Below are positions 1-64,000 of a stretch of DNA of 64,000 nt, piece after piece. The translations under genes were made by a program, and so were the position numbers. Numbering within the stretch: the first letter of the stretch is position 1; the number at the start of each line of letters is the position of its first letter. The stretch lies in the NCBI GenBank assembly GCA_038320555.1, contig JBBQEJ010000006.1, positions 223-64,222 on the forward strand. The letters are read 5' to 3'. The notes beneath the pieces are model-generated. The model was not told the DNA's origin, ran no database searches, and saw nothing but the letters and a program-made list of their open reading frames with translations. The DNA is from Vicinamibacterales bacterium (GTDB taxonomy: Bacteria > Acidobacteriota > Vicinamibacteria > Vicinamibacterales > 2-12-FULL-66-21).

Positions 1-350
1 TAGTCGCGTTCGTAGTAATTGCCCGCGGCCGCCGTCGAGTGAATGCTGTTCCAGGTGCCGACGTCCGCCGTGATGCCGTGCTTGAGTGCGAAGGCGACGT
101 CCGCGTACGGCTGCGCGATCGTTCCGCCGGAATGCTGACGAATTCCACGGAACAGATACGCGGATGTGAAGTCGAGGCCCGTCGTGACCGTGTAGACCTT
201 CGCGGGCGCACCTTCAGCAGGGGCCGGCGCGGGCGCTGAGGTGGTCGTCGGCGGTTGCGTCGCCGACGCGCTTGTCGTCTGGGCGGACGCTGTTGCCGAC
301 AGCAGCCCTGTTACGCACGCAGCGATTGCGAGTCGTTCTAGAGTTCTCAT
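1..350 (-). CDS. Outer-membrane porin, TorF/Gcw_chp-like; N-terminal part only, the gene runs off the window edge
   Basis: Hand translation of the minus strand from ATG 348-350 (AAGGAG upstream) stays open to position 3. It gives the signal peptide MRTLERLAIAACVTGLLSATASAQ, then GLDFTSAYLFRGIRQHSGGTIAQPYADVAF...GTWNS, matching the YxFRGxxQ...GTW pattern of TorF-type porins. It is absent from the ORF track because the window truncates it. Confidence 0.5.
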   Translation of the reverse strand, partial: MRTLERLAIAACVTGLLSATASAQTTSASATQPPTTTSAPAPAPAEGAPAKVYTVTTGLDFTSAYLFRGIRQHSGGTIAQPYADVAFALKHGITADVGTWNSIHSTAAAGNYYERD

Positions 351-505
351 ATGGCTCCTTCACTCCCGCCGTCGTGCGGCAGGTCCGATCTTTTGGCGAT
401 TCCAAACACTCTGGAGAAGCGTTTCAAAGCCCTTGCATCAAGCTCGGTATTCAGCCGGACGTGGGTCTTGAAACCGCTCGAGCGATCCGCCGCGATGACG
501 CATCG

Positions 506-2143
506 TCAGTCAGCCAGGGGGCGCAGCGCTGTGTGGGCGATGGACGGTTCCAAGGGCCGGGACCGCGGCGCTGCCACGTTGTCGGCCGCCGAGATGGCGG
601 TGTCGGGATATCCAAGCATGCCCATTTCAGGAATGTCGAGGCCTTCGATTTCGACCTCGGCAGGCACACGATTGCCCAGCGTGGCGCCAATCACCTTCAG
701 CGCCAGATAGAACGACGGCATGGCGAAGGCGAAACAGGCGAGAACGCCGATGATCTCGGCAACAAACTGACGGGGATCGCCATAGAACAAGCCCCGGACC
801 GTTCCGGGCACGCCATTGAAGCCATCGCCGTAGGTGCCGTCCGCAAACAAACCAAGGGCGAGCACACCCCAGATGCCGTTGAACATGTGGACGGCAATCG
901 CACCGACCGGATCGTCAACCTTCAACGTCCGCTCCACGAAGAACACGGCCCAGACCACCAGCACACCCGCGACCCCACCGATGATGCAGGCCGATACGCT
1001 GTTGACGAACGCGCAGGGTGCGGTGATCGCGACGAGGCCGGCCAGCATGCCGTTCACGAGCATGCTCGGATCCGGCTTGCCATAACGGATCTGCACGTAG
1101 GCCATCGCAGCGAGCGCGCCAGTCGCGGACGCGAGCATCGTGTTCACTGCGGCCACGGCGATGCGAAGGTCCGTGCCGGCCAGCGACGATCCGGCATTGA
1201 ACCCGAACCAGCCAAACGCGAGGATGAAGGTGCCCGCAATCGCCATCGGCAGGTTATGGCCGGGAATCGCGTTGGGCGAACCGTCTTTGTTGTACTTTCC
1301 GATGCGCGGCCCGAGAACGAACGCGCCTGTGAGCGCTGCTATGCCGCCAACCAGGTGAACGACCGACGATCCGGCGAAGTCGACGTGGCCGTGGCCGAGA
1401 CCGAAGTTCACGCCGAGTTGCGCGAGCCAGCCGCCGCCCCATACCCAGTTCGCGAAGATCGGATACACGAACATCGACAGGACGAAGGAAAATGCGACGA
1501 ACGACGACCACTTCCATCGCTCCGCCATGGCGCCGGTCGGGATCGTGGCGGCCGTGTCCATGAAGACCATCTGGAAGAGGAATAGCGTGAAGACGCCCAC
1601 GTCATACGTGTCGCCGCTCAGGAAGAATCCTTTCATGCCGAACAAGCCGAACGCTTTGCCGAAGAGCGTCAGGGTGAACTCGTGATTCAACCCGGGCGTC
1701 CCGCCCAGCGAGGCGACCGCGCCGACGCCTCCCATCTGCAGGGCATAGCCGCAGATCCAGTAGCCGAACATCCCGATGGCGTAGACCATGAAATTCATCG
1801 TCATGGTGTGCGCGACGTTCTTGGCTCTCGTAAATCCGATTTCGACGAGCGCGAATCCTGCCTGCATGAACATGACGAGGAAGCCCGCGATGAGCGTCCA
1901 CATGATGTTGATGGCGATCTTGCTGTGGCCGACGGCATCCATGACTTCGGCAAGCTGCGGGTTGGCGGCATCCTTGACCGTCAGGTCCTTGGCCGTGCCG
2001 GTTGCGGCGCCGGACGGATCCGCGGCTGGAGCCGCGGCCTGCGCCTGCGCCTGGGCCGTCAACGGGCGCGCCACGGTGGACACAAACAGCGCCAGCGCGA
2101 GCGCTGTCAGCAACACGCGGGTCAGTCGAAGAGCACATCGCAT
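506..2143 (-). CDS. amt: Ammonium transporter (Amt family) with signal peptide and N-terminal extension
   Basis: ORF 506..2173. Amt hallmarks are present: FMQAGFALVEIGFTRAKN, AGSSVVHLVGGIAAL, FGWFGFNAGS, AIAVHMFNGIWG. I prefer the start at the internal ATG 2143 (MRCALRL...), which is preceded by GGAGGA. Confidence 0.95.
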   Translation of the reverse strand: MRCALRLTRVLLTALALALFVSTVARPLTAQAQAQAAAPAADPSGAATGTAKDLTVKDAANPQLAEVMDAVGHSKIAINIMWTLIAGFLVMFMQAGFALVEIGFTRAKNVAHTMTMNFMVYAIGMFGYWICGYALQMGGVGAVASLGGTPGLNHEFTLTLFGKAFGLFGMKGFFLSGDTYDVGVFTLFLFQMVFMDTAATIPTGAMAERWKWSSFVAFSFVLSMFVYPIFANWVWGGGWLAQLGVNFGLGHGHVDFAGSSVVHLVGGIAALTGAFVLGPRIGKYNKDGSPNAIPGHNLPMAIAGTFILAFGWFGFNAGSSLAGTDLRIAVAAVNTMLASATGALAAMAYVQIRYGKPDPSMLVNGMLAGLVAITAPCAFVNSVSACIIGGVAGVLVVWAVFFVERTLKVDDPVGAIAVHMFNGIWGVLALGLFADGTYGDGFNGVPGTVRGLFYGDPRQFVAEIIGVLACFAFAMPSFYLALKVIGATLGNRVPAEVEIEGLDIPEMGMLGYPDTAISAADNVAAPRSRPLEPSIAHTALRPLAD

Positions 2144-2215
2144 GGGCGTATTTCCTCCGCAGGTAATGATCATGAACGCCGTCCGCCGGAAGAAGTCCGG
2201 TCGTCGTTCACTAGA

Positions 2216-2230
2216 GCAAGTTCAACGCCA
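2216..2230 (-). promoter_or_regulatory. Candidate sigma54 (-24/-12) promoter for amt
   Basis: The minus strand reads TGGCGT-TGAAC-TTGCT. GG and GC are separated by exactly 10 nt, as in the TGGCAC-N5-TTGC consensus. It lies about 70 nt upstream of the amt ATG. Confidence 0.45.
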
Positions 2231-2360
2231 CCCCCCTACCGACATTCATGCATGGCCACTTCTCGCAAATTCAGGCCTGAGATCTGCGATCCGGGGGGCC
2301 ATGGATGCGCAGAACGACACTGAAAAGGGTGACAATTCGAGCCAGTCGCTTGCGAATGAT

Positions 2361-2374
2361 AGACATTTTTGTCT
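2361..2374. promoter_or_regulatory. Perfect palindrome AGACA-TTTT-TGTCT; candidate enhancer or operator site upstream of amt
   Basis: Read directly in the sequence, about 140 bp upstream of the candidate sigma54 promoter. Related AGACAWTTTTG copies occur at 2519-2526 (inverted partner at 2553-2560) and at 2630-2641. Confidence 0.35.
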
Positions 2375-2714
2375 GATATAGATTTCTTGATGCGATCCGC
2401 GTGGGCCCCCATCGAACAGCGCGATACTTCGGGGCGTTAACAGGAATTGAGGTCAGGAAGGAGAGACCTACCGGGCCGCCACGTCTAACACCGGGTTAAC
2501 AGGTGGAGTGGGCGAAGAAGACAATTTTGGCGTTATGAAAACTTCGCTACAGAATTGTCTTTCTTATTCGACTTCGCGGGAGGGGGCGGGTCAAAACACA
2601 GGGACTACCGTGAAGACACGCGAACAGACAGACATTTTTGTGGATCGTTGGCCCAACAAAAACTCCGTACCCTTTGGCGTTCGTGTTCTGAGTCTTCCCC
2701 GGCCCCTTCGTCGT

Positions 2715-4155
2715 CTATGCGACGGCTGCGGGCAACTGCGACGCACCCATCAGGTATGCGTCCACGCCCCGGGCGGCGCTGCGGCCGTCCGCGATCGCCC
2801 AGACGATGAGCGACTGGCCGCGCTGCATGTCGCCGGCGGCGAAGATGCCCTCTTCGCTCGTCATCCAGTTGGCGTCGCGCCAGACGGTTCCGCGCTCGGT
2901 CATCCGCACGCCCAGCTCGGACAGGAGCGATCCCCGCTCGGGGCCCAGGAAGCCCATCGCCAGAAGTACAAGGTCCGCTTTCACGTCGAACCCGCTGTCG
3001 GGCAGCGGCACGAACCGCATCCGCCCGGCCTCCCGCAGCATCTCCCCCCGCACAGCCTGGATCGCCGCAACGCGGCCCTGGGTATCCCCGACGAAACGTT
3101 CGGTCGAGACCGAATACAGCCGTTCGCCGCCCTCCTCGTGCGCCGAGGACGTCCTGAATATGGCCGGCCACTGCGGCCACGGGTTGTCGGCCGCGCGCGC
3201 CTCAGGCGGACGTGCCATCACCTCGAACTGGGAGACCGACAGCGCGCCCTGGCGGTGCACCGTGCCCAGGCAGTCCGCTCCGGTGTCTCCCCCGCCGATA
3301 ATCACGACGTGACGCCCTTCGGCCGAAATGAACTCCTCAGGGGGGACCGTGTCCCCTTCGCAGAGGCGGTTCTGCTGTGTCAGGTAATCCACCGCGAAAT
3401 GGATGCCACCGAGATCGCGGCCGGCGATTGGCAGGTCCCGAGGCAATGTCGCGCCGCCGCACAGAACCGTCCCATCAAAACCAGATCGCAGAGCGGACGC
3501 GGGCATGCCGCCGCCGACGTCGACGCCCGGGCGGAACACGACCCCTTCCTGTTCCATGATCGCCAGCCGTCGATCAAGAGACCGCTTTTCCAGCTTGAAC
3601 TCGGGAATTCCGTACCGCAGCAATCCACCGATGCGATCGGCGCGCTCGAAAACCGTTACCGAGTGCCCCGCGCGGTTCAACTGGTCGGCCGCGGCGAGCC
3701 CGGCGGGCCCTGATCCGACGACCGCCACACGGCGTCCGGTGCGCCCCGAGGGGGGATGCGGCCGAATCCACGCCTCCTCGAACGCGCGCTCCACGATCGC
3801 CAGCTCGATGCTCTTGATCCTGACGGCGTCGTCGTTGATGCCGAGCACGCACGATCCTTCGCACGGCGCGGGACAGAGCCGCCCGGTGAATTCAGGGAAA
3901 TTGTTCGTGGCGTGCAGCCGCTCGCTGGCGGCCTGCCAACGGTTGCGGTACACCAGATCGTTCCAATCCGGAATGAGGTTGCCGAGGGGACACCCCTGGT
4001 GGCAGAACGGGATTCCGCAGTCCATGCAGCGCGCGCCCTGCTGCTGCATCTCCGCGTCGGCCTCGACCAGATAGACCTCTTTCCAGTCGCGGACGCGCGA
4101 CTCGACAGGCCGTGCATGCGGCTTCGTCCGGCGGATCTCGATGAAACCGGTCGGC

Positions 4156-4163
<8 letters not shown>
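2715..4163 (-). CDS. gltD: Glutamate synthase small (beta) subunit, NADPH-dependent
   Basis: ORF 2715..4199. It has [11 protein letters not shown] near the N-terminus, the Cys cluster [10 protein letters not shown]...CPLGNLIP, and the [14 protein letters not shown] and [13 protein letters not shown] dinucleotide folds. The likely start is GTG 4163 (VGKPTGF), which overlaps the gltB stop; ATG 4199 is the alternative. Confidence 0.93.
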
Positions 4164-8742
<4,579 letters not shown>

Positions 8743-8838
8743 CGCACCGCAGGCGCAAAACGGAATCTACAGATGCCATCCATGCATTCTGCTTCTGTGC
8801 TCGTTATGCACGCAGCGCATGGACAGCATCAGTTTCTT

Positions 8839-8874
8839 GGGGTCAGACCGGGGTCAGACCGGGGTCAGACCCCC
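8839..8874. repeat. Three tandem copies of the 11-mer GGGGTCAGACC (arms GGGGTC/GACCCC are inverted)
   Basis: Read directly. It abuts the stop codon of the M14 gene and lies upstream of gltB. Confidence 0.9.
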
Positions 8875-11800
8875 TAGCGCGTGGTTGTCGTCGGGGCCGG
8901 TGTGGGCCGCGGTGAGCCAGCCAGATCGTTCCAATTCAACAGCGTGTTGAACACCATGTTGAACTCGCCGTGGTTCTGCCATCGGTAGATCGGATTGTTC
9001 GCAAACAGGACGACGCGCCCTTTGCCGGTGTATCCACCCGGCACGTCCACCGCAAATGGCCGCTGGCGGATTTCGTCGGCACCTTTCATGAGACCACTCA
9101 ACACCGCGGCGTCGCCGCCGACGTAGCGCGCGAGAACGCCCGATTGATCGGGAGGCCCGACAGACATCAGCGGGCCGCCAAGATACTTGACCGGCATGAT
9201 CCGCTCCGTATAGCCGTAGAACACGGGATGATCGAGACGGATCACCTCGGCATTGACGATTGGACGGGGTGCGTAGAAGTCCCGCGACGTCGAACCCGAA
9301 CCGTCCACAGTACGCGCCAGCCCCAGCTCGGTTGGAAAGCGCACCGCGTCGCCCATTGCGACGAGTGTGCCCCCCGCATCGAGGAACTTCGCGAACGCCT
9401 CCACGCCTTCGCCGCCCATGCCGCCAGTGATGTCGGGTGACTCGCCATACATGCCGAGAAATTTGTACTTGGCGTCCTTCACGTACGGGACCGGACGGGC
9501 CGCGGGGGGTTGAAAGACGGCCTGGCGTGTCGCCGTTTGCGTCGGCATCACGATGACGTCGTACGCGGCGCGCAGGTTGCCCTGCCTGACGCGCTCCTTG
9601 TAAATGAGATCGTACGGAATGCCGAACCGGTCGAACGTGTACCGCACCCAGCCGATTTCCTGAGTATTGTTCCACGAGGAGTACATCGCGATGCGCGGCG
9701 GGTCGGCATCGTGCATCGCGACCGGCGGCGGCGCGGACAACGACGCGGCCGTCAGCCCGAGCTGCTCGATCGCCCGGCGGACGGCTCCGAGATCGGCCGG
9801 CGGCACAATGACGAACGACCCGGCCGGAAAGTCAATACCTTCAGCGCTGAAACTCTTCTCCGCAATCCTCATCGGTACGGTCCGCAGCCTGTAACGGAAC
9901 GCGATCATGTTGTTCGAGCCGAAATGCGCGACCGCAATGCCCGCCGTGCCGCCGCCTGCAACCTTCCCTCGAGTCGTGACCTTCTCTACAGGTGTCGTGG
10001 CGACATCAAGGATGGCCCGGTCCTTGATCTCCTTGACCTCCACAAGCATCGCCAGGCCCATCGTCCAGCCGCTGTCGTCATAAGTCCGCAGCTCAGGATC
10101 GGGATAGCTCTGCTTCTCGAGAAGGTTTTTCGCCAGCCGGCCGTAGGGCTGATCGCGCTTGATCACGTACGAACCGGCCGGAAACGTTCCGTCGCTCGTT
10201 TTGATGTCGCCGGCCGCCTGGCCAACCTCGATGCGCTGGAGGCGCAGGATGTTCACGAGCTCCGCCGCCTTCGTCATGTCACGCTGAACCGGAATGACGA
10301 ACCCGAACGGCGGGTCCTTCTTGCCCGATTCAATCGAGTTCTGCGTCTTCTGGTAGAAGTTTTCGACGACGAGGTTGGGGAACGACGCGGTCAGCTGCAG
10401 CGCGCTGAGGACGCCCGTCTCCATGTAGTTCGTGTTGTTGCGGCGGGAAAAACCGGCCGCTGCGCCTGGCGGAATCGGGAGCCCGCGGTACCACTCGCGC
10501 GGCTGGCCGCCGCCACGACCCGTGGGAGGACCGGACGCACGGCCGCGGCCGGCAAACACGTCCGGCCCGCCAGCGTCCCCTCCGGCGGCGGCGACTTCGT
10601 TCGCTCGTCCCCCTCTGGCGCCGCCCCCAGTGTCAGGCCCAGGGCGGGAGCCGGCTGGCGCCCCTGTTTGAGGCGGGGGCAAGCTGGGGTCCGACGCCGT
10701 GCTCTGGGGAGCGGGGTCAGACCCCACCGCCGGCGGAACGGGGTCAGACCCCAACCCACGGCCGGGGCCACCGGCGCCACGCCCGCCCGGCCCGGCCTCG
10801 CGGCCCGACTGCGTTTCGTACATGCGCATCATGCCGTTGTGGTTATACGACACAGACCCCAGGTATCCCGGCGACCAGCCGTCCATGAACGCGTGCGTGT
10901 ACACGCCAGGCATCCCCCACTTCGTCATCTGCGCGAGCTCGAAGTTCGAGAACCAGGGAAGCTCCGCGAAGAGAATGGGGTCGAGGTTCGGGTTCTGCGG
11001 GGCGGCGCCGCTGTAGGTGTACATCAGCGCCTGGGCTTCATGGAGGTCGTGCATGATCGGTGGATGCGCCGTGAAGTACCAGTCCACGAGCGCACGCATC
11101 GAAACCTGTGAGAGATTGATGTCGCGGTTGTTGTCGTGGTAGACATACTTCCCCCAATATGGAAGACCGCCGCCACCGCCGCCTGCGACCCCGGCCGTCG
11201 CCGGCGGGCCCGTCGCGGCCGGCGCGGTCTGCGCCGCGGTCTCGAGACCACGATTGAACCAGTCCACGTTGCGATCGCGGCCGTCGGCATCAGCCACGGG
11301 CGTCACCGAGACGATGACGTTGTCACGGATTTGCTTGATGAGCGGCGACGTCTCAGTGGCGAGCCGGTAGACGAGCTCCATCAGCATTTCCGACGGGCCC
11401 GTTTCACCACTGTGGAGGCCCCCCATCAGGTGATAGTGCGGCCGGGTCGTGGCAATGAGCTGCTTGATTTGTTCCGGCGAGAGGCCGCGCGGATCCGCGA
11501 TCTTCGCCAGGTTGTCGCGGTTCCTCTGAAGGTTCCTCATGTTGTCGTCCGACGACACCCAGACGACCACCAACTCGCGGTCCTCGTCAGATCTGCCGAT
11601 GGTCTCCATGCGCACACGCGGCGTCGCGGCCGCAAGCGCGCGGTAGTACTTCAGGATGTCGGCGTAGTAGGTCAACGTTGCAGGCGCGCCGATGTGGTGG
11701 CCGAGCACGTCTTTCGGCGACGGAATCCCTTTGACCTTCGGCAGATGATCGACGAGCGGACTGCTGTAGTACGGCGCCGTCGTCCACCCGGCGACGAGCC

Positions 11801-11945
11801 GGGCGAACTCCTCGTCCTGCGGCTGCGCCGGGTCGCGGGTCTCGGTGACCATCTGCTGCGCCGGTATCGAAATCGCGGCGGCGAGAATGGCGGCACTCGC
11901 AACCAGCCCAGAGCAGCGCCGGCGGTACGTCTGTTCGACGCTCAT
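8874..11945 (-). CDS. Large exported M14-family (zinc carboxypeptidase-like) protein with a Gly/Pro/Arg-rich insert
   Basis: ORF 8874..11966. I prefer ATG 11945, which is preceded by AAGGAG. It has a signal peptide and the HxxE zinc motif in GGLHSGETGPSEMLMELVYRL. It is a paralogue of 36623..39457. Confidence 0.75.
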   Translation of the reverse strand: MSVEQTYRRRCSGLVASAAILAAAISIPAQQMVTETRDPAQPQDEEFARLVAGWTTAPYYSSPLVDHLPKVKGIPSPKDVLGHHIGAPATLTYYADILKYYRALAAATPRVRMETIGRSDEDRELVVVWVSSDDNMRNLQRNRDNLAKIADPRGLSPEQIKQLIATTRPHYHLMGGLHSGETGPSEMLMELVYRLATETSPLIKQIRDNVIVSVTPVADADGRDRNVDWFNRGLETAAQTAPAATGPPATAGVAGGGGGGLPYWGKYVYHDNNRDINLSQVSMRALVDWYFTAHPPIMHDLHEAQALMYTYSGAAPQNPNLDPILFAELPWFSNFELAQMTKWGMPGVYTHAFMDGWSPGYLGSVSYNHNGMMRMYETQSGREAGPGGRGAGGPGRGLGSDPVPPAVGSDPAPQSTASDPSLPPPQTGAPAGSRPGPDTGGGARGGRANEVAAAGGDAGGPDVFAGRGRASGPPTGRGGGQPREWYRGLPIPPGAAAGFSRRNNTNYMETGVLSALQLTASFPNLVVENFYQKTQNSIESGKKDPPFGFVIPVQRDMTKAAELVNILRLQRIEVGQAAGDIKTSDGTFPAGSYVIKRDQPYGRLAKNLLEKQSYPDPELRTYDDSGWTMGLAMLVEVKEIKDRAILDVATTPVEKVTTRGKVAGGGTAGIAVAHFGSNNMIAFRYRLRTVPMRIAEKSFSAEGIDFPAGSFVIVPPADLGAVRRAIEQLGLTAASLSAPPPVAMHDADPPRIAMYSSWNNTQEIGWVRYTFDRFGIPYDLIYKERVRQGNLRAAYDVIVMPTQTATRQAVFQPPAARPVPYVKDAKYKFLGMYGESPDITGGMGGEGVEAFAKFLDAGGTLVAMGDAVRFPTELGLARTVDGSGSTSRDFYAPRPIVNAEVIRLDHPVFYGYTERIMPVKYLGGPLMSVGPPDQSGVLARYVGGDAAVLSGLMKGADEIRQRPFAVDVPGGYTGKGRVVLFANNPIYRWQNHGEFNMVFNTLLNWNDLAGSPRPTPAPTTTTR

Positions 11946-12182
11946 CCATCTACTCCTTGGAGGCACGGGCTAGAGGTCCCCGCGTCAGCGGGGCGTAATC
12001 AAGCACGTGGCGTAGCGAGGCGGAGCCTCCATGGTCTGAGGCGCAGCATCTCTAGTGCGCGCGGGCCGATCACGGTCGTCCGGGGGGCGATTCTAACAGA
12101 CCCGCCAGCGCGTCCCGGCTGCGGCGCTGCGCTGCGGCTATAATTCGAACGCGGGAATGAACTTGCCGGCGGCGGGGTTTGG

Positions 12183-12857
12183 ATGGCTATGAAGAAACAA
12201 GCCGTAACGCTGATGGCCACGTGGATCGTCGTCGCCGCCCTGAGCGCGTCAGCCTTTCCCGATCCTGTCAAAGACATCCGGACGACCGTGCCTGCGCCGC
12301 CGCAGACGGCGGTCCTCGCTGGCGGTTGTTTCTGGGGCGTGGAGGCCGTGTTCGAGCAGCTCAACGGCGTCCGGGATGTCGTCTCAGGCTTTGCCGGCGG
12401 CAGCCAGCTGACTGCGCACTACTCGGTCGTCAGCAGCGGAGTGACCGGCCACGCCGAGTCGGTTCAGATCACGTACGACCCGGTGAAAATCAGCTACGGA
12501 CAATTGCTGAAGGTCTTCTTTGCCGTCGCGCACGACCCGACTGAATTGAACCGCCAGGGCCCCGACGAAGGAACGCAGTACCGCTCGTCCATCTTTTATG
12601 CGAACGATGAACAGAAGGCGGTCGCCGAGGCATACGTCAGCCAGCTGACGGGGGCGCGCGTCTTCACCAAGCCGATCGTGACGACCGTCGTACCGCTCAA
12701 GGGGTTCTATCCGGCCGAGGACTATCATCAGAACTTTCTGGCGCGAAACCCTGACTACCCGTACATCGTCGCCAACGATCTCCCCAAGCTTCGCGCGCTC
12801 AAGGCGGAGTTTCCCGAGCTGCTGAAGGCCACGGCGGCGGCCCAGAAAAAGAAGTAG
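12183..12857 (+). CDS. msrA: Peptide-methionine (S)-S-oxide reductase MsrA, apparently exported
   Basis: It has the GGCFWGVEAVF active-site motif, GHAESVQITYDP and YHQNFL. An N-terminal hydrophobic signal is present. Confidence 0.93.
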   Translation: MAMKKQAVTLMATWIVVAALSASAFPDPVKDIRTTVPAPPQTAVLAGGCFWGVEAVFEQLNGVRDVVSGFAGGSQLTAHYSVVSSGVTGHAESVQITYDPVKISYGQLLKVFFAVAHDPTELNRQGPDEGTQYRSSIFYANDEQKAVAEAYVSQLTGARVFTKPIVTTVVPLKGFYPAEDYHQNFLARNPDYPYIVANDLPKLRALKAEFPELLKATAAAQKKK

Positions 12858-12866
12858 GATGCTTCG

Positions 12867-13460
12867 CTAGGCGAACGCGCGCTGTTTGATGGTGAGGAGA
12901 AGCGACATCAGGGCTACCGCCAGCAAGGTGCCCCGCTCGCTGAAGAATACCTCTCGCCACGGATGCAGGGGCGTCACGGCGAGCAGCGCCGCGCGGGGCG
13001 GCCACCGCGGCATCCACGCCCTGACCTGTCCCGCATAGTCATCATACGCGGTCAGGTACTTGCTTCGGATGAAGGCAGCTTCCCAGCCGGCGATCGCTCG
13101 ATACTGCACGAAGAATACAATCCAGGCGATCGGGAGCATCCAGAGGAGTCGCGACCAGACGGCAAAGCCTGTCCACAGTAGCCAGTTGCCGACATACAGA
13201 GGATTCCGCACGATCGCGTAAGGTCCAGCCGTCATGAGTGGACCGTACCGTGTGGTTCGCGTCCGGGAGATAGTTCCGATATGTCGAACCGCCCACAGTC
13301 GTAACGACTGGCCGCCAACCACGAGAAGGGCGCCGGCGGCCATGAGGGCCCTGCCGTCAACTTCTCCTGATCGAATGAGCAACAGCATCAGGGCGAGCGG
13401 TACTGGGAGAAACGATCGATAGCGGAACAGCCACGCCCCGGTTGGGGCTTCTGAAGTCAT
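12867..13460 (-). CDS. Isoprenylcysteine carboxyl / phospholipid methyltransferase-family membrane protein
   Basis: ORF 12867..13481. It has the motif GPYAIVRNPLYVGNWLLWTGFAV and multiple TM segments. I prefer ATG 13460 over the TTG at 13481. Confidence 0.65.
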   Translation of the reverse strand: MTSEAPTGAWLFRYRSFLPVPLALMLLLIRSGEVDGRALMAAGALLVVGGQSLRLWAVRHIGTISRTRTTRYGPLMTAGPYAIVRNPLYVGNWLLWTGFAVWSRLLWMLPIAWIVFFVQYRAIAGWEAAFIRSKYLTAYDDYAGQVRAWMPRWPPRAALLAVTPLHPWREVFFSERGTLLAVALMSLLLTIKQRAFA

Positions 13461-13483
13461 CGGTTCGATAGTACCATCCAAAC

Positions 13484-13837
13484 ATGCGGTTCCTGCTGCG
13501 CCTGCTTCTCAACGGTTTGGCGATCATGGTCGCCGCCTGGTTCGTGCCCGGCGTACGGCTCGCCGGCATGGTCCCCGCAATCTTCGCGGGCATCCTCCTT
13601 GGACTCGTCAACGCGCTGGTTCGACCGGTTCTCCTTCTCCTGACGTTTCCATTCACGCTGCTGACGCTCGGCCTGTTCATTTTCGTCGTCAACGCGATCT
13701 GTTTTGCGTTGACGGCGGCGCTCGTGCCCGGTTTCGATCTGAGCGGGTTCTTCGCAGCCTTCTTCGGAGCGCTCGTCGTCACAATGGTCAGCTGGTTGCT
13801 GAACGCGCTGCTGGCTGACGATTCAAATCGCAGGTAA
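13484..13837 (+). CDS. Small 4-TM membrane protein (phage holin family IV / YvlD-like)
   Basis: 117 aa starting MRFLLRLLLNGLAIMVAAWFVPGVRL, with four hydrophobic helices. The family call is from memory of PF04020-type proteins. Confidence 0.55.
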   Translation: MRFLLRLLLNGLAIMVAAWFVPGVRLAGMVPAIFAGILLGLVNALVRPVLLLLTFPFTLLTLGLFIFVVNAICFALTAALVPGFDLSGFFAAFFGALVVTMVSWLLNALLADDSNRR

Positions 13838-13841
13838 GTAA

Positions 13842-13911
13842 CAGTTGCCAGTAGCCAGTTGCCAGCTCCCAGCCTCCAGCTCCCGGCCCCCAGCTTCCAG
13901 CTGCCAGTCGC
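13842..13911. repeat. Ten degenerate heptamers CAGNNNC (cagttgc cagtagc cagttgc cagctcc ...)
   Basis: The 7-nt periodicity is read directly. The array lies in the convergent spacer between 13837 and 14011. Confidence 0.85.
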
Positions 13912-13945
13912 AAGACGCTTCTTCCGCCTGAAGGCAGAAGCCACA

Positions 13946-14015
13946 AAGACAGATCGAACCGCGAATCGCGAACCGCCAGCCGCGAACCGCCAGCCGCCAA
14001 CCGCGAGCCGCTAGC
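13946..14015. repeat. Ten degenerate heptamers NANCCGC (gaaccgc gaatcgc gaaccgc cagccgc ...)
   Basis: Read directly. The last units overlap the stop and the final codons (AASG*) of the LysE gene. The same GAACCGC unit recurs at 42841-42875. Confidence 0.85.
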
Positions 14016-14634
14016 CGCTAGCCGCCATTTTGATGGCCAGCGCGAGGAGGGCCACGCCGGTGGTCGCTTCGAGAATCCGCCGCGGCCTTGGCGCCCCGAG
14101 CGTCCGCGTCAAGGTGCCGCCCGCGACCGCCCACGTAACGTGCCATGTGGCGGCGAGCGTCACATGGACGGCGGTGAGCAGCAACGCGCTCGCGACGACG
14201 GGGGCACCGCGCGGAATGAACTGCGGCAGGAGCACGAAGTAGAACGTCGCGATAGCGGGATTCAACGCATTGGTCGCGAAGCCTTCGTAGAGGCTTCTCA
14301 CCAACCCGCGATCCGTCGCGATGCCGGGGCGCTCGGCGTCTGGCCTTGTTGCGGAGCACGCGCGCCGTATCGACTTGAGGCCGAGCCAACACATGTACGC
14401 GACCCCGCAGGCACGAAGCGCGACCCATGCGGAAGGCCACCGCTGAAGCGCCAGCGCGAACCCGAAGGCCGAGAGCAGGCCGTAACAGATCGAGCCGCTG
14501 TTGGCGCCGATGGCCGTTGCCAGTCCCGCGCGCGTACCGCCGGCGAGACTGTTCCGCAACACGACCGCGGTCGACGCCCCGGGCGTCAGCACCAGCGGTA
14601 ACGTGACGGCAATAAAGCCCCCGAGCGGAATCAC
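14011..14634 (-). CDS. LysE/RhtB-family amino-acid exporter
   Basis: ORF 14011..14868. It has the LTPGASTAVVL N-terminal motif and ATNALNPAIATFYFVLLPQFI. GTG 14634 gives the expected length of about 207 aa. Confidence 0.75.
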   Translation of the reverse strand: MIPLGGFIAVTLPLVLTPGASTAVVLRNSLAGGTRAGLATAIGANSGSICYGLLSAFGFALALQRWPSAWVALRACGVAYMCWLGLKSIRRACSATRPDAERPGIATDRGLVRSLYEGFATNALNPAIATFYFVLLPQFIPRGAPVVASALLLTAVHVTLAATWHVTWAVAGGTLTRTLGAPRPRRILEATTGVALLALAIKMAASG

Positions 14635-14692
14635 GAGGCCGATCCTATCGGCTGGAGGCTGGTGCTCGAGTGCCGTGCGACGAATGGCTCTG

Positions 14693-16474
14693 TCAGAATT
14701 TTCGTTCTGCGCCGACGAGTCCGGGGCGCATCGGCGGGGCGTCGGGCATTCGGTCAAACCCCACGAGTTTCCACCCATCGGGGCCTCGGCGAAAATAGGC
14801 GCGTACTGGCGCGACCCATGACGCGTGCGCTCCGCCGGTCGCGCTGATGTCGGCGCGGACGAACACACCGCGTCCGCCGGCTCGCGACGTGTCGGACCTG
14901 AGACGCACGAGGAGCTCGGCTGGCGCCATCATTCGCGTCCCTGTCGCGCTCGATTCGCCGGCAGGCGACGATTCCCCCGTGAGATTGTCAAAGCGGAACC
15001 ACGCGACGTGATATCCGGACGGCTCCGGTGCGAAGGTGAACTCGACCGCGGGATTCTGGAACGTCAACGTGCCATCTTCCGCCAGCGCGGGATCGACGAT
15101 GGGATTGATGGAGGTGAGCCAGGCGCGGCCAATCTTGTCGCGCCGCTCGATGAGCGCGTCAGCCAGGAACTGCTCCGCGCGCGGGTCGTTGTAACGCCCC
15201 GCCTTCACCGCCGCACGAATCACATCGTCGGAAAGCGCCATCAGCTTGAGGGCGGCCCAGAAGGTGTCGTCGGGCCGCGAACGGATGTACGCGGGGTTCG
15301 GCACACGCGGGCGCCACTGCTCCGGCACGAATCGTTTCGACTCGAAGCGGCCGATGCCCCGCAGCTTGGGATAGCGAATCGTCATCCACGGCCGGATATA
15401 AAACCCGAAGGCCGGCAGCGCCTTTCCCGTCGGACCGAACTCCGCCAGGTACTCGTACCCATCGCGACGTTCGCGTAGACCGATGCCGGCGCTTCCGAGC
15501 GCGGCATTGAAGTCGATGAGATAATGTCGCACGTGCGCGCGGCTGTTTTCCGTCACGAGCACGTCCAACGAATTGATGGCTTTCGCGTCCGTGTGATTCA
15601 GCCACGCGCTGAACACCCGAAGCCCGCGCAGTTCGCGACGGTTCTCGTGCGGGACGATGTCGTTCGGGTCGTCGGGGCGAGTCCCCTCGTACATGAATCC
15701 CTCGAGCGGCTTGCCTGGCAGCGCCTCGCTCAGGCTCACCCGGTAGGTACCGTCGGGATTACGGTCCGCGCGGCTCAGCTGCTCGTCGATGTCGGCCTGC
15801 CGCATGTGGCGGCGCCCGCCGCCCGGCACGCGCACCGTCGCATCCTTCGCGATCACAAGGTTTTCGCGGCGCAGGGTGCCGACGTTCACCTGGGGCACGT
15901 GGTACCCGAGCGCGTAGAACAAGCGCGTGACGACCGCTTCAGTGGCCGTTCCGAGCTCGGGGAAACCGGGAGGATCGAACTTGATGAAGAAACGGTGGCC
16001 ACCTTCGTCAGTGATCGTAAAGCCGGGCGACACGCCGTTGGCCTTCCGGCTGACCATCCATTTTCCGGGCGGCGGGGGCGCTTCCTCGGTCGGACCGCGC
16101 AACACTTCGGCGATTGTCAGGGGACGGCTGCCCGCACGGTTGGTGAACCAGCTCGAGTCAGGCACTTCGTCGATTGTATTGATGCTCTCCGCGCGGCCGA
16201 CTTCCGGAAGGCCCGGGCGTCCGAACAGGTTGATTACGGCGTCGTACACGAGCGAGATCTCACGGGGTGCCGCCTTCGACGCATCCTGCGTATCGGCGAC
16301 CCGCATGATCGGATCGTCGTCATAAAACTTCGGCGCGGTCCGCGCTTCCGAGCGCGCGCTCGCGCCCGCGGCGGCAGCCGGCGCCTGGTACGAGCCGGCG
16401 GCGAGTGGCCACACGATGGCTGCGGCACCGACGGCGATCCAGCGTGATGACGGCAATGCGCGCATGATACTCAT
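14693..16474 (-). CDS. Secreted protein with protein-kinase-like motifs (function unknown)
   Basis: This is the real part of ORF 14693..17146. The start is ATG 16474 (MSIMRALPSS..., signal peptide), forming an ATGA overlap with the upstream gene's stop. Motifs: FFIKFD, ATEAVVTRLFYALGY, HTDAKAIN (HxDxKxxN) and IDFN. Confidence 0.6.
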   Translation of the reverse strand: MSIMRALPSSRWIAVGAAAIVWPLAAGSYQAPAAAAGASARSEARTAPKFYDDDPIMRVADTQDASKAAPREISLVYDAVINLFGRPGLPEVGRAESINTIDEVPDSSWFTNRAGSRPLTIAEVLRGPTEEAPPPPGKWMVSRKANGVSPGFTITDEGGHRFFIKFDPPGFPELGTATEAVVTRLFYALGYHVPQVNVGTLRRENLVIAKDATVRVPGGGRRHMRQADIDEQLSRADRNPDGTYRVSLSEALPGKPLEGFMYEGTRPDDPNDIVPHENRRELRGLRVFSAWLNHTDAKAINSLDVLVTENSRAHVRHYLIDFNAALGSAGIGLRERRDGYEYLAEFGPTGKALPAFGFYIRPWMTIRYPKLRGIGRFESKRFVPEQWRPRVPNPAYIRSRPDDTFWAALKLMALSDDVIRAAVKAGRYNDPRAEQFLADALIERRDKIGRAWLTSINPIVDPALAEDGTLTFQNPAVEFTFAPEPSGYHVAWFRFDNLTGESSPAGESSATGTRMMAPAELLVRLRSDTSRAGGRGVFVRADISATGGAHASWVAPVRAYFRRGPDGWKLVGFDRMPDAPPMRPGLVGAERKF

Positions 16475-17679
16475 TGGCCCACGGGACTGAACGCGAGGAG
16501 GATGCGCAGCCCTTCGCGGCTGTGCGCCACTTCGAATCTGATGGCTGTCGTCCGCGGCCCGTGCAATCGCAGACCGGCGCCGACCGAACTCCTGAGGCCG
16601 GTGAAGTCGAGATCGCCGCGGGTCGGGACGGTTTTGCCGGCGTCGTAAAAGATCGCCGCGTCGAGATACTCCTGGGCGTACCAGCGATACTCCGCGGTGA
16701 TCAGAATCGAGTGGAGATCGCGGAACCGGTAATTGGAGAAGCCGCGCAGATCGTGGCCGCCGAGATCCGGCATCAGGAAGAACGGGACCGTATGGCCCCC
16801 AGTGGTCGCGGTCGTCGACGCACGAAGGCCGAGGAACAGTACCCAGTTCCCGTGCAGGATGGGCAGGTACTGCTCGACCGCGCCGTCCACGCGTTGAAAC
16901 GAATACGGCCCGTCGTTCTGCTGCCGGTAGTCGTGAAGCGTCGCCTGCAGCAGACTGCCATGCCGACTGTAGCCTTGGCCGTCGCGGGAGTCGATCGCCG
17001 CGTACGCGCGGCCGTGGACGTACCGCGGATCCGCCCCGACACCCGCCAGGCCGTCGAAGATATCCAAATGGGCCGGATCGGCTTTGTGGGAGATGCCCGT
17101 CTCGAAGCGCTCGAGCCCCACTCCGGTACCGAGGCGTAGAAACCAAACCGGTGCGAGCGCCGCTTCGCCGCTCACCTCGGTCTTCGTTTCGGAGTATTCG
17201 GTCTTGACCTTGGGAGAGTCCATGCCGAGGGCGTAGGCCCGCACGGTCGGCGCGTCCTGCCAGCGCGCCCGGCCTTTGAAGAGCAGTCGGCGACCTGCGA
17301 GGGCAGGCGACTGCAGCGACACCTGAGCCATTTTCGCATTGCTGAACGCGTACGCGCCCTTCGCCACAACGGCCGCGCCGCTCGCGAACGTCTTTCCGTA
17401 AGCGGGGCCGAGGGCGAAACCCGATCCCCGTTTGACATCTCCGAAGGTCACGAACAGGCCACGGGCGACGCCAAAGCCACCCGCGTCTTCAATCGCCAGC
17501 AGCTGGCGCTCAACCCACGGTTCCTTGTAGGGCTTCAGCGCGCGCGCCTTCTCTTCCTGCTGACGCGCCTGTTCCTCGGCGCGCGAACCAGGCTCCTGCG
17601 CCCGCGCGGTGCCGAGCGCAGAGACAACAAAGAGGGCGGCGATCATCATCGACTTCAACGGGCGCATGGCTGACGTCAT
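16471..17679 (-). CDS. Omp85/bacterial surface antigen-family beta-barrel without a recognisable POTRA domain
   Basis: It has a signal peptide, a charged coiled segment and then alternating beta-strand patterns. The C-terminus, GGHDLRGFSNYRFRD...AEYRW...AAIFYDAGK, is typical of Omp85 barrels. Confidence 0.65.
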   Translation of the reverse strand: MTSAMRPLKSMMIAALFVVSALGTARAQEPGSRAEEQARQQEEKARALKPYKEPWVERQLLAIEDAGGFGVARGLFVTFGDVKRGSGFALGPAYGKTFASGAAVVAKGAYAFSNAKMAQVSLQSPALAGRRLLFKGRARWQDAPTVRAYALGMDSPKVKTEYSETKTEVSGEAALAPVWFLRLGTGVGLERFETGISHKADPAHLDIFDGLAGVGADPRYVHGRAYAAIDSRDGQGYSRHGSLLQATLHDYRQQNDGPYSFQRVDGAVEQYLPILHGNWVLFLGLRASTTATTGGHTVPFFLMPDLGGHDLRGFSNYRFRDLHSILITAEYRWYAQEYLDAAIFYDAGKTVPTRGDLDFTGLRSSVGAGLRLHGPRTTAIRFEVAHSREGLRILLAFSPVGQ

Positions 17680-17702
17680 TTATAATCCAATCCGCCTCTC
17701 CC

Positions 17703-19010
17703 ATGAAGTCTCTTTCGGCATCGCTTGCCATCACCGGCGCGATCTATCTTGCTTCGACCCTTGCGCTGGCCGTCACGCAGGTGCCCCTGGGCTCTCCCGT
17801 ATTCTTTGCATGCGCTGCGGCCGCCGGCGCCGCGTACCTCTTGATGCTCGGACGCGTCTGGCACGAAACGCTCGCGCCGCGGCGGCTGCTGGCGGCCGCG
17901 TTCCTGCTCGCGGTGGCGTTCCGCGCGCCGAGCGCGGCTTCGCGTGTCAGCGCAGACAGCGACATGGTGCGGTACCTCTGGGACGGCCGCGTCCAGCTGC
18001 GCGGGTACAATCCCTATCTCGTGGTGCCGGCCGATCCCGCGATGACGGCTGTGCACACGGCGGAAACACGGCGGATGCCAAGTCTCCGCACGCCCACGCC
18101 GTATCCGCCCGGCGCCCAGCTGTTCTTCAGGCTCGTCGTGTGGATCCATGACTCCACACGGACGATGAAACTCGCGCTCGTCGCGTGCGACCTGCTGACG
18201 ATGATCGTGTTGTGGCGCTGGCTGGCGTGCACGGGGAGAAACGAGTGGCTGGCCCTGGCGTACGCCTGGAACCCGCTCGTCGTCCTCGAAGTCGCGCACA
18301 GCGGGCATATCGATGCGCTCGGTGCGCTCTGGATCACGGCCTCTGCGTACTGGCTCGCGCGCCGCCGGACCGCGCTCGCGTCAATCGCGTTCGTGCTCGC
18401 CGTTGCCACCAAGCTGCTCCCGATCGTCCTCGTGCCGCTCTATTGGAAGCGTGTGCGTGCTCGTGACGCGCTCGCCGGCGGCGCGCTGCTGGCGCTTCTG
18501 TACCTGACCTTCACCCGCGGCGGAACGCTTCCCTTCGGCGCCGTGCCGAATGTCGTCGCGTACATCCGGTTCAACGGCCCCGTTTTCAAGGCCATCGCGT
18601 GGCTCTTCGGCACCCCGCAGGCGGGGGCGCTCGTGGCGGTGGCGTCGGGCACGCTCGTCGCGGCGTGGGCGCGCCGGCGACTCGATGCAGAGAATCCGGC
18701 GGCTTGGGCATGGCCCATGGCAATCGCGCTGGCGTGCGCGCCGGTCATTTATCCGTGGTACTTGCTGTGCCTCACGCCCTTCCTGTTCACGGTCGCGACC
18801 TGGCCGCTGACTGTCTGGACCCTCAGCGTGATGGCGACCTACAGCGTCTGGCACATCTCCCGCAACGGCGGGCGGTGGATGGTTCCTACCGCAGTCGTCT
18901 GGATCGAGTACGCCCTGCCCGTTGCGCTCGGGGCACTGATGCTGCTCCGGAGTGTCGGTTCCCACCACGCTGCCCAGAGAAACGCTGCCGACCCCAGCCG
19001 CACCCGGTAG
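17703..19010 (+). CDS. Polytopic membrane glycosyltransferase-like protein (GT87/DUF2029-like)
   Basis: 435 aa with more than 9 TM segments. Its periplasmic loop (YLWDGRVQLRGYNPY...YPPGAQLFF) resembles polyprenyl-phosphate-dependent mannosyltransferases. Confidence 0.45.
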   Translation: MKSLSASLAITGAIYLASTLALAVTQVPLGSPVFFACAAAAGAAYLLMLGRVWHETLAPRRLLAAAFLLAVAFRAPSAASRVSADSDMVRYLWDGRVQLRGYNPYLVVPADPAMTAVHTAETRRMPSLRTPTPYPPGAQLFFRLVVWIHDSTRTMKLALVACDLLTMIVLWRWLACTGRNEWLALAYAWNPLVVLEVAHSGHIDALGALWITASAYWLARRRTALASIAFVLAVATKLLPIVLVPLYWKRVRARDALAGGALLALLYLTFTRGGTLPFGAVPNVVAYIRFNGPVFKAIAWLFGTPQAGALVAVASGTLVAAWARRRLDAENPAAWAWPMAIALACAPVIYPWYLLCLTPFLFTVATWPLTVWTLSVMATYSVWHISRNGGRWMVPTAVVWIEYALPVALGALMLLRSVGSHHAAQRNAADPSRTR

Positions 19011-19013
19011 AAC

Positions 19014-19196
19014 CTATTCCTCAGGCATCACCATCCACAGGATGATGTAGGCGAGCGTGCCTGGAAAGGCAGCGGACATTATGGAGACGATTACATAGAG
19101 AATACGGACAGCGGTCGAGCTCCAGCCCAGCGCTTGTGCAAGACCGCCACATACTCCGGCGATCATTCGATCGTTTCGGGATCGCAGCACCGGCAT
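19014..19196 (-). CDS. PspC-domain membrane protein
   Basis: Within ORF 19014..19337. The start is ATG 19196, preceded by AAGGAGAA. The sequence RMIAGVCGGLAQALGWSSTAVRILYVI is a canonical PspC domain. Confidence 0.8.
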   Translation of the reverse strand: MPVLRSRNDRMIAGVCGGLAQALGWSSTAVRILYVIVSIMSAAFPGTLAYIILWMVMPEE

Positions 19197-19304
19197 AGCG
19201 ATTTCTCCTTGTGATCGACTATAGCGCACGCCCGCTGACGGTTCGAATGGTCGAGCTGGGCGCTCTGAGCACGGTTCTTGCGGTGTAAACGGCCGGGGGC
19301 AGTG

Positions 19305-20045
19305 ATGCTGCAGCGCCGAGCCGGAACCCTGACGCACACGTTGTCACAATGGGTGATTGCCGCCACAGTGCTGGTCGGTGCCGGCGCAGTCGCGGGCGCG
19401 GCAACGAGCTCTCCTGATCGTCCTGAAAGCCTCTCCCCCTCCGTTCGGGAACAACCCCTGACCCAGTACCGCGCATATCGCCGTATGCACGGGCGCAACG
19501 AGCATTTCGGGCAGGAGGCCTGGCTCGAGGCCTGGACCGAATTCGACGAGCGCGGATTCCGCTACACCATCGTCTCGGAAACCGGATCCGATTACATGCG
19601 CAACAAGGTATTGAAGGCGGTGTTGAAGCGGGAGCAGGAACTTGTGGCTGACGGCGACTGCCGGCGCTCCGAGCTGACGCCGGACAACTACGAGTTCCAG
19701 GATGTGCAGCAGGGAGACGGCGAGCGCTACGTGACCCTCAAGCCAAAACGCAAAGACGTGCTGCTGGTCGATGGACGCATGGTGCTTAGCCAGGACGGCA
19801 GCGAACTGCTCCGCGTCGAAGGACGGCTCGCCAAGAATCCGTCATTCTGGACGAGCCTCGTGAACATCATCCGCCACTACGCGCGCCTCGACGGAGTGCG
19901 CGTGCCTGTTGCCACCGAGTCGATCGCCAAGGTGAAGTTCGCGGGTATCGCATACCTCGACGTTCACTACGAGTACGAGACCATCAACGGCCGGCCGGTG
20001 AGCGTGGCGGCGCGGCACGCCTTTCCAGCAACCGCCGTCCGCTGA
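19305..20045 (+). CDS. Exported hypothetical protein (possibly LolA-like fold)
   Basis: ORF 19278..20045. It has a hydrophobic signal (VIAATVLVGAGAVAGA). I recognise no motif; the coding call rests on length and codon bias. Confidence 0.5.
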   Translation: MLQRRAGTLTHTLSQWVIAATVLVGAGAVAGAATSSPDRPESLSPSVREQPLTQYRAYRRMHGRNEHFGQEAWLEAWTEFDERGFRYTIVSETGSDYMRNKVLKAVLKREQELVADGDCRRSELTPDNYEFQDVQQGDGERYVTLKPKRKDVLLVDGRMVLSQDGSELLRVEGRLAKNPSFWTSLVNIIRHYARLDGVRVPVATESIAKVKFAGIAYLDVHYEYETINGRPVSVAARHAFPATAVR

Positions 20046-20085
20046 CGGCGCGGTACGGAGCCTCGCGTCTTCGCATCCTCTCCTG

Positions 20086-21000
20086 TCACTTGAAGAACCG
20101 ATCCGTCTGCGAGAGAAGGTACCTGGCGTGCTTCTGCGCGATGAGGTTGGCGAGGCGCAGCGAGGAACGCTTCGAGACGTCGACGGCGATGGCGGCGCGC
20201 AGGAGCCTTTCGAATTCGCGCCGATCCTTCGCCGGCTGCGCAACACCGGTCGCCATCGTCACGTAGGCGAACGCCGATTGACCCTCAGACAGCGTCACCG
20301 CGCGATCGAAGTGTTCCTTCGCGCGCGCCGGCGAGCCGCCGAGGAGCACAGGCAGGCTTTCCACCGCAATCATCGCTTCGTGAATGGCGCCGGCTTCCCA
20401 TGCCTCGTCGAGCTGCAGCGCGCGGGCGAACAAGGTGCGGACGGTTGAGACCTCGGCGATTCGGATCAGGGCGTTGTCGGCCAGCATGAGAGAACCGCCC
20501 CATGCGACCGCCGTCCAGTAGAGGGCCGGCACGTCCGCGGTCGTCGTCGACGCGAGCGCAGCCTTCGGGTCTCGCTGCAGACTCCGGCCGACACCCGGAT
20601 GCCGCGTTTCGAGGGCGCGCACGCAGTAACCGCGCGCACGATCGTACATGGCCGCGCCTCGAGCCTTGAGCTCCCTGGCTGTCGCGCTTCCCGGATCCGC
20701 AACGTCCGCATCCGACTGGAGAAAGGCGTAGGCGTACTGCGTGAACCCGCTGCACGCGGTCAGAAGAAGGCCTGTGTGCGACGGCGATTGCTCGAGAAGC
20801 ATTTCGACCATCTTCAGCGTGGAGGGAGCCGCCTGCCTGACGAACTCGGGATCGTTATCGCGCGTAAATGCCGAGGCCGTCGACGACAACGCGTCGGCCA
20901 TGCGGCTCATGCCCATCTTCTTCGGCGAACATCCCGAAACGGCGAGTAACAGCGCGACTGCGCAACATCCCTGAAGAAGCCGTCTCATGAACCGCAACAT
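20086..21000 (-). CDS. TatT-like TPR lipoprotein (TRAP-transporter TatT component family)
   Basis: It has the lipobox LLAVSGC and the segment FTRDNDPEFVRQAAPSTLKMVEMLLEQSP...GFTQYAYAFL, which resembles TatT family proteins as I remember them. Confidence 0.5.
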   Translation of the reverse strand: MLRFMRRLLQGCCAVALLLAVSGCSPKKMGMSRMADALSSTASAFTRDNDPEFVRQAAPSTLKMVEMLLEQSPSHTGLLLTACSGFTQYAYAFLQSDADVADPGSATARELKARGAAMYDRARGYCVRALETRHPGVGRSLQRDPKAALASTTTADVPALYWTAVAWGGSLMLADNALIRIAEVSTVRTLFARALQLDEAWEAGAIHEAMIAVESLPVLLGGSPARAKEHFDRAVTLSEGQSAFAYVTMATGVAQPAKDRREFERLLRAAIAVDVSKRSSLRLANLIAQKHARYLLSQTDRFFK

Positions 21001-21020
21001 AACACACGGCTCTTTTGCAG

Positions 21021-21100
21021 GAGTTCTACCGCGTTCTACTAGGTTCTACGGGGTTCTACTAGGTTCTACCGGGTTCTACCGGGTTCTACTGGGCTCTCCT
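21021..21100. repeat. Eight tandem 10-nt units RGGTTCTACY
   Basis: Read directly: gagttctacc gcgttctact aggttctacg gggttctact aggttctacc gggttctacc gggttctact gggctctcct. It lies in the divergent tatT-like/padR spacer. Confidence 0.9.
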
Positions 21101-21142
21101 GCGAACCTCGCAGAACCTTGTCGAACCTGATTTCTATTCCCC

Positions 21143-21177
21143 TTGACATTCTACAAGAGCAAGTCGTACGCTCTTGT
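21143..21177 (+). promoter_or_regulatory. Candidate padR promoter (TTGACA) overlapping a perfect 8-bp inverted repeat ACAAGAGC-N9-GCTCTTGT
   Basis: TTGACA is at 21143-21148 and TACGCT lies about 17 nt downstream. The inverted repeat spans 21153-21177, about 20 nt upstream of the PadR start. Confidence 0.45.
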
Positions 21178-21198
21178 CGTTCGTCTACAGGAGGGTGG

Positions 21199-21525
21199 AT
21201 GTCACCGAAATCGGACTTGCTGCAAGGAACACTCGACCTGCTGATCTTGAAGACCCTTGTCGGAGGGCCGATGCACGGCTGGGGAATCTCGCTCAGGATC
21301 CAGCAGGTTTCGGAGGAAGTGCTGCAGGTCAATCAGGGATCGCTGTATCCGGCGCTGCATCGTCTCGAACAGCAGGGATTGATCGCGGCCGAATGGGGTA
21401 ACTCGGAAAACAACCGGCAGGCGAAATTCTACGAGCTGACGAAAAGCGGCCGGAAACAGCTCGTCGACGAGACGCGCAACTGGGAGCGTCTGTCGACGGC
21501 GGTCGCGCGCGTGCTGGCCACTTGA
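21199..21525 (+). CDS. PadR-family transcriptional regulator
   Basis: Sequence LLQGTLDLLILKTLVGGPMHGWGISLRI...GSLYPALHRLEQQGLIAAEWG...KFYELT. The start is ATG 21199, preceded by AGGAGGG. Confidence 0.9.
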   Translation: MSPKSDLLQGTLDLLILKTLVGGPMHGWGISLRIQQVSEEVLQVNQGSLYPALHRLEQQGLIAAEWGNSENNRQAKFYELTKSGRKQLVDETRNWERLSTAVARVLAT

Positions 21526-21636
21526 ATTGGCGTATTGGTGAATTGGGCCGAAAGAACTCAAAAATCACCACCACCAATTTCCTAAGGCGGCTCGGAACAC
21601 GTGCAACCGACGACACGGGTAAGGAGAGGCAGCAAC

Positions 21637-22517
21637 ATGGTCCGCAGGATCACGACCCGATTGACTTCGCTTTTCCGACGCGAGCGTCTCGAGCGTGAGC
21701 TCGATCGCGAGCTTCAGTTCCATCTCGACATGTTGACGGAGCGACACGTCCGAGAGGGATTGCCGGCCGCGGAGGCGCGCCGCGCGGCCCTCCGCACGTT
21801 CGGCGGCGTGGAGCGCATCAAGGACGACGTGCGTGAGACCTGGCTGTCGAGACTGGCCGAGACGCTTGGACAGGACGTGCGATACGGCCTGCGGAACCTC
21901 CGCCGCAACCCCTGGGTTCGCGCTGGTCGTCATTGCGACGATGGCGCTGGGCATCGGCGCCAACACTGCGATCTTCAGCGTGGTCAACGGCGTGCTCCTG
22001 CGCCCGCTTCCCTATGCGAACAGCAACCGTCTCGTCGTGTTGCGCCAGCAGCAGCCGCTCGCCAACGTCGAGGACACATTCTTTTCCGTTCAGGAGATCG
22101 AGGACTATCGCACGCGATCGCACAGCCTCGACGGTGTCGCGGAGATCCACGACATGTGGCACTTCTCGCTCTGATCATCACCGCGGCCGGCATCGCCGGC
22201 GTCATCGCGTTCTCGGTCAATCAACGCACGCAGGATTCGGCATTCGCATGGCGCTCGGCGCCCGGCGCGCCAGCGTGTTGCGCATGGTGCTGCAGCAAGG
22301 GCTCACGCTCGCGCTCGCCGGGCTCGCGATCGGAATGGGTGGGGCGCTCGTCCTGACGCGCGTGCTGACGACCCTCCTGTTCGGCGTGCAGCCGACCGAT
22401 GCGCTGACGTTCCTCGCGGTGTCGATGGTGCTGGTCGCCGTGGCGGCCGCCGCCTGCCTGATCCCCGCGCGGCGCGCCGCGTCGGTCGATCCCATGGTTG
22501 CGTTGCGAGTGTCGTAA
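21637..22517 (+). pseudogene. ADOP/MacB-type FtsX permease remnant (two frameshifts plus a large internal deletion)
   Basis: The N-terminus MVRRITTRLTSLFRRERLERELDRELQFHLDML...LRNLRRNP is in frame 1. [25 protein letters not shown] continues in frame 2 after an extra C in the CCCC run near 21909-21912. Frame 2 stops at 22174. IITAAGIAGVIAFSVNQRTQ is in frame 1. GFGIRMALGA...VDPMVALRVS follows in frame 3. Full-length relatives are about 800 aa. Confidence 0.7.
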
Positions 22518-22592
22518 AGATCGAAAAGGTCCGGGATCGGGACGCGGGATCCGGCGGCGGGTTCCGGGATCCGATGGAAGAGGAAAAAGACG

Positions 22593-23318
22593 ATGAGGAA
22601 TACGGTAATCGCAATCCTGGCGATGGTGAGCCTGGCGACGGGGGTTCGAGCACAACCAGCCGCGGTCGAGGCCATCGACGGCGTGGATCCCGTCCTGCTG
22701 GTGCAGGGGAAGGAAGTGTCCGGCAACCCCGACCTCAAGGTGGTACGCGGCCGGTTTGAGTACCTCTTTTCGTTCCCCGCCACGAAGGCGACGTTCGAGC
22801 GCAACCCTTCACAATATGAAATCCAACTGAACGGTCTGTGCGCCAGGATGGGCAAGGCCACCGGCGGCCGGCCGTCGGATTATCTGGCATACGACGGAAA
22901 GATCTACATCTTCGGGTCCGACGAATGTCACCGCAAATTCGAGGCAGAGCCGAAAAAGTATCTGCCGGCCGCAGCGGCACCCTTTGCGCCGTCGGCACAG
23001 GCGGTCAAGGAGGGTCGCGCGCTGGTTGAACGTGTCGTCACCGTGATCGGCGGCGGCCCGAAGCTGGATGGCATCAAAACGTACATTGAAACGGCCTCAC
23101 AGACGCAGAGGCGCTCAACGGGGGACGTGCCTCTCGCGGTCGTCACTATCGCATTTTCGGACTATCGCGACGTGGACGGCCTTTCGCTCCCGTTCGTCGA
23201 GCGGGCATCGTTCAACGGTGGAACGGACCCGTTCCTGTCGCGCCGCATCGACGCCGTCGCCATCAACGCGCCGCTCGACCCGGCCAACTTCCAACCCGGC
23301 ACGCCCGGGGGACAATGA
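22593..23318 (+). CDS. Exported YHS-like domain protein with a short LolA-like C-terminal region
   Basis: It has a signal peptide. AIDGVDPVLLVQGKEVSG...YLFSFPATKATFERNPSQYEIQLNGLCA...YIFGSDECHRKFEAEPKKYLP fits the YHS-domain repeat pattern. Confidence 0.5.
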   Translation: MRNTVIAILAMVSLATGVRAQPAAVEAIDGVDPVLLVQGKEVSGNPDLKVVRGRFEYLFSFPATKATFERNPSQYEIQLNGLCARMGKATGGRPSDYLAYDGKIYIFGSDECHRKFEAEPKKYLPAAAAPFAPSAQAVKEGRALVERVVTVIGGGPKLDGIKTYIETASQTQRRSTGDVPLAVVTIAFSDYRDVDGLSLPFVERASFNGGTDPFLSRRIDAVAINAPLDPANFQPGTPGGQ

Positions 23319-24223
23319 AGCCGTTCCGCTCGTCGATGGCGACGGCGCTCGTTGCGCTGAGGGCCGGGATCCCGGCGTACAGCGCGACGCAGACGGCCTG
23401 GCCGCAATGGGGTGGACCCGATCGCAACTTCGTCGTGCCCGGCGGCGACTTCGCGCTTGCCTGGCCTGCGAAGGGACCGCCACGCCTCTGGGAGCGTCCG
23501 CCCGGCGACGGCTTTTCATCGGTCGTCACCGATGGCACTTTCCTCTACACACTCTATCGGGACGGTGCCGACGATGTGGTGGTGTCGCTCGACGCCGCAA
23601 CGGGCCGCACGCGGTGGGATGCGCACTACGGCGCGCCGTTCCATGAGTTGTGCACCGAGCAGTTGGGGCCCGCGCCACGTGCGGCTCCGCTCATCGCGGG
23701 AAATCGGCTCATCACCGTGAGCGCGGGCGGGTTGATGAACAGCTTCGACCGACACACGGGCGCGCGTCAGTGGACACGCGACATCCTGCAGGGATCATCC
23801 GATGCGCTCCGCGCGTGCGGCTATGCGAGCAGCCCCCTGGCCGCGTGTCAGCCGACGAAATCTGGGCGAACAAACGCGTTCGCATTCATTTCGGCAATGC
23901 CGTGAGGTTTGGCGATCGTATCTACGCCTCCAGTGGCGACTTCGGCTCCGCGCCGTTCGCCTCCATTGACATTCACACCGGAGAGATGACCTGGCGGGAT
24001 CGCAGCGTGACGCGTTCCACGCTTGTCGACGCGGGCAACCGGTTGATCATCCTCGACGAAGACGGCAACCTGGCGCTGGCCACCAGGCGAGACCGGTCTG
24101 ACCGTGCACACGAAAGCGCAGATTCTGCACGAGCGTGCGTGGACGGTCCCCACGCTGATCGGCACGACGCTGTACGTTCGCGATCGACACCAAATCATGG
24201 CGCTCAACCTGGGGAAACCATGA
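23315..24223 (+). pseudogene. PQQ-like beta-propeller (BamB-like) gene remnant with frame changes
   Basis: Frame 2 (MKPF...WPQWGGPDRNF...ATGRTRW...) runs to about 23850. Frame 1 (EIWANKRVRIHFGNAVRFGDRIYASSG...ILDEDGNLALAT) runs to about 24083. Frame 2 resumes (PGETGLTVHTKAQILHERAWTVPTLIGTTLYVRDRHQIMALNLGKP*) and ends at 24223. Confidence 0.65.
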
Positions 24224-24252
24224 CGGCATAGTTACTGCACAGTCGCAGCAGG

Positions 24253-24741
24253 ATGGTGCGTATTGCAGGGCTGGTGGTATCGCTCGCCTACGCGGCGTTC
24301 ATCATCTGGCTGTACGCAGCTCAGCCGCAAACCGTCGCGCAAGTCACCGGCAGCATGGCATCCGGAATTGGTGCCTATCGCGTCGATACGCAGGCAACAT
24401 CCGACGCGATGGGATTCTTCTATCGCGATCGGTTTCCCGAGGCACGAGTGGCATTCGAGCGTGCCGATCCCGCACACCGCGATGCCCGCACTCAGTTTTA
24501 CATTGCCTACAGCTACTACAGGCAGGGCTGGGGGCGCGTCTACAACGACGACACGCTGTTCCGCAAAGGCATCGAGGCTGTCGATAGGGCCATCGCAGCG
24601 GCGCCAGACCATCGGCTGGTCGTCGACGATCCCGATCTCGGAGTGAAGACCGGAGACGAACTGAAGGCCGAGCTCGAGCGCGGCGTAACTCGGGAGGCCG
24701 CGGACTTCAACCCACTCAAAATCTTCAGGTCCAGGAAATGA
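24253..24741 (+). CDS. Membrane-anchored hypothetical protein (TPR-like helical)
   Basis: 162 aa with an N-terminal TM segment (IAGLVVSLAYAAFIIWLYAA). Its stop forms an ATGA overlap with the next gene. Confidence 0.55.
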   Translation: MVRIAGLVVSLAYAAFIIWLYAAQPQTVAQVTGSMASGIGAYRVDTQATSDAMGFFYRDRFPEARVAFERADPAHRDARTQFYIAYSYYRQGWGRVYNDDTLFRKGIEAVDRAIAAAPDHRLVVDDPDLGVKTGDELKAELERGVTREAADFNPLKIFRSRK

Positions 24742-26507
24742 CGGCACGACGTGAAGCGCTCATGCTGCCGCTGATCTTTCTGACGGTGGCCTGGCTTGGT
24801 GGCCTTCACGTCGGGGCCACGATCCAACTGGTCCCCCCACCGCTGATTTCTCTCGTGCTCGGGGTCATGCTCGTGGGCGCGCTGGTGAATGCCGGCGTCT
24901 TTTCGTCTCACAGTGTGATGGGCGCTCATCGCACGGGGCTGGAGAACGTCTCGGGGCTTGTCGTGCTCGTGACACTCCTGGCAGCCTCGGCGCAGATCTT
25001 CAATCTGCTCTCCCCCGAGCGAGGGATCTTCCACGTCGCCTTCAACTTGTGCTTCTTCATCCAGCTGGCGACGACGCTCGCCGGGGTGAAGGGCCGGCGG
25101 AATCTGCTCCGGAGCCTGGCCGTGCTGCTCGGTTCCGCGCTTGTCGTGCGCTTCGTTGTCCTCGAAGGTCTGTACGCGCCGGATGGCGGCATTGCGAAAC
25201 GCCTGCTCACCACGATCGTCGAGGGCGCAAGCCTGGGCACGATTCAATACGAGCCCGTGGGTGCCGTGACGGGATACGTCGCGTTCCTGACGTTGTTGCT
25301 CTACATCGTTGGAATCGTCCTGCTGCCGCCGGCGCCGCCGCGGGGACGTCTGACGGTCCGAGCGCTGCATGCCCCATCCTCAGCGCTGTCGATTGCGTTG
25401 ATTGCTGTGGCGGTGGCGTACTCGGGCTGTGGCCGTTCGAAGGATGCGCCGTCCCAGCCCATGGACGAGTCGCAGAGGATTCAGACAACCCGCGAGCGTT
25501 TGCGCGACGACGCGCTTCGCGCCGCGCACGTCTGGCACGAGCCGGCGATTCCAATCTCGCAGTTCGATCTTTCCGCAAACCCGCCTGGAGGATTCGAGCC
25601 GTCCGACGAGGTGTCATGCCGGTTCACGGTTCAGAAGATCAGCGGACTGACGCCGAAGTTTCACTGTCAGCTTCCGGACGGACGCATCGTCAAGGTCAAG
25701 TACGGGAAGCAAAACGCCGAGGTGGAGGCCGAGACGGCCGGAACGCGTTTGATGCGTGCGCTGGGCTTCGCCGCCGACGACACGTTCGTCGTACGGGCCG
25801 TTCATTGCGCCGGTTGCCCGCTCTTCCCGTTTCCGTCGCTGCGATGCCACGATCGCTTCGGGGTCGCACTGTTGTGCTTTGGCGGGCCGACCGACTACGA
25901 CCAGGTCCGCACTTTCACGACGGCGGTGATCGAACGGCGGATGGAAGGGACCGTGATCGAGGCCGTCGACGACCAGGGTTGGAGTTGGTATGAGCTCGAC
26001 ACGATCGATCCGGCGCGCGGTGGAGCGAGCCGCGCCGAAGTGGACGCCTTCCGGCTGATCGCGGTTGTTCTGGCGCATTGGGACAACAAAGGACCCAACC
26101 AGCGCCTCCTCTGCCCGCCGGGGAGAGAGGGGCCCGACGGCCGGTGCGCGGAGCCCATCGCGATGATCCAGGACCTCGGCGCCACGTTCGGCCCTGGGAG
26201 GGTGGACCTCGTCAGCTGGCGCAAGACGCCTGTGTGGCGCGATCGCGCGACGTGTACGATCAGTATGAGTACGCTGCCTTACAAAGGCGCCACGTTTCCG
26301 GAGCGACGAGTTTCAGAGGCAGGGCGGCTGCTGCTCGCGAGCCTTCTGGAGCAGCTATCCGTCCGGCAGCTCGAGGATCTGTTCACCGCATCGCGAATCA
26401 CTCTCTACGACGCGATCGATGCCGAGGCGCGCTCCGCCGGCGCGTGGGTCGAGGTATTCCTCGACAAGGTCAAACAGATACGACAAGGGGCCCCGTGTCC
26501 GCAGTAG
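24738..26507 (+). CDS. Polytopic membrane protein with an extracytoplasmic protein-kinase-like domain
   Basis: 589 aa with about 6 TM segments. Then come IVKVKYG, EVEAETAGTRLMRALGF, HWDNKGPN (HxDxKxxN) and IQDLGATFG, in the same motif order as 14693..16474. Confidence 0.6.
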   Translation: MTARREALMLPLIFLTVAWLGGLHVGATIQLVPPPLISLVLGVMLVGALVNAGVFSSHSVMGAHRTGLENVSGLVVLVTLLAASAQIFNLLSPERGIFHVAFNLCFFIQLATTLAGVKGRRNLLRSLAVLLGSALVVRFVVLEGLYAPDGGIAKRLLTTIVEGASLGTIQYEPVGAVTGYVAFLTLLLYIVGIVLLPPAPPRGRLTVRALHAPSSALSIALIAVAVAYSGCGRSKDAPSQPMDESQRIQTTRERLRDDALRAAHVWHEPAIPISQFDLSANPPGGFEPSDEVSCRFTVQKISGLTPKFHCQLPDGRIVKVKYGKQNAEVEAETAGTRLMRALGFAADDTFVVRAVHCAGCPLFPFPSLRCHDRFGVALLCFGGPTDYDQVRTFTTAVIERRMEGTVIEAVDDQGWSWYELDTIDPARGGASRAEVDAFRLIAVVLAHWDNKGPNQRLLCPPGREGPDGRCAEPIAMIQDLGATFGPGRVDLVSWRKTPVWRDRATCTISMSTLPYKGATFPERRVSEAGRLLLASLLEQLSVRQLEDLFTASRITLYDAIDAEARSAGAWVEVFLDKVKQIRQGAPCPQ

Positions 26508-26528
26508 GGCTCAGTACAGGGTTCACGC

Positions 26529-27509
26529 TCAGTGCACTGATGCACCCCGAGGGGCGGGCGTTCTGGTAATCGAGCCGGCATCGATCGTCTCGCCGGTACG
26601 GCTGATTGCCTGGAAGTAGAGCGTGTCGCCCGACACTTCCATCATCATGAAATGAAAATCAGTGTCGAAACCACGCGCCATGAGGCCGGAGGGACGCCGG
26701 ATGTCCGCCTTCCGAAGCGATCCAGCGCCGCCCGAAATGAAATACGAAATGCCGTGCTGTGGAAGCAGGCGCTCGTAAAAATGCTCGTGGCCGGAGAGAA
26801 CCACGTCGACGTCGCCCTCGATCAGTATGGGTTCGAGCGCCATCCTCAGCACGCGCGCCGAATTGGTGTAACGCCCGGATGTGTAGAGCGGATGGTGGAA
26901 ATAGCAGATCTTCCAGTCCGTTTGTGACTTGCGAAACTCGTCGCGCAGCCACGTGAGCTGATCTGGATCCAGGGCCCGGCTGTCGAGGACGAAGAACCGG
27001 ACGCCCGCGCCGGCGAGGCCGGCGAGCCGCCGCTCGTTTCGCCGGAAGGTGTAGTAGCGGTGTCCGTCCATGTTGAATTTTCCGTAGGCCAGCTCGGCGT
27101 CCGGATCGTGATTGCCGATGGCGGCGTAGAAGGTCACACCGGCGTCGAGCAGCGCGCGATAGGGCTCTTCGAATTTCGTGACGTAATCGTCCGCACCGTG
27201 CGGCGGGTAGATGTTGTCGCCGAGCATGACCACGAAGTCGAATGGGAACTTCTCGCGCCACGCGATCATCTGACGCGCGATCTCGTGTTGGGCCTGGTCA
27301 CCGCGCCCCGAATCCCCGATGACGGCAAACCGCACGGAACCATCCTTGCGGGGCAGCGCGAGCTCACCGGGCGACGGCGACAACTCGTGCACGTCGGTCC
27401 GCGTGGCCCGCTGCGCATCCGAGGAGACCGCGCTCTGCCGGCAGGCACCGGCCGCGACCACCAGCGAGAGCGCCACCAGTGCTGCCGGTGGACCCAGGGA
27501 CCGTCTCAT
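26529..27509 (-). CDS. Exported calcineurin-like metallophosphoesterase (purple-acid-phosphatase-like)
   Basis: It has a signal/lipobox-like sequence (LVVAAGAC) and the motifs GDSGRG, GDNIY, GNHD and GHEHFYER. Confidence 0.85.
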   Translation of the reverse strand: MRRSLGPPAALVALSLVVAAGACRQSAVSSDAQRATRTDVHELSPSPGELALPRKDGSVRFAVIGDSGRGDQAQHEIARQMIAWREKFPFDFVVMLGDNIYPPHGADDYVTKFEEPYRALLDAGVTFYAAIGNHDPDAELAYGKFNMDGHRYYTFRRNERRLAGLAGAGVRFFVLDSRALDPDQLTWLRDEFRKSQTDWKICYFHHPLYTSGRYTNSARVLRMALEPILIEGDVDVVLSGHEHFYERLLPQHGISYFISGGAGSLRKADIRRPSGLMARGFDTDFHFMMMEVSGDTLYFQAISRTGETIDAGSITRTPAPRGASVH

Positions 27510-29900
27510 CTAATCGGGATCCCATCCGAGCGCGACGAGTTGGACGCTGACCTGACTCCGCCCGGGCAGCAGCGTGACGCGTTCCAGGACGGGTGGGCGG
27601 TCGAACGCGGCCGCGATCGTCTGCGTTTCCTCTCGAACCTGGTCGTCGAGCTCCTTCGCCTGCGCCCGCACGGCGTCGGCCGTTTCCGAGGCGCGCTGCA
27701 CGTCCCCGGCCTCTTTCATGGTGCGGCTCACCCCGCGTGCGGCAGTCGTCGCGCGGCCCAGTGTGCCGACGCTGATAGCCCTTCGTCCGAACAGTGCGCC
27801 CATCACGGTCGCCCCAATCGACACCGCGGTCTGGATTTTCTGCTGCGACGACTGCTCGGTCTCGCGCGCCATCGCCGACTCCGCCCGACGCAGCCGCTCC
27901 GTCAGCGCGGCCTGCTTCGCGGCATACTTCTGGCGAACCTCTTCAACCGCCTGATCACGAGAGACCCGGGACGCATCGTGCACGCGCACTTTGAAGTCTC
28001 CTTCGGCTTCGTCGGTCCGGGAAGTGAGGCCGGTCTCACGATGTCTGAACAGCTCGACACGCTCATTTTGCGTGAGCCACTGCTTCAAGGCCTTCTCCCA
28101 GGCCGGATAGCTCTTCGGCTGAGACGCGGGGGACGGTACTGCCTGGAAGGAGGCGCCGCTTTCAGGCTGCCGCTCGAGGTTCGCAAGAGCGACATCCAGA
28201 CGGCGTGCGGCCGCCCAATCAACGGCAACCGGTCCACTCCCGACGGGCGCGGCGAACATGACATCCCGCGTCGCGTCGACCCCGAGTTTGGCGTCGGAGA
28301 ACCCGAGGCGAGCCGCACCGAGCACGACCGGGGAATACACCGCCGGCTTCGACGATCCAGAAGCGGCCGGAATGAAGAACTGCTGAATTCCCGGCGGAAG
28401 AACCGGCGGCTGATCCGACGCGGCTCCCGCCGCAGACGGACGCTTCGGAGCAGGCGCGGCGCCGGGGTCGGGCGCGTGAGGAGCCGCGGGCTCTGGCCTG
28501 GTGCGGCTGCCCATCAGCACTCGAATCTGATCCCGGGACAGCGGTCCGCGCAGGTACGACATCGTCCAACGCGTCTGGAACGTTACGAGCCCGTCGTCGT
28601 GCACGTTGTGCAGGAGGAACACGCGCTTGCCGAGCGCCGAGAGGATGCGATCGATCTTGTCGCGATCCATCGATCCGGCCGTCGAGCCTTCGAGCCCGTC
28701 GAGCATTCTCGATTTATCTCGTTCCGTCTGCAGCCGGCCCAGGAACCATGTCCCGATATTTGAGAGCCCCTTGTAGTCAAGATCGACGGGGTTCTGTGTG
28801 GTGAGGACGACCCCCAGGCCAAAGGCGCGCCCCTGCTTCAACAACGTGAGAAGCGGCGGCTTGGAGGGAGGATTCGCGACCGGCGGAAAGTAGCCGGCAA
28901 TTTCGTCCATGTATACGATGGCCCGAAGGCTGGACGTGCCGGTGAGCCCGCGCATCCACCCGACCACCTGGTTGAGAAGGAGCGACACAAAGAACATTCG
29001 TTCCGCGTCACCCAGGTGCGCGATGGAGAACACGGCTACCCGGGGACGACCGTCCGCGGTGTAAAGCAATCGCGCCGGATCGAGCGGCTCTCCCTCGAAC
29101 CATTGTTCGAAACCGGGCGCCGCCAGCACGGCGTTGAACCGCAGCGCCAAATCGAACCGGTCGCGCTGCGGGAAGAAAGAATCCAGATCGACGACCCCGA
29201 CTTTTTGAAACGGCGGCGTCTGGATCTGCTGGATGAGGGCTGCCAGATCGAGATCACGTCCGTCTTTCCAGGCGGTCGTGAAGATGTTGGTCACGAGGGT
29301 GTGTTCACGGCTGCGGGGCGGGCCGTCCACGCCGGCGAGCGACAGGAGGCTGGTTGCCGTGCTCCCCGCTCGCTCACCGAGCAGCTCGGCGTCGTCCCTG
29401 AGGGCGGCGGGCGGCGCGGCGAAAGACTGCCCCAACGACACCGGCAATCCGGCGCGGCTGCCAGGCGTATAGATCGCAAAGTCGGCGGACTTGCGGAGAC
29501 GCTCGATGCGCGCGCCGTCCTGGCCCCACTCGGCGAGCCCTTTCCGCCATGTCTCGGCCTGCTGCGCCGCAAAGGCATCAGCTGACAGCCCTGCGCGCCG
29601 TGCCTCGTCCTCATCGATCCATGGGCGGAAATCGGCCGCCGCCAGCGACGGGAATGTCAATAACAGATTGCCGAGATCGCCTTTAGGGTCGATCGCGATG
29701 ACGGGTACCCCGTCGATGGCTGCCTCTTCAATCAGCGACAGGCACAAGCCGGTCTTGCCGCTGCCCGTCATCCCGACGCAGACCGCATGCGTCACGAGGT
29801 CCCGGGAGTCGTACAGGATGGGGGTATTCAGAACCTTCCCACTGGCCACGTCGTATTCACGACCCAGGTAAAAGACGCCGAGTTTTTCGAAATCCTTCAT
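27510..29900 (-). CDS. HerA/FtsK-like P-loop ATPase (DUF87/DUF853-type) with a long C-terminal extension
   Basis: ORF 27510..29930. I prefer ATG 29900 (MKDFEKLGVFYLG). It has Walker A GMTGSGKTG, Walker B IVYMDEIAGY and TTQNPVDLDYKGLSN. Its stop codon directly abuts the start of the next gene. Confidence 0.8.
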   Translation of the reverse strand: MKDFEKLGVFYLGREYDVASGKVLNTPILYDSRDLVTHAVCVGMTGSGKTGLCLSLIEEAAIDGVPVIAIDPKGDLGNLLLTFPSLAAADFRPWIDEDEARRAGLSADAFAAQQAETWRKGLAEWGQDGARIERLRKSADFAIYTPGSRAGLPVSLGQSFAAPPAALRDDAELLGERAGSTATSLLSLAGVDGPPRSREHTLVTNIFTTAWKDGRDLDLAALIQQIQTPPFQKVGVVDLDSFFPQRDRFDLALRFNAVLAAPGFEQWFEGEPLDPARLLYTADGRPRVAVFSIAHLGDAERMFFVSLLLNQVVGWMRGLTGTSSLRAIVYMDEIAGYFPPVANPPSKPPLLTLLKQGRAFGLGVVLTTQNPVDLDYKGLSNIGTWFLGRLQTERDKSRMLDGLEGSTAGSMDRDKIDRILSALGKRVFLLHNVHDDGLVTFQTRWTMSYLRGPLSRDQIRVLMGSRTRPEPAAPHAPDPGAAPAPKRPSAAGAASDQPPVLPPGIQQFFIPAASGSSKPAVYSPVVLGAARLGFSDAKLGVDATRDVMFAAPVGSGPVAVDWAAARRLDVALANLERQPESGASFQAVPSPASQPKSYPAWEKALKQWLTQNERVELFRHRETGLTSRTDEAEGDFKVRVHDASRVSRDQAVEEVRQKYAAKQAALTERLRRAESAMARETEQSSQQKIQTAVSIGATVMGALFGRRAISVGTLGRATTAARGVSRTMKEAGDVQRASETADAVRAQAKELDDQVREETQTIAAAFDRPPVLERVTLLPGRSQVSVQLVALGWDPD

Positions 29901-29926
29901 GGTTGAATCGTAAATCAGTTCCGTAA

Positions 29927-30181
29927 TCAACGACTATCTATCCACAGCGCCGTCGGGACGGACAGGACCCGGTAACGCTTTCGCAGGGCAACCACGTGGC
30001 CGGCATAGTCTCGTTTCTGAATCTCCCGGGCAACCAATCGGTCCCGGAGACGCCGGATTTCGTACTTATATAGGTCCCGGACGGCGTCGCGCAGCAACTG
30101 CGGAGGAGTATCGGGGCGGGGGATCAGGCCGTGGCCCGCAAGCTCATTGAGGATCTGCTGGTGGTACACCCAATCCCTCAT
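29927..30181 (-). CDS. Small conserved-looking hypothetical protein (about 84 aa, basic, helical)
   Basis: ORF 29927..30202, with ATG 30181 (MRDWVYHQQILNELAGHGLIP...). It is the first gene of the ATPase operon. I recognise no family. Confidence 0.45.
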   Translation of the reverse strand: MRDWVYHQQILNELAGHGLIPRPDTPPQLLRDAVRDLYKYEIRRLRDRLVAREIQKRDYAGHVVALRKRYRVLSVPTALWIDSR

Positions 30182-30348
30182 CTCTGATCCCGGTTCCCGC
30201 ATCCCGGAGGCCGCAGGCCGCTTCCCGGATCCCGGATTCCATATCCCCGCCCCTTCACTCTATATTGACTGCACCGATTGCGCGGGGCTCTGCTAACATG
30301 CGCTGCACTCCCCAGGACATCGCACTCATCACTCGATAAGGAGACGCT

Positions 30349-30807
30349 ATGGCTGATGATTCGTACCGGGACGACGACGACGACCTTCTTACGAGGGCGG
30401 CCGAGACGGTCGGCAGCACGCTCGGGAGCGCGACGCGCACGGTCGTCGACACCGCGCAAGCCGCGACCAGTGCCGCCAGCTCCGCTGCCTCGGCGGCCAC
30501 AGACGCCGCGACGTCAGCCGTCGAACAGACTGAAAAACCCCGACGCGCCGTGCGGCGCGCGGTCCGCCGCACAGTCACGGGCGTCAAGCGACAGGCGAAG
30601 GTCGCGACCCGGCTGGCGAAGAAGGCTGTGAGCGGCCGCGGCAAAGCGAAGAAAGCCGGCGGCACGAAAAAGAAGGCCGGCCGGAAGTCGGCATCCGCAG
30701 GCCGGTCGACGGCCAGGCGATCCACGGCCAAGGGGTCGTCGTCGGCCCGTAAGGGCGGCGGCAAGGCCAAGGGCGGAAAGAAGAAGAAGGCGGGACGCCG
30801 GCGGTAG
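30349..30807 (+). CDS. Histone H1-like / AlgP-like Lys-Ala-Gly-rich basic protein
   Basis: 152 aa, preceded by AAGGAGA. It has an acidic N-terminus (DDSYRDDDDD), an Ala/Ser/Thr helical region, and a KKAGGTKKKAGRK...GGKAKGGKKKKAGRRR tail. Confidence 0.6.
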   Translation: MADDSYRDDDDDLLTRAAETVGSTLGSATRTVVDTAQAATSAASSAASAATDAATSAVEQTEKPRRAVRRAVRRTVTGVKRQAKVATRLAKKAVSGRGKAKKAGGTKKKAGRKSASAGRSTARRSTAKGSSSARKGGGKAKGGKKKKAGRRR

Positions 30808-30863
30808 CTCACTCTCCTGAGGGGGCCGGCCAACGCGAGCCGGCCCTTTGCCTTTCCTGCTGA

Positions 30864-32270
30864 TTACTGTCGCGGCTCGGAATCCTCCAGCAGGTGATAT
30901 CGCTCGAGGCGGCGGTACAGCGTCCGCCGGCTCAGACCGAGCCGCTCCGCGGCCGCGCGCTTGTTGCCATGCGCTTCGGCAAGCATCCGCACGATGTGAT
31001 TCCGTTCGACGAGATGCAGATCCTGGGTCAGCGTGCGGTCCTCGCCTCCTGTATCCGAAGGCCAGCGCTGCGGGCGATGCACGCCCCCCTCCAGGGGCAG
31101 AGCGGCCTGGATGTCACGCTCGGTGAGCACGAGTCCTTCAGCCAGCATGCACGAACGCTCGAGCACATTCCGGAGCTCCCGGACGTTGCCGAGCCACGCG
31201 CGTGTCATAAGCGCCCGTTCCGCCTCGGGGCGGAGGCCCTCGATTGGCTTGCCGAACTTGGACGCGAATTCCCTGATGAACGCGGCGGTCAGATACGGGA
31301 TGTCTTCCGAACGCTCACGCAACGGCGGCAACCGCAACTCGATCACGTTCAGGCGGTAATACAGATCGCTTCGAAACCGGCCGGCGTCCGCTTCCGCGTA
31401 GAGATCGCGGTTGGTGGCGGCGATGATGCGGACGTCAACGGTTTTCGACTGCAGCGATCCGACACGCTGCACTTCACCGGTTTCGAGCACCCGGAGCAAC
31501 TTGGACTGGACAGCTGCGGGCAGCTCACCGACCTCGTCGAGAAACAGCGTGCCTCCGTCAGCGGCTTCGAAGAGGCCCGTTTTGTTGTCCGTCGCGCCGG
31601 TGAACGCGCCGCGCATGTGCCCGAACAGCTCGCTCTCGAACAGCGTTTCGACTATAGCGGAGCAATTGATCGTCAGGAAACGTCGGGATCGGCGCGGCCC
31701 GAGGTCGTGAATGGCCTTCGCGATCCCTTCTTTGCCGGTACCGGTCTCTCCCGTCACCAGGGCAGCGCGCGCATGCGGCGCGATGCGCCGCACAAGTCCG
31801 AAGAGTTCCTGCATGACGGGGCTGCGCCCGATCATCCCGCACAGCTCGAGGCGCCGCGCGGTTTCACCGTCGGCCGCCATCAACGCGGCGCGGCGATCGC
31901 CCTCCTCTCGCACGTCCGCAAGCAGCTGTCGGAGCCGCGCAAAATCGATGGGCTTGCTGAGATAATCGAGCGCCCCGAGTTTGACCGCTTCAATTGCGCT
32001 GTCGACCGACGCGTGTGCGGTCATGAGGATGACCTGGCATTGAGGCTGCGCTTCGCGAACCGCGCGTAGCACATCGAAACCGTCGATGTCCGGCATCCTC
32101 AGATCCACGAGCGCGACGTCGGCCGATATAACCGAAAGCCGCGACAACGCTTCCCCCGCGTTCTCATGGAGCTCCACGTCGTAGCCCGTCGGCTGCACCG
32201 CGCGTTCGATCAGTCCGAGCATCCCGGGCTCGTCGTCGACCACGATGAGCACAGGCTTCCGTTCGCTCAC
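30864..32270 (-). CDS. Sigma54-dependent response regulator (NtrC family)
   Basis: It has a REC domain (VDLRMPDIDG, SKP), an AAA+ domain with GETGTGKE and GAFTGA, and a C-terminal Fis-type HTH. The GTG start overlaps the upstream stop (GTGA). Confidence 0.92.
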   Translation of the reverse strand: MSERKPVLIVVDDEPGMLGLIERAVQPTGYDVELHENAGEALSRLSVISADVALVDLRMPDIDGFDVLRAVREAQPQCQVILMTAHASVDSAIEAVKLGALDYLSKPIDFARLRQLLADVREEGDRRAALMAADGETARRLELCGMIGRSPVMQELFGLVRRIAPHARAALVTGETGTGKEGIAKAIHDLGPRRSRRFLTINCSAIVETLFESELFGHMRGAFTGATDNKTGLFEAADGGTLFLDEVGELPAAVQSKLLRVLETGEVQRVGSLQSKTVDVRIIAATNRDLYAEADAGRFRSDLYYRLNVIELRLPPLRERSEDIPYLTAAFIREFASKFGKPIEGLRPEAERALMTRAWLGNVRELRNVLERSCMLAEGLVLTERDIQAALPLEGGVHRPQRWPSDTGGEDRTLTQDLHLVERNHIVRMLAEAHGNKRAAAERLGLSRRTLYRRLERYHLLEDSEPRQ

Positions 32271-32464
32271 GTCGTTGGGCCCCGATGATTGTTGAGGAGC
32301 GTGACCGCTGCCGAGGCGGCCTTGTGAATCTCGCTCAGATCCTCCATGCGTGGATCGTCGGCAGGCATCTCCTCGATCAGCAAATCGGCATAACCGAGGA
32401 TGATCGCAAGGAAATTCTTGAGCTCGTGCTCGAACTCGTTCTTGTCGCTCACAGGATCACCCAT
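32267..32464 (-). CDS. Stand-alone HisKA (DHp) domain protein, 65 aa, with no ATPase domain
   Basis: It has the H-box EFEHELKNFLAIILGYADLL followed by a second helix (EDLSEIHKAASAAVTLLNN). Codon usage looks coding, and it is translationally coupled to the NtrC-type gene. Confidence 0.6.
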   Translation of the reverse strand: MGDPVSDKNEFEHELKNFLAIILGYADLLIEEMPADDPRMEDLSEIHKAASAAVTLLNNHRGPTT

Positions 32465-32498
32465 CTAAGCCATCATCTTCGGTGCTGGTCTTCCGCTC

Positions 32499-33509
32499 TC
32501 AGGATTCGCCGCGCTTCTCTTCAAGCATCGCGACAAGCTCGTCAACAAGATGCTGGTCCCGCCAACCCCGCCGGGCTTCGTTCGAGAGCTCCTCGAACGC
32601 GTCGGCCGCCGAAACCGCAAGCTTGTACGGCCGTGCGGTGGTAAGCGCGTCGTAAACATCGACAACGCTCATGATCTGGGCGAGCAGTGGCACGTGGGCG
32701 CCGCGCAGTCCATCCGGGTATCCCGTGCCGTCGAGCCGCTCATGGTGGTGGCGGACGATCGGGCGAACACGCCGCAACAGACGAAGCTCGCTGCACAGCC
32801 GGTCCCCGACGATGGTGTGTTGCTTGATCTGCTCGAATTCTTCGGCCGTCAGCCGCCCCGGCTTCAAAAGGATCGCGTCCGGCACCGCGATCTTGCCGAT
32901 GTCGTGGAGGACTCCGCCACGTTCGAGCGCCGCGAGGTCGGGCGAGGGCAGGCCGAGACGAACACCCAGTGAGGACGCGAGCTTCGAGAGTCGCTGGCAA
33001 TGTCCTTCGGTGGTCACATCGCGCGCTTCAACGGTGTGCGCCAGACTCATGATCACCGCTTCGGCCGAATCGAGTTCGTCCGTGTACGCCTTCAATCGAA
33101 GCAGGGACCGCACACGCGCACGCAGTTCGTGCGGGTCGAAAGGTTTCAGCAGAAAGTCGTCGGCCCCGGCCTCAATCCCCCTCAGTCGATCTTCGTGCCC
33201 CTGAAAAGAGGTCACCAGGACGACCGGAATCAGGCGGCTCGCAGGATTGGCTTTGATCGCACGGCAGAGATCGACGCCGTCGCGGCGCGGCATGACGACA
33301 TCGGTCAGGACGATATCGGGCGCTTCGCGCTCGACGATCGCCAGCGCTTCAACCCCGTCGTTTGCGGTCATCACCGAGTACCCCTCGCGCGTCAGCAACT
33401 GCTTCAGCAGCGTAAGGTTCGCCGGCGCGTCGTCTACGACGAGCACACGGGCATCCAGCGGACCCAGTTCGTCACCTTCGTTTGCGCGCGATCCGACTGA
33501 CAGCATCAC
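32499..33509 (-). CDS. Response regulator with HD-GYP domain (RpfG-like c-di-GMP phosphodiesterase)
   Basis: It has a REC domain (VLTDVVMPRRDG, LKPF), HDIGK and HHERLDGTGYPDGL. Confidence 0.9.
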   Translation of the reverse strand: MMLSVGSRANEGDELGPLDARVLVVDDAPANLTLLKQLLTREGYSVMTANDGVEALAIVEREAPDIVLTDVVMPRRDGVDLCRAIKANPASRLIPVVLVTSFQGHEDRLRGIEAGADDFLLKPFDPHELRARVRSLLRLKAYTDELDSAEAVIMSLAHTVEARDVTTEGHCQRLSKLASSLGVRLGLPSPDLAALERGGVLHDIGKIAVPDAILLKPGRLTAEEFEQIKQHTIVGDRLCSELRLLRRVRPIVRHHHERLDGTGYPDGLRGAHVPLLAQIMSVVDVYDALTTARPYKLAVSAADAFEELSNEARRGWRDQHLVDELVAMLEEKRGES

Positions 33510-33626
33510 AATTTGAAAACGAGAACCTCAACAGACGGGCGACGGGCGTCCGGGCGGCGGGGCTGGGAAGCGGAATCGCAGCCTGTGCCGTTCATCGTAT
33601 CGGCCGTGCGCGGAACTAACTATCCT

Positions 33627-33700
33627 TGTTTGTCCGACAGTAGCGGTTCCGTGCCGTTCCGGGAAGTCTTCCTTTGTGCCGTGTAGGTGTTTGTCCGACA
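33627..33700. promoter_or_regulatory. Two exact copies of TGTTTGTCCGACA, 61 nt apart, in the divergent regulatory spacer
   Basis: Copies are at 33627-33639 and 33688-33700. The second overlaps TTGTC-N10-GACAA. Confidence 0.4.
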
Positions 33701-33744
33701 CGAAGACAAATGTTTTGTTTTCACGCGCCTGAACACCTGCCACA

Positions 33745-35292
33745 ATGTGGCTCGATCCACGGACTCACGAGATGCCCCCACCTGCATCCCCGGTCGGAAC
33801 GCGCCCTTCACTTTTCCTGGCATCCCTCTCGGGTGTCTTTGAGCACCCGCCCCTCATGGCCTGGATTGCCGACGTGGACGGCCGGTGCACATTCACCAAT
33901 CGCCAGTACTTGACGTTCGCGGGTCGTACGCTCGAAGAGGAACCCGGGTTGCGCTGGACTGCTCTCGTGCATCCGGACGATCGCGACGCGTGTCTGTCCG
34001 CTTACTTGAAGGCGCACGAGGCGCGGATCCCGTTTCATTCGTCCCAGCGCTGGCGGCGCAGCGATGGCGTTTACCGTCTCGTGGAAATATCGGGCGTGCC
34101 TGTATTTGACCCATCCGGCCAATTTCATGGGTACGTGGGACTGTGCCGCGATGTGGCGGATCAAGGCGACGCGGCACCCGCCCTGGCGCAAACATACGGG
34201 CACCCCCAACTGGTTGCCACGAACGCGGACGAGATGATCGCGAACATGAACGACGCCGTACTCGTCGAGTCCGACGACGGACGTGTGGTGCTGGCGAACG
34301 AAGCATTCTGCCGGTTGTTTCAGCTCGACACTCCGCTGCAGGAATTGAGGGGCATGGAAGCGGATCGGCTGACGAAGCAACTGAACCCCGTGGCGGTGCG
34401 TCTCGACAAGATGAAAAAGAGGGGTCGTCGATCGGTCGGCGAGGAGGTCAGCCTCACCGATGGGCGCGTTCTGGAACTGCACTATGCGCCGGTCGCTCGC
34501 GAAGGCGAGGCCGCCCTGCACCTGTGGCAGTACCGCGAGATCACGGCGCGGAAAAGCTTCGAAGCTGAACTTCATCTGTCGCGCCAACGGCTCAGGAACT
34601 TGGCGGCGCGCGACGAGGCGGTCCGGGAAGAAGAGCGGCGCAGCGCCGCCCGGATGCTTCACGACGAGCTCGGCCAGCTGCTCACGTCGGTCAAGCTCGA
34701 GGTCGCGGCTGCGGCCGACATGTTTCGTGAGCGTCCGGATGAACAAGGCTTTCCTGTCGTGGATCGACTGCAATCGGCCGCCGGCCTTCTGGACGTCTGT
34801 ATCAAGACCGTTCAGCGCGTGTCGGCGAAGCTGAGGCCGACCCCCCTGCCCGAGATGTGCATCTCGGACGCCATACGCTGGGAGGCGCTGCTGTTCGAGC
34901 AACGGAGCAGGATCCGATGCCGCGTCGGCGTCACCCCGCCGAAACTGGAGGTCGATTCCGACCGATCCGCCGTCCTCTATCGCATCCTGCTCGAGGCGCT
35001 GACCAACGTCGTGCGGCACGCAGACGCGAGTGCCGTACAGATTTCCCTGAAGAAAGCCAGCGGCGTGGTCTTCCTGTCGGTGCGCGACAATGGACGTGGC
35101 ATCGCCCCGGAGGAAGTTGACAACCCGGCGACGATGGGACTGCTGGGCATGCGCGAACGCGCACTGGGCGTCGGCGGCGATGTCCGGATCACGAGAAACG
35201 CGCGTGGCGGAACAACCGTTATGGTGATCCTCCCGCTTCCGCCGGAGCGGTCCGCCTCCGTCATGCCTGAGGGCGGACCTGTGCAGGCGTGA
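33745..35292 (+). CDS. PAS-domain sensor histidine kinase (HisKA_3 / NarX-DegS type)
   Basis: It has two PAS-like regions, the H-box LHDELGQLLTSVKLE, and HATPase motifs LTNVVRHA, DNGRGI and GLLGMRERA. Confidence 0.9.
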   Translation: MWLDPRTHEMPPPASPVGTRPSLFLASLSGVFEHPPLMAWIADVDGRCTFTNRQYLTFAGRTLEEEPGLRWTALVHPDDRDACLSAYLKAHEARIPFHSSQRWRRSDGVYRLVEISGVPVFDPSGQFHGYVGLCRDVADQGDAAPALAQTYGHPQLVATNADEMIANMNDAVLVESDDGRVVLANEAFCRLFQLDTPLQELRGMEADRLTKQLNPVAVRLDKMKKRGRRSVGEEVSLTDGRVLELHYAPVAREGEAALHLWQYREITARKSFEAELHLSRQRLRNLAARDEAVREEERRSAARMLHDELGQLLTSVKLEVAAAADMFRERPDEQGFPVVDRLQSAAGLLDVCIKTVQRVSAKLRPTPLPEMCISDAIRWEALLFEQRSRIRCRVGVTPPKLEVDSDRSAVLYRILLEALTNVVRHADASAVQISLKKASGVVFLSVRDNGRGIAPEEVDNPATMGLLGMRERALGVGGDVRITRNARGGTTVMVILPLPPERSASVMPEGGPVQA

Positions 35293-35912
35293 GACGCGTT
35301 CTCCTCGTTGACGATCATCCGGTGATCCGTCAAGGGATCCGCCGCATCCTCACCAATGCGCTGACCGATCTCGACGTCTCCGAAGCCGAAACCGGCGAAC
35401 AGGCCATCTCGCTGTGTGAGACAGGCGGCTGGGATCTCGTCATTCTCGATCTGTCGTTGCCAGGCCTGAGCGGCCTCGAGGTCATTCGCGACCTCCTTCG
35501 GGTCCAGCCTCATGCGCGCATCATCGTCGTCAGCGTGCATCCCCCTCACCACTTCGCGCGTCGTGCGATGTCGGTGGGAGCGCTTGCGTATCTGGAAAAG
35601 AGCGCCGCGCCCGAGGAAATGGTAAAGGCCGTGACGGAGGTTCTGGGAGGGCGTTCGTATGTCACGATGCCGGCATCCGACAGCCCTCGGGGCCGCGGGG
35701 CACAGGGACCGCTGCATGAACGGCTCTCGGATCGGGAGTATCAGGTGCTTCGCATGCTGGGCGTGGGGAAGACGGTCTCGGAGATCGCCGCGGAGCTGGC
35801 GCTGAGCGTGAAAACCGTCAGCACCTATCGAACGCGCGTGCTCGAAAAGATGGACCTGCGAACGACGGCGGAACTGATGCACTACGTCATCAACCACGGC
35901 CTGATTCCATGA
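35289..35912 (+). CDS. LuxR/NarL-family response regulator
   Basis: It has REC (VILDLSLPGLSG) plus LSDREYQVLRMLGVGKTVSEIAAELALSVKTVSTYR. A 4-nt overlap links it to the kinase gene. Confidence 0.92.
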   Translation: MRRVLLVDDHPVIRQGIRRILTNALTDLDVSEAETGEQAISLCETGGWDLVILDLSLPGLSGLEVIRDLLRVQPHARIIVVSVHPPHHFARRAMSVGALAYLEKSAAPEEMVKAVTEVLGGRSYVTMPASDSPRGRGAQGPLHERLSDREYQVLRMLGVGKTVSEIAAELALSVKTVSTYRTRVLEKMDLRTTAELMHYVINHGLIP

Positions 35913-35946
35913 CGAGGGATCAGATGCCGGCGGCCGCGTGTCGCCT

Positions 35947-36393
35947 TTATCGCCGAGCCAACTCTCGTGAATTCCGGTAGTTCGTCGCGACGACGGCAGC
36001 GGTCGCGACGTTGAGCGCAATCATCGTGACAAGTGCGGCCGTGCGGCTCTTCTTCTCGATCGCCTTCACCCCGCCCATCGTGGCCGCGGCGAGCAACGCC
36101 TTCGTGGCGGTAGCCTGCCCATAGCTGCCGGTCATCATCGGGTTGACTTCGCGGGCGCCTTCCTGGCGCGCCTTAATCGTGGAGACCATGTCGAGCGTCT
36201 GGAGCGCGCCGTAGGATCCATAAAGAACGTTGAGCGCTGCCGACGAGGGTCCTTTGGGTCCGGCTTCTTTCGCCCACGCGGCCGCAACCGCCGCCGACGG
36301 CGCCACGACTTCCGGCTTGTCAGCAGCAAAGGCCGGCGCCGAAACGGACAGGACGATGAGGGCGGCCATCGGGCGAAGCAGCGAACGGAACAT
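35947..36393 (-). CDS. Small exported/membrane hypothetical protein (DUF5658-like)
   Basis: It has the signal peptide MFRSLLRPMAALIVLSVSAPAFA and LDMVSTIKARQEGAREVNP. The domain name is from memory only. Confidence 0.45.
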   Translation of the reverse strand: MFRSLLRPMAALIVLSVSAPAFAADKPEVVAPSAAVAAAWAKEAGPKGPSSAALNVLYGSYGALQTLDMVSTIKARQEGAREVNPMMTGSYGQATATKALLAAATMGGVKAIEKKSRTAALVTMIALNVATAAVVATNYRNSRELARR

Positions 36394-36622
36394 CCCAGCT
36401 CCTTTGTGACTCGCGCACTATCGCGCGATGCACCCCTCTAAAGCGGGATCAATGCCGACCGTGGCAATTATTTAAGTGTTTATTTATCATCTACTTACGA
36501 GCACGTGTGTCCCGCGGATGTGCGCGCGGTGCCCGGCATCGTCACACCAGTGTGCCAGGCGTGGCGCATAGGCCGCACAGAGGCAGCCCAAGCTGCCGGA
36601 TGAACACCCGGGTGACAGGATG

Positions 36623-39457
36623 CTACCGTCTCGCCTCGCTGGTGGATGGACTGGCCGCGGTACTTGCCCCAAGGTAAATGCCATTGAAGAGGAACTTGAA
36701 CGTGCCGTGCGGCTGTGCCCGGAACGTGATCTCAGGCGCAAACATGACGATGCGGCCCTTCCCGATGGTGGCTTGAAGGATCTCGACACCGCCGTTGAGG
36801 TAACCCTGGCCGTAGGCCCATCCACTTCGCAGCGGCGTGGCGGTGTCGAACCAGGCCACTGGCCTGACACCCTTCCCCTGCGCGTCAGGCCCGAGGCTGA
36901 ACACGGGACTGTTGTCGAAGAACACGTCTACGTGGGTATCGAAGCCGTGCGCGATCGGCGCGGTGTTGTCGACCATCATGCGCAGGACCGAACCCGGCAC
37001 ATAGTACTTCTCCGCGGGAAGCGGCCGCACGGTGCCGTCCGGCGATCGCTCGACCAGCTGACTGCTGACCGGCAGGCCGAACACCTGCGCGAGATTCATC
37101 GCCGAGCGACCCACCGCGAGAATGGTCCCGCCCTCCTCGACAAACTTCCGCAGCTGGGGTCCGGTCTCCGCCGCGGTGTATGAACCGAGCATCGGCTGGT
37201 ACTCCGCAGGAATGCTGTCGCCGCCACCGCCGCCGCGGCCGCCCCCAAACGCGCCGCCGCCCTCGCCCAAGGCGGGTCCCACACCCGAGGGAAAGATCAA
37301 CACGTCAAAGCGGCTCGACAGGTTGCCGGCGTCGAGCACCTTCGGATAGACGACCTCGAACGGGAACTCGAATTGCTCGAGAATGAAACGAGTCCACCCC
37401 GACGGCATCGAGCCGCCGTATTGATCGGCAAGGCCGATGCGGACCTTCCGAAGCGCGATCGCTCCGGCCGTCGCCAGCGACGGCGGCGCGGTGTCGAAGC
37501 TCACCCCGAGCTCCGTCGCAAGCTTCTGCAACTCGGCGGCTGTCGCACCCTTGATATGGAACGGGCTCTCGCCGCTTTGCACCCACTGCACGTCGCGGCC
37601 GGCGGCAAGCAGGCGGTTCACCGCGATGAACGCGTTGTTCCCGGCGTGGCTCAGCACGACTCCGCCGGCCGACGGCTGCGCGATCCTGCCAGGCGCGGGC
37701 CGCTGGAGTCCGTTCACTTTTTCAAAGGGACCATCGAAGCCTTCCAGCACGCGGTCGAATCTCACGCCCATCTGGTACGCGAGCGTCCAGCCGGCGTTGT
37801 CATACGGTCGCGTCGGCGGGCCTCCGGGGTACGGAATGTCGTCAGGATGATCCTGTGGCTCGAACATGTCGAGCACGTGCGGCCGAAACGCCTGCGCGGA
37901 TTTCACGACGTACGAGCCGGCCGGATAGGGTTTTCCACTCACCGTGAAAGAGACTGTCGCGCGATGCACGGCAATGCCCGTCTTGATCAACGTGTTGATG
38001 AATTTCGTGGCTGTCGGAAAGTCGGGCTGATCGGACGGCAGGATGAATCCGCGCGGATCGCGCAGGATGGGATCGCGCAGAAGGGATTTGAACTGTTCAA
38101 TGGTCGCCCCGCGGCCGCCCCGCCCTCCTCCTCCCCCTGCCGCCGGCTCATCTCCTGCGAGCGTATCGGCGGAGGACGCGCTCCGGCCTCCAGGTCCCCC
38201 GCTCGCAGGCGCCAGCGCGGCCTGTGCCGCAATGATATGTCGCGGGGTCGTCGTCCAATTATCGCGGTTCCCCCGCTCGATTGAGTTCTTCCCCATCTGG
38301 TAGATGTTGTAGAGGAAGGTGTCCTTGTTCCGCGATGCGACGTCGAAGACCGCATAGTTCGCGGTCACCGAGTAATCGATCGACTGGCGGAAGTGCCAGA
38401 TCTGCTGCGGCTCGATCGGGTAATACAAGCTCGAGTCCGGCAGCAGTCTTGACGGCACGAACGGAATGTTGACAGGGGTCGGGTTCCCGATCGTTTCCGT
38501 CAGCAAGCCGATCATGTTGTGGAAGTACACGGTCGTCCGCAAGCCGCCGTTCCACCACGTCGAGTAGCTCGATCCCTTCCGGCTCGTCAATCCTGGCTTC
38601 CCCTCCGCCGCCATGCGGCTGGCCATCGCCGCGCCGACGATGTCGATCCCGATGGGCACCAGCGGATCGAAATTGAAGTTGAAGGGATCGCGGAAGGGTG
38701 GCGCGAACATCACCGCGCCGGCAGGGCCGGTCTGGTGATGGTTGTACATGATCTGCGGGAACCATTCCGTGTAAAGCACCTTGTTCATGTTGACGCTTTC
38801 CGGCAGGTTCGACATGTAGAAGTCGCGGTTGTTGTCGTGCCCCGCGTACTTCTCATAGAGCCGAGGCAGTCCGTTCGTCGAGCGGCGCGCCGGATCCTCC
38901 TCGCGCATGTACCAGCTCGACACGAGCTGCATGCCATCCGGATTCGCATGCACGGCGAGAATCACCAGATCGTTTAGAAACCGCGTCGTTTCGGGATCAT
39001 TGCGACTCACGAGCTGGTAGACCGTTTCGATCAACTGGTGCGCCCCGAGCACTTCCGTCGCGTGGAGGCCCCCGTCGAACCAGACGATCGCCCTGCCTTC
39101 CTTCGCGAGCGCGCGCGCCTGCTCGTCGTTGAGGCCGTCGACTGTCGCGAGCCTCCGCGAGATGTCTTTGTAGCGATCCAGTTTCTTGAAATTCTCAGGC
39201 GAAGTGATGATGGCCATCAGTTGCGGGCGGCCTTCGGCCGTCTTGCCGATCTCGACGACTTTCATCCGATCGGATTCCTTGTCGAGTTTCTGCCAGTACT
39301 GGACGAACTGATCGTAGGTGGCGAGTTGGTAATCGTCGCCGATATTGAACCCGAAGTGCTGCTTCGGGGTGGTAATCCCCTGCGCTGCGGAAGAAGCGGT
39401 GAGGGTAAGAAGGATCGCGAGCGAAAGGATGAGTGACCGCGGGGTGCGCTTGAGCAT
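36623..39457 (-). CDS. Large exported M14-family peptidase-like protein (paralogue of 8874..11945)
   Basis: ORF 36623..39658. The start is ATG 39457 (MLKRTPRSLILSLAILL...), preceded by GGAGGG. It has HxxE in GGLHATEVLGAHQLIETVYQL and a Gly-rich insert GGGGGRGGRG. Confidence 0.75.
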   Translation of the reverse strand: MLKRTPRSLILSLAILLTLTASSAAQGITTPKQHFGFNIGDDYQLATYDQFVQYWQKLDKESDRMKVVEIGKTAEGRPQLMAIITSPENFKKLDRYKDISRRLATVDGLNDEQARALAKEGRAIVWFDGGLHATEVLGAHQLIETVYQLVSRNDPETTRFLNDLVILAVHANPDGMQLVSSWYMREEDPARRSTNGLPRLYEKYAGHDNNRDFYMSNLPESVNMNKVLYTEWFPQIMYNHHQTGPAGAVMFAPPFRDPFNFNFDPLVPIGIDIVGAAMASRMAAEGKPGLTSRKGSSYSTWWNGGLRTTVYFHNMIGLLTETIGNPTPVNIPFVPSRLLPDSSLYYPIEPQQIWHFRQSIDYSVTANYAVFDVASRNKDTFLYNIYQMGKNSIERGNRDNWTTTPRHIIAAQAALAPASGGPGGRSASSADTLAGDEPAAGGGGGRGGRGATIEQFKSLLRDPILRDPRGFILPSDQPDFPTATKFINTLIKTGIAVHRATVSFTVSGKPYPAGSYVVKSAQAFRPHVLDMFEPQDHPDDIPYPGGPPTRPYDNAGWTLAYQMGVRFDRVLEGFDGPFEKVNGLQRPAPGRIAQPSAGGVVLSHAGNNAFIAVNRLLAAGRDVQWVQSGESPFHIKGATAAELQKLATELGVSFDTAPPSLATAGAIALRKVRIGLADQYGGSMPSGWTRFILEQFEFPFEVVYPKVLDAGNLSSRFDVLIFPSGVGPALGEGGGAFGGGRGGGGGDSIPAEYQPMLGSYTAAETGPQLRKFVEEGGTILAVGRSAMNLAQVFGLPVSSQLVERSPDGTVRPLPAEKYYVPGSVLRMMVDNTAPIAHGFDTHVDVFFDNSPVFSLGPDAQGKGVRPVAWFDTATPLRSGWAYGQGYLNGGVEILQATIGKGRIVMFAPEITFRAQPHGTFKFLFNGIYLGASTAASPSTSEARR

Positions 39458-39688
39458 CGATGGCCCTCCAGTTGGACGGCCAACGATACTACGAAGGAGA
39501 CGCCCTACCCTTTCGCCTACTGGATCGGATTCCCCGCGGGGGGCGGCCCAATTTCCGGCATGGTCGCCGACAGCGTCGAGGTGTGCCGGAAGATCGGACC
39601 GCACCCTGAAGAGCAGCACGTCAGGGACGGCGCCTATCCTCCTGGAGGAGGGTGGCACTTCCCTGGTACGGCGGCTGGACTCTCCCGG

Positions 39689-39718
39689 TTGACGATTGTA
39701 CTAATGCACTAGTATAAT
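39689..39718 (+). promoter_or_regulatory. Near-consensus sigma70 promoter TTGACG-N18-TATAAT, 7 nt before the GntR GTG
   Basis: Read directly. It contains TACTA-N6-TAGTA/ACTAGT dyads, which may be the operator. Confidence 0.6.
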
Positions 39719-39725
39719 AACTCAA

Positions 39726-40106
39726 GTGGCCGTGCTCTCCATCGATTCGAACGACCCGACCCCCATCTACGCGCAACTCGAGCGCGCCTTGCGGGCCGGC
39801 ATCGCAACCGGACGGCTGCAGCCGGGCGATCAGCTTCCCACGGTCCGGCAGCTCGCCGTCGATCTGCGCGTCAACGCCAATACGGTCGCGCGCGTGTACG
39901 CGGAACTGGAACGCGCCGCGGTCATTGAAACCCGCCGCGGCGTGGGCTCGTTCATCAGCGCCACGCCCGCCCAGGCCCGCCCCCCGCGCGAGCACGAACG
40001 GCGGCTGCGCGCCTTTGCCACCCGCGTGCTGGCCGACGCCGATACGGCCGGATTCGACCTCGACGAGGTCATCGCTGCGCTTCGTGCGCACAAAGGAGGA
40101 GCATAA
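39726..40106 (+). CDS. GntR-family (YtrA-like) transcriptional regulator
   Basis: Sequence PIYAQLERALRAGIATGRLQPGDQLPTVRQLAVDLRVNANTVARVYAELE. It has a GTG start. Confidence 0.9.
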   Translation: MAVLSIDSNDPTPIYAQLERALRAGIATGRLQPGDQLPTVRQLAVDLRVNANTVARVYAELERAAVIETRRGVGSFISATPAQARPPREHERRLRAFATRVLADADTAGFDLDEVIAALRAHKGGA

Positions 40107-41030
40107 ATGGTTCCGGTAATCTTCGGACGCGGCGGGCAGGACTCGCGCGTCAGCTTTCCGCGCGTGAACGTCGTGTCGGTGGCGATCCTGCTCGCGTCGC
40201 TCGGTCTCGGGTTCCTCGGGATGAATGCCGTCGGCAGCCCCGTCCCCCTCATCGTCATGGCGCTGGCCGGCGCGGTGCTGATGCAGGCGCCCAGGGTCGC
40301 CGAGCAGTGGGAGCGGGCCGTCGTCCTCCGGCTGGGGCGGTTCGTCGGGCTGCACGGACCGGGGCTGTTCTGGATCGTGCCGTTCCTGGATCGCGTATCG
40401 TCGTGGATCGATCAGCGCACGATCACGACCACGTTCGCGGCGGAGCAGACGCTGACCTCGGACACCGTGCCTGTCAACGTCGACGCTGTGCTCTTCTGGA
40501 TGGTTCACGACGCGCAGAAGGCGGCGCTCGAAGTCCAGGAGTACGAACAGGCCGTGAGCTGGGCGGCGCAGACGGCGCTCCGCGACATCATCGGCCGGAC
40601 CGCGCTCACCGAGCTGTTGCGCGGACGCGAGCGCATCGAGGGCGAACTGCAGCAGCTCATCGATCAACGGTCGAACCCGTGGGGCGTGACCGTCTCGTCG
40701 GTCGAAATGCGCGACGTCGTCATTCCGGTCGCGCTGCAGGATGCCATGTCGCGCGAGGCGCAGGCTGCGCGCGAGAAGCAGGCGCGCATCATCCTCGGAC
40801 AGGCCGAGATGGAAATCGCGCACTCGTTCCAGGAAGCCGCCAAGTCGTATCACGACAACCCGACGGCCCTTCACCTCCGCGCGATGAACATGCTGTACGA
40901 GGGATTGAAGGAGAAGGGCGCGCTCATGCTGATCCCGAGCAGCGCCGTCGAGTCGATGGGTATGGGCGGCATGCTAGGAGCCGCGGCCATGCGGCAGGAG
41001 CGACTCACGGGCGGCGGCGACGGGACGTAA
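40107..41030 (+). CDS. SPFH/Band-7 (slipin/stomatin-like) protein
   Basis: It has EQWERAVVLRLGRFVGLHGPGLFWIVPFLD, TLTSDTVPVNVDAVLFW and an AEMEIA coiled region. It starts immediately after the GntR stop. Confidence 0.9.
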   Translation: MVPVIFGRGGQDSRVSFPRVNVVSVAILLASLGLGFLGMNAVGSPVPLIVMALAGAVLMQAPRVAEQWERAVVLRLGRFVGLHGPGLFWIVPFLDRVSSWIDQRTITTTFAAEQTLTSDTVPVNVDAVLFWMVHDAQKAALEVQEYEQAVSWAAQTALRDIIGRTALTELLRGRERIEGELQQLIDQRSNPWGVTVSSVEMRDVVIPVALQDAMSREAQAAREKQARIILGQAEMEIAHSFQEAAKSYHDNPTALHLRAMNMLYEGLKEKGALMLIPSSAVESMGMGGMLGAAAMRQERLTGGGDGT

Positions 41031-41032
41031 GT

Positions 41033-41108
41033 AAAAAGGGATAAGGCAAAAGGGAAAAGGGAAAAGTGAAAATCGTTGTCCCTTCTCCCTTTTCCCTTGT
41101 CCCTTTCT
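41033..41108. repeat. Long imperfect inverted repeat built from heptamers (AAAAGGG-type arm and its complement)
   Basis: Left arm aaaaagggataaggcaaaagggaaaagggaaaag, right arm gtcccttctcccttttcccttgtccctttctt. It fills the convergent slipin/ettA spacer and is a probable bidirectional terminator. Confidence 0.75.
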
Positions 41109-42778
41109 TACCGCGTGAGCTTTCGGTATTTGATTCGATGCGGCTGGTCCGCTTCGGCGCCGAGCCTCCGGTGCCGATCGGCTTCGTAGTCCTGATAATT
41201 TCCTTCGAACCAGACGACCTTGCTGTCCCCCTCGAAGGCGAGCATGTGCGTCGCGATGCGATCAAGGAACCAGCGGTCGTGGCTGATCACGACCGCACAT
41301 CCCGCAAACGACAGCAGCGCTTCCTCGAGCGCCCGCAGCGTGTCGACGTCGAGGTCGTTGGTCGGCTCGTCGAGGAGCAGGAGGTTCGAACCTCCTTTGA
41401 GGAGCTTGGCGAGGTGGACGCGATTGCGTTCCCCGCCTGACAGCGCCCCGACCTTTCGCTGCTGATCGCGTCCCTTGAAATTGAACCAGGAGACATAGGC
41501 GCGCGAGGCGACCTCCCGCTTCCCCAGCTCGACGTTGTCGCGACCGTCCGTAATCTCTTCCCATACGCTTTTTTCCGGCGACAACGCGTCCCGCGACTGA
41601 TCGACGTAGCCGACCTGCACGGTGTCGCCAAGCCGCAGCGTCCCGGCATCGGGCTGCTCCTTGCCCGTAATCATCCGGGACAACGTCGTCTTCCCCGCGC
41701 CGTTCGGACCGATCACGCCGACAATGCCGCCGCGCGGAAGCGTGAAGTTGACGTCGTCCATCAGGAGCACGTCACCGTAGCCCTTTCGGAGGCCTCGCGC
41801 TTCGACGACGATGTCGCCCAGGCGTGGCCCCGGAGGGATGTAGATTTCAACCTGCTCGATCTTCTGCGCCGTCTCTTCTTTCAACAGATCTTCGTAGGCG
41901 TTGAGGCGGGCCTTGCCCTTGGCCTGCCGTGCGCGCGGAGACATGCGGATCCAGTCGAGCTCCCGCGCGAGCGTGCGCTGCCTCTTGGTCTCGCTCTTCT
42001 CCTCGATCTCGAGCCTCTTCTGCTTCTGTTCGAGCCAGGACGAATAATTGCCTTCCCACGGAATCCCAGAGCCCCGATCGAGCTCGAGGATCCAGCCCGC
42101 GACGTTGTCGAGGAAGTAGCGATCGTGGGTAACAGCGACGACCGTGCCCGGATAGTCCTTCAGGAACCGTTCCAGCCAGGCAACGGACTCGGCATCAAGA
42201 TGATTCGTCGGCTCGTCGAGCAACAACAGATCCGGAGACTTGAGGAGCAGGCGGCACAGCGCGACCCGGCGCCGCTCGCCGCCGGAAAGCGTCGACACGT
42301 CGGCATCGGCCGGCGGCAGGCGCAAGGCGTCCATAGCCAGTTCCAGGCGCGAGTCGAGATCCCACCCGTTTGCGGCCTCAATCCGATCCTGGACCTTGCC
42401 CTGCTCCTCCAGGATCCTGTCCATCTCTTTCGCCGGCAGGTCCTCACCGAATTTCGCGTTGATCTCGTCGTACCGCGTCAGCAGGGCCTTGATCTCGGCG
42501 ACCCCCTCCTCGACGTTGCCGAGGACGGTCTTCGCGGGATCGAGCCGCGGCTCCTGCGGGAGGAATCCGACGGTGGTCCCTTCAGCCGGCCATGCTTCCC
42601 CGATGAACTGCTGTTCCTCGCCTGCCATGATGCGCAGCAGGGTGCTCTTGCCCGAGCCGTTGAGGCCGAGCACGCCAATCTTCGCTCCGGGCAGAAACGA
42701 CAGCCAGATGTCTTTGAGGACAACGTGGTCGGGAAGGTGGACCTTCCCGAGCCCTTTCATGGTGTAGATGAACTGCAT
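41108..42778 (-). CDS. ettA: Energy-dependent translational throttle protein EttA (ABC-F)
   Basis: It begins [16 protein letters not shown]...[21 protein letters not shown] and has two ABC cassettes with [16 protein letters not shown]. Confidence 0.95.
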
Positions 42779-42780
42779 CG

Positions 42781-42875
<95 letters not shown>

Positions 42876-42878
42876 AGT

Positions 42879-44819
42879 TTACAGCGCCGAATCCCGACGC
42901 ACGGGTACCGCTACCGCCGCCGTGGGAAGCTCCGGGGTGAAATCCTCCCCGGGATTGATGAACCGGTCCGCCTCGAGACTGTACTGTTTGTCGTACAGGG
43001 TCCGATACCGGCCCCCGAGCGCGATGAGCTCGGCGTGAGTACCGCGCTCCACGATCTCGCCGTGCTCGATCACCAGAATCTGGTCTGCGCTGCGAATGGT
43101 CGAGAGCCGATGCGCGATGACAAATGTCGTGCGGCCGGCGCGCAGCGAGCGGAGTCCGTCCTGAATGAGCGCTTCGCTCTCGCTGTCCAGGCTCGACGTG
43201 GCCTCGTCGAGGACCAACACGCGCGGGTCCGCCAGGATGGCGCGCGCGATCGCCACACGCTGCCGCTGGCCGCCAGAGAGCTTCACACCGCGCTCGCCGA
43301 CGACGGTGTCGTACTTCTTCTCGAAACCCTCGATGAACTCGTCGGCATGCGCAATGCGGCTGACCTCGCGGATCTCCTCCATCGTGGCGTGCTTGCGGCC
43401 GTACCGGATGTTGTCCCCGACCGTGCCGTCGAACAGAAAGTTGTCCTGGAGCACGACGCCGAGCTGCGAGCGATAATCGCGCAGCCGCACCGTCGACAGA
43501 TCGCGCCTGTCGACGAGAATGCGCCCGCTCATCGGCCGGTTGAACGCCATCACGAGGCTGATGAGCGTGCTCTTCCCCGACCCGCTGGACCCGACGAGCG
43601 CGGTGGTGGTCCCGGCCGGGGCTTCGAAGCTGACGTGCTTGAGTACGGGCACTCCCGCGGTGTACTCGAAGGTGACGTCGTCGAACACGATTGCGCCGTC
43701 CACGCTCGACAGCGGCTGGCGCGTGTTGTCCTCGTCGTCTTCCGTCGGCATGGTCATCAGATCGTGGATGCGGTCGAGGCCGGCGAACGCCTCGCTGATC
43801 TGCGTGCCGATCGCGGCAATCTGCACGACGGGTGCGGCCATGAGTCCGGTGAAGAAGATGTAGGTAATGAACTCGCCGAGCGTCATCTGTCCCGCGAGGA
43901 TGGCGCGGCCGCCGACGACGATCATGATGACGCCGATGACGCCCACGACGACCGTGGAGAACGCCGTGATCGACGACACGCCGGTAATCGACCGCGCGAT
44001 GTTGCGAAACAGCCGGTTGACGCCCTTCGTGAAGACGAGCTCTTCGCGCTTTTCCGCGGTATAGGTCTTCACGATACGGATGCCGCCGAGCGTTTCGTTC
44101 AGCCGGCCGGTCACCTCGGCGTTGATCTTCCCCCGCTCCCGGAAGAGCGGCCTGAGCCGCTTGAACGCGAGCGCCATCGCGCCGCCAAACGCCATGAGCG
44201 CAAGCAAGGTGACCGAGGTCAGCCACCAGTTCAGGTAAAAGAGGTAGGCCAGCGCGGCGAGCGCCGTCACGACGCTGCCCGTCAGCTGGACGAGGCCGGT
44301 GCCGACGAGATTCCTGATGCCTTCGGCGTCCGTCATGATCCGCGAGATCAGAACGCCGGACTGGGTCGAGTCGAAATAGCTGACCGGCAATCGCGCGACG
44401 TGCGCTTCCACGCGGCGGCGCATCTCCGTAATGGCGCGTTGCGCGGCAACGCCGAGCACCTGCGACAACGCGAACGACGTCACCGCCTGGACGACGGTGG
44501 CCGCACCCGCCGCCAGCGCCAGGGGCATCAGCAGGTCGGCGCGCCCCTTCCCGATCACGTCGTCGATCAGATACTTCGACGTCGCGGGCAGGACCAGTCC
44601 TGAGAGCCTGTTGACGAGCATCAGCGCGAGCCCGAGCGACAGGCGGCCTCGTCGCGCCCAGATGAGCCTCTTCGCCTCCTGCCAGGCGGCGGAGGTCATC
44701 TTTTTCTTCTTTTTCTTCGACGACGGATCGTCCGTGTCAGTCGTCGTGGCGCCGCGGTCGTGGCGTTGATTTCGCGTGCGTTCGGATTTCGGGAGCCGTA
44801 GCCCCATGCCCATGGCCAT
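42879..44819 (-). CDS. ABC exporter, fused permease/ATPase (MsbA/ABCB-like)
   Basis: It has six TM segments, Walker A GSSGSGKST, signature LSGGQRQR and Walker B VLVLDEATS. The N-terminus carries a KKKKKK run, and ATG 44699 is an alternative start. Confidence 0.9.
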   Translation of the reverse strand: MAMGMGLRLPKSERTRNQRHDRGATTTDTDDPSSKKKKKKMTSAAWQEAKRLIWARRGRLSLGLALMLVNRLSGLVLPATSKYLIDDVIGKGRADLLMPLALAAGAATVVQAVTSFALSQVLGVAAQRAITEMRRRVEAHVARLPVSYFDSTQSGVLISRIMTDAEGIRNLVGTGLVQLTGSVVTALAALAYLFYLNWWLTSVTLLALMAFGGAMALAFKRLRPLFRERGKINAEVTGRLNETLGGIRIVKTYTAEKREELVFTKGVNRLFRNIARSITGVSSITAFSTVVVGVIGVIMIVVGGRAILAGQMTLGEFITYIFFTGLMAAPVVQIAAIGTQISEAFAGLDRIHDLMTMPTEDDEDNTRQPLSSVDGAIVFDDVTFEYTAGVPVLKHVSFEAPAGTTTALVGSSGSGKSTLISLVMAFNRPMSGRILVDRRDLSTVRLRDYRSQLGVVLQDNFLFDGTVGDNIRYGRKHATMEEIREVSRIAHADEFIEGFEKKYDTVVGERGVKLSGGQRQRVAIARAILADPRVLVLDEATSSLDSESEALIQDGLRSLRAGRTTFVIAHRLSTIRSADQILVIEHGEIVERGTHAELIALGGRYRTLYDKQYSLEADRFINPGEDFTPELPTAAVAVPVRRDSAL

Positions 44820-44836
44820 TATCTATGGTATGACCG

Positions 44837-44873
44837 TTTGTCCCTTTTTCCCTTTCCCTTTTGCCTTTTCCCG
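44837..44873. repeat. Heptamer array TTTGTCC CTTTTTC CCTTTCC CTTTTGC CTTTTCC (complement of the AAAAGGG family)
   Basis: Read directly. It lies between the TonB-receptor stop and the ABC exporter start. Confidence 0.75.
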
Positions 44874-44881
44874 TGGGCCTT

Positions 44882-47077
44882 TCAAAACTGCACGCGAAGC
44901 TCTCCAACCACCTGCCGCTTCGTGATGTCGCCGAAGACGTGTTGCTGCACGACCTCATTGCCGAGGTTTGTCGCCTTGATCGAGGTCGTCAGCTTGTCGT
45001 TCTTGATCCACTTGACGCCGAATCCTGCGTTCACAATCGTATATGCCTTCGTGGTCCCGTGGTACGAATCGCCCAGCACATCCTGCCAGAACGCGCTGTC
45101 GGTATAACCCACCGAGAAGTTGCCGAGAACGCGTTCGTGGTCGAACGACAGACCGGCATTGAAACGGTTCTTGGACGGGAGGTTCAGCTCACTGAGAGGA
45201 AAGTCCTTGGGGTCGGGCGTCGCTTGGTACGTGTAATTGCTGAAGGCGTGGACGTAGCGATTGATCGGGCTGTCGATCCCCAGCTCGAACCCTTTCTGCG
45301 TGCTTCTGCCGAAATTCTGGTAGGTGAATCGTCCGGGCAGGACGCTGCCCCGCGCGGCGATGACGTCGATGAAGACCGCCGGCAACGGCCAGTTGGCCGG
45401 TGGATGGGCCGTCGTATAGCGGCCGGCCGGATCTTCCGTGAACAGAATCTCGTTCTTGACTTTGTTCACGTAGAAGGCCGCCGAGACGATCGCTCGATTG
45501 GGGAGCATCCCCGAGTACCCGATCTCGTACGCGTCGAGCGACTGCTCTTTCAGGTCCGGGTTGCCGACGATGTTCACTGGCAGCGGGTATGTGGCCGGAC
45601 CGCCGAGGGCCCTGAGGTCCACGGGTTGCGCGATGACGGTTTGCAGCCAGTTGTTGATGACTGACGGCGCACGGTACGCGCGATTGAACGACAGGCGCAC
45701 GGTCTGCTGCGGGGTCGGCTTGATCATGAGGGTCGTGCGGGGCGAAAAGACGAAATTATTCAGGTAGTCGAACCGGTCGACCCGCGCGCCGAGCGACCAG
45801 CGGAAGTACTTCGAGAGAAAGATCTCGTCCTGCGCGTAGACGCCGAACTCCACACGATTGTCTGCCTGCGGCGCGATCTCGAGATCGAACTGGTTGAAAC
45901 GAAGGTTCGCGCCGTAATTGAGCGCGTGATGGGTGCCGAACGTGTTCACGTTCGACGCCTCAAAATCGTAGGTCTTCGTATCGAATGCGAACGTAATGGG
46001 GTTCCCTGTGAGGGGATTGCGCGCGAGCAGGTTGTCCGCGTCGCCGTGCAGAATGTTCGTGAAGGCTGTTGCGCGCAGGGCCTTCTTCGAATAGTTGGCC
46101 TTCGCGTAGCCCATCACGGTGCCGCTCTTGATGTCGAACGGCCCGATGCCGGAGTGCATCATGCCGTCGGTGCCGGACACACCGCCGGAGAACGACAGTT
46201 TCCCGCCGTCCGCATTGTCGTAATCCACGCGCGTGTCGAACTTGGGCTGGGTCGTCCCGCTATTGACATAGGGCGGGTACGACGCGCGCGCGGCGGCGCA
46301 GACGGCCGGCCGGTCACAGGGAATCTCGCCTGTCGGCCTCGACAGCGGGTCCTGCGAATATCCGCCTGCCGACAGCTTGAACGCCCAGCGATCGTTGATC
46401 GCCTGCGCGTGCGTGCCGCTGACGTACCAAAGGGAGCCCGAGCTTTCACCGTTGGCGCGCTCGAAGGCGCCCAGCCCGAACGTGGCGCTCGTGCCCTGCA
46501 TCTCGCGCGGAGATTTTGTGATGACGTTGACCACGCCGTAGAGGGCGTTGGCGCCCCAGACCGCGGAGGCCGGCCCGCGGATGACCTCAATCTGTTTGAC
46601 CTCGTTCAGGTTGACCGGAAGAAAGTCCCACATCACGAACCCGAACATGTCCTGATAGAGGCTGCGCCCGTCGAGCAGCGCGAGAAGCCCCGTGGCCAGG
46701 GTGCCGGTGGCGGCACGGCTCGTCACGTTGATGTCGCGCGCGGAGACCTGGGTGAGATTCAAACCGGGAACCGTGCGAAGCAGTTCAGCGAAATTCTGCG
46801 ATGTCGCATTCTTGATCGCGTCAGCCGTGATGACCGTCATGGTCGCCGGTGCGTCGGTCAGTGTTTCCTCCGTCTTCGAGGCGCTCACGACCACCGTCTC
46901 CTCGTACTTCGGTTCCGGCTCCGCGGGCTTCTGGCCCGGCGGCTGGGCCGCGGGTGGCGGCGCGGACGGCTGTTGCGCCGCCGGCGGTGCGGTCGCCTGC
47001 GGCGCCGCCGCAAACGAGGGGGCCGCCGCGACGGCAGCGACGGTCGCCAGCACGGCGACGCGACAGACCGATTTCAT
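44882..47077 (-). CDS. TonB-dependent receptor
   Basis: ORF 44882..47146. The start is ATG 47077, preceded by AAGGAG. It has a signal peptide, a Pro/Ala linker, a plug (AELLRTVPGLNLTQVSARDINVTSRA) and a terminal ...ELRVQF. Confidence 0.9.
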   Translation of the reverse strand: MKSVCRVAVLATVAAVAAAPSFAAAPQATAPPAAQQPSAPPPAAQPPGQKPAEPEPKYEETVVVSASKTEETLTDAPATMTVITADAIKNATSQNFAELLRTVPGLNLTQVSARDINVTSRAATGTLATGLLALLDGRSLYQDMFGFVMWDFLPVNLNEVKQIEVIRGPASAVWGANALYGVVNVITKSPREMQGTSATFGLGAFERANGESSGSLWYVSGTHAQAINDRWAFKLSAGGYSQDPLSRPTGEIPCDRPAVCAAARASYPPYVNSGTTQPKFDTRVDYDNADGGKLSFSGGVSGTDGMMHSGIGPFDIKSGTVMGYAKANYSKKALRATAFTNILHGDADNLLARNPLTGNPITFAFDTKTYDFEASNVNTFGTHHALNYGANLRFNQFDLEIAPQADNRVEFGVYAQDEIFLSKYFRWSLGARVDRFDYLNNFVFSPRTTLMIKPTPQQTVRLSFNRAYRAPSVINNWLQTVIAQPVDLRALGGPATYPLPVNIVGNPDLKEQSLDAYEIGYSGMLPNRAIVSAAFYVNKVKNEILFTEDPAGRYTTAHPPANWPLPAVFIDVIAARGSVLPGRFTYQNFGRSTQKGFELGIDSPINRYVHAFSNYTYQATPDPKDFPLSELNLPSKNRFNAGLSFDHERVLGNFSVGYTDSAFWQDVLGDSYHGTTKAYTIVNAGFGVKWIKNDKLTTSIKATNLGNEVVQQHVFGDITKRQVVGELRVQF

Positions 47078-47308
47078 ACACGCTCCTTTGAATTCGGGGG
47101 CCAACGCGGATCGCACCTGACGACACTCTCCACGGCTCGAACGCATGCGAGCAGAGTAGCGGACCGCGAGTGAGAAGTCGTGAACAAACAGTGAAGAAAC
47201 ACTGCCGGTTCAGCAGCCGGCCTATGGTGCTGGGTCTTGGGGATATACCACAGGCCGGAAAGGGGTTCAAGGCTGCTAGACTCAGGGGCTGAAGCGATTC
47301 CCATCCTG

Positions 47309-48361
47309 ATGACTGTTGAATCCCCTACCCGTGCCGCCGCTCCCCTCCCGCCCGACGAATGGGCCTCATGGCCGGACGACAAGTTGCTCGACTTGCGCAT
47401 CTCCCAGCTGGGGGTGACGATCGAAGAGAGCGTCCTGGAATCGCGCATCACTGAACTCCAGCGCGAGCTCGATGCCCGCGGCCTCGCATTTCAACCGCAC
47501 TTCTGGTTATCGGCCGAATGGTTCTCGCCCGATGGGGTGCCGGGTGTCGCGATCCCGTTCTACCTCGCGCATCCGCGGCTCGAGAAGCTCGAACGGGCGC
47601 AGATGCTCGAGGTCGAGGGAGGGAATGAAGCCTGGTGCATGAAGATCCTGCGTCACGAAGCAGGCCACGCGATCGACAACGCGTACAAGTTGCGACAGCG
47701 ACGCCGCCGTCAGCAGCTGTTCGGACCGTCCTACATGCAGTATCCCGACTATTACACGCCAAAGCCGTACAGCAAGAGTTTCGTCCTTCACCTCGACAGC
47801 TGGTACGCGCAGAGCCATCCTGATGAAGATCTCGCGGAGACTTTCGCGGTGTGGCTGGCGCCGGAATCGGATTGGCGCGCGCGGTACAAGGGCTGGCCCG
47901 CGCTCAAGAAGCTGGAGTACGTCGAGGCGTTGATGCGCGAGCTTTCCGGCAAACCGATGCTCGTGCAGACCCGGCGAAAAGTGGAACCGCTGCACAGCCT
48001 GCGGAAGACTCTCCGGGCGCACTACGAGCGCAAGCGCCGGCACTACGGCATCGAGCATCCGCATTTCTACGATCGGGACTTGAACCGTCTCTTTTCGGAT
48101 CGACCCGAGTTCGCGACCAACATGAAGGCGGCACGCTTCATCGCGCAGGTTCGAAAAGAGGTCCGGCGCATGGTCGCGGCCGGCACGGGAGAGTATCAGT
48201 ACACCATCGACCAGGTGCTCGAAAATATGATCAAGCGCGCCAACGAAATGAACCTGCGCGTAAAGGGATCAGAGGATCAAACCAAGCTGGATTTCACCAT
48301 CATGCTCACCGTGCAGACGATGAACTACCTGCACAGTGGCAGGCACCGGGTCGCCCTCTGA
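47309..48361 (+). CDS. Putative zinc-binding metallopeptidase (Peptidase_Mx-like)
   Basis: It has HExxH in ILRHEAGHAIDNAY and FYLAHPRLEKLE. ATG 47309 lies within ORF 47237..48361. Confidence 0.6.
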   Translation: MTVESPTRAAAPLPPDEWASWPDDKLLDLRISQLGVTIEESVLESRITELQRELDARGLAFQPHFWLSAEWFSPDGVPGVAIPFYLAHPRLEKLERAQMLEVEGGNEAWCMKILRHEAGHAIDNAYKLRQRRRRQQLFGPSYMQYPDYYTPKPYSKSFVLHLDSWYAQSHPDEDLAETFAVWLAPESDWRARYKGWPALKKLEYVEALMRELSGKPMLVQTRRKVEPLHSLRKTLRAHYERKRRHYGIEHPHFYDRDLNRLFSDRPEFATNMKAARFIAQVRKEVRRMVAAGTGEYQYTIDQVLENMIKRANEMNLRVKGSEDQTKLDFTIMLTVQTMNYLHSGRHRVAL

Positions 48362-48422
48362 ACACCTCGAACGGTGCGCCCGTGAATCCCGTTCGCGATT
48401 GGAGGGCACTACAATAGTCTCC

Positions 48423-49820
48423 ATGCTCGAGTTCTCGCGTGCAGGTGTGCTCATCGCGCTGCTCCTCGCGCTCTTCTGTCCATTTTCCAGTCCTTCCGCA
48501 GCGCCTCCTGCGCCATCAGCATCGACGTCGTGGCTCGATCCCTATCGCGAGCCGGCGGCGCGGCTCGTCGGCGAAGCCCTGTCGAGCTCATTCGCCTGGG
48601 ATCGACTGGCATTGATCGGAGACACGTTCGGCAATCGCCTGAGCGGATCGCAGGCCTTGGAGGACGCGATTCAGTGGGCGCTGGCGGAGATGAAGAAGGA
48701 CGGGCTCGACAACGTTCACACCGAGCCGGTGAAAGTCCCGCACTGGATACGAGGCCGCGAGAGCGTCGAGCTCACCTCTCCTCGGCCGATGCCGCTGGTG
48801 ATGCTGGGCCTGGGCAACAGCATCGGCACACCCGCGGAGGGCATTGAGGCAGACGTCCTCGTCGTCCGCAATTTCGAGGAGCTCGATGCGGCCGCCGATC
48901 GGGTCAGGGGCCGTATCGTCCTCTATAACGTGCCGTTTACGAACTACGGCGAGACCGTGCTGTTCCGCAGCACCGGTCCCTCGCGCGCTGCGGCCATGGG
49001 TGCGGTCGCCGCGCTCGTTCGGTCGGTGGGGCCGCCGGGATTGCGGTTGGCACACACGGGCGCGCTTCGATATGCGGAAGGCGCCCCCCAGATTCCGGCC
49101 GCGGCCATCACCGCCGAGGACGCCGACCGCCTGCAACGCATGGAGGATCGGGGGACGCGGGTGCGTGTTCGGTTGAAGATGGAGGCGAAGTTCCTTCCGG
49201 ACGCCGATTCCTTCAACGTCGTCGGCGAGCTGCGCGGGCGGGAAAAACCCGACGAAGTTGTCGTCGTGGGCGGCCACTTCGACTCCTGGGACGTCGGAAC
49301 CGGCTCGACCGACGATGGGGGCGGATGCGTAGTGACGTGGGAGGCGCTGCGCATCATGAAAAAGCTGAACCTGCGGCCCCGCCGCACGCTGCGCGTCGTG
49401 TTGTGGACCAATGAGGAGAACGGCACGCGAGGGGCCGTCGCCTATCGCGACCGCTACAAGGATCAACTCGCGAGCCACGTGCTGATGCTGGAGTCTGATT
49501 CAGGCGTCTTTCGCCCGACGGGATTCGGATTCACGGGCAGCGAGACGGCGCGGGCGACGGTCAGAGAGATCGCGACGCTGCTGCGCGGCATCCAGGCGGA
49601 CCGCATCAGCGCGGCCGGTGAGGGCGCCGACATCGGGCCGAGCGTGCAGGCCGGAAACATCCCGGCCATGTCGCTCGACGTGGATGGCAACTACTTTCTG
49701 ATTCACCACACGCAGGCCGACACCATCGACAAGATCGATCCGATGGACATGTCGCGAGCGGCGGCCGCCATTGCTGTCGTGACCTACGTGATTGCCGAGA
49801 TGCCGGACAGATTGAAGTGA
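48423..49820 (+). CDS. Exported M28-family aminopeptidase
   Basis: ATG 48423 (MLEFSRAGVLIALLLALF...). It has GGHFDSWDVGTGSTDDGGG and WTNEENGTRG. Confidence 0.8.
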   Translation: MLEFSRAGVLIALLLALFCPFSSPSAAPPAPSASTSWLDPYREPAARLVGEALSSSFAWDRLALIGDTFGNRLSGSQALEDAIQWALAEMKKDGLDNVHTEPVKVPHWIRGRESVELTSPRPMPLVMLGLGNSIGTPAEGIEADVLVVRNFEELDAAADRVRGRIVLYNVPFTNYGETVLFRSTGPSRAAAMGAVAALVRSVGPPGLRLAHTGALRYAEGAPQIPAAAITAEDADRLQRMEDRGTRVRVRLKMEAKFLPDADSFNVVGELRGREKPDEVVVVGGHFDSWDVGTGSTDDGGGCVVTWEALRIMKKLNLRPRRTLRVVLWTNEENGTRGAVAYRDRYKDQLASHVLMLESDSGVFRPTGFGFTGSETARATVREIATLLRGIQADRISAAGEGADIGPSVQAGNIPAMSLDVDGNYFLIHHTQADTIDKIDPMDMSRAAAAIAVVTYVIAEMPDRLK

Positions 49821-49838
49821 GATGAGAGTGGCAAGTAA

Positions 49839-49916
49839 GCAGTTTCCGGTTTCCAGTTCCCAGTGCGGTTGAACAAAGACCTGGAGACAGAAACTGGCAA
49901 CTGGCAACTGGCAACT
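49839..49916. repeat. Imperfect inverted repeat of CCAGTT-type heptamers (left) and AACTGGC x3 (right)
   Basis: Sequence gcagtttccggtttccagttcccagt ... agaaactggcaactggcaactggcaact. It lies in the convergent M28/ChaN spacer. The right arm is the complement of the 13842 array unit. Confidence 0.75.
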
Positions 49917-50867
49917 TCACTTAACGGTGTACACCAGATAATCCGCGCGCTTCAAATCGTCGCCGGCGGGGGTGATGTCATCGAGGTTCTCGACCGGCAC
50001 CAGCGAGACGATGGCAACGCGGCGTCCGAGCAGCCGGCGCCGCACGCGTTCAACCGTGCCGGCGCCGAAGTCGCTGTGGAAGGCGCCCGTGACGTGGACG
50101 ATCACTCCCGGCCGTCCTTCCTGCTTCGCGAACGCGGCCGCGATGGATTCGGCCATCGTTTCGTCCTTGACGCATTGGGCCCAGAAATACCGCTCAGTGC
50201 TGGAATCACCAGCTGCTCCTGACCCACCGGCCGAATGGCCGCCCATCTGTTCCGCGAACCTGTCGAAGTAATTATCGTGCGGGCACTGCAGGTCGTTCGC
50301 CGCGAGACGTCGATCCGCAGCGGACAGCGAATCGACAGCCGGCCGCCCCGACCCGGCGATGTCCGAGGCAATCCGGCGCGGGACGTTTGCCGCCACAATG
50401 GGCCAACGCTGAGTCTTCGCGAATTCAACCAGCGGCCGGTAGTCGGTCGCGTATCGCGGCCACGGACGCGCACCCTTCAGAAACTCGTCCTCGGCCGACG
50501 TTCCACTCACGTAGGTATCGAGCGTCGGCTGGACGTCGCGCTCGAACATCTCGAGCGACAAGGTCACCGGCGCCCGCCTTCGGGCGAGGCCCTCGAGGAC
50601 GGCCGTCTCGAGACGATGCGTATTGGGATCGTCGTGCTGTTCGCCGAGCAGAACGACATCAGCGCGCGCGAGGTCGGCCTCCATCATCTCGAAATCGGTG
50701 AAGGCCTTGCGTTGGGTGTCGTACACGCGCTGGGGGACGTACCCGGACGGTGTGGGCGGAGGCGGCGTCGCGGCCTGCCAAATAGCCGAACGGGCGCCGG
50801 CTGAGGAATCGATGCCGACTCCCCCGCCAAGCGCCGTCAACGCGCACATCGTCAGAATGGTTTTCAC
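49917..50867 (-). CDS. ChaN-family (haem-binding/Tiki-like) exported protein
   Basis: It has VVLLGEQHDDPNTHRLE and a late TGAFH motif. It has a GTG start. Confidence 0.65.
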   Translation of the reverse strand: MKTILTMCALTALGGGVGIDSSAGARSAIWQAATPPPPTPSGYVPQRVYDTQRKAFTDFEMMEADLARADVVLLGEQHDDPNTHRLETAVLEGLARRRAPVTLSLEMFERDVQPTLDTYVSGTSAEDEFLKGARPWPRYATDYRPLVEFAKTQRWPIVAANVPRRIASDIAGSGRPAVDSLSAADRRLAANDLQCPHDNYFDRFAEQMGGHSAGGSGAAGDSSTERYFWAQCVKDETMAESIAAAFAKQEGRPGVIVHVTGAFHSDFGAGTVERVRRRLLGRRVAIVSLVPVENLDDITPAGDDLKRADYLVYTVK

Positions 50868-50901
50868 GTGACGTGTTTGCTCAGGACCGTTCCCAATCGT
50901 C

Positions 50902-51666
50902 TCACGAAGGGCCCGCAGGTGTCGCGTCGTCCTTCACATACGGGTCCCGAAGATGCACCGGCTTCGCTTTCGCGCGCACCCGGAGGTTGATCATCTCGAC
51001 GAACACGGAGAACCCCATGGCGAAGTAAATGTATCCCTTCGGAATGTGCTGTCCGAAGCCCTCGAGCAGCAGCGAGAGGCCGATCAGCAGCAGGAAGCTG
51101 AGCGCAAGCATCTTCACCGTCGGGTGCTTGTGTACGAAGGCGCTGATGGGTTCAGCGGCCACCATCATGATGCCGACCGACGCAATGACGGCCGTGATCA
51201 TCACCCACAGCTCGTCGACCATGCCGACGGCCGTAATGACCGAGTCGAGCGAAAACACGATGTCGAGCAGCATGATCTGCACGATCACGCGCAGGAACGA
51301 CGCCGCCACGCGGCTCGAGGCGTGGCCCTCTTCTCCTTCGAGCCCCTCGTGCATCTCGAACGTGCTCTTCGCCAGCAGGAACAGGCCGCCGCCGATGAGA
51401 ATCAGATCCCGTCCGGAAACCGGATGGCCGAGTGCCGTAAAGAGCGGCGCCGTCAGCTTGACGATCCACGCCAGCGAAAAGAGCAGCAGGACCCGGGTGA
51501 GCATGGCACCGAGCAGTCCGACACGCCGCGCCTTCGGCTGCTGGGCGGGCGGCAGTTTCCCGGAGAGAATCGAGATGAAGATGATGTTGTCGACGCCGAG
51601 GACGATTTCGAGGAACGTGAGCGTCGCGAGGGCAATCCAGATTTCGGGGTTCGTGATCCAGTCCAT
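50902..51666 (-). CDS. TerC-family integral membrane protein
   Basis: It has LEIVLGVDNIIFISIL and MLLDIVFSLDSVITAVG, the duplicated TerC motifs. Confidence 0.9.
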   Translation of the reverse strand: MDWITNPEIWIALATLTFLEIVLGVDNIIFISILSGKLPPAQQPKARRVGLLGAMLTRVLLLFSLAWIVKLTAPLFTALGHPVSGRDLILIGGGLFLLAKSTFEMHEGLEGEEGHASSRVAASFLRVIVQIMLLDIVFSLDSVITAVGMVDELWVMITAVIASVGIMMVAAEPISAFVHKHPTVKMLALSFLLLIGLSLLLEGFGQHIPKGYIYFAMGFSVFVEMINLRVRAKAKPVHLRDPYVKDDATPAGPS

Positions 51667-51789
51667 GTGCAGTTTCCGTCCTTAAACTGTGGCCCCACTC
51701 CAGATCGAAGGAGAAGGGGAGAACACATTCTGGTTTCCCAGCTCCGTTTCTTCTATTGGATCTTTCAGGGAATGCCGGGATCTCGCCGC

Positions 51790-53847
51790 TCAGACGCCAT
51801 AGGTCTCCGCGTCCCAGGTCAGGCCGAGCTCAGAGGGGGGCGCCATGAATCCCAACAGCGCCGACGCGGCCACCACAGCAGGGCTCGCGAGGTACCCCTC
51901 ACCCCCGAATCCCATGCGGTTCTGCCAGTTGCGATTGAAGGAGGTAATGGCGCGCTGCCCGGAGCTGAGCGCGTCGGGCCCCTGGCCGAAGCAGGGACCA
52001 CACCACGACTGCCGGATCTGGCCGCCAACCGATCGGAAGACGTCCGCGATGGACTCGCCGCCCAGTCGCGGATCGGCGGCTTCGATTTGACGGCCGACGC
52101 CACCCGAGCCCGGGAAGATCGCGAACTCGCGCGCAACCTTCTTTACCCCGTGCGCCCGTGCCGCGCGGAGCACGAGCGCCGCCTGCAGCAGATCGTCGTA
52201 GCTGCCGTTCGTGCAGGAACCAATCATCGCCTTGTCGAATGAGATGTGCTCGCGCGCGATGTCCTCCGCAGGGAAGGCATTGCCCGGGCTGAAGGGTTTC
52301 GCGATCATCGGACGCACGTCGGCGAGATCGACGGTTTCGTCGATCGCGTACACCGCGTTCGAGCCCGCGACCACGCGAGGGTACGGCAGATCCCTGATGC
52401 CTTTGCGCTCATACCACTCGTCGGTGACATCGTCTGCCGAGAAGATGCCGTTGAGCGCCTCGGCTTCCGCCATCATGTTTGCGATCGTGTTGCGATAGGC
52501 AATCGGCAGCTGCCGGTCCGCGTCAACGAGCTCGACCGACATGCCCTGCGACTGTCCGGCCCCCCAGCGCCGCAGCAGTTCGAGGACGATATCCTTGCCG
52601 CCGACCCAGGGTTGCAGCGCTCCCCTGAACACGACGCGCCGCGCCGCCGCCAGCGTGAAGTAGATGTAACCGGTCGACCAGCCGAAACCCAGTGTCGTCG
52701 AGCCGACGCCGATACCGACCGCCCCGTATGCGCCGTAGGCGCGGCTGTGCGAGTCGGCGCCCGGGATGAACTGTCCCGGCGTCACGAGGCCCTGCTCCGG
52801 AAAATAAAAGTGAAAGATGCCGTCGCCCGGCGTCGCGTAATACGGTTTCTGAATGCCGTGCACCCGCGCGAACTCGCGTCCGATACTCGTCTGCTTGTCG
52901 TCGGCCTCGACACCGGTAAAGACGAAGTGATCGTTGGCAATCGCCGCCTGACGGGGATCGATGGTGTGGCCGCCGGTGATCTGGTTGAAAGTATGGATGG
53001 CAAACGGCGCCGTGCCGTCGGACGCGGGCAGCAGATCCGCGTACACGCGAAGTGTCGTCCCCGGTTTCAGCTCCCGCGGCTTCAGGCTCTTGTCGACACG
53101 GTGCGCCCAGATGATCTGCTCGGTGGTCGTCATTCCCCGCGCGGCATCCTCGTCGGGCCAGTCCACCGACGGCCTCGTAAAGACCGATGCCCTGAATTCC
53201 CGGCGGCCCACCGCGAAAATGCCGCCGCCGCGGCGGATCTCTTCTTCCTTCGGCGACAGCGGGACAGGCTCGTACGTCTTCGCCTTCGTCACGTTCGTCA
53301 ATTGCCGCGTCACCGGATCGAAGCTGAACGCGTCTCCGTCCTGTGCGTCGGCGACTGCCTCCGGGCTCTGCACGACGTGCAACCCGAGATTGAAGCTGTT
53401 CCTCCGGAAGATGTCCCCCATGTTGTTGCCGCAGACGATCACCATTTCGAGGCCGGCTTCTTCGGCGACCCCCTTCAGGCCAGCGGGACTCATTTCGCGC
53501 GACGACCCGATGGCGAAGCGATCGCCGGCAATGATGAAGGTCTCGCCACGATGCACCCGCGCGCGGAAATCAGGCATCAAGTGACGAAAGGAGCCGGCCT
53601 TCCATTTCTCGTCGAGGGTCTCGAGACTCTCCGACACACAGTCGGCAGCCGGAGTAATTTGATCCGTGTCGATCGCGTTCAGCTTCCTGGCGAACTTCGT
53701 TCCGGGCAGACTCATAGGATCCCAGAACACGAGCGCCTTCCCGTGAATGACCGTGGAGTGCTGCCCGCCGGCGGTGTCGCGCGCGAGATCCGGGATCGAC
53801 TCCGGCGTCACGCCGGGCTTCAAGTGGGCAGAGTCGATCGTGTGCAT
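51790..53847 (-). CDS. Aconitase-family hydro-lyase with an N-terminal swivel (LeuD-like) domain
   Basis: ORF 51790..54102, with ATG 53847 (MHTIDSAH...). The swivel domain has NAIDTDQITP and IIAGDRFAIGSSREMS. The catalytic domains have IGSCTNGSYDDL and WCGPCFGQG Fe-S ligands. Confidence 0.85.
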   Translation of the reverse strand: MHTIDSAHLKPGVTPESIPDLARDTAGGQHSTVIHGKALVFWDPMSLPGTKFARKLNAIDTDQITPAADCVSESLETLDEKWKAGSFRHLMPDFRARVHRGETFIIAGDRFAIGSSREMSPAGLKGVAEEAGLEMVIVCGNNMGDIFRRNSFNLGLHVVQSPEAVADAQDGDAFSFDPVTRQLTNVTKAKTYEPVPLSPKEEEIRRGGGIFAVGRREFRASVFTRPSVDWPDEDAARGMTTTEQIIWAHRVDKSLKPRELKPGTTLRVYADLLPASDGTAPFAIHTFNQITGGHTIDPRQAAIANDHFVFTGVEADDKQTSIGREFARVHGIQKPYYATPGDGIFHFYFPEQGLVTPGQFIPGADSHSRAYGAYGAVGIGVGSTTLGFGWSTGYIYFTLAAARRVVFRGALQPWVGGKDIVLELLRRWGAGQSQGMSVELVDADRQLPIAYRNTIANMMAEAEALNGIFSADDVTDEWYERKGIRDLPYPRVVAGSNAVYAIDETVDLADVRPMIAKPFSPGNAFPAEDIAREHISFDKAMIGSCTNGSYDDLLQAALVLRAARAHGVKKVAREFAIFPGSGGVGRQIEAADPRLGGESIADVFRSVGGQIRQSWCGPCFGQGPDALSSGQRAITSFNRNWQNRMGFGGEGYLASPAVVAASALLGFMAPPSELGLTWDAETYGV

Positions 53848-53923
53848 ACGAGTCTCAATGCTAGCACCGAGCGTTGATGGCGGCCCTAACGTGCTGCGTT
53901 GCGAGAGGCAGTTGAGGCGCCCT

Positions 53924-54136
53924 TCAGGGCCGCTGCGCATCCTCTCGGCAATAACCTGCGCACTCGAGCACGGGAAGCGGAGGGTATTTCGGAAAGCGCG
54001 GATCGCTGAAGGACAGACGGCACAGGACGAACTCTGAGCCGCGCGCGCTCCGGACAATTTGCGCGTGTGCGCAACTGGCGCACAAGCCTGCTCGGCCGTC
54101 AACGACTTGCCGGGACCAGCGCGGATCGTTCATCAT
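53924..54136 (-). CDS. Small Cys-rich hypothetical protein
   Basis: 70 aa with CASCAH...LCRLSFSDPRFPKYPPLPVLECAGY. The sequence is ordered and non-shadow-like, and it lies in an otherwise empty spacer. Confidence 0.4.
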   Translation of the reverse strand: MMNDPRWSRQVVDGRAGLCASCAHAQIVRSARGSEFVLCRLSFSDPRFPKYPPLPVLECAGYCREDAQRP

Positions 54137-54142
54137 GCTGAC

Positions 54143-54532
54143 ATGTTCATTTCGGAAGCGCTGACTCGTGGCGTGCGCGTCAAGGTCCAGTCTGAGTATT
54201 CACCCGACAAATCCGCACCGTCGAAAAACCAGTGGTTCTTTCTCTATACCGTGACCATCGCGAACGAAGGGAGCGACACCGTTCAACTGCTGACACGGCA
54301 CTGGCTCATCACCGACGGTACCGGCCACATCGAAGAAGTTCGTGGTCCGGGAGTCGTCGGAAAGCAACCGACGCTCAAGCCTGGCGATTCGTTCGAGTAC
54401 ACGTCCGGCTGTCCGCTGCCGACTCCCTTCGGCGTCATGGAAGGCACCTACCAGATGGTGACGCAGAACGGTGAGCGGTTCGACGCGAAGATCGCCCCCT
54501 TCACCCTCAGTGAACCATATACAGTCCACTAG
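54143..54532 (+). CDS. apaG: ApaG protein
   Basis: It begins MFISEALTRGVRVKVQSEY...FFLYTVTIANEGSDTVQLLTRHWLITDG...EVRGPGVVGKQP. Confidence 0.93.
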   Translation: MFISEALTRGVRVKVQSEYSPDKSAPSKNQWFFLYTVTIANEGSDTVQLLTRHWLITDGTGHIEEVRGPGVVGKQPTLKPGDSFEYTSGCPLPTPFGVMEGTYQMVTQNGERFDAKIAPFTLSEPYTVH

Positions 54533-54752
54533 TCTCTCGCGAAGATCGCAGAGTATTTCGCGCGGCGGACGCTGAGCACGCCGAGAGGCGCGGCGGCGAC
54601 CGGATCGCCCGCCCTGCAGTCGCCCGCGCGGGCGACCCGGTCGCTCCCGCGTCCTTTTGCGCCCTCGGCGCTCTCCGCGCGAGACACTCCGCGATCTCGG
54701 CGCGACAGCCGGCCACCGGGTTGTGAAACCAGTTCTAGGCGGTCACACCAGG

Positions 54753-55343
54753 CTAAGGCCGGAACGCAACCTCGAGTGCGACCGCTTCCTCGAGCAGCTC
54801 CAGATAGGCCTTGCGAGGGATTTCGACCGCTCCGAACTGTTCGAGGTGTGGCGTGACCCATTGGATATCGAGCAGCCGAAAGCCGCGCGCGCCCAAATGT
54901 TCCACGAGCGCGGCCAGCGCGACCTTCGACGCATTCGTCCTGCTGTGAAACATCGACTCGCCGAAGAACGCGCCCCCGAGCGCCACGCCGTACAACCCTC
55001 CCACCAGCCGGCCGTCCTGCCACGCTTCCACCGAGTGGGCGAACCCAAGCCGGTGCAACTCGACATAGCTGTCGATGATTTCGCGGTCGATCCAGGTGCC
55101 CGGATCGCCGTCGCGCCGATCGGTCTCCGCACATGCGCGGATGACGGCACCGAACGCGCGGTTCAGCTCGATCTGAAAGGTACCTGCGCGAATCACGCGT
55201 CCGAGACGGGGGGGCACGCGAAAGGTCTCGAGCGGGATGATTCCGCGCGGATCGGGTGAGTACCAGCGGATCTCGCCGTGGTCCACGGCCATCGGGAACC
55301 AACCGCTGGTGTACGCCGAGACCAGCAGCTCGGAATGGATCAT
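54753..55343 (-). CDS. aat: Leucyl/phenylalanyl-tRNA--protein transferase
   Basis: It has LLVSAYTSGWFPM, WYSPDPRGIIPL, GGLYGVALGGAFFGESMFH and LLDIQ. Confidence 0.93.
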   Translation of the reverse strand: MIHSELLVSAYTSGWFPMAVDHGEIRWYSPDPRGIIPLETFRVPPRLGRVIRAGTFQIELNRAFGAVIRACAETDRRDGDPGTWIDREIIDSYVELHRLGFAHSVEAWQDGRLVGGLYGVALGGAFFGESMFHSRTNASKVALAALVEHLGARGFRLLDIQWVTPHLEQFGAVEIPRKAYLELLEEAVALEVAFRP

Positions 55344-55354
55344 GGCCGCTGCGC

Positions 55355-55594
55355 CTACTCGGAGCGCAGCGCCGTGGCCGGATCGACGCGCATGGCTCGA
55401 AACGCGGGGGCGAGACAGCCGAGAAGTTCCGCCGCCAGCAGAATCGCCGGGGCAAGGACGAACGTCGCTGGATCTCTCGCGCCGACACCAAACAGGAGCG
55501 TCAACGCGTCCCTCAGGACCAGCGCGAGCACGCCGACGGCCGCGGACCAGGGCCGTCGTACAAGTCCGCGAAACGCATACCGGAAACTCTGCAT
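55355..55594 (-). pseudogene. 79-aa in-frame fusion of the N- and C-termini of an ADOP/FtsX permease (deletion remnant or mini-gene)
   Basis: MQSFRYAFRGLVRRPWSAAVGVLALVL (permease N-terminus/TM1) joins directly to RDALTLLFGVGARDPATFVLAPAILLAAELLGCLAPAFRAMRVDPATALRSE (the canonical permease C-terminus). Confidence 0.5.
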
Positions 55595-55658
55595 GCCGTT
55601 GGGAAACCGTCTTCTATTCTGTATGATGGCGTGGTCGTGGACAAAGGAGAAACCAGAC

Positions 55659-56060
55659 GTGCCAAAGGTGACGGTGGAAGGGTTCGGAACCGTTGAGGTT
55701 GAGAACGGCAAGCGGCTCGTGCTCGCGATTGAGCAGGATGCGAAGGTCGATGTTCTGCACGCGTGCGGCGGGAACGCACGCTGCACCACCTGCCGGGTCG
55801 AGTTCATCGAAGGCGAACCGTCCCGGATGACGGTAGCGGAACGTCAGGTGCTTGCCGCAAAGGGTGTCAGCCACGTGCGCCTGTCATGCCAGATCGTGTG
55901 CGATCACGACATGAGCGTGCGCGCGATCAGCCGTCTTGAAGGCAGCGGCCGTCCCGATCCCGGGCCAACACCGGCAACCGACATTACCCCGCCGCCAGAA
56001 TGGACTGTTGTCAGCGGCGCGCGTAGCGTTGCCGAATCGTCGGCACGAGATATTCCTTGA
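55659..56060 (+). CDS. 2Fe-2S ferredoxin
   Basis: GTG 55659 is preceded by AAGGAGAA (ATG 55623 is the alternative). It has PKVTVEGFGTVEV...CGGNARCTTCRV...LSCQ. Confidence 0.8.
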   Translation: MPKVTVEGFGTVEVENGKRLVLAIEQDAKVDVLHACGGNARCTTCRVEFIEGEPSRMTVAERQVLAAKGVSHVRLSCQIVCDHDMSVRAISRLEGSGRPDPGPTPATDITPPPEWTVVSGARSVAESSARDIP

Positions 56061-57033
56061 GGGCGTGCTCGAAGTCGTAACGCGGCGCGAATCCCCAATC
56101 GTGTCGCGCGGTCGAGTCGTCCACGTCGGCCGGCCATGAATCGAGGATCCCCTGCCGCTTCTGATCGACATCCCAGTCGATTCGCGCCGAGGCAAACGCC
56201 TGGAGAACGACTTCGCGGATCTCTTCCGCGGATGGATTGAAGGCGGCGACGTTGTACGTCGTCCTCGTGAGCCGCTCGCGGGGAGCTGACGCGAATGTCA
56301 TCAACGCATCGATGCCATCCGGCATCGCCATGAACGGAATGCGCGTATCCGGCCGGACGAAGCAGGCATAAGGTTCCCCCTTCGCCGCCGAGTGAATCAT
56401 TTCCGGCGCGTAATCAGACGTCCCGCCCGACGGCACGGTCAACCCGGAGATCAGTCCCGGAAACCTCACGCAGCGGAAATCCACCCGGCCGCTCAACGAT
56501 TCCGCGGCGAGCTGCTTGTAGTGACGGGCATAGTAGGTTCCAAGCTGCTCGCAGTACAGCTTGTTGCACCCGTACATCGTCGTCGGGTGCGGCCATTCGT
56601 CCTCACGGACCTTACCGGCGGCCATTTTGGTCGCCCGATCGGGCAAGCCGTACGCGGCAATCGACGACGGATACATGAAGACGACCGGGCGGCCGTGGGA
56701 TTCCGCCTCGTGCTGCGCGAACTCGAGCAGGTTCAGCGTGCCCTCGACGTTGACCTGGTGCGCGGTCATCGGCGTGAATTCGGACCGCGTAGAGAGCAGC
56801 GCGGCCAGGTGAAAGACCAGCTCAACACGGAATTCCGACAGTACCCGTTCGAGGAGTCCGCGATCCAGGATCGAGCCCGTGATCTCGTGGTCCACCTTAT
56901 CGGCAATGGTGGCATCGAGCCGGCTGACGTCGAGGGTGACGACTGCACGGTCGCCGCGCTCGGACAGCCGCGCGATCAGCCCGTGGCCAATCTCGCCGCC
57001 GGCGCCGGTGATGAGCACGACGGGTTTGCGCAC
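56011..57033 (-). CDS. NAD-dependent epimerase/dehydratase-family SDR (L-threonine 3-dehydrogenase-like)
   Basis: It has ITGAGGEIG and YGCNK (YxxxK). It has a GTG start. Confidence 0.8.
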   Translation of the reverse strand: MRKPVVLITGAGGEIGHGLIARLSERGDRAVVTLDVSRLDATIADKVDHEITGSILDRGLLERVLSEFRVELVFHLAALLSTRSEFTPMTAHQVNVEGTLNLLEFAQHEAESHGRPVVFMYPSSIAAYGLPDRATKMAAGKVREDEWPHPTTMYGCNKLYCEQLGTYYARHYKQLAAESLSGRVDFRCVRFPGLISGLTVPSGGTSDYAPEMIHSAAKGEPYACFVRPDTRIPFMAMPDGIDALMTFASAPRERLTRTTYNVAAFNPSAEEIREVVLQAFASARIDWDVDQKRQGILDSWPADVDDSTARHDWGFAPRYDFEHALKEYLVPTIRQRYARR

Positions 57034-57088
57034 GCGAATTATTATAGAGGTGCTTCCTCCTGAAGGCGGAACTTACAGGAATATAGAG

Positions 57089-58519
57089 ATGCAAAGAGTT
57101 GCTCTAGCGATTGGCGCATTACTAATCCAGAGTCCCACGCCGCTGCCGTCGGGGTCGTCATTCGATCGCGCATTCACCACGGACACGATGCGCGTGGATT
57201 ATTTTCACACCGGCGGGCCAAAGGCCGGCGAGACCATCTCGCTCGATCGCGTGGTGAACGATGGACCATGGGCCGGGAGCCGCACTCAGCTCGTGGATCC
57301 GACCGATCTCGGAACCTACCGGTTCGAGGTGCGTGACAAGGCAACGGGAACGGTGCTGTACTCCCGCGGATTCGCGTCAGTGTACGGTGAATGGGAAACG
57401 ACGAGCGAACAGAAAGCCGCTCATCGAACGTTCCATGAATCTCTCCGCTTTCCATGGCCGAAGGGGCCGGTCGCGATCACCCTCTCGAAACGGCAGGCCG
57501 ATAACGGTTTGTCGTCCATCTGGACGACCGATGTTGATCCGCAATCACGCTTCGTGGATCGCGCGCGGCTCACCCGCCGCGCGGGGCTCGTCTGGCCCGT
57601 CTTTGTGAACGGTCCACCGGCTGACAAGGTCGACCTTCTCGTTATTGGAGAGGGTTACACGGCCGCCGAGATGGCGAAGTTCCATCGCGACGTGAAGCGG
57701 CTCCTCCCCGCGCTGTTCGCCGAAGAGCCGTTCAAGAGCCGCCGTTCGGATTTCAACGTTCGCGCGCTCGATCTGCCGTCCGCCGTGAGCGGGGTCAACA
57801 AGCCCAACGCCGGCCTGTTCCGGCGCACGCCGTTGTCGACCGAGTACAACATCTTCGATTCGGAGCGCTACGTGCTGACGCTCGACAACCGGGCCCTGCG
57901 TGACGCCGCGTCAGCCGCGCCGTACGAGTTCATCGAGATCCTCGTGAACGATCGCACGTACGGCGGGGGCGGCATTTTCAATGATCAGGCGACCGCCTCG
58001 GTGGACAGTGCGTTCTCGCCGTACGTGTTCGTCCACGAGTTCGGTCATCACTTCGCCGCGCTTGCCGACGAGTACTACACCTCCGACGTGGCGTACGAAA
58101 CGGGCCGCGGGGAGCGGCCGGAGCCCTGGGAGCCGAACGTGACGGCGCTCCATGATCCGGCCCGGTTGAAGTGGAAGGATCTGGTGACGCCCGGCACGCC
58201 GCTGCCCACTCCGTGGGACAAGGCCGAATTCGAAAAACACACCGCCACCATCCAGCAACGCCGGCGCGAGATCCGGGGCCGCAACGCCCCGGAAGCCGAG
58301 ATGGACGCATTGTTCCGCGAAGAACAGGCGTGGGACATGAAGTTCCTGTCGTCGATGACGTATTCAGGGCGCGTCGGCGCCTTTGAAGGCGCCGCCTACG
58401 AGGCACGCGGGCTCTACCGCCCGGAAACCGACTGCATCATGTTCACGCGGGATCCGGTGGGATTCTGCAGGGTCTGCCGCCGCGCCATCGAGCGCATCAT
58501 CGATCTGTATTCCAGGTAG
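57089..58519 (+). CDS. M64-family (IgA-peptidase-like) metallopeptidase
   Basis: ATG 57089 lies within ORF 56879..58519. It has HEFGHHFAALADEYY. Confidence 0.8.
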   Translation: MQRVALAIGALLIQSPTPLPSGSSFDRAFTTDTMRVDYFHTGGPKAGETISLDRVVNDGPWAGSRTQLVDPTDLGTYRFEVRDKATGTVLYSRGFASVYGEWETTSEQKAAHRTFHESLRFPWPKGPVAITLSKRQADNGLSSIWTTDVDPQSRFVDRARLTRRAGLVWPVFVNGPPADKVDLLVIGEGYTAAEMAKFHRDVKRLLPALFAEEPFKSRRSDFNVRALDLPSAVSGVNKPNAGLFRRTPLSTEYNIFDSERYVLTLDNRALRDAASAAPYEFIEILVNDRTYGGGGIFNDQATASVDSAFSPYVFVHEFGHHFAALADEYYTSDVAYETGRGERPEPWEPNVTALHDPARLKWKDLVTPGTPLPTPWDKAEFEKHTATIQQRRREIRGRNAPEAEMDALFREEQAWDMKFLSSMTYSGRVGAFEGAAYEARGLYRPETDCIMFTRDPVGFCRVCRRAIERIIDLYSR

Positions 58520-58552
58520 GCCGCACGATGTGGCAAAACCATCTCCAGGAGA

Positions 58553-59419
58553 TCAGCGGCGCAAGACAAACACCGTCAGCATCGACGCGAGGATTGCCAT
58601 GGCCGTCAGTACCAGACAGACCACGGCGCCGAAAATGTGATGCGAGCGAGGGCGCGTGAGCGGATCGAGCCACGCGCTGGCGAGGTAGCCGCCGAGAAAG
58701 CCCCCGGCGTGAGCGTAGTTGTCGATGCCGGGCATGATCAGGCCGAAGACGAACATGGAGAGAGCGTAGCTCGTCGCCTGCGACCGGAGGAGGCTCCCCC
58801 CGCCGTGTCGGCCGTAATGCACGAGCGCGCCGACCAGTCCGAAGATTGCGGCGGATGCTCCCAACGTGGTGTCGGCGCCGCCCAGTATCGGCACCCGCGG
58901 CATGAACTCGCCGGCGCACGAGCTCAGGAAAAATCCGCAGGCGGATGAAATCGTGTAGACGATCACCATACGCGGCCCGCCGTAGATCTCTTCGACGGCA
59001 GGGCCGAGTTGCCGCAGGACCATCATGTTGAAAAGGATGTGCAGCGCCCCGCCGTGCAGCCATCCGGCACTCAGAATCGTCCACCACATCCCGTTGACGA
59101 AGACCGGATACGCTCCGCTCGCCCCGAAGGCAAGCTGGACGACTGGATGTGCAGACAGCAGGCTGAAGATACCGCCGCCGCCCATAATGTTCCCGCCGAG
59201 CGCGACGGTCACGACCAGCCCGGCGAGATAGAGGGCCGAACAGCCGTAAACCACGAGCGGCACGAACCCGAAGTCGTTCCCCAACCGCCGCAGCAGCGGC
59301 GCAAATCCCCAGAGTCCCGGGTTCCGCCGGCCGCATGTGTAGCACTGTTCGTCGTTGACGCCGACCAGCGATCCGCACGAGGCGCAGACGACCGAACCGG
59401 TTTTCTGCCGCTTGAACAT
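58553..59419 (-). CDS. Rhomboid-family intramembrane serine protease with an N-terminal zinc ribbon
   Basis: It has CASCGSLV...CYTCG, GASAAIFGLVGA (catalytic Ser) and HAGGFLGG (catalytic His). Confidence 0.85.
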   Translation of the reverse strand: MFKRQKTGSVVCASCGSLVGVNDEQCYTCGRRNPGLWGFAPLLRRLGNDFGFVPLVVYGCSALYLAGLVVTVALGGNIMGGGGIFSLLSAHPVVQLAFGASGAYPVFVNGMWWTILSAGWLHGGALHILFNMMVLRQLGPAVEEIYGGPRMVIVYTISSACGFFLSSCAGEFMPRVPILGGADTTLGASAAIFGLVGALVHYGRHGGGSLLRSQATSYALSMFVFGLIMPGIDNYAHAGGFLGGYLASAWLDPLTRPRSHHIFGAVVCLVLTAMAILASMLTVFVLRR

Positions 59420-59571
59420 TTACCGAAGCATGCCACAGAAGAACACGGAAGCCCATAGATGCCGGCGGCAGAGAAACAACGGAAGTACGCGACGGAAAGT
59501 ACGGAACTTTCCGTGGCCTGCTTGTGCGTGCGGTGAGTTTCCTTGCGGCCGGTTTCGTGTTCTGCTGTGGC

Positions 59572-60504
59572 GTGCGCGTTCTCGTCACCGGCGGCAGCGG
59601 GTATCTGGGCGGCGCGATCGTGAGGGCGCTGGCGGCGCGGGGACACGAACCGATCGTGTTTGCGCGACGGGCATCGGCGGCGGGACTTCCGGGCCGAGCC
59701 GTCGATGGTGACGTCCGCGACCGGGCGGCCGTCCGGCACGCGGCCGAAGGCGTCGAGGCGATCGTTCACACGGCGGCGCTGGTCAGCGTGTGGCACCGGC
59801 AACCCTCGATGTTCGATGACGTCAACGTCGGCGGACTCGAGGCCTCACTCGATGCCGTGCGCGCCCTCGGCATTCGCCGTATCCTGTACACGTCCTCGTT
59901 CCTGGCGCGCCCCCCGGCGGACAGCCCGGTCGCGCTTGCCGCCAACGACTATCAGCGGACCAAGGCGCGGGCCCGCATGGTGGCGCTTGCGGCGGTCGAG
60001 GCGGGCGTGCCGCTCGTGTCGCTCGTCCCCGGTGTCGTTTACGGTCCTGGCGAGGCGACGGAAGGGAACCTCATCGGCCGGATGATCCGGGATCATCTTG
60101 CCGGACGACTACCTGGGCTGATTGGGGCCGACCGCTGCTGGTCCTACGCTCATGTGAACGACGTGGCGGACGCCCACGTCAGCGCGCTGACGCCAAAGGT
60201 CCCGGCTGGGGAATATTTGCTCGGTGGGGACAATGTCCCACAGTTGCGCGTCTTCGAGGTCGTCCGGAACGAGACCGGCGCCGCGCTCCCCCGGCGCATT
60301 CCCTTCGCGGTGGCATCGGCGGTGGGTTGGGTGGAAGAAATGCGCGCCGGGTTAACCGGACGGCCCCCGGCGATCACGCGCGGCATCGTTGAGATTTTTC
60401 GCCACGATTGGTCGATGGACAGCGCACGCAGCGTGGACGCACTCAACTATCGCATCACGCCGCTCGAGACAGGACTCCGCGATTTGCTGTCGTCCATGTC
60501 TTGA
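59572..60504 (+). CDS. NAD-dependent epimerase/dehydratase-family SDR
   Basis: It has VRVLVTGGSGYLGGAIV and YQRTK. I prefer GTG 59572 over GTG 59524. Confidence 0.85.
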   Translation: MRVLVTGGSGYLGGAIVRALAARGHEPIVFARRASAAGLPGRAVDGDVRDRAAVRHAAEGVEAIVHTAALVSVWHRQPSMFDDVNVGGLEASLDAVRALGIRRILYTSSFLARPPADSPVALAANDYQRTKARARMVALAAVEAGVPLVSLVPGVVYGPGEATEGNLIGRMIRDHLAGRLPGLIGADRCWSYAHVNDVADAHVSALTPKVPAGEYLLGGDNVPQLRVFEVVRNETGAALPRRIPFAVASAVGWVEEMRAGLTGRPPAITRGIVEIFRHDWSMDSARSVDALNYRITPLETGLRDLLSSMS

Positions 60505-60611
60505 AGGCCCGCTTGCGGTGAAGGTTCGGCGCGGCAGGCGCCCCTGGAGGGAATCTTGCACACGACCGGCGCAACCCCGGGACAAACTTTGAAATTTGAA
60601 GAAGGTGGCAC

Positions 60612-60830
60612 ATGCTGATGTCCTGTCCTTTCTGCGGGACCGGGACCGATTTGCCTCACGAGACGCAGGAAGCCTGCATCGCCTCCCTTCATGTTGAAAT
60701 CTCCCGCATACGTCTGGTCGTAGAGCGCTTGCAGGGGCCCGCCTTCGCTGAAGCTTCGGCGAGGCAGCCGCTGGATGACATTTCGGGCGATGACCCGAAT
60801 CCGCGAGATCCCCGCGACGAGCGCAGCTAA
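60612..60830 (+). CDS. Possible small hypothetical protein with a CPFC motif
   Basis: 72 aa with moderate third-position GC and GAAGGTGG upstream. I recognise no family. Confidence 0.3.
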   Translation: MLMSCPFCGTGTDLPHETQEACIASLHVEISRIRLVVERLQGPAFAEASARQPLDDISGDDPNPRDPRDERS

Positions 60831-60883
60831 CCCATTCCCTCCTCCAGCTAACCCAAGCCCCCAACTCCCGTCTAAGCAATTGG

Positions 60884-61456
60884 ATGCCGCAAACGGACGC
60901 CGCCGTCGTCGCGCTGGCCCGCGACGGGGATAGCGAAGCTTTTCGGGCGCTCGTCGAGCGGCATAGCCGCGCTGTCTTCCGTCTCGCGCACCGGATGACC
61001 GGCAGCCCGCAGGACGCCGAAGACGTCGTTCAGGAGACTCTTTTGAAGGCCTACAAGCAACTGAGCCGTTTCGAGTCTCGTGCGAATTTCGGCACCTGGC
61101 TGCATCGCATTGCCGTGAACTGTTCGATCGACCTGATCCGGTCGCGGCCTCATCGCGAGGCTGCACACGATACGGCCGATCTCGATCAATTCGGCACCGA
61201 CGATCACGACCAGGCCGGACAGGCGTCGCCGGAGCGCCTGATGTTGAGTACCGAAGTGCAGGACCGGGTGACGGCCGCGATGTCGTCACTCAGCCGGATG
61301 GAACGGGCGGCGTTTGTTCTGCGGCATTTCGAGGGACAGTCCATCGACGAGATCAGCCGCGCGCTCAGCCTGAAGTCCAACGCGACGAAACACAGCATTT
61401 TCCGCGCGGTCAGAAAGATGCGCGTCGCCCTCGAGCCTCTCGTGTCAGCGGATTAG
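60884..61456 (+). CDS. ECF-subfamily RNA polymerase sigma factor
   Basis: It has FRALVERHSRAVFRLAHRMTG...EDVVQETLLKAY (region 2) and ERAAFVLRHFEGQSIDEISRALSLKSNATKHSIFRA (region 4). Confidence 0.9.
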   Translation: MPQTDAAVVALARDGDSEAFRALVERHSRAVFRLAHRMTGSPQDAEDVVQETLLKAYKQLSRFESRANFGTWLHRIAVNCSIDLIRSRPHREAAHDTADLDQFGTDDHDQAGQASPERLMLSTEVQDRVTAAMSSLSRMERAAFVLRHFEGQSIDEISRALSLKSNATKHSIFRAVRKMRVALEPLVSAD

Positions 61457-61460
61457 CGCT

Positions 61461-61507
61461 GTGAACTGTGGAACTTTCACACTCTAGAACGTAGAACTGT
61501 AGAACTG
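61461..61507. repeat. GTGAACT/GTAGAAC(T) 7-8-nt tandem units (complement of the GGTTCTAC unit at 21021)
   Basis: Sequence gtgaact gtggaact ttcacact ctagaac gtagaact gtagaact. It lies between the sigma stop and the anti-sigma start. Confidence 0.75.
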
Positions 61508-61508
61508 T

Positions 61509-62279
61509 ATGCACCTCACCGACGACGATCTCATTCTTCACTATTACGGCGAGCTCGATACGAGCGCCGATGCGCGAGTGACCGATCACCTGCGCGCGTG
61601 CGCCGCGTGTCACGCAGGCTTCACGACGCTTCAGCGTGTGCTCACTGCGGTCGAAAGCGCGCCCGCTCCGGAGATTGCGGATGGGTTTGAACGCACCGTC
61701 TGGGCACGGCTGCAGCCGGACCTTGGCGCCAGGGGCGGTTGGTGGACCGCCCGGTTGGTGTTTTCGCCGGCTCGCCTCGCGTGGGCTGCCGGGATCGTGA
61801 TGGTCGTGGCGGCGGCCTTCTTCGCCGGACGCGTATCGCAGCACGCGTCGGTCACGGCGCCGGTCGAAAGCGCGGCGGCCTCCTCCGGATTGCGCGAGCG
61901 TGTACTGCTCGCGGACCTGGGCGGCCATCTCGATCGTTCCCAGATGATGCTCATCGAGCTCGTCAGTGCCGACGCCGCCGGCGATGTTGACCTGCCGGCG
62001 GAACGTGCGCGCGCACAGCAGCTCGTGGCCGACAACCGCCTCTATCGGCAGACCGCCACGGCAAACGGCAACGTCGCACTCGCCGCGGTGCTGGACGACC
62101 TCGAACAGGTGCTGGTGGATGTCGCAGCCGGCCCGGACACGTTGTCGGCGGCGGATCTGACGGAAGTGCGGCAACGGATCGAAAACAAGGGACTGCTCCT
62201 GAAAGTGCGGGTGTTGTCCTCCGAAGTTCAAAAGCGGCAGAAAACGGAAATCCGCGCGCGGGCTGGCCAGAGCTCGTAG
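61509..62279 (+). CDS. Anti-sigma factor (zf-HC2 type) with one TM segment
   Basis: It has HLRACAACHAGF near the N-terminus and the TM segment LAWAAGIVMVVAAAFFAG. It sits immediately after the ECF sigma gene. Confidence 0.75.
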   Translation: MHLTDDDLILHYYGELDTSADARVTDHLRACAACHAGFTTLQRVLTAVESAPAPEIADGFERTVWARLQPDLGARGGWWTARLVFSPARLAWAAGIVMVVAAAFFAGRVSQHASVTAPVESAAASSGLRERVLLADLGGHLDRSQMMLIELVSADAAGDVDLPAERARAQQLVADNRLYRQTATANGNVALAAVLDDLEQVLVDVAAGPDTLSAADLTEVRQRIENKGLLLKVRVLSSEVQKRQKTEIRARAGQSS

Positions 62280-62345
62280 CGGCTCGTCACACCAGTGGCA
62301 ATGAGAAGCGCGGGCAATGCCCGCAGAGGATCAGGATATCGAATC

Positions 62346-63749
62346 ATGAGCATCAGACAGTCGTATGTGTGCGGCCTCGCGTTCGTGGGCGCGCTTGCCG
62401 TGGCTGGCCTCGCGCCGGCGCAGCCCGTCGGTCCGGGTCCTGTTGGTCCAGGTCCTGTCGGTCCTGGCCCCGTCGGTGTGGGACCTGGCCCCGGCCCGAT
62501 GAGCATCTTCCTCTCGGCCCCCATGATGGCGCCGATGACCCTCGAGGCACCGGCGATGCTGCTGACCTGGGAAGAACAGGATTCGTCAAAGGACCGCGAA
62601 AAGGAGGCGGAACAACGCGAACGCGAGCGCGAAACCCGAGCCTACGACCAGGGCCGGGAATACCTCGACCAGGGTAAATACGACCGCGCAGTCGAGCGTT
62701 TCACCGACGTCGTATCGCTGAAGGGATCGCGCGCTGACGGCGCGCTGTACTTCAAGGCGTGGGCACAGAACAAGGCCGGCCAGCGTGCCGAAGCGCTCGC
62801 CACGATTGCGGTGCTTGCGAGGGATTACCCGAAGAGCCGTTATCTGACCGAGGCGAAGGCGCTCGACGCCGAGGTACGACGCAGCAGCGGTCAACCGGTC
62901 CGGCCCGAGAGCGAAAGCGACGAAGAATTGAAGCTCCTCGCGATCGCAGCGCTGCAGAACTCCGACCCGGAGAAGGCGGTGCCGCTGCTCGAGAAACTGC
63001 TCCAGGGGTCGGCCTCACCCAGGGTGAAATCGAGGGCGCTCTTCGTGCTTGCGCAGAGCGACTCGCCCCGGGGCCGCGAGGTTCTCAAGAACATCGCGAA
63101 GGGAAATTCCACGCCGGATCTTCAGAAGCGGGCCATCGATTATCTGGGGACGCAGGGAGGCCGAGAAAGCCGCGCCACGCTCGCCGAAATCTACGGGTCA
63201 ACGCCGGACGTCGATGTGAAGCGCCGGATCCTGCGGGCATTCATGGTCGCGGGAGAGAAGGATCGCCTGCTGAGCGCCGCGCAGAGCGAACAGAATGCGG
63301 ACCTCCGCGCCGAAGCGGTCCAGCAACTGGGCGTCATGGGCGCGCACGAAGAACTGTGGCAGCTCTATCAGAAGGAGACCGCGACGGACGTCAAGAAACG
63401 AATCATCCAGGCCATGTTCGTCGGCGGCAATGTGGAGCGGCTCATCGACCTGGCGAAGACCGAGAAGAACCCGGAACTTCGCCGGACGGCGGTCCGCAAC
63501 CTGGGCATCATGGGATCCAGGCGCGCGAGCGACGCGCTCGTGGAGCTCTACAACACGGACAAGGATCCGGACATCCGCCGGGCCGTGGTCACAGGGCTCT
63601 TCCAACAGGGGAATGCCACGGCGCTCGTCGATCTCGCGCGCAAGGAACAGGACCCCGCCATGAAGAAAGAGATCGTGTCGAAGTTGTCGGTCATGGGCAG
63701 TAAGGATCCCATCGTGATGCAGTTCATGATGGAATTGTTGAGCAAGTAG
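62346..63749 (+). CDS. Exported HEAT-repeat protein
   Basis: ATG 62346 lies within ORF 62295..63749. It has a signal peptide, (PVGPG)n, a TPR-like segment and repeated ...R..A...LG... HEAT units (NADLRAEAVQQLGVMG, NPELRRTAVRNLGIMG, DPDIRRAVVTGL). Confidence 0.75.
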   Translation: MSIRQSYVCGLAFVGALAVAGLAPAQPVGPGPVGPGPVGPGPVGVGPGPGPMSIFLSAPMMAPMTLEAPAMLLTWEEQDSSKDREKEAEQRERERETRAYDQGREYLDQGKYDRAVERFTDVVSLKGSRADGALYFKAWAQNKAGQRAEALATIAVLARDYPKSRYLTEAKALDAEVRRSSGQPVRPESESDEELKLLAIAALQNSDPEKAVPLLEKLLQGSASPRVKSRALFVLAQSDSPRGREVLKNIAKGNSTPDLQKRAIDYLGTQGGRESRATLAEIYGSTPDVDVKRRILRAFMVAGEKDRLLSAAQSEQNADLRAEAVQQLGVMGAHEELWQLYQKETATDVKKRIIQAMFVGGNVERLIDLAKTEKNPELRRTAVRNLGIMGSRRASDALVELYNTDKDPDIRRAVVTGLFQQGNATALVDLARKEQDPAMKKEIVSKLSVMGSKDPIVMQFMMELLSK

Positions 63750-63758
63750 AGGTATCTG

Positions 63759-64000
63759 ATGTCGAGGCCATTCAAACTGATCGCGTCGGGACTCGTCATG
63801 ACGAGCGCGCTTGCGGTCGTCGCCGCGGCGCAGCACATCGAAAACGGAACCGTGACCGCGCAACCGGCCGGCTCTCCGTTTGCGCAATCGTTCCGTTCCC
63901 TTGTGTCGTCGCAGCCCGACGTCGCGTGGATCGGCTACTCCGTGCCGGTCTCCGAGAGCGAACGCGTGATGTGCTGTTTCGACTCCGGCACGACACATAT
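63759..64000 (+). CDS. Exported hypothetical protein; N-terminal part only, it runs off the window end
   Basis: Hand translation from ATG 63759 (GAGG upstream) gives MSRPFKLIASGLVMTSALAVVAAAQH... It stays open to the window end and is the fourth gene of the ECF cluster. Confidence 0.5.
   Translation, partial: MSRPFKLIASGLVMTSALAVVAAAQHIENGTVTAQPAGSPFAQSFRSLVSSQPDVAWIGYSVPVSESERVMCCFDSGTTH

Follow-up and report, generated by a model that had tools for sequence, protein, structure and literature searches.

In the TamA–TamB system, TamA carries three POTRA domains and TamB is an inner-membrane-anchored, beta-rich protein. Two-partner secretion systems (TpsB/TpsA, such as FhaC/FHA) are marked by two POTRA domains, a TPS domain, and a cargo of beta-helical fold. 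Among proteins of kinase fold, the Fam20 enzymes bear a signal peptide and reside in an extracytoplasmic compartment that depends on nucleotide import, and one of them, Fam20B, phosphorylates a sugar. HipA proteins are cytoplasmic toxins of toxin–antitoxin pairs and have no signal peptide. Omp85 barrels without any N-terminal periplasmic domain form the noNterm class (Heinz and Lithgow 2014, PMC4104836); they lack POTRA domains, and the next gene often encodes an exported protein (PMC4104836; PMC11358297; Leptospira paralogues, 2024).

Our work concerns a gene pair in which a barrel of this kind is followed by an exported protein with a predicted kinase-like fold. The pair lies in a 64,000-nucleotide stretch of DNA (the window) from a soil/sediment acidobacterium. 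The features of the locus are as follows.

17679..16471, minus strand: Omp85 gene, 402 aa, read from the sequence as an open reading frame
17599..17679, minus strand: Omp85 signal peptide, ~residues 1–27 (from sequence; helix 9–21 in the model), with a putative cleavage site between ...GTARA and QEP
17485..17583, minus strand: two short charged periplasmic helices, residues 33–47 and 55–65, predicted from AF2 secondary structure
16489..17460, minus strand: predicted 16-stranded beta-barrel, residues 74–397 (AF2 model and motifs)
16471..16474, minus strand: ATGA stop/start overlap in the sequence, Omp85 TGA over partner ATG
16474..14693, minus strand: kinase-like gene, 594 codons including the stop, read from the sequence as an open reading frame
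14693..16474, minus strand: its product, an exported protein of 593 aa with a predicted kinase-like fold (AF2 model, pTM 0.77; Foldseek)
16361..16474, minus strand: signal-peptide-like N-terminus, ~residues 1–38 (from sequence; similar in homologues)
16136..16180, minus strand: conserved motif N99-x4-V-P-D-S-x-W-F-T-N-R113 (conservation), in a segment, 45–115, modelled as disordered
15095..16117, minus strand: predicted kinase-like core, ~residues 120–460 (AF2 model, Foldseek, conservation)
15623..15685, minus strand: loop G264-x-R-x-D-D-P-N-D-x-x-P-H-E-x-R-R-E-L-R-G284 (conservation; poorly modelled)
15572..15595, minus strand: catalytic-loop motif H294-T-D296-A-K-A-I-N301 (sequence, conservation)
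15506..15514, minus strand: DFG-equivalent D321-F-N323 (sequence)
14750..15094, minus strand: predicted C-terminal all-beta domain, ~residues 460–575, eight strands (AF2 secondary structure)
17703..19010, plus strand: GT87/PIG-U-like GT-C membrane glycosyltransferase (sub-threshold Pfam matches to GT87 and PIG-U)

The kinase-like gene is translationally coupled to the Omp85 gene. The first-pass annotation had reported that the Omp85 stop overlaps the partner's ATG, and the ATGA is indeed present at 16474–16471. Its length of 594 aa for the partner was right as a number of codons but counted the stop, and the protein has 593 residues. In related loci, the gap between the two genes is mostly −4 to about +20 nt. 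A promoter scan of the locus returned 0 promoter-like sites, and a terminator scan gave terminator-like sites at no more than the background level. No paralogue of the pair occurs within the 64-kb window. When we searched for expression evidence, the pair's sequence was found in DNA runs only, from sediment and soil metagenomes.

The upstream protein matches Pfam PF01103 above the gathering score (36.4 bits, cut-off 24), over residues 226–385 only, which bears out its earlier identification as an Omp85 protein; its score against NCBIfam Omp85_fam, 59.6 bits, is under the cut-off of 200. The AF2 model (pLDDT 77.7) runs from a signal helix through the two short helices directly into 16 strands. 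In Foldseek searches with this model, the TamA and BamA barrels were the best matches (E 2e-12; TMt 0.73 against the TamA barrel alone), and no FhaC entry was among the best 50. Both Omp85 signatures as defined in PMC4490367 are present: LRGF on loop L6, with R312 and G313 invariant, corresponds to (V/I)RG(F/Y), and YDAGK on the inner wall, with D346 and G348 invariant, corresponds to (F/G)xDxG. No POTRA domain was matched in Pfam, and the signal peptide is separated from strand 1 by only ~45 helical residues, so the absence of POTRA noted earlier stands. The two short helices occupy the place of the POTRA domains. Residues Q28, R33, Q41, K44, and E57 are invariant in our alignment of the family (A3), a comparable helical segment is found at TLC::Omp85 junctions, and these N-terminal helices are a candidate docking site for the partner. 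All 120 homologues among the matches listed are 385–441 aa long. Because the model has 16 strands and no POTRA and lies closest to the TamA and BamA barrels, the predicted barrel is of the TamA/BamA type and belongs to the noNterm Omp85 class (PMC4104836, PMC11358297). The first-pass annotation had assigned it to no named family, a statement that no longer holds. As in TamA–TamB, an Omp85 gene precedes a partner gene in one operon and the barrel is structurally nearest TamA; unlike that system, the barrel here has no POTRA and the partner has a predicted kinase fold.

The partner begins MSIMRALPSSRWIAVGAAAIVWPLAAG..., with a positively charged n-region ahead of a hydrophobic stretch. This agrees with the signal peptide proposed earlier, and by a simple rule a signal-peptide-like N-terminus of the same kind is found in 288 of 319 full-length homologues (~90%). 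A lipoprotein reading was dropped because a lipobox-like pattern occurs in 23 of those 319 only, and the C-terminal Phe was dropped as a beta-signal because the last residue varies among homologues. Downstream of the signal lies the N99–R113 motif, in which N99, S107, W109, N112, and R113 are each at least 90% conserved, and the segment that contains it is a candidate for interaction with Omp85.

Four kinase-like motifs follow, in the canonical order given by the first-pass annotation: FFIKFD (K165), ATEAVV (E179), HTDAKAIN (294–301), and IDFN (320–323). The protein thus has the beta3 Lys/helix-C Glu pair as well as the catalytic-loop D-x4-N and the metal-binding Asp of the DFG motif. In the AF2 model, the core comprises beta1–beta3 with K144, G147, and K165, helix C with E179, the catalytic loop, the DFG, and a helical C-lobe. 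K165 closes strand 161–166, E179 lies within helix 174–189, the HxDxKxxN stretch comes after helix 285–292, and D321 follows the hairpin 301–309/312–320. Residues 1–43, 53–105, 258–280, and 334–346 have pLDDT <50.

Foldseek searches of the PDB returned kinase-like folds as the leading matches, with Fam20 best (E 2e-4, probability 0.95–1.0); the matches include Fam20C and Fam20A (probability up to 1.0), PI4KIIalpha, Rio2, SidJ, and MAPKs. One of the 50 matches listed is an MBP-fusion entry. Since TM-scores stay low (TMt no higher than 0.34; E only ~1e-4), we assign the predicted bilobal kinase fold, with its N-lobe sheet and helix C and its helical C-lobe, with moderate confidence. Together with the conserved catalytic-loop and DFG residues, this model supports the earlier suggestion of a kinase fold. 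The term eukaryotic-like was too strong, as the predicted fold is atypical, nearest to Fam20, PI4KII, and HipA-type proteins rather than to Hanks kinases, and there is no Pkinase HMM match.

Sequence comparisons place the protein in no described family, in agreement with the first reading of it. It has no Pfam or NCBIfam match, and so no kinase-clan family above threshold; searches of Pfam, NCBIfam, and PDB sequences with the single protein and with a family profile gave nothing significant. In particular, the Fam20C domain (PF06702) was matched by none of 52 members even at E up to 5, and the family-profile search of PDB sequences showed no Fam20 relationship. The sole recurrent sub-threshold Pfam matches were to HipA_2 (6/52 members) and HipA_C (5/52), the best being that of L084 (E 0.0017, 15.2 bits against a cut-off of 27). 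A HipA relationship (PF07804, PF20613) was rejected, since aligning the family profile to E. coli HipA with hhalign yielded a probability of 0.4%. HipA was absent from the best 50 fold matches; its catalytic loop has the D-x4-N spacing seen here, whereas it has no signal peptide. The protein resembles Fam20 in its export signal, and the nucleotide import of the Fam20 compartment has a parallel in the nucleotide-transporter link described below. It differs from Fam20, best structural match though Fam20A, Fam20B, and Fam20C are, in lacking sequence or HMM similarity, in its low TM-scores, in its bacterial origin and obligate Omp85 pairing, and in its own loop 264–284 and predicted C-terminal beta domain.

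The family is large, with 3,635 clusters at 50% identity, and unnamed. Our literature searches found no paper on it or on its pairing with Omp85. Across 279 diverse homologues, K165 is conserved in 87%, E/D179 in 89%, D296 in 90%, N301 in 95%, and D321 in 99%, and the full K-[ED]-D-N-D set is kept in 218. Thus, the kinase-like motifs are not chance resemblances. Position 323 is Gly in 79% of these sequences, so the family consensus is DFG, although the window protein has N323. Loop 264–284 is family-specific, near-invariant, and directly precedes the catalytic-loop helix. At least 274 of the 279 sequences (98% or more) retain each of its residues R266, D269, N271, D272, H276, R280, and R283; these are more conserved than the canonical kinase residues and lie outside the classical kinase motifs. 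In subfamily B, K165 and E179 are lost together; this is the case in 46 of 91 locus proteins, about half of those from Vicinamibacterales. The catalytic Asp, the Asn, and the DFG Asp are still 90–99% conserved, subfamily B included. Hence either the Lys–Glu pair can be dispensed with, or the family includes many pseudoenzymes.

The pairing with Omp85 is equally persistent. In every one of the 86 related loci open to checking, the gene just upstream encodes an Omp85 homologue. It is on the same strand in 81 of 81 scanned loci with upstream DNA (L024 starts at the gene), and L084–L087, at 38–43% identity, show it too. L083 has no Omp85 upstream, in an assembly that looks error-prone. The pairwise-identity matrices of the two proteins correlate (r=0.88; Mantel 0/999), and in paralogous pairs within one genome both partners have diverged. 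The two proteins therefore co-diversify in obligate synteny, which extends well beyond the window. Of the three outcomes that the first-pass annotation had named as refuting its reading (a non-kinase fold or known hydrolase family, unconserved motif residues, and lack of synteny elsewhere), none occurred. Two apparent Omp85–kinase fusions, L044 (one open reading frame, 1002 aa) and P0211 (826 aa), were rejected as natural fusions because each is a frameshifted read-through with the barrel end out of frame. What sets the pair apart from the noNterm pairs described so far is that a predicted kinase-fold enzyme takes the place of the lipoprotein or adhesin, that hundreds of paralogues share the obligate pairing, and that one clade has a barrel–NTT-like fusion.

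A further observation, beyond what the first-pass annotation saw, is that genes for nucleotide and phosphate chemistry recur beside the pair. These counts come from targeted phmmer searches, in place of blind clustering of flanking open reading frames, which was only partly useful because alternative-frame reading frames of the high-GC DNA dominated the clusters. TLC/NTT nucleotide-transporter-like genes (Pfam TLC PF03219, above cut-off) occur in 21 of 88 loci, PPK2 in 8, and PAP2 with a signal peptide in 11, all drawn from paralogous clades, so that the loci are not phylogenetically independent; none of the three occurs in the window's 64 kb. In 8 of the 21, from independent assemblies, the TLC/NTT and Omp85 genes form one continuous reading frame, with a signal-peptide-like junction between them. 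PPK2 and PAP2 genes often directly adjoin the pair, and a nucleotide-transporter, PPK2, or PAP2 linkage is found in both subfamilies. These neighbors hint at phosphate-transfer chemistry outside the cytoplasm. To our knowledge, all characterized NTTs import nucleotides; for the linked NTT-type transporters we assume ATP export.

We give an even chance to the explanation we favor, that the pair is an outer-membrane-associated, nucleotide-dependent phosphotransferase that acts outside the cytoplasm and is held by its barrel. The module is a conserved two-gene envelope unit of an Omp85 barrel and a coupled partner predicted to be Sec-exported. Its barrel, of TamA/BamA type, has lost all POTRA domains and kept ~45 residues of charged periplasmic helix. 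The partner has three predicted parts: a conserved and probably disordered N-terminal segment, an atypical kinase-like core, and a C-terminal beta domain. As an active phosphotransferase, it may be held by the cognate barrel at the outer membrane, probably at the periplasmic face, with the N-terminal segment binding the barrel or the barrel's N-terminal helices. In many paralogous modules, a linked TLC/NTT-type antiporter could supply the nucleotide, sometimes with a cytoplasmic PPK2, and a secreted PAP2 phosphatase could reverse the reaction. We infer activity, localization, docking, and ATP export from models, conservation, and gene neighborhoods; that no sequence link joins the protein to any characterized kinase counts against this explanation, as do the low TM-scores, the poorly modelled regions, the absence of TLC, PPK2, and PAP2 genes from the window, the joint loss of K165 and E179 in subfamily B, the position of the most invariant residues outside the kinase motifs, and the import direction of characterized NTTs. 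An envelope protein, glycan, or lipid is a plausible substrate, the glycan being a candidate because of the GT-C glycosyltransferase neighbors and the Fam20-like fold.

The same evidence bears on other readings. Two-partner-like secretion, as first suggested for this locus, would have the minimal Omp85 move its kinase-fold cargo across the outer membrane to the surface or medium, with the disordered N-terminal segment as targeting signal, and the enzyme would act on extracellular or surface substrates. Such systems likewise place a barrel gene beside that of an exported protein in one operon, the partners here are cognate, and the cargo has a conserved N-terminal segment of low model confidence. 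In addition, noNterm Omp85 genes of Leptospira precede surface-lipoprotein or adhesin genes, and a TPS-like role was proposed for them (PMC11358297). We nonetheless hold this reading to be unlikely. There is no POTRA for cargo recognition and no match to a TPS or Haemagg_act domain, the barrel is nearest the insertases TamA and BamA rather than FhaC, and the predicted fold of the cargo is that of a compact alpha/beta enzyme instead of a beta-helix; the linked inner-membrane nucleotide transporter and periplasmic PAP2 fit periplasmic action better.

It is more improbable, in our estimate, that the partner is a pseudoenzyme, a periplasmic scaffold or ligand sensor without catalysis of its own, which stands in for POTRA and forms with the barrel a specialized insertase or lipid- or protein-handling machine, analogous to TamA–TamB or BamA–BamD. 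The loss of both beta3 Lys and helix-C Glu in subfamily B, the conservation peaks outside the canonical catalytic motifs, the insertase signatures retained by the TamA/BamA-like barrel, and the tamA–tamB-like gene order would all suit such a subunit. Yet the catalytic Asp, Asn, and DFG Asp persist even in subfamily B, and a pure scaffold would not need the nucleotide-transporter, PPK2, or PAP2 genes linked to both subfamilies. SelO, SidJ, and PI4K-type enzymes show that kinase folds can carry other chemistries, and we see a slim chance that this family performs AMPylation, glutamylation, nucleotidyl transfer, or small-molecule or lipid phosphorylation instead of protein phosphorylation. The fold matches include SidJ and PI4KIIalpha, an extra acidic/basic loop is invariant in the family, subfamily B loses Lys–Glu and keeps D-N-D, and the neighbors include GT87 and the lipid or small-molecule phosphatases PAP2. 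Because our favored explanation leaves the substrate open, this possibility refines it rather than competing with it.

More broadly, and tentatively, the pair may be the core of an unrecognized bacterial system for extracytoplasmic nucleotide chemistry, in which an NTT-type antiporter, in some lineages fused to the barrel, exports ATP or another NTP to the periplasm, a cytoplasmic PPK2 helps to regenerate it, the kinase-fold enzyme tethered at the outer membrane phosphorylates an envelope substrate, and a secreted PAP2 reverses the reaction. If so, prokaryotes would have their own equivalent of the Fam20-type kinases that serve the eukaryotic secretory pathway, the NTT transporters of free-living bacteria would gain a function, and the view that the periplasm is without ATP-driven enzymology would be contradicted. 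In the current view, BAM, TAM, and outer-membrane lipoprotein systems run without nucleotide energy, and we know of no established periplasmic protein-kinase system. A family that keeps its catalytic residues, always has a private POTRA-less Omp85, and is repeatedly linked, in some cases by gene fusion, to NTT, PPK2, and secreted-phosphatase genes would, if active, point to regulated envelope phosphotransfer in the Acidobacteriota, which are abundant in soil. Two orphan groups, the noNterm Omp85 barrels and the NTT transporters of free-living bacteria, would then have functions open to testing.

Two details of the neighborhoods deserve mention. At L009, the gene directly upstream encodes an NTT-HEAT-cNBD protein, exactly the architecture published for NTTs of free-living bacteria (Major et al. 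2017, PMC5381601), and the in-frame NTT::Omp85 fusion is absent from the architectures described there. In the window, the GT87/PIG-U-like gene is divergent from Omp85, and 23 bp separate the starts of the two genes. This arrangement is kept in the closest orthologues only (L001–L004, L006, and L007; L005 has no upstream DNA), and at L087, L068, and L072 a GT87 gene lies directly downstream of the pair instead.

The Omp85 barrel and the exported kinase-like-fold protein are encoded by a translationally coupled pair of genes. The first-pass annotation had described a stop/start overlap between them, and it is present in the window sequence: one ATGA is common to the TGA stop of the barrel gene and the ATG start of the kinase-like gene, whose product has an N-terminus reading MSIMRALPSSRWIAVGAAAIVWPLAAG. 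An 817-aa, TTG-started version of the kinase-like ORF was rejected as merely an upstream extension running through the barrel gene.

Genes of the pair and its surroundings in the window
12183-12857: MsrA
12867-13481: PEMT/ICMT-like methyltransferase
13484-13837: four-helix holin-family membrane protein
14011-14868 (longest ORF), minus strand: LysE-type exporter gene, just downstream of the kinase-like gene
16474..14693, minus strand: kinase-like protein gene, 593 aa, beginning at ATG
17679..16471, minus strand: Omp85 barrel gene, 402-aa ORF
17703-19010, plus strand: GT87/PIG-U-like GT-C glycosyltransferase gene, divergent from the barrel gene
19014-19337: PspC-domain protein
20086-21000: TAtT-family protein

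The pairing is obligate, and its two partners co-diversify. When one genome per GTDB species was scanned, at least 594 relatives were recovered, with two or more copies in several genomes; the best 80 of these carry an Acidobacteriota label, mostly Vicinamibacterales, with three exceptions (two MAGs under the label Bifidobacteriaceae and one given simply as “uncultured bacterium”). The co-occurrence check proposed earlier for the gene pair bore out the association. An Omp85 homologue lies directly upstream on the same strand in 81/81 scanned loci having upstream DNA, a count that leaves out L024, which begins at the kinase-like gene, and likewise in all four of the loci L084-L087 (38-43% identity). 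At L083, whose contig looks error-prone, no upstream Omp85 was seen. In most loci, the intergenic distance ranges from −4 to about +20 nt. The pair is repeated in tandem in L015 and L033, and copies within one genome have diverged in both partners (kinase-like 43-58% identity, barrel 29-46%). Across 70 loci, the pairwise-identity matrices of the partners correlate with r = 0.88, a value reached in 0/999 permutations. Thus, the pair duplicates and diverges as a unit, like cognate partners. Two apparent Omp85-kinase fusions, one at L044 (L044:5609-8614) and the other the 826-aa homologous protein P0211, proved to be frameshifted read-throughs and hence artefacts; such spurious fusions in public assemblies and gene calls could mislead surveys of domain architecture.

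The kinase-like protein has no match in Pfam, NCBIfam or PDB sequences. At 90% identity, its family falls into more than 5,600 clusters, a lower bound, and at 50% identity (E ≤ 0.001) it has 3,635 representatives; the named members are all labelled hypothetical, and a Pfam domain was found in none. The sole recurrent sequence-level signals were sub-threshold matches to HipA_2 and HipA_C (6 and 5, respectively, of 52 diverse members), and a relationship to HipA was rejected when a comparison of the family profile with E. coli HipA proved negative. An AlphaFold model built with 41 sequences (pTM 0.77, pLDDT 71) is poor over the first 105 residues and has the following elements.

Elements of the modelled kinase-like protein (AlphaFold)
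N-lobe: strands 139-144, 151-155 and 161-166; helix 174-189; strands 196-201 and 206-215
Catalytic-loop region: helix 285-292, then HTDAKAIN
Long hairpin: 301-309 and 312-320, with D321-F-N at its end
Helical C-lobe: up to about residue 452
C-terminal beta domain: eight strands

The top Foldseek matches of this model in the PDB are protein-kinase-like folds, with Fam20C and Fam20A first (E ~2e-4, probability up to 1.0), followed by PI4KIIalpha, Rio2, SidJ, MAP kinases, haspin and YihE; the 50 entries listed include one MBP-fusion construct. Since the TM-scores are low (at most 0.34), the fold call depends on the near-uniform match list together with motif order and with where the motifs fall on the secondary structure. 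The four kinase motifs reported in the first pass were all found in the window sequence, in the order described, and the kinase fold proposed from them agrees with the match list and with the placement of the motifs in the predicted model.

The catalytic-loop and DFG residues are conserved across the family. Among 279 diverse members aligned to the family HMM, conservation is 87% at K165, 89% at E/D179, 90% at D296, 95% at N301 and 99% at D321, and the full K-[ED]-D-N-D set is kept in 218. Position 323 is Gly in 79% of these members; IDFG is thus the family consensus, from which the DFN of the window protein departs as a minority variant. The highest invariance lies outside the classical kinase residues. 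Among the most invariant positions are K144, G147, D156, D167 and G190 in the N-lobe, as well as D403, W406 and R444. The loop G264-x-R-x-D-D-P-N-D-x-x-P-H-E-x-R-R-E-L-R-G284, with an acidic and a basic cluster, has seven positions that are at least 98% conserved; it is poorly modelled and directly precedes the catalytic-loop helix. The family consists of two subfamilies. Members of A, including the window protein, have K165 and E179. Members of B, which make up 46 of the 91 proteins from the fetched loci (for example at L028, L030, L047, L054, L066 and L082, plus about 40 further loci), have jointly replaced K165 with S/E/Q/T and E179 with V/I/L while keeping K144, D167 and the whole D-N-D-G set. 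In these sequences, the joint Lys-Glu loss points to either atypical nucleotide binding, with a relocated lysine, or pseudoenzymes.

The window barrel belongs to the published “noNterm” class of Omp85 proteins (PMC4104836). A typical signal peptide (…ALGTARA|QEP) opens the protein, and the Pfam Omp85 match (PF01103), which is over the gathering score, is restricted to residues 226-385. In an AlphaFold model with 45 homologues as input (pLDDT 77.7), the signal helix is followed by short helices at 33-47 and 55-65 and then by 16 beta-strands. With a stretch of only ~45 residues from the signal peptide to strand 1, the protein cannot accommodate a POTRA domain, and the earlier description of a POTRA-less barrel stands. 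The 120 homologues listed all have lengths of 385-441 aa; in L084 (L084:2036-4915), a more distant relative, the barrel protein has 959 aa, with a ~550-aa N-terminal extension, which looks helical and TPR-like, where POTRA domains would be. By Foldseek, the model of the window barrel sits beside the barrels of TamA and BamA (E 2e-12; TMt 0.73 against a barrel-only TamA structure), and FhaC is absent from the top 50 matches. Both Omp85 signature motifs, as defined in PMC4490367, are present: LRGF on loop L6 and YDAGK on the barrel wall, with R312, G313, D346 and G348 invariant among close homologues. Most paralogous barrels (Omp85 stops of L008-L082) end in a C-terminal Phe (TTC then stop), the classical beta-signal; those of the window's orthologue group end in ...LLAFSPVGQ, a short extension beyond the last strand.

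Outside the pair, the neighbourhood is variable with some recurring genes. These were counted over 88 loci (87 fetched plus the window); as the loci are related, the tallies do not represent independent events.

Recurring neighbours of the pair
TLC/NTT-type transporter gene: 21/88 loci, PF03219 above cut-off
TLC/NTT::Omp85 in-frame fusion: 8/88 loci
PAP2 phosphatase carrying a signal peptide of its own: 11/88 loci, immediately downstream in six
PPK2: 8/88 loci, immediately downstream in four
GT87-type GT-C glycosyltransferase: about 10/88 loci
Hanks-type kinase: 15/88 loci
OmpR-type response regulator: 12/88 loci
Histidine kinase: 15/88 loci

The pair is thus recurrently linked to genes of nucleotide transport and phosphate metabolism; the window's 64 kb contains no NTT, PPK2 or PAP2 gene. 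NTT-like genes are linked to both subfamilies. The fusions come from independently assembled MAGs (L013, L014, L016, L018, L021, L025, L026 and L029); in each, as at L016:4382-6895, a 12-helix transporter (~430 aa) runs into the barrel in one uninterrupted ORF of ~830 aa. The two parts are joined by a signal-peptide-like, seemingly cleavable segment with an AxA|Q site and often an internal ATG or GTG. Joining an inner-membrane transporter to an outer-membrane barrel makes for an odd topology. In L009, the gene directly upstream encodes an NTT-HEAT-cNBD protein, an architecture described from free-living bacteria (PMC5381601); the NTT::Omp85 fusion is not among the architectures published there. 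PPK2 genes adjoin the pair downstream in L028 (8596-9510), L030, L047 and L054, and upstream of the barrel gene in L038 and L056. Their products lack a signal peptide and are therefore cytoplasmic. In L030 and L054, the PPK2 gene is followed by an NTT-like gene, which suggests a chain regenerating and exporting nucleotide. PAP2 genes lie immediately beside the kinase-like gene at L025:8705-9601, with homologues in L013, L018, L021, L026 and L029, and they precede the barrel gene in L023, L066 and L082. With its motif intact (KxxxxxxRP...PSGH...SRxxxxxHxxxD), the secreted PAP2 is a possible opposing phosphatase.

These associations suggest how the pair might work. The kinase-like protein would be a putative active nucleotide-dependent transferase outside the cytoplasm, anchored at the outer membrane by the barrel; NTT-like transporters would deliver the nucleotide, and PAP2 would reverse the modification. 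A TPS-like role has been proposed for the noNterm barrels of Leptospira, whose genes precede those of exported lipoproteins (PMC11358297). Unlike two-partner secretion systems, the window pair has neither POTRA nor TPS domain, and its barrel is closer to insertases than to TpsB translocators. For these reasons, and because the inner membrane and the periplasm are where the linked transporter and phosphatase work, we favor a periplasmic site of action over surface export. The Fam20 kinases, the best structural matches to the kinase-like model, work in the lumen of the secretory pathway, and one phosphorylates a sugar. Given this match and the GT-C neighbours, an envelope glycan is, by analogy and speculatively, a candidate substrate. 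Both components fall in known superfamilies, and the noNterm class is already named. Searches of Pfam and NCBIfam (2025-2026 copies), of PDB sequences and of the full-text literature yielded no description of the kinase-like family, of its obligate pairing with Omp85, of the NTT::Omp85 fusion or of the PPK2, PAP2 and NTT context. The upside would be considerable if extracytoplasmic nucleotide-dependent chemistry were confirmed.

The window pair itself lies among ordinary envelope or stress genes (12183-13837 and 19014-21000). Only 23 bp (17680-17702) separate the start codons of the barrel and glycosyltransferase genes, so both promoters must sit within coding sequence. This divergent arrangement is kept in the closest orthologues; in L087, a GT87 gene instead lies downstream and overlaps the kinase-like gene at the latter's 3′ end. 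At its longest, the LysE ORF extends over the end of the kinase-like gene, and its Pfam match begins only at residue 92; the start is likely a GTG near 14634, ~57 nt past the kinase-like stop. This gene could be co-transcribed with the pair, and it is a conserved neighbour in L001 and lies further off in other loci.
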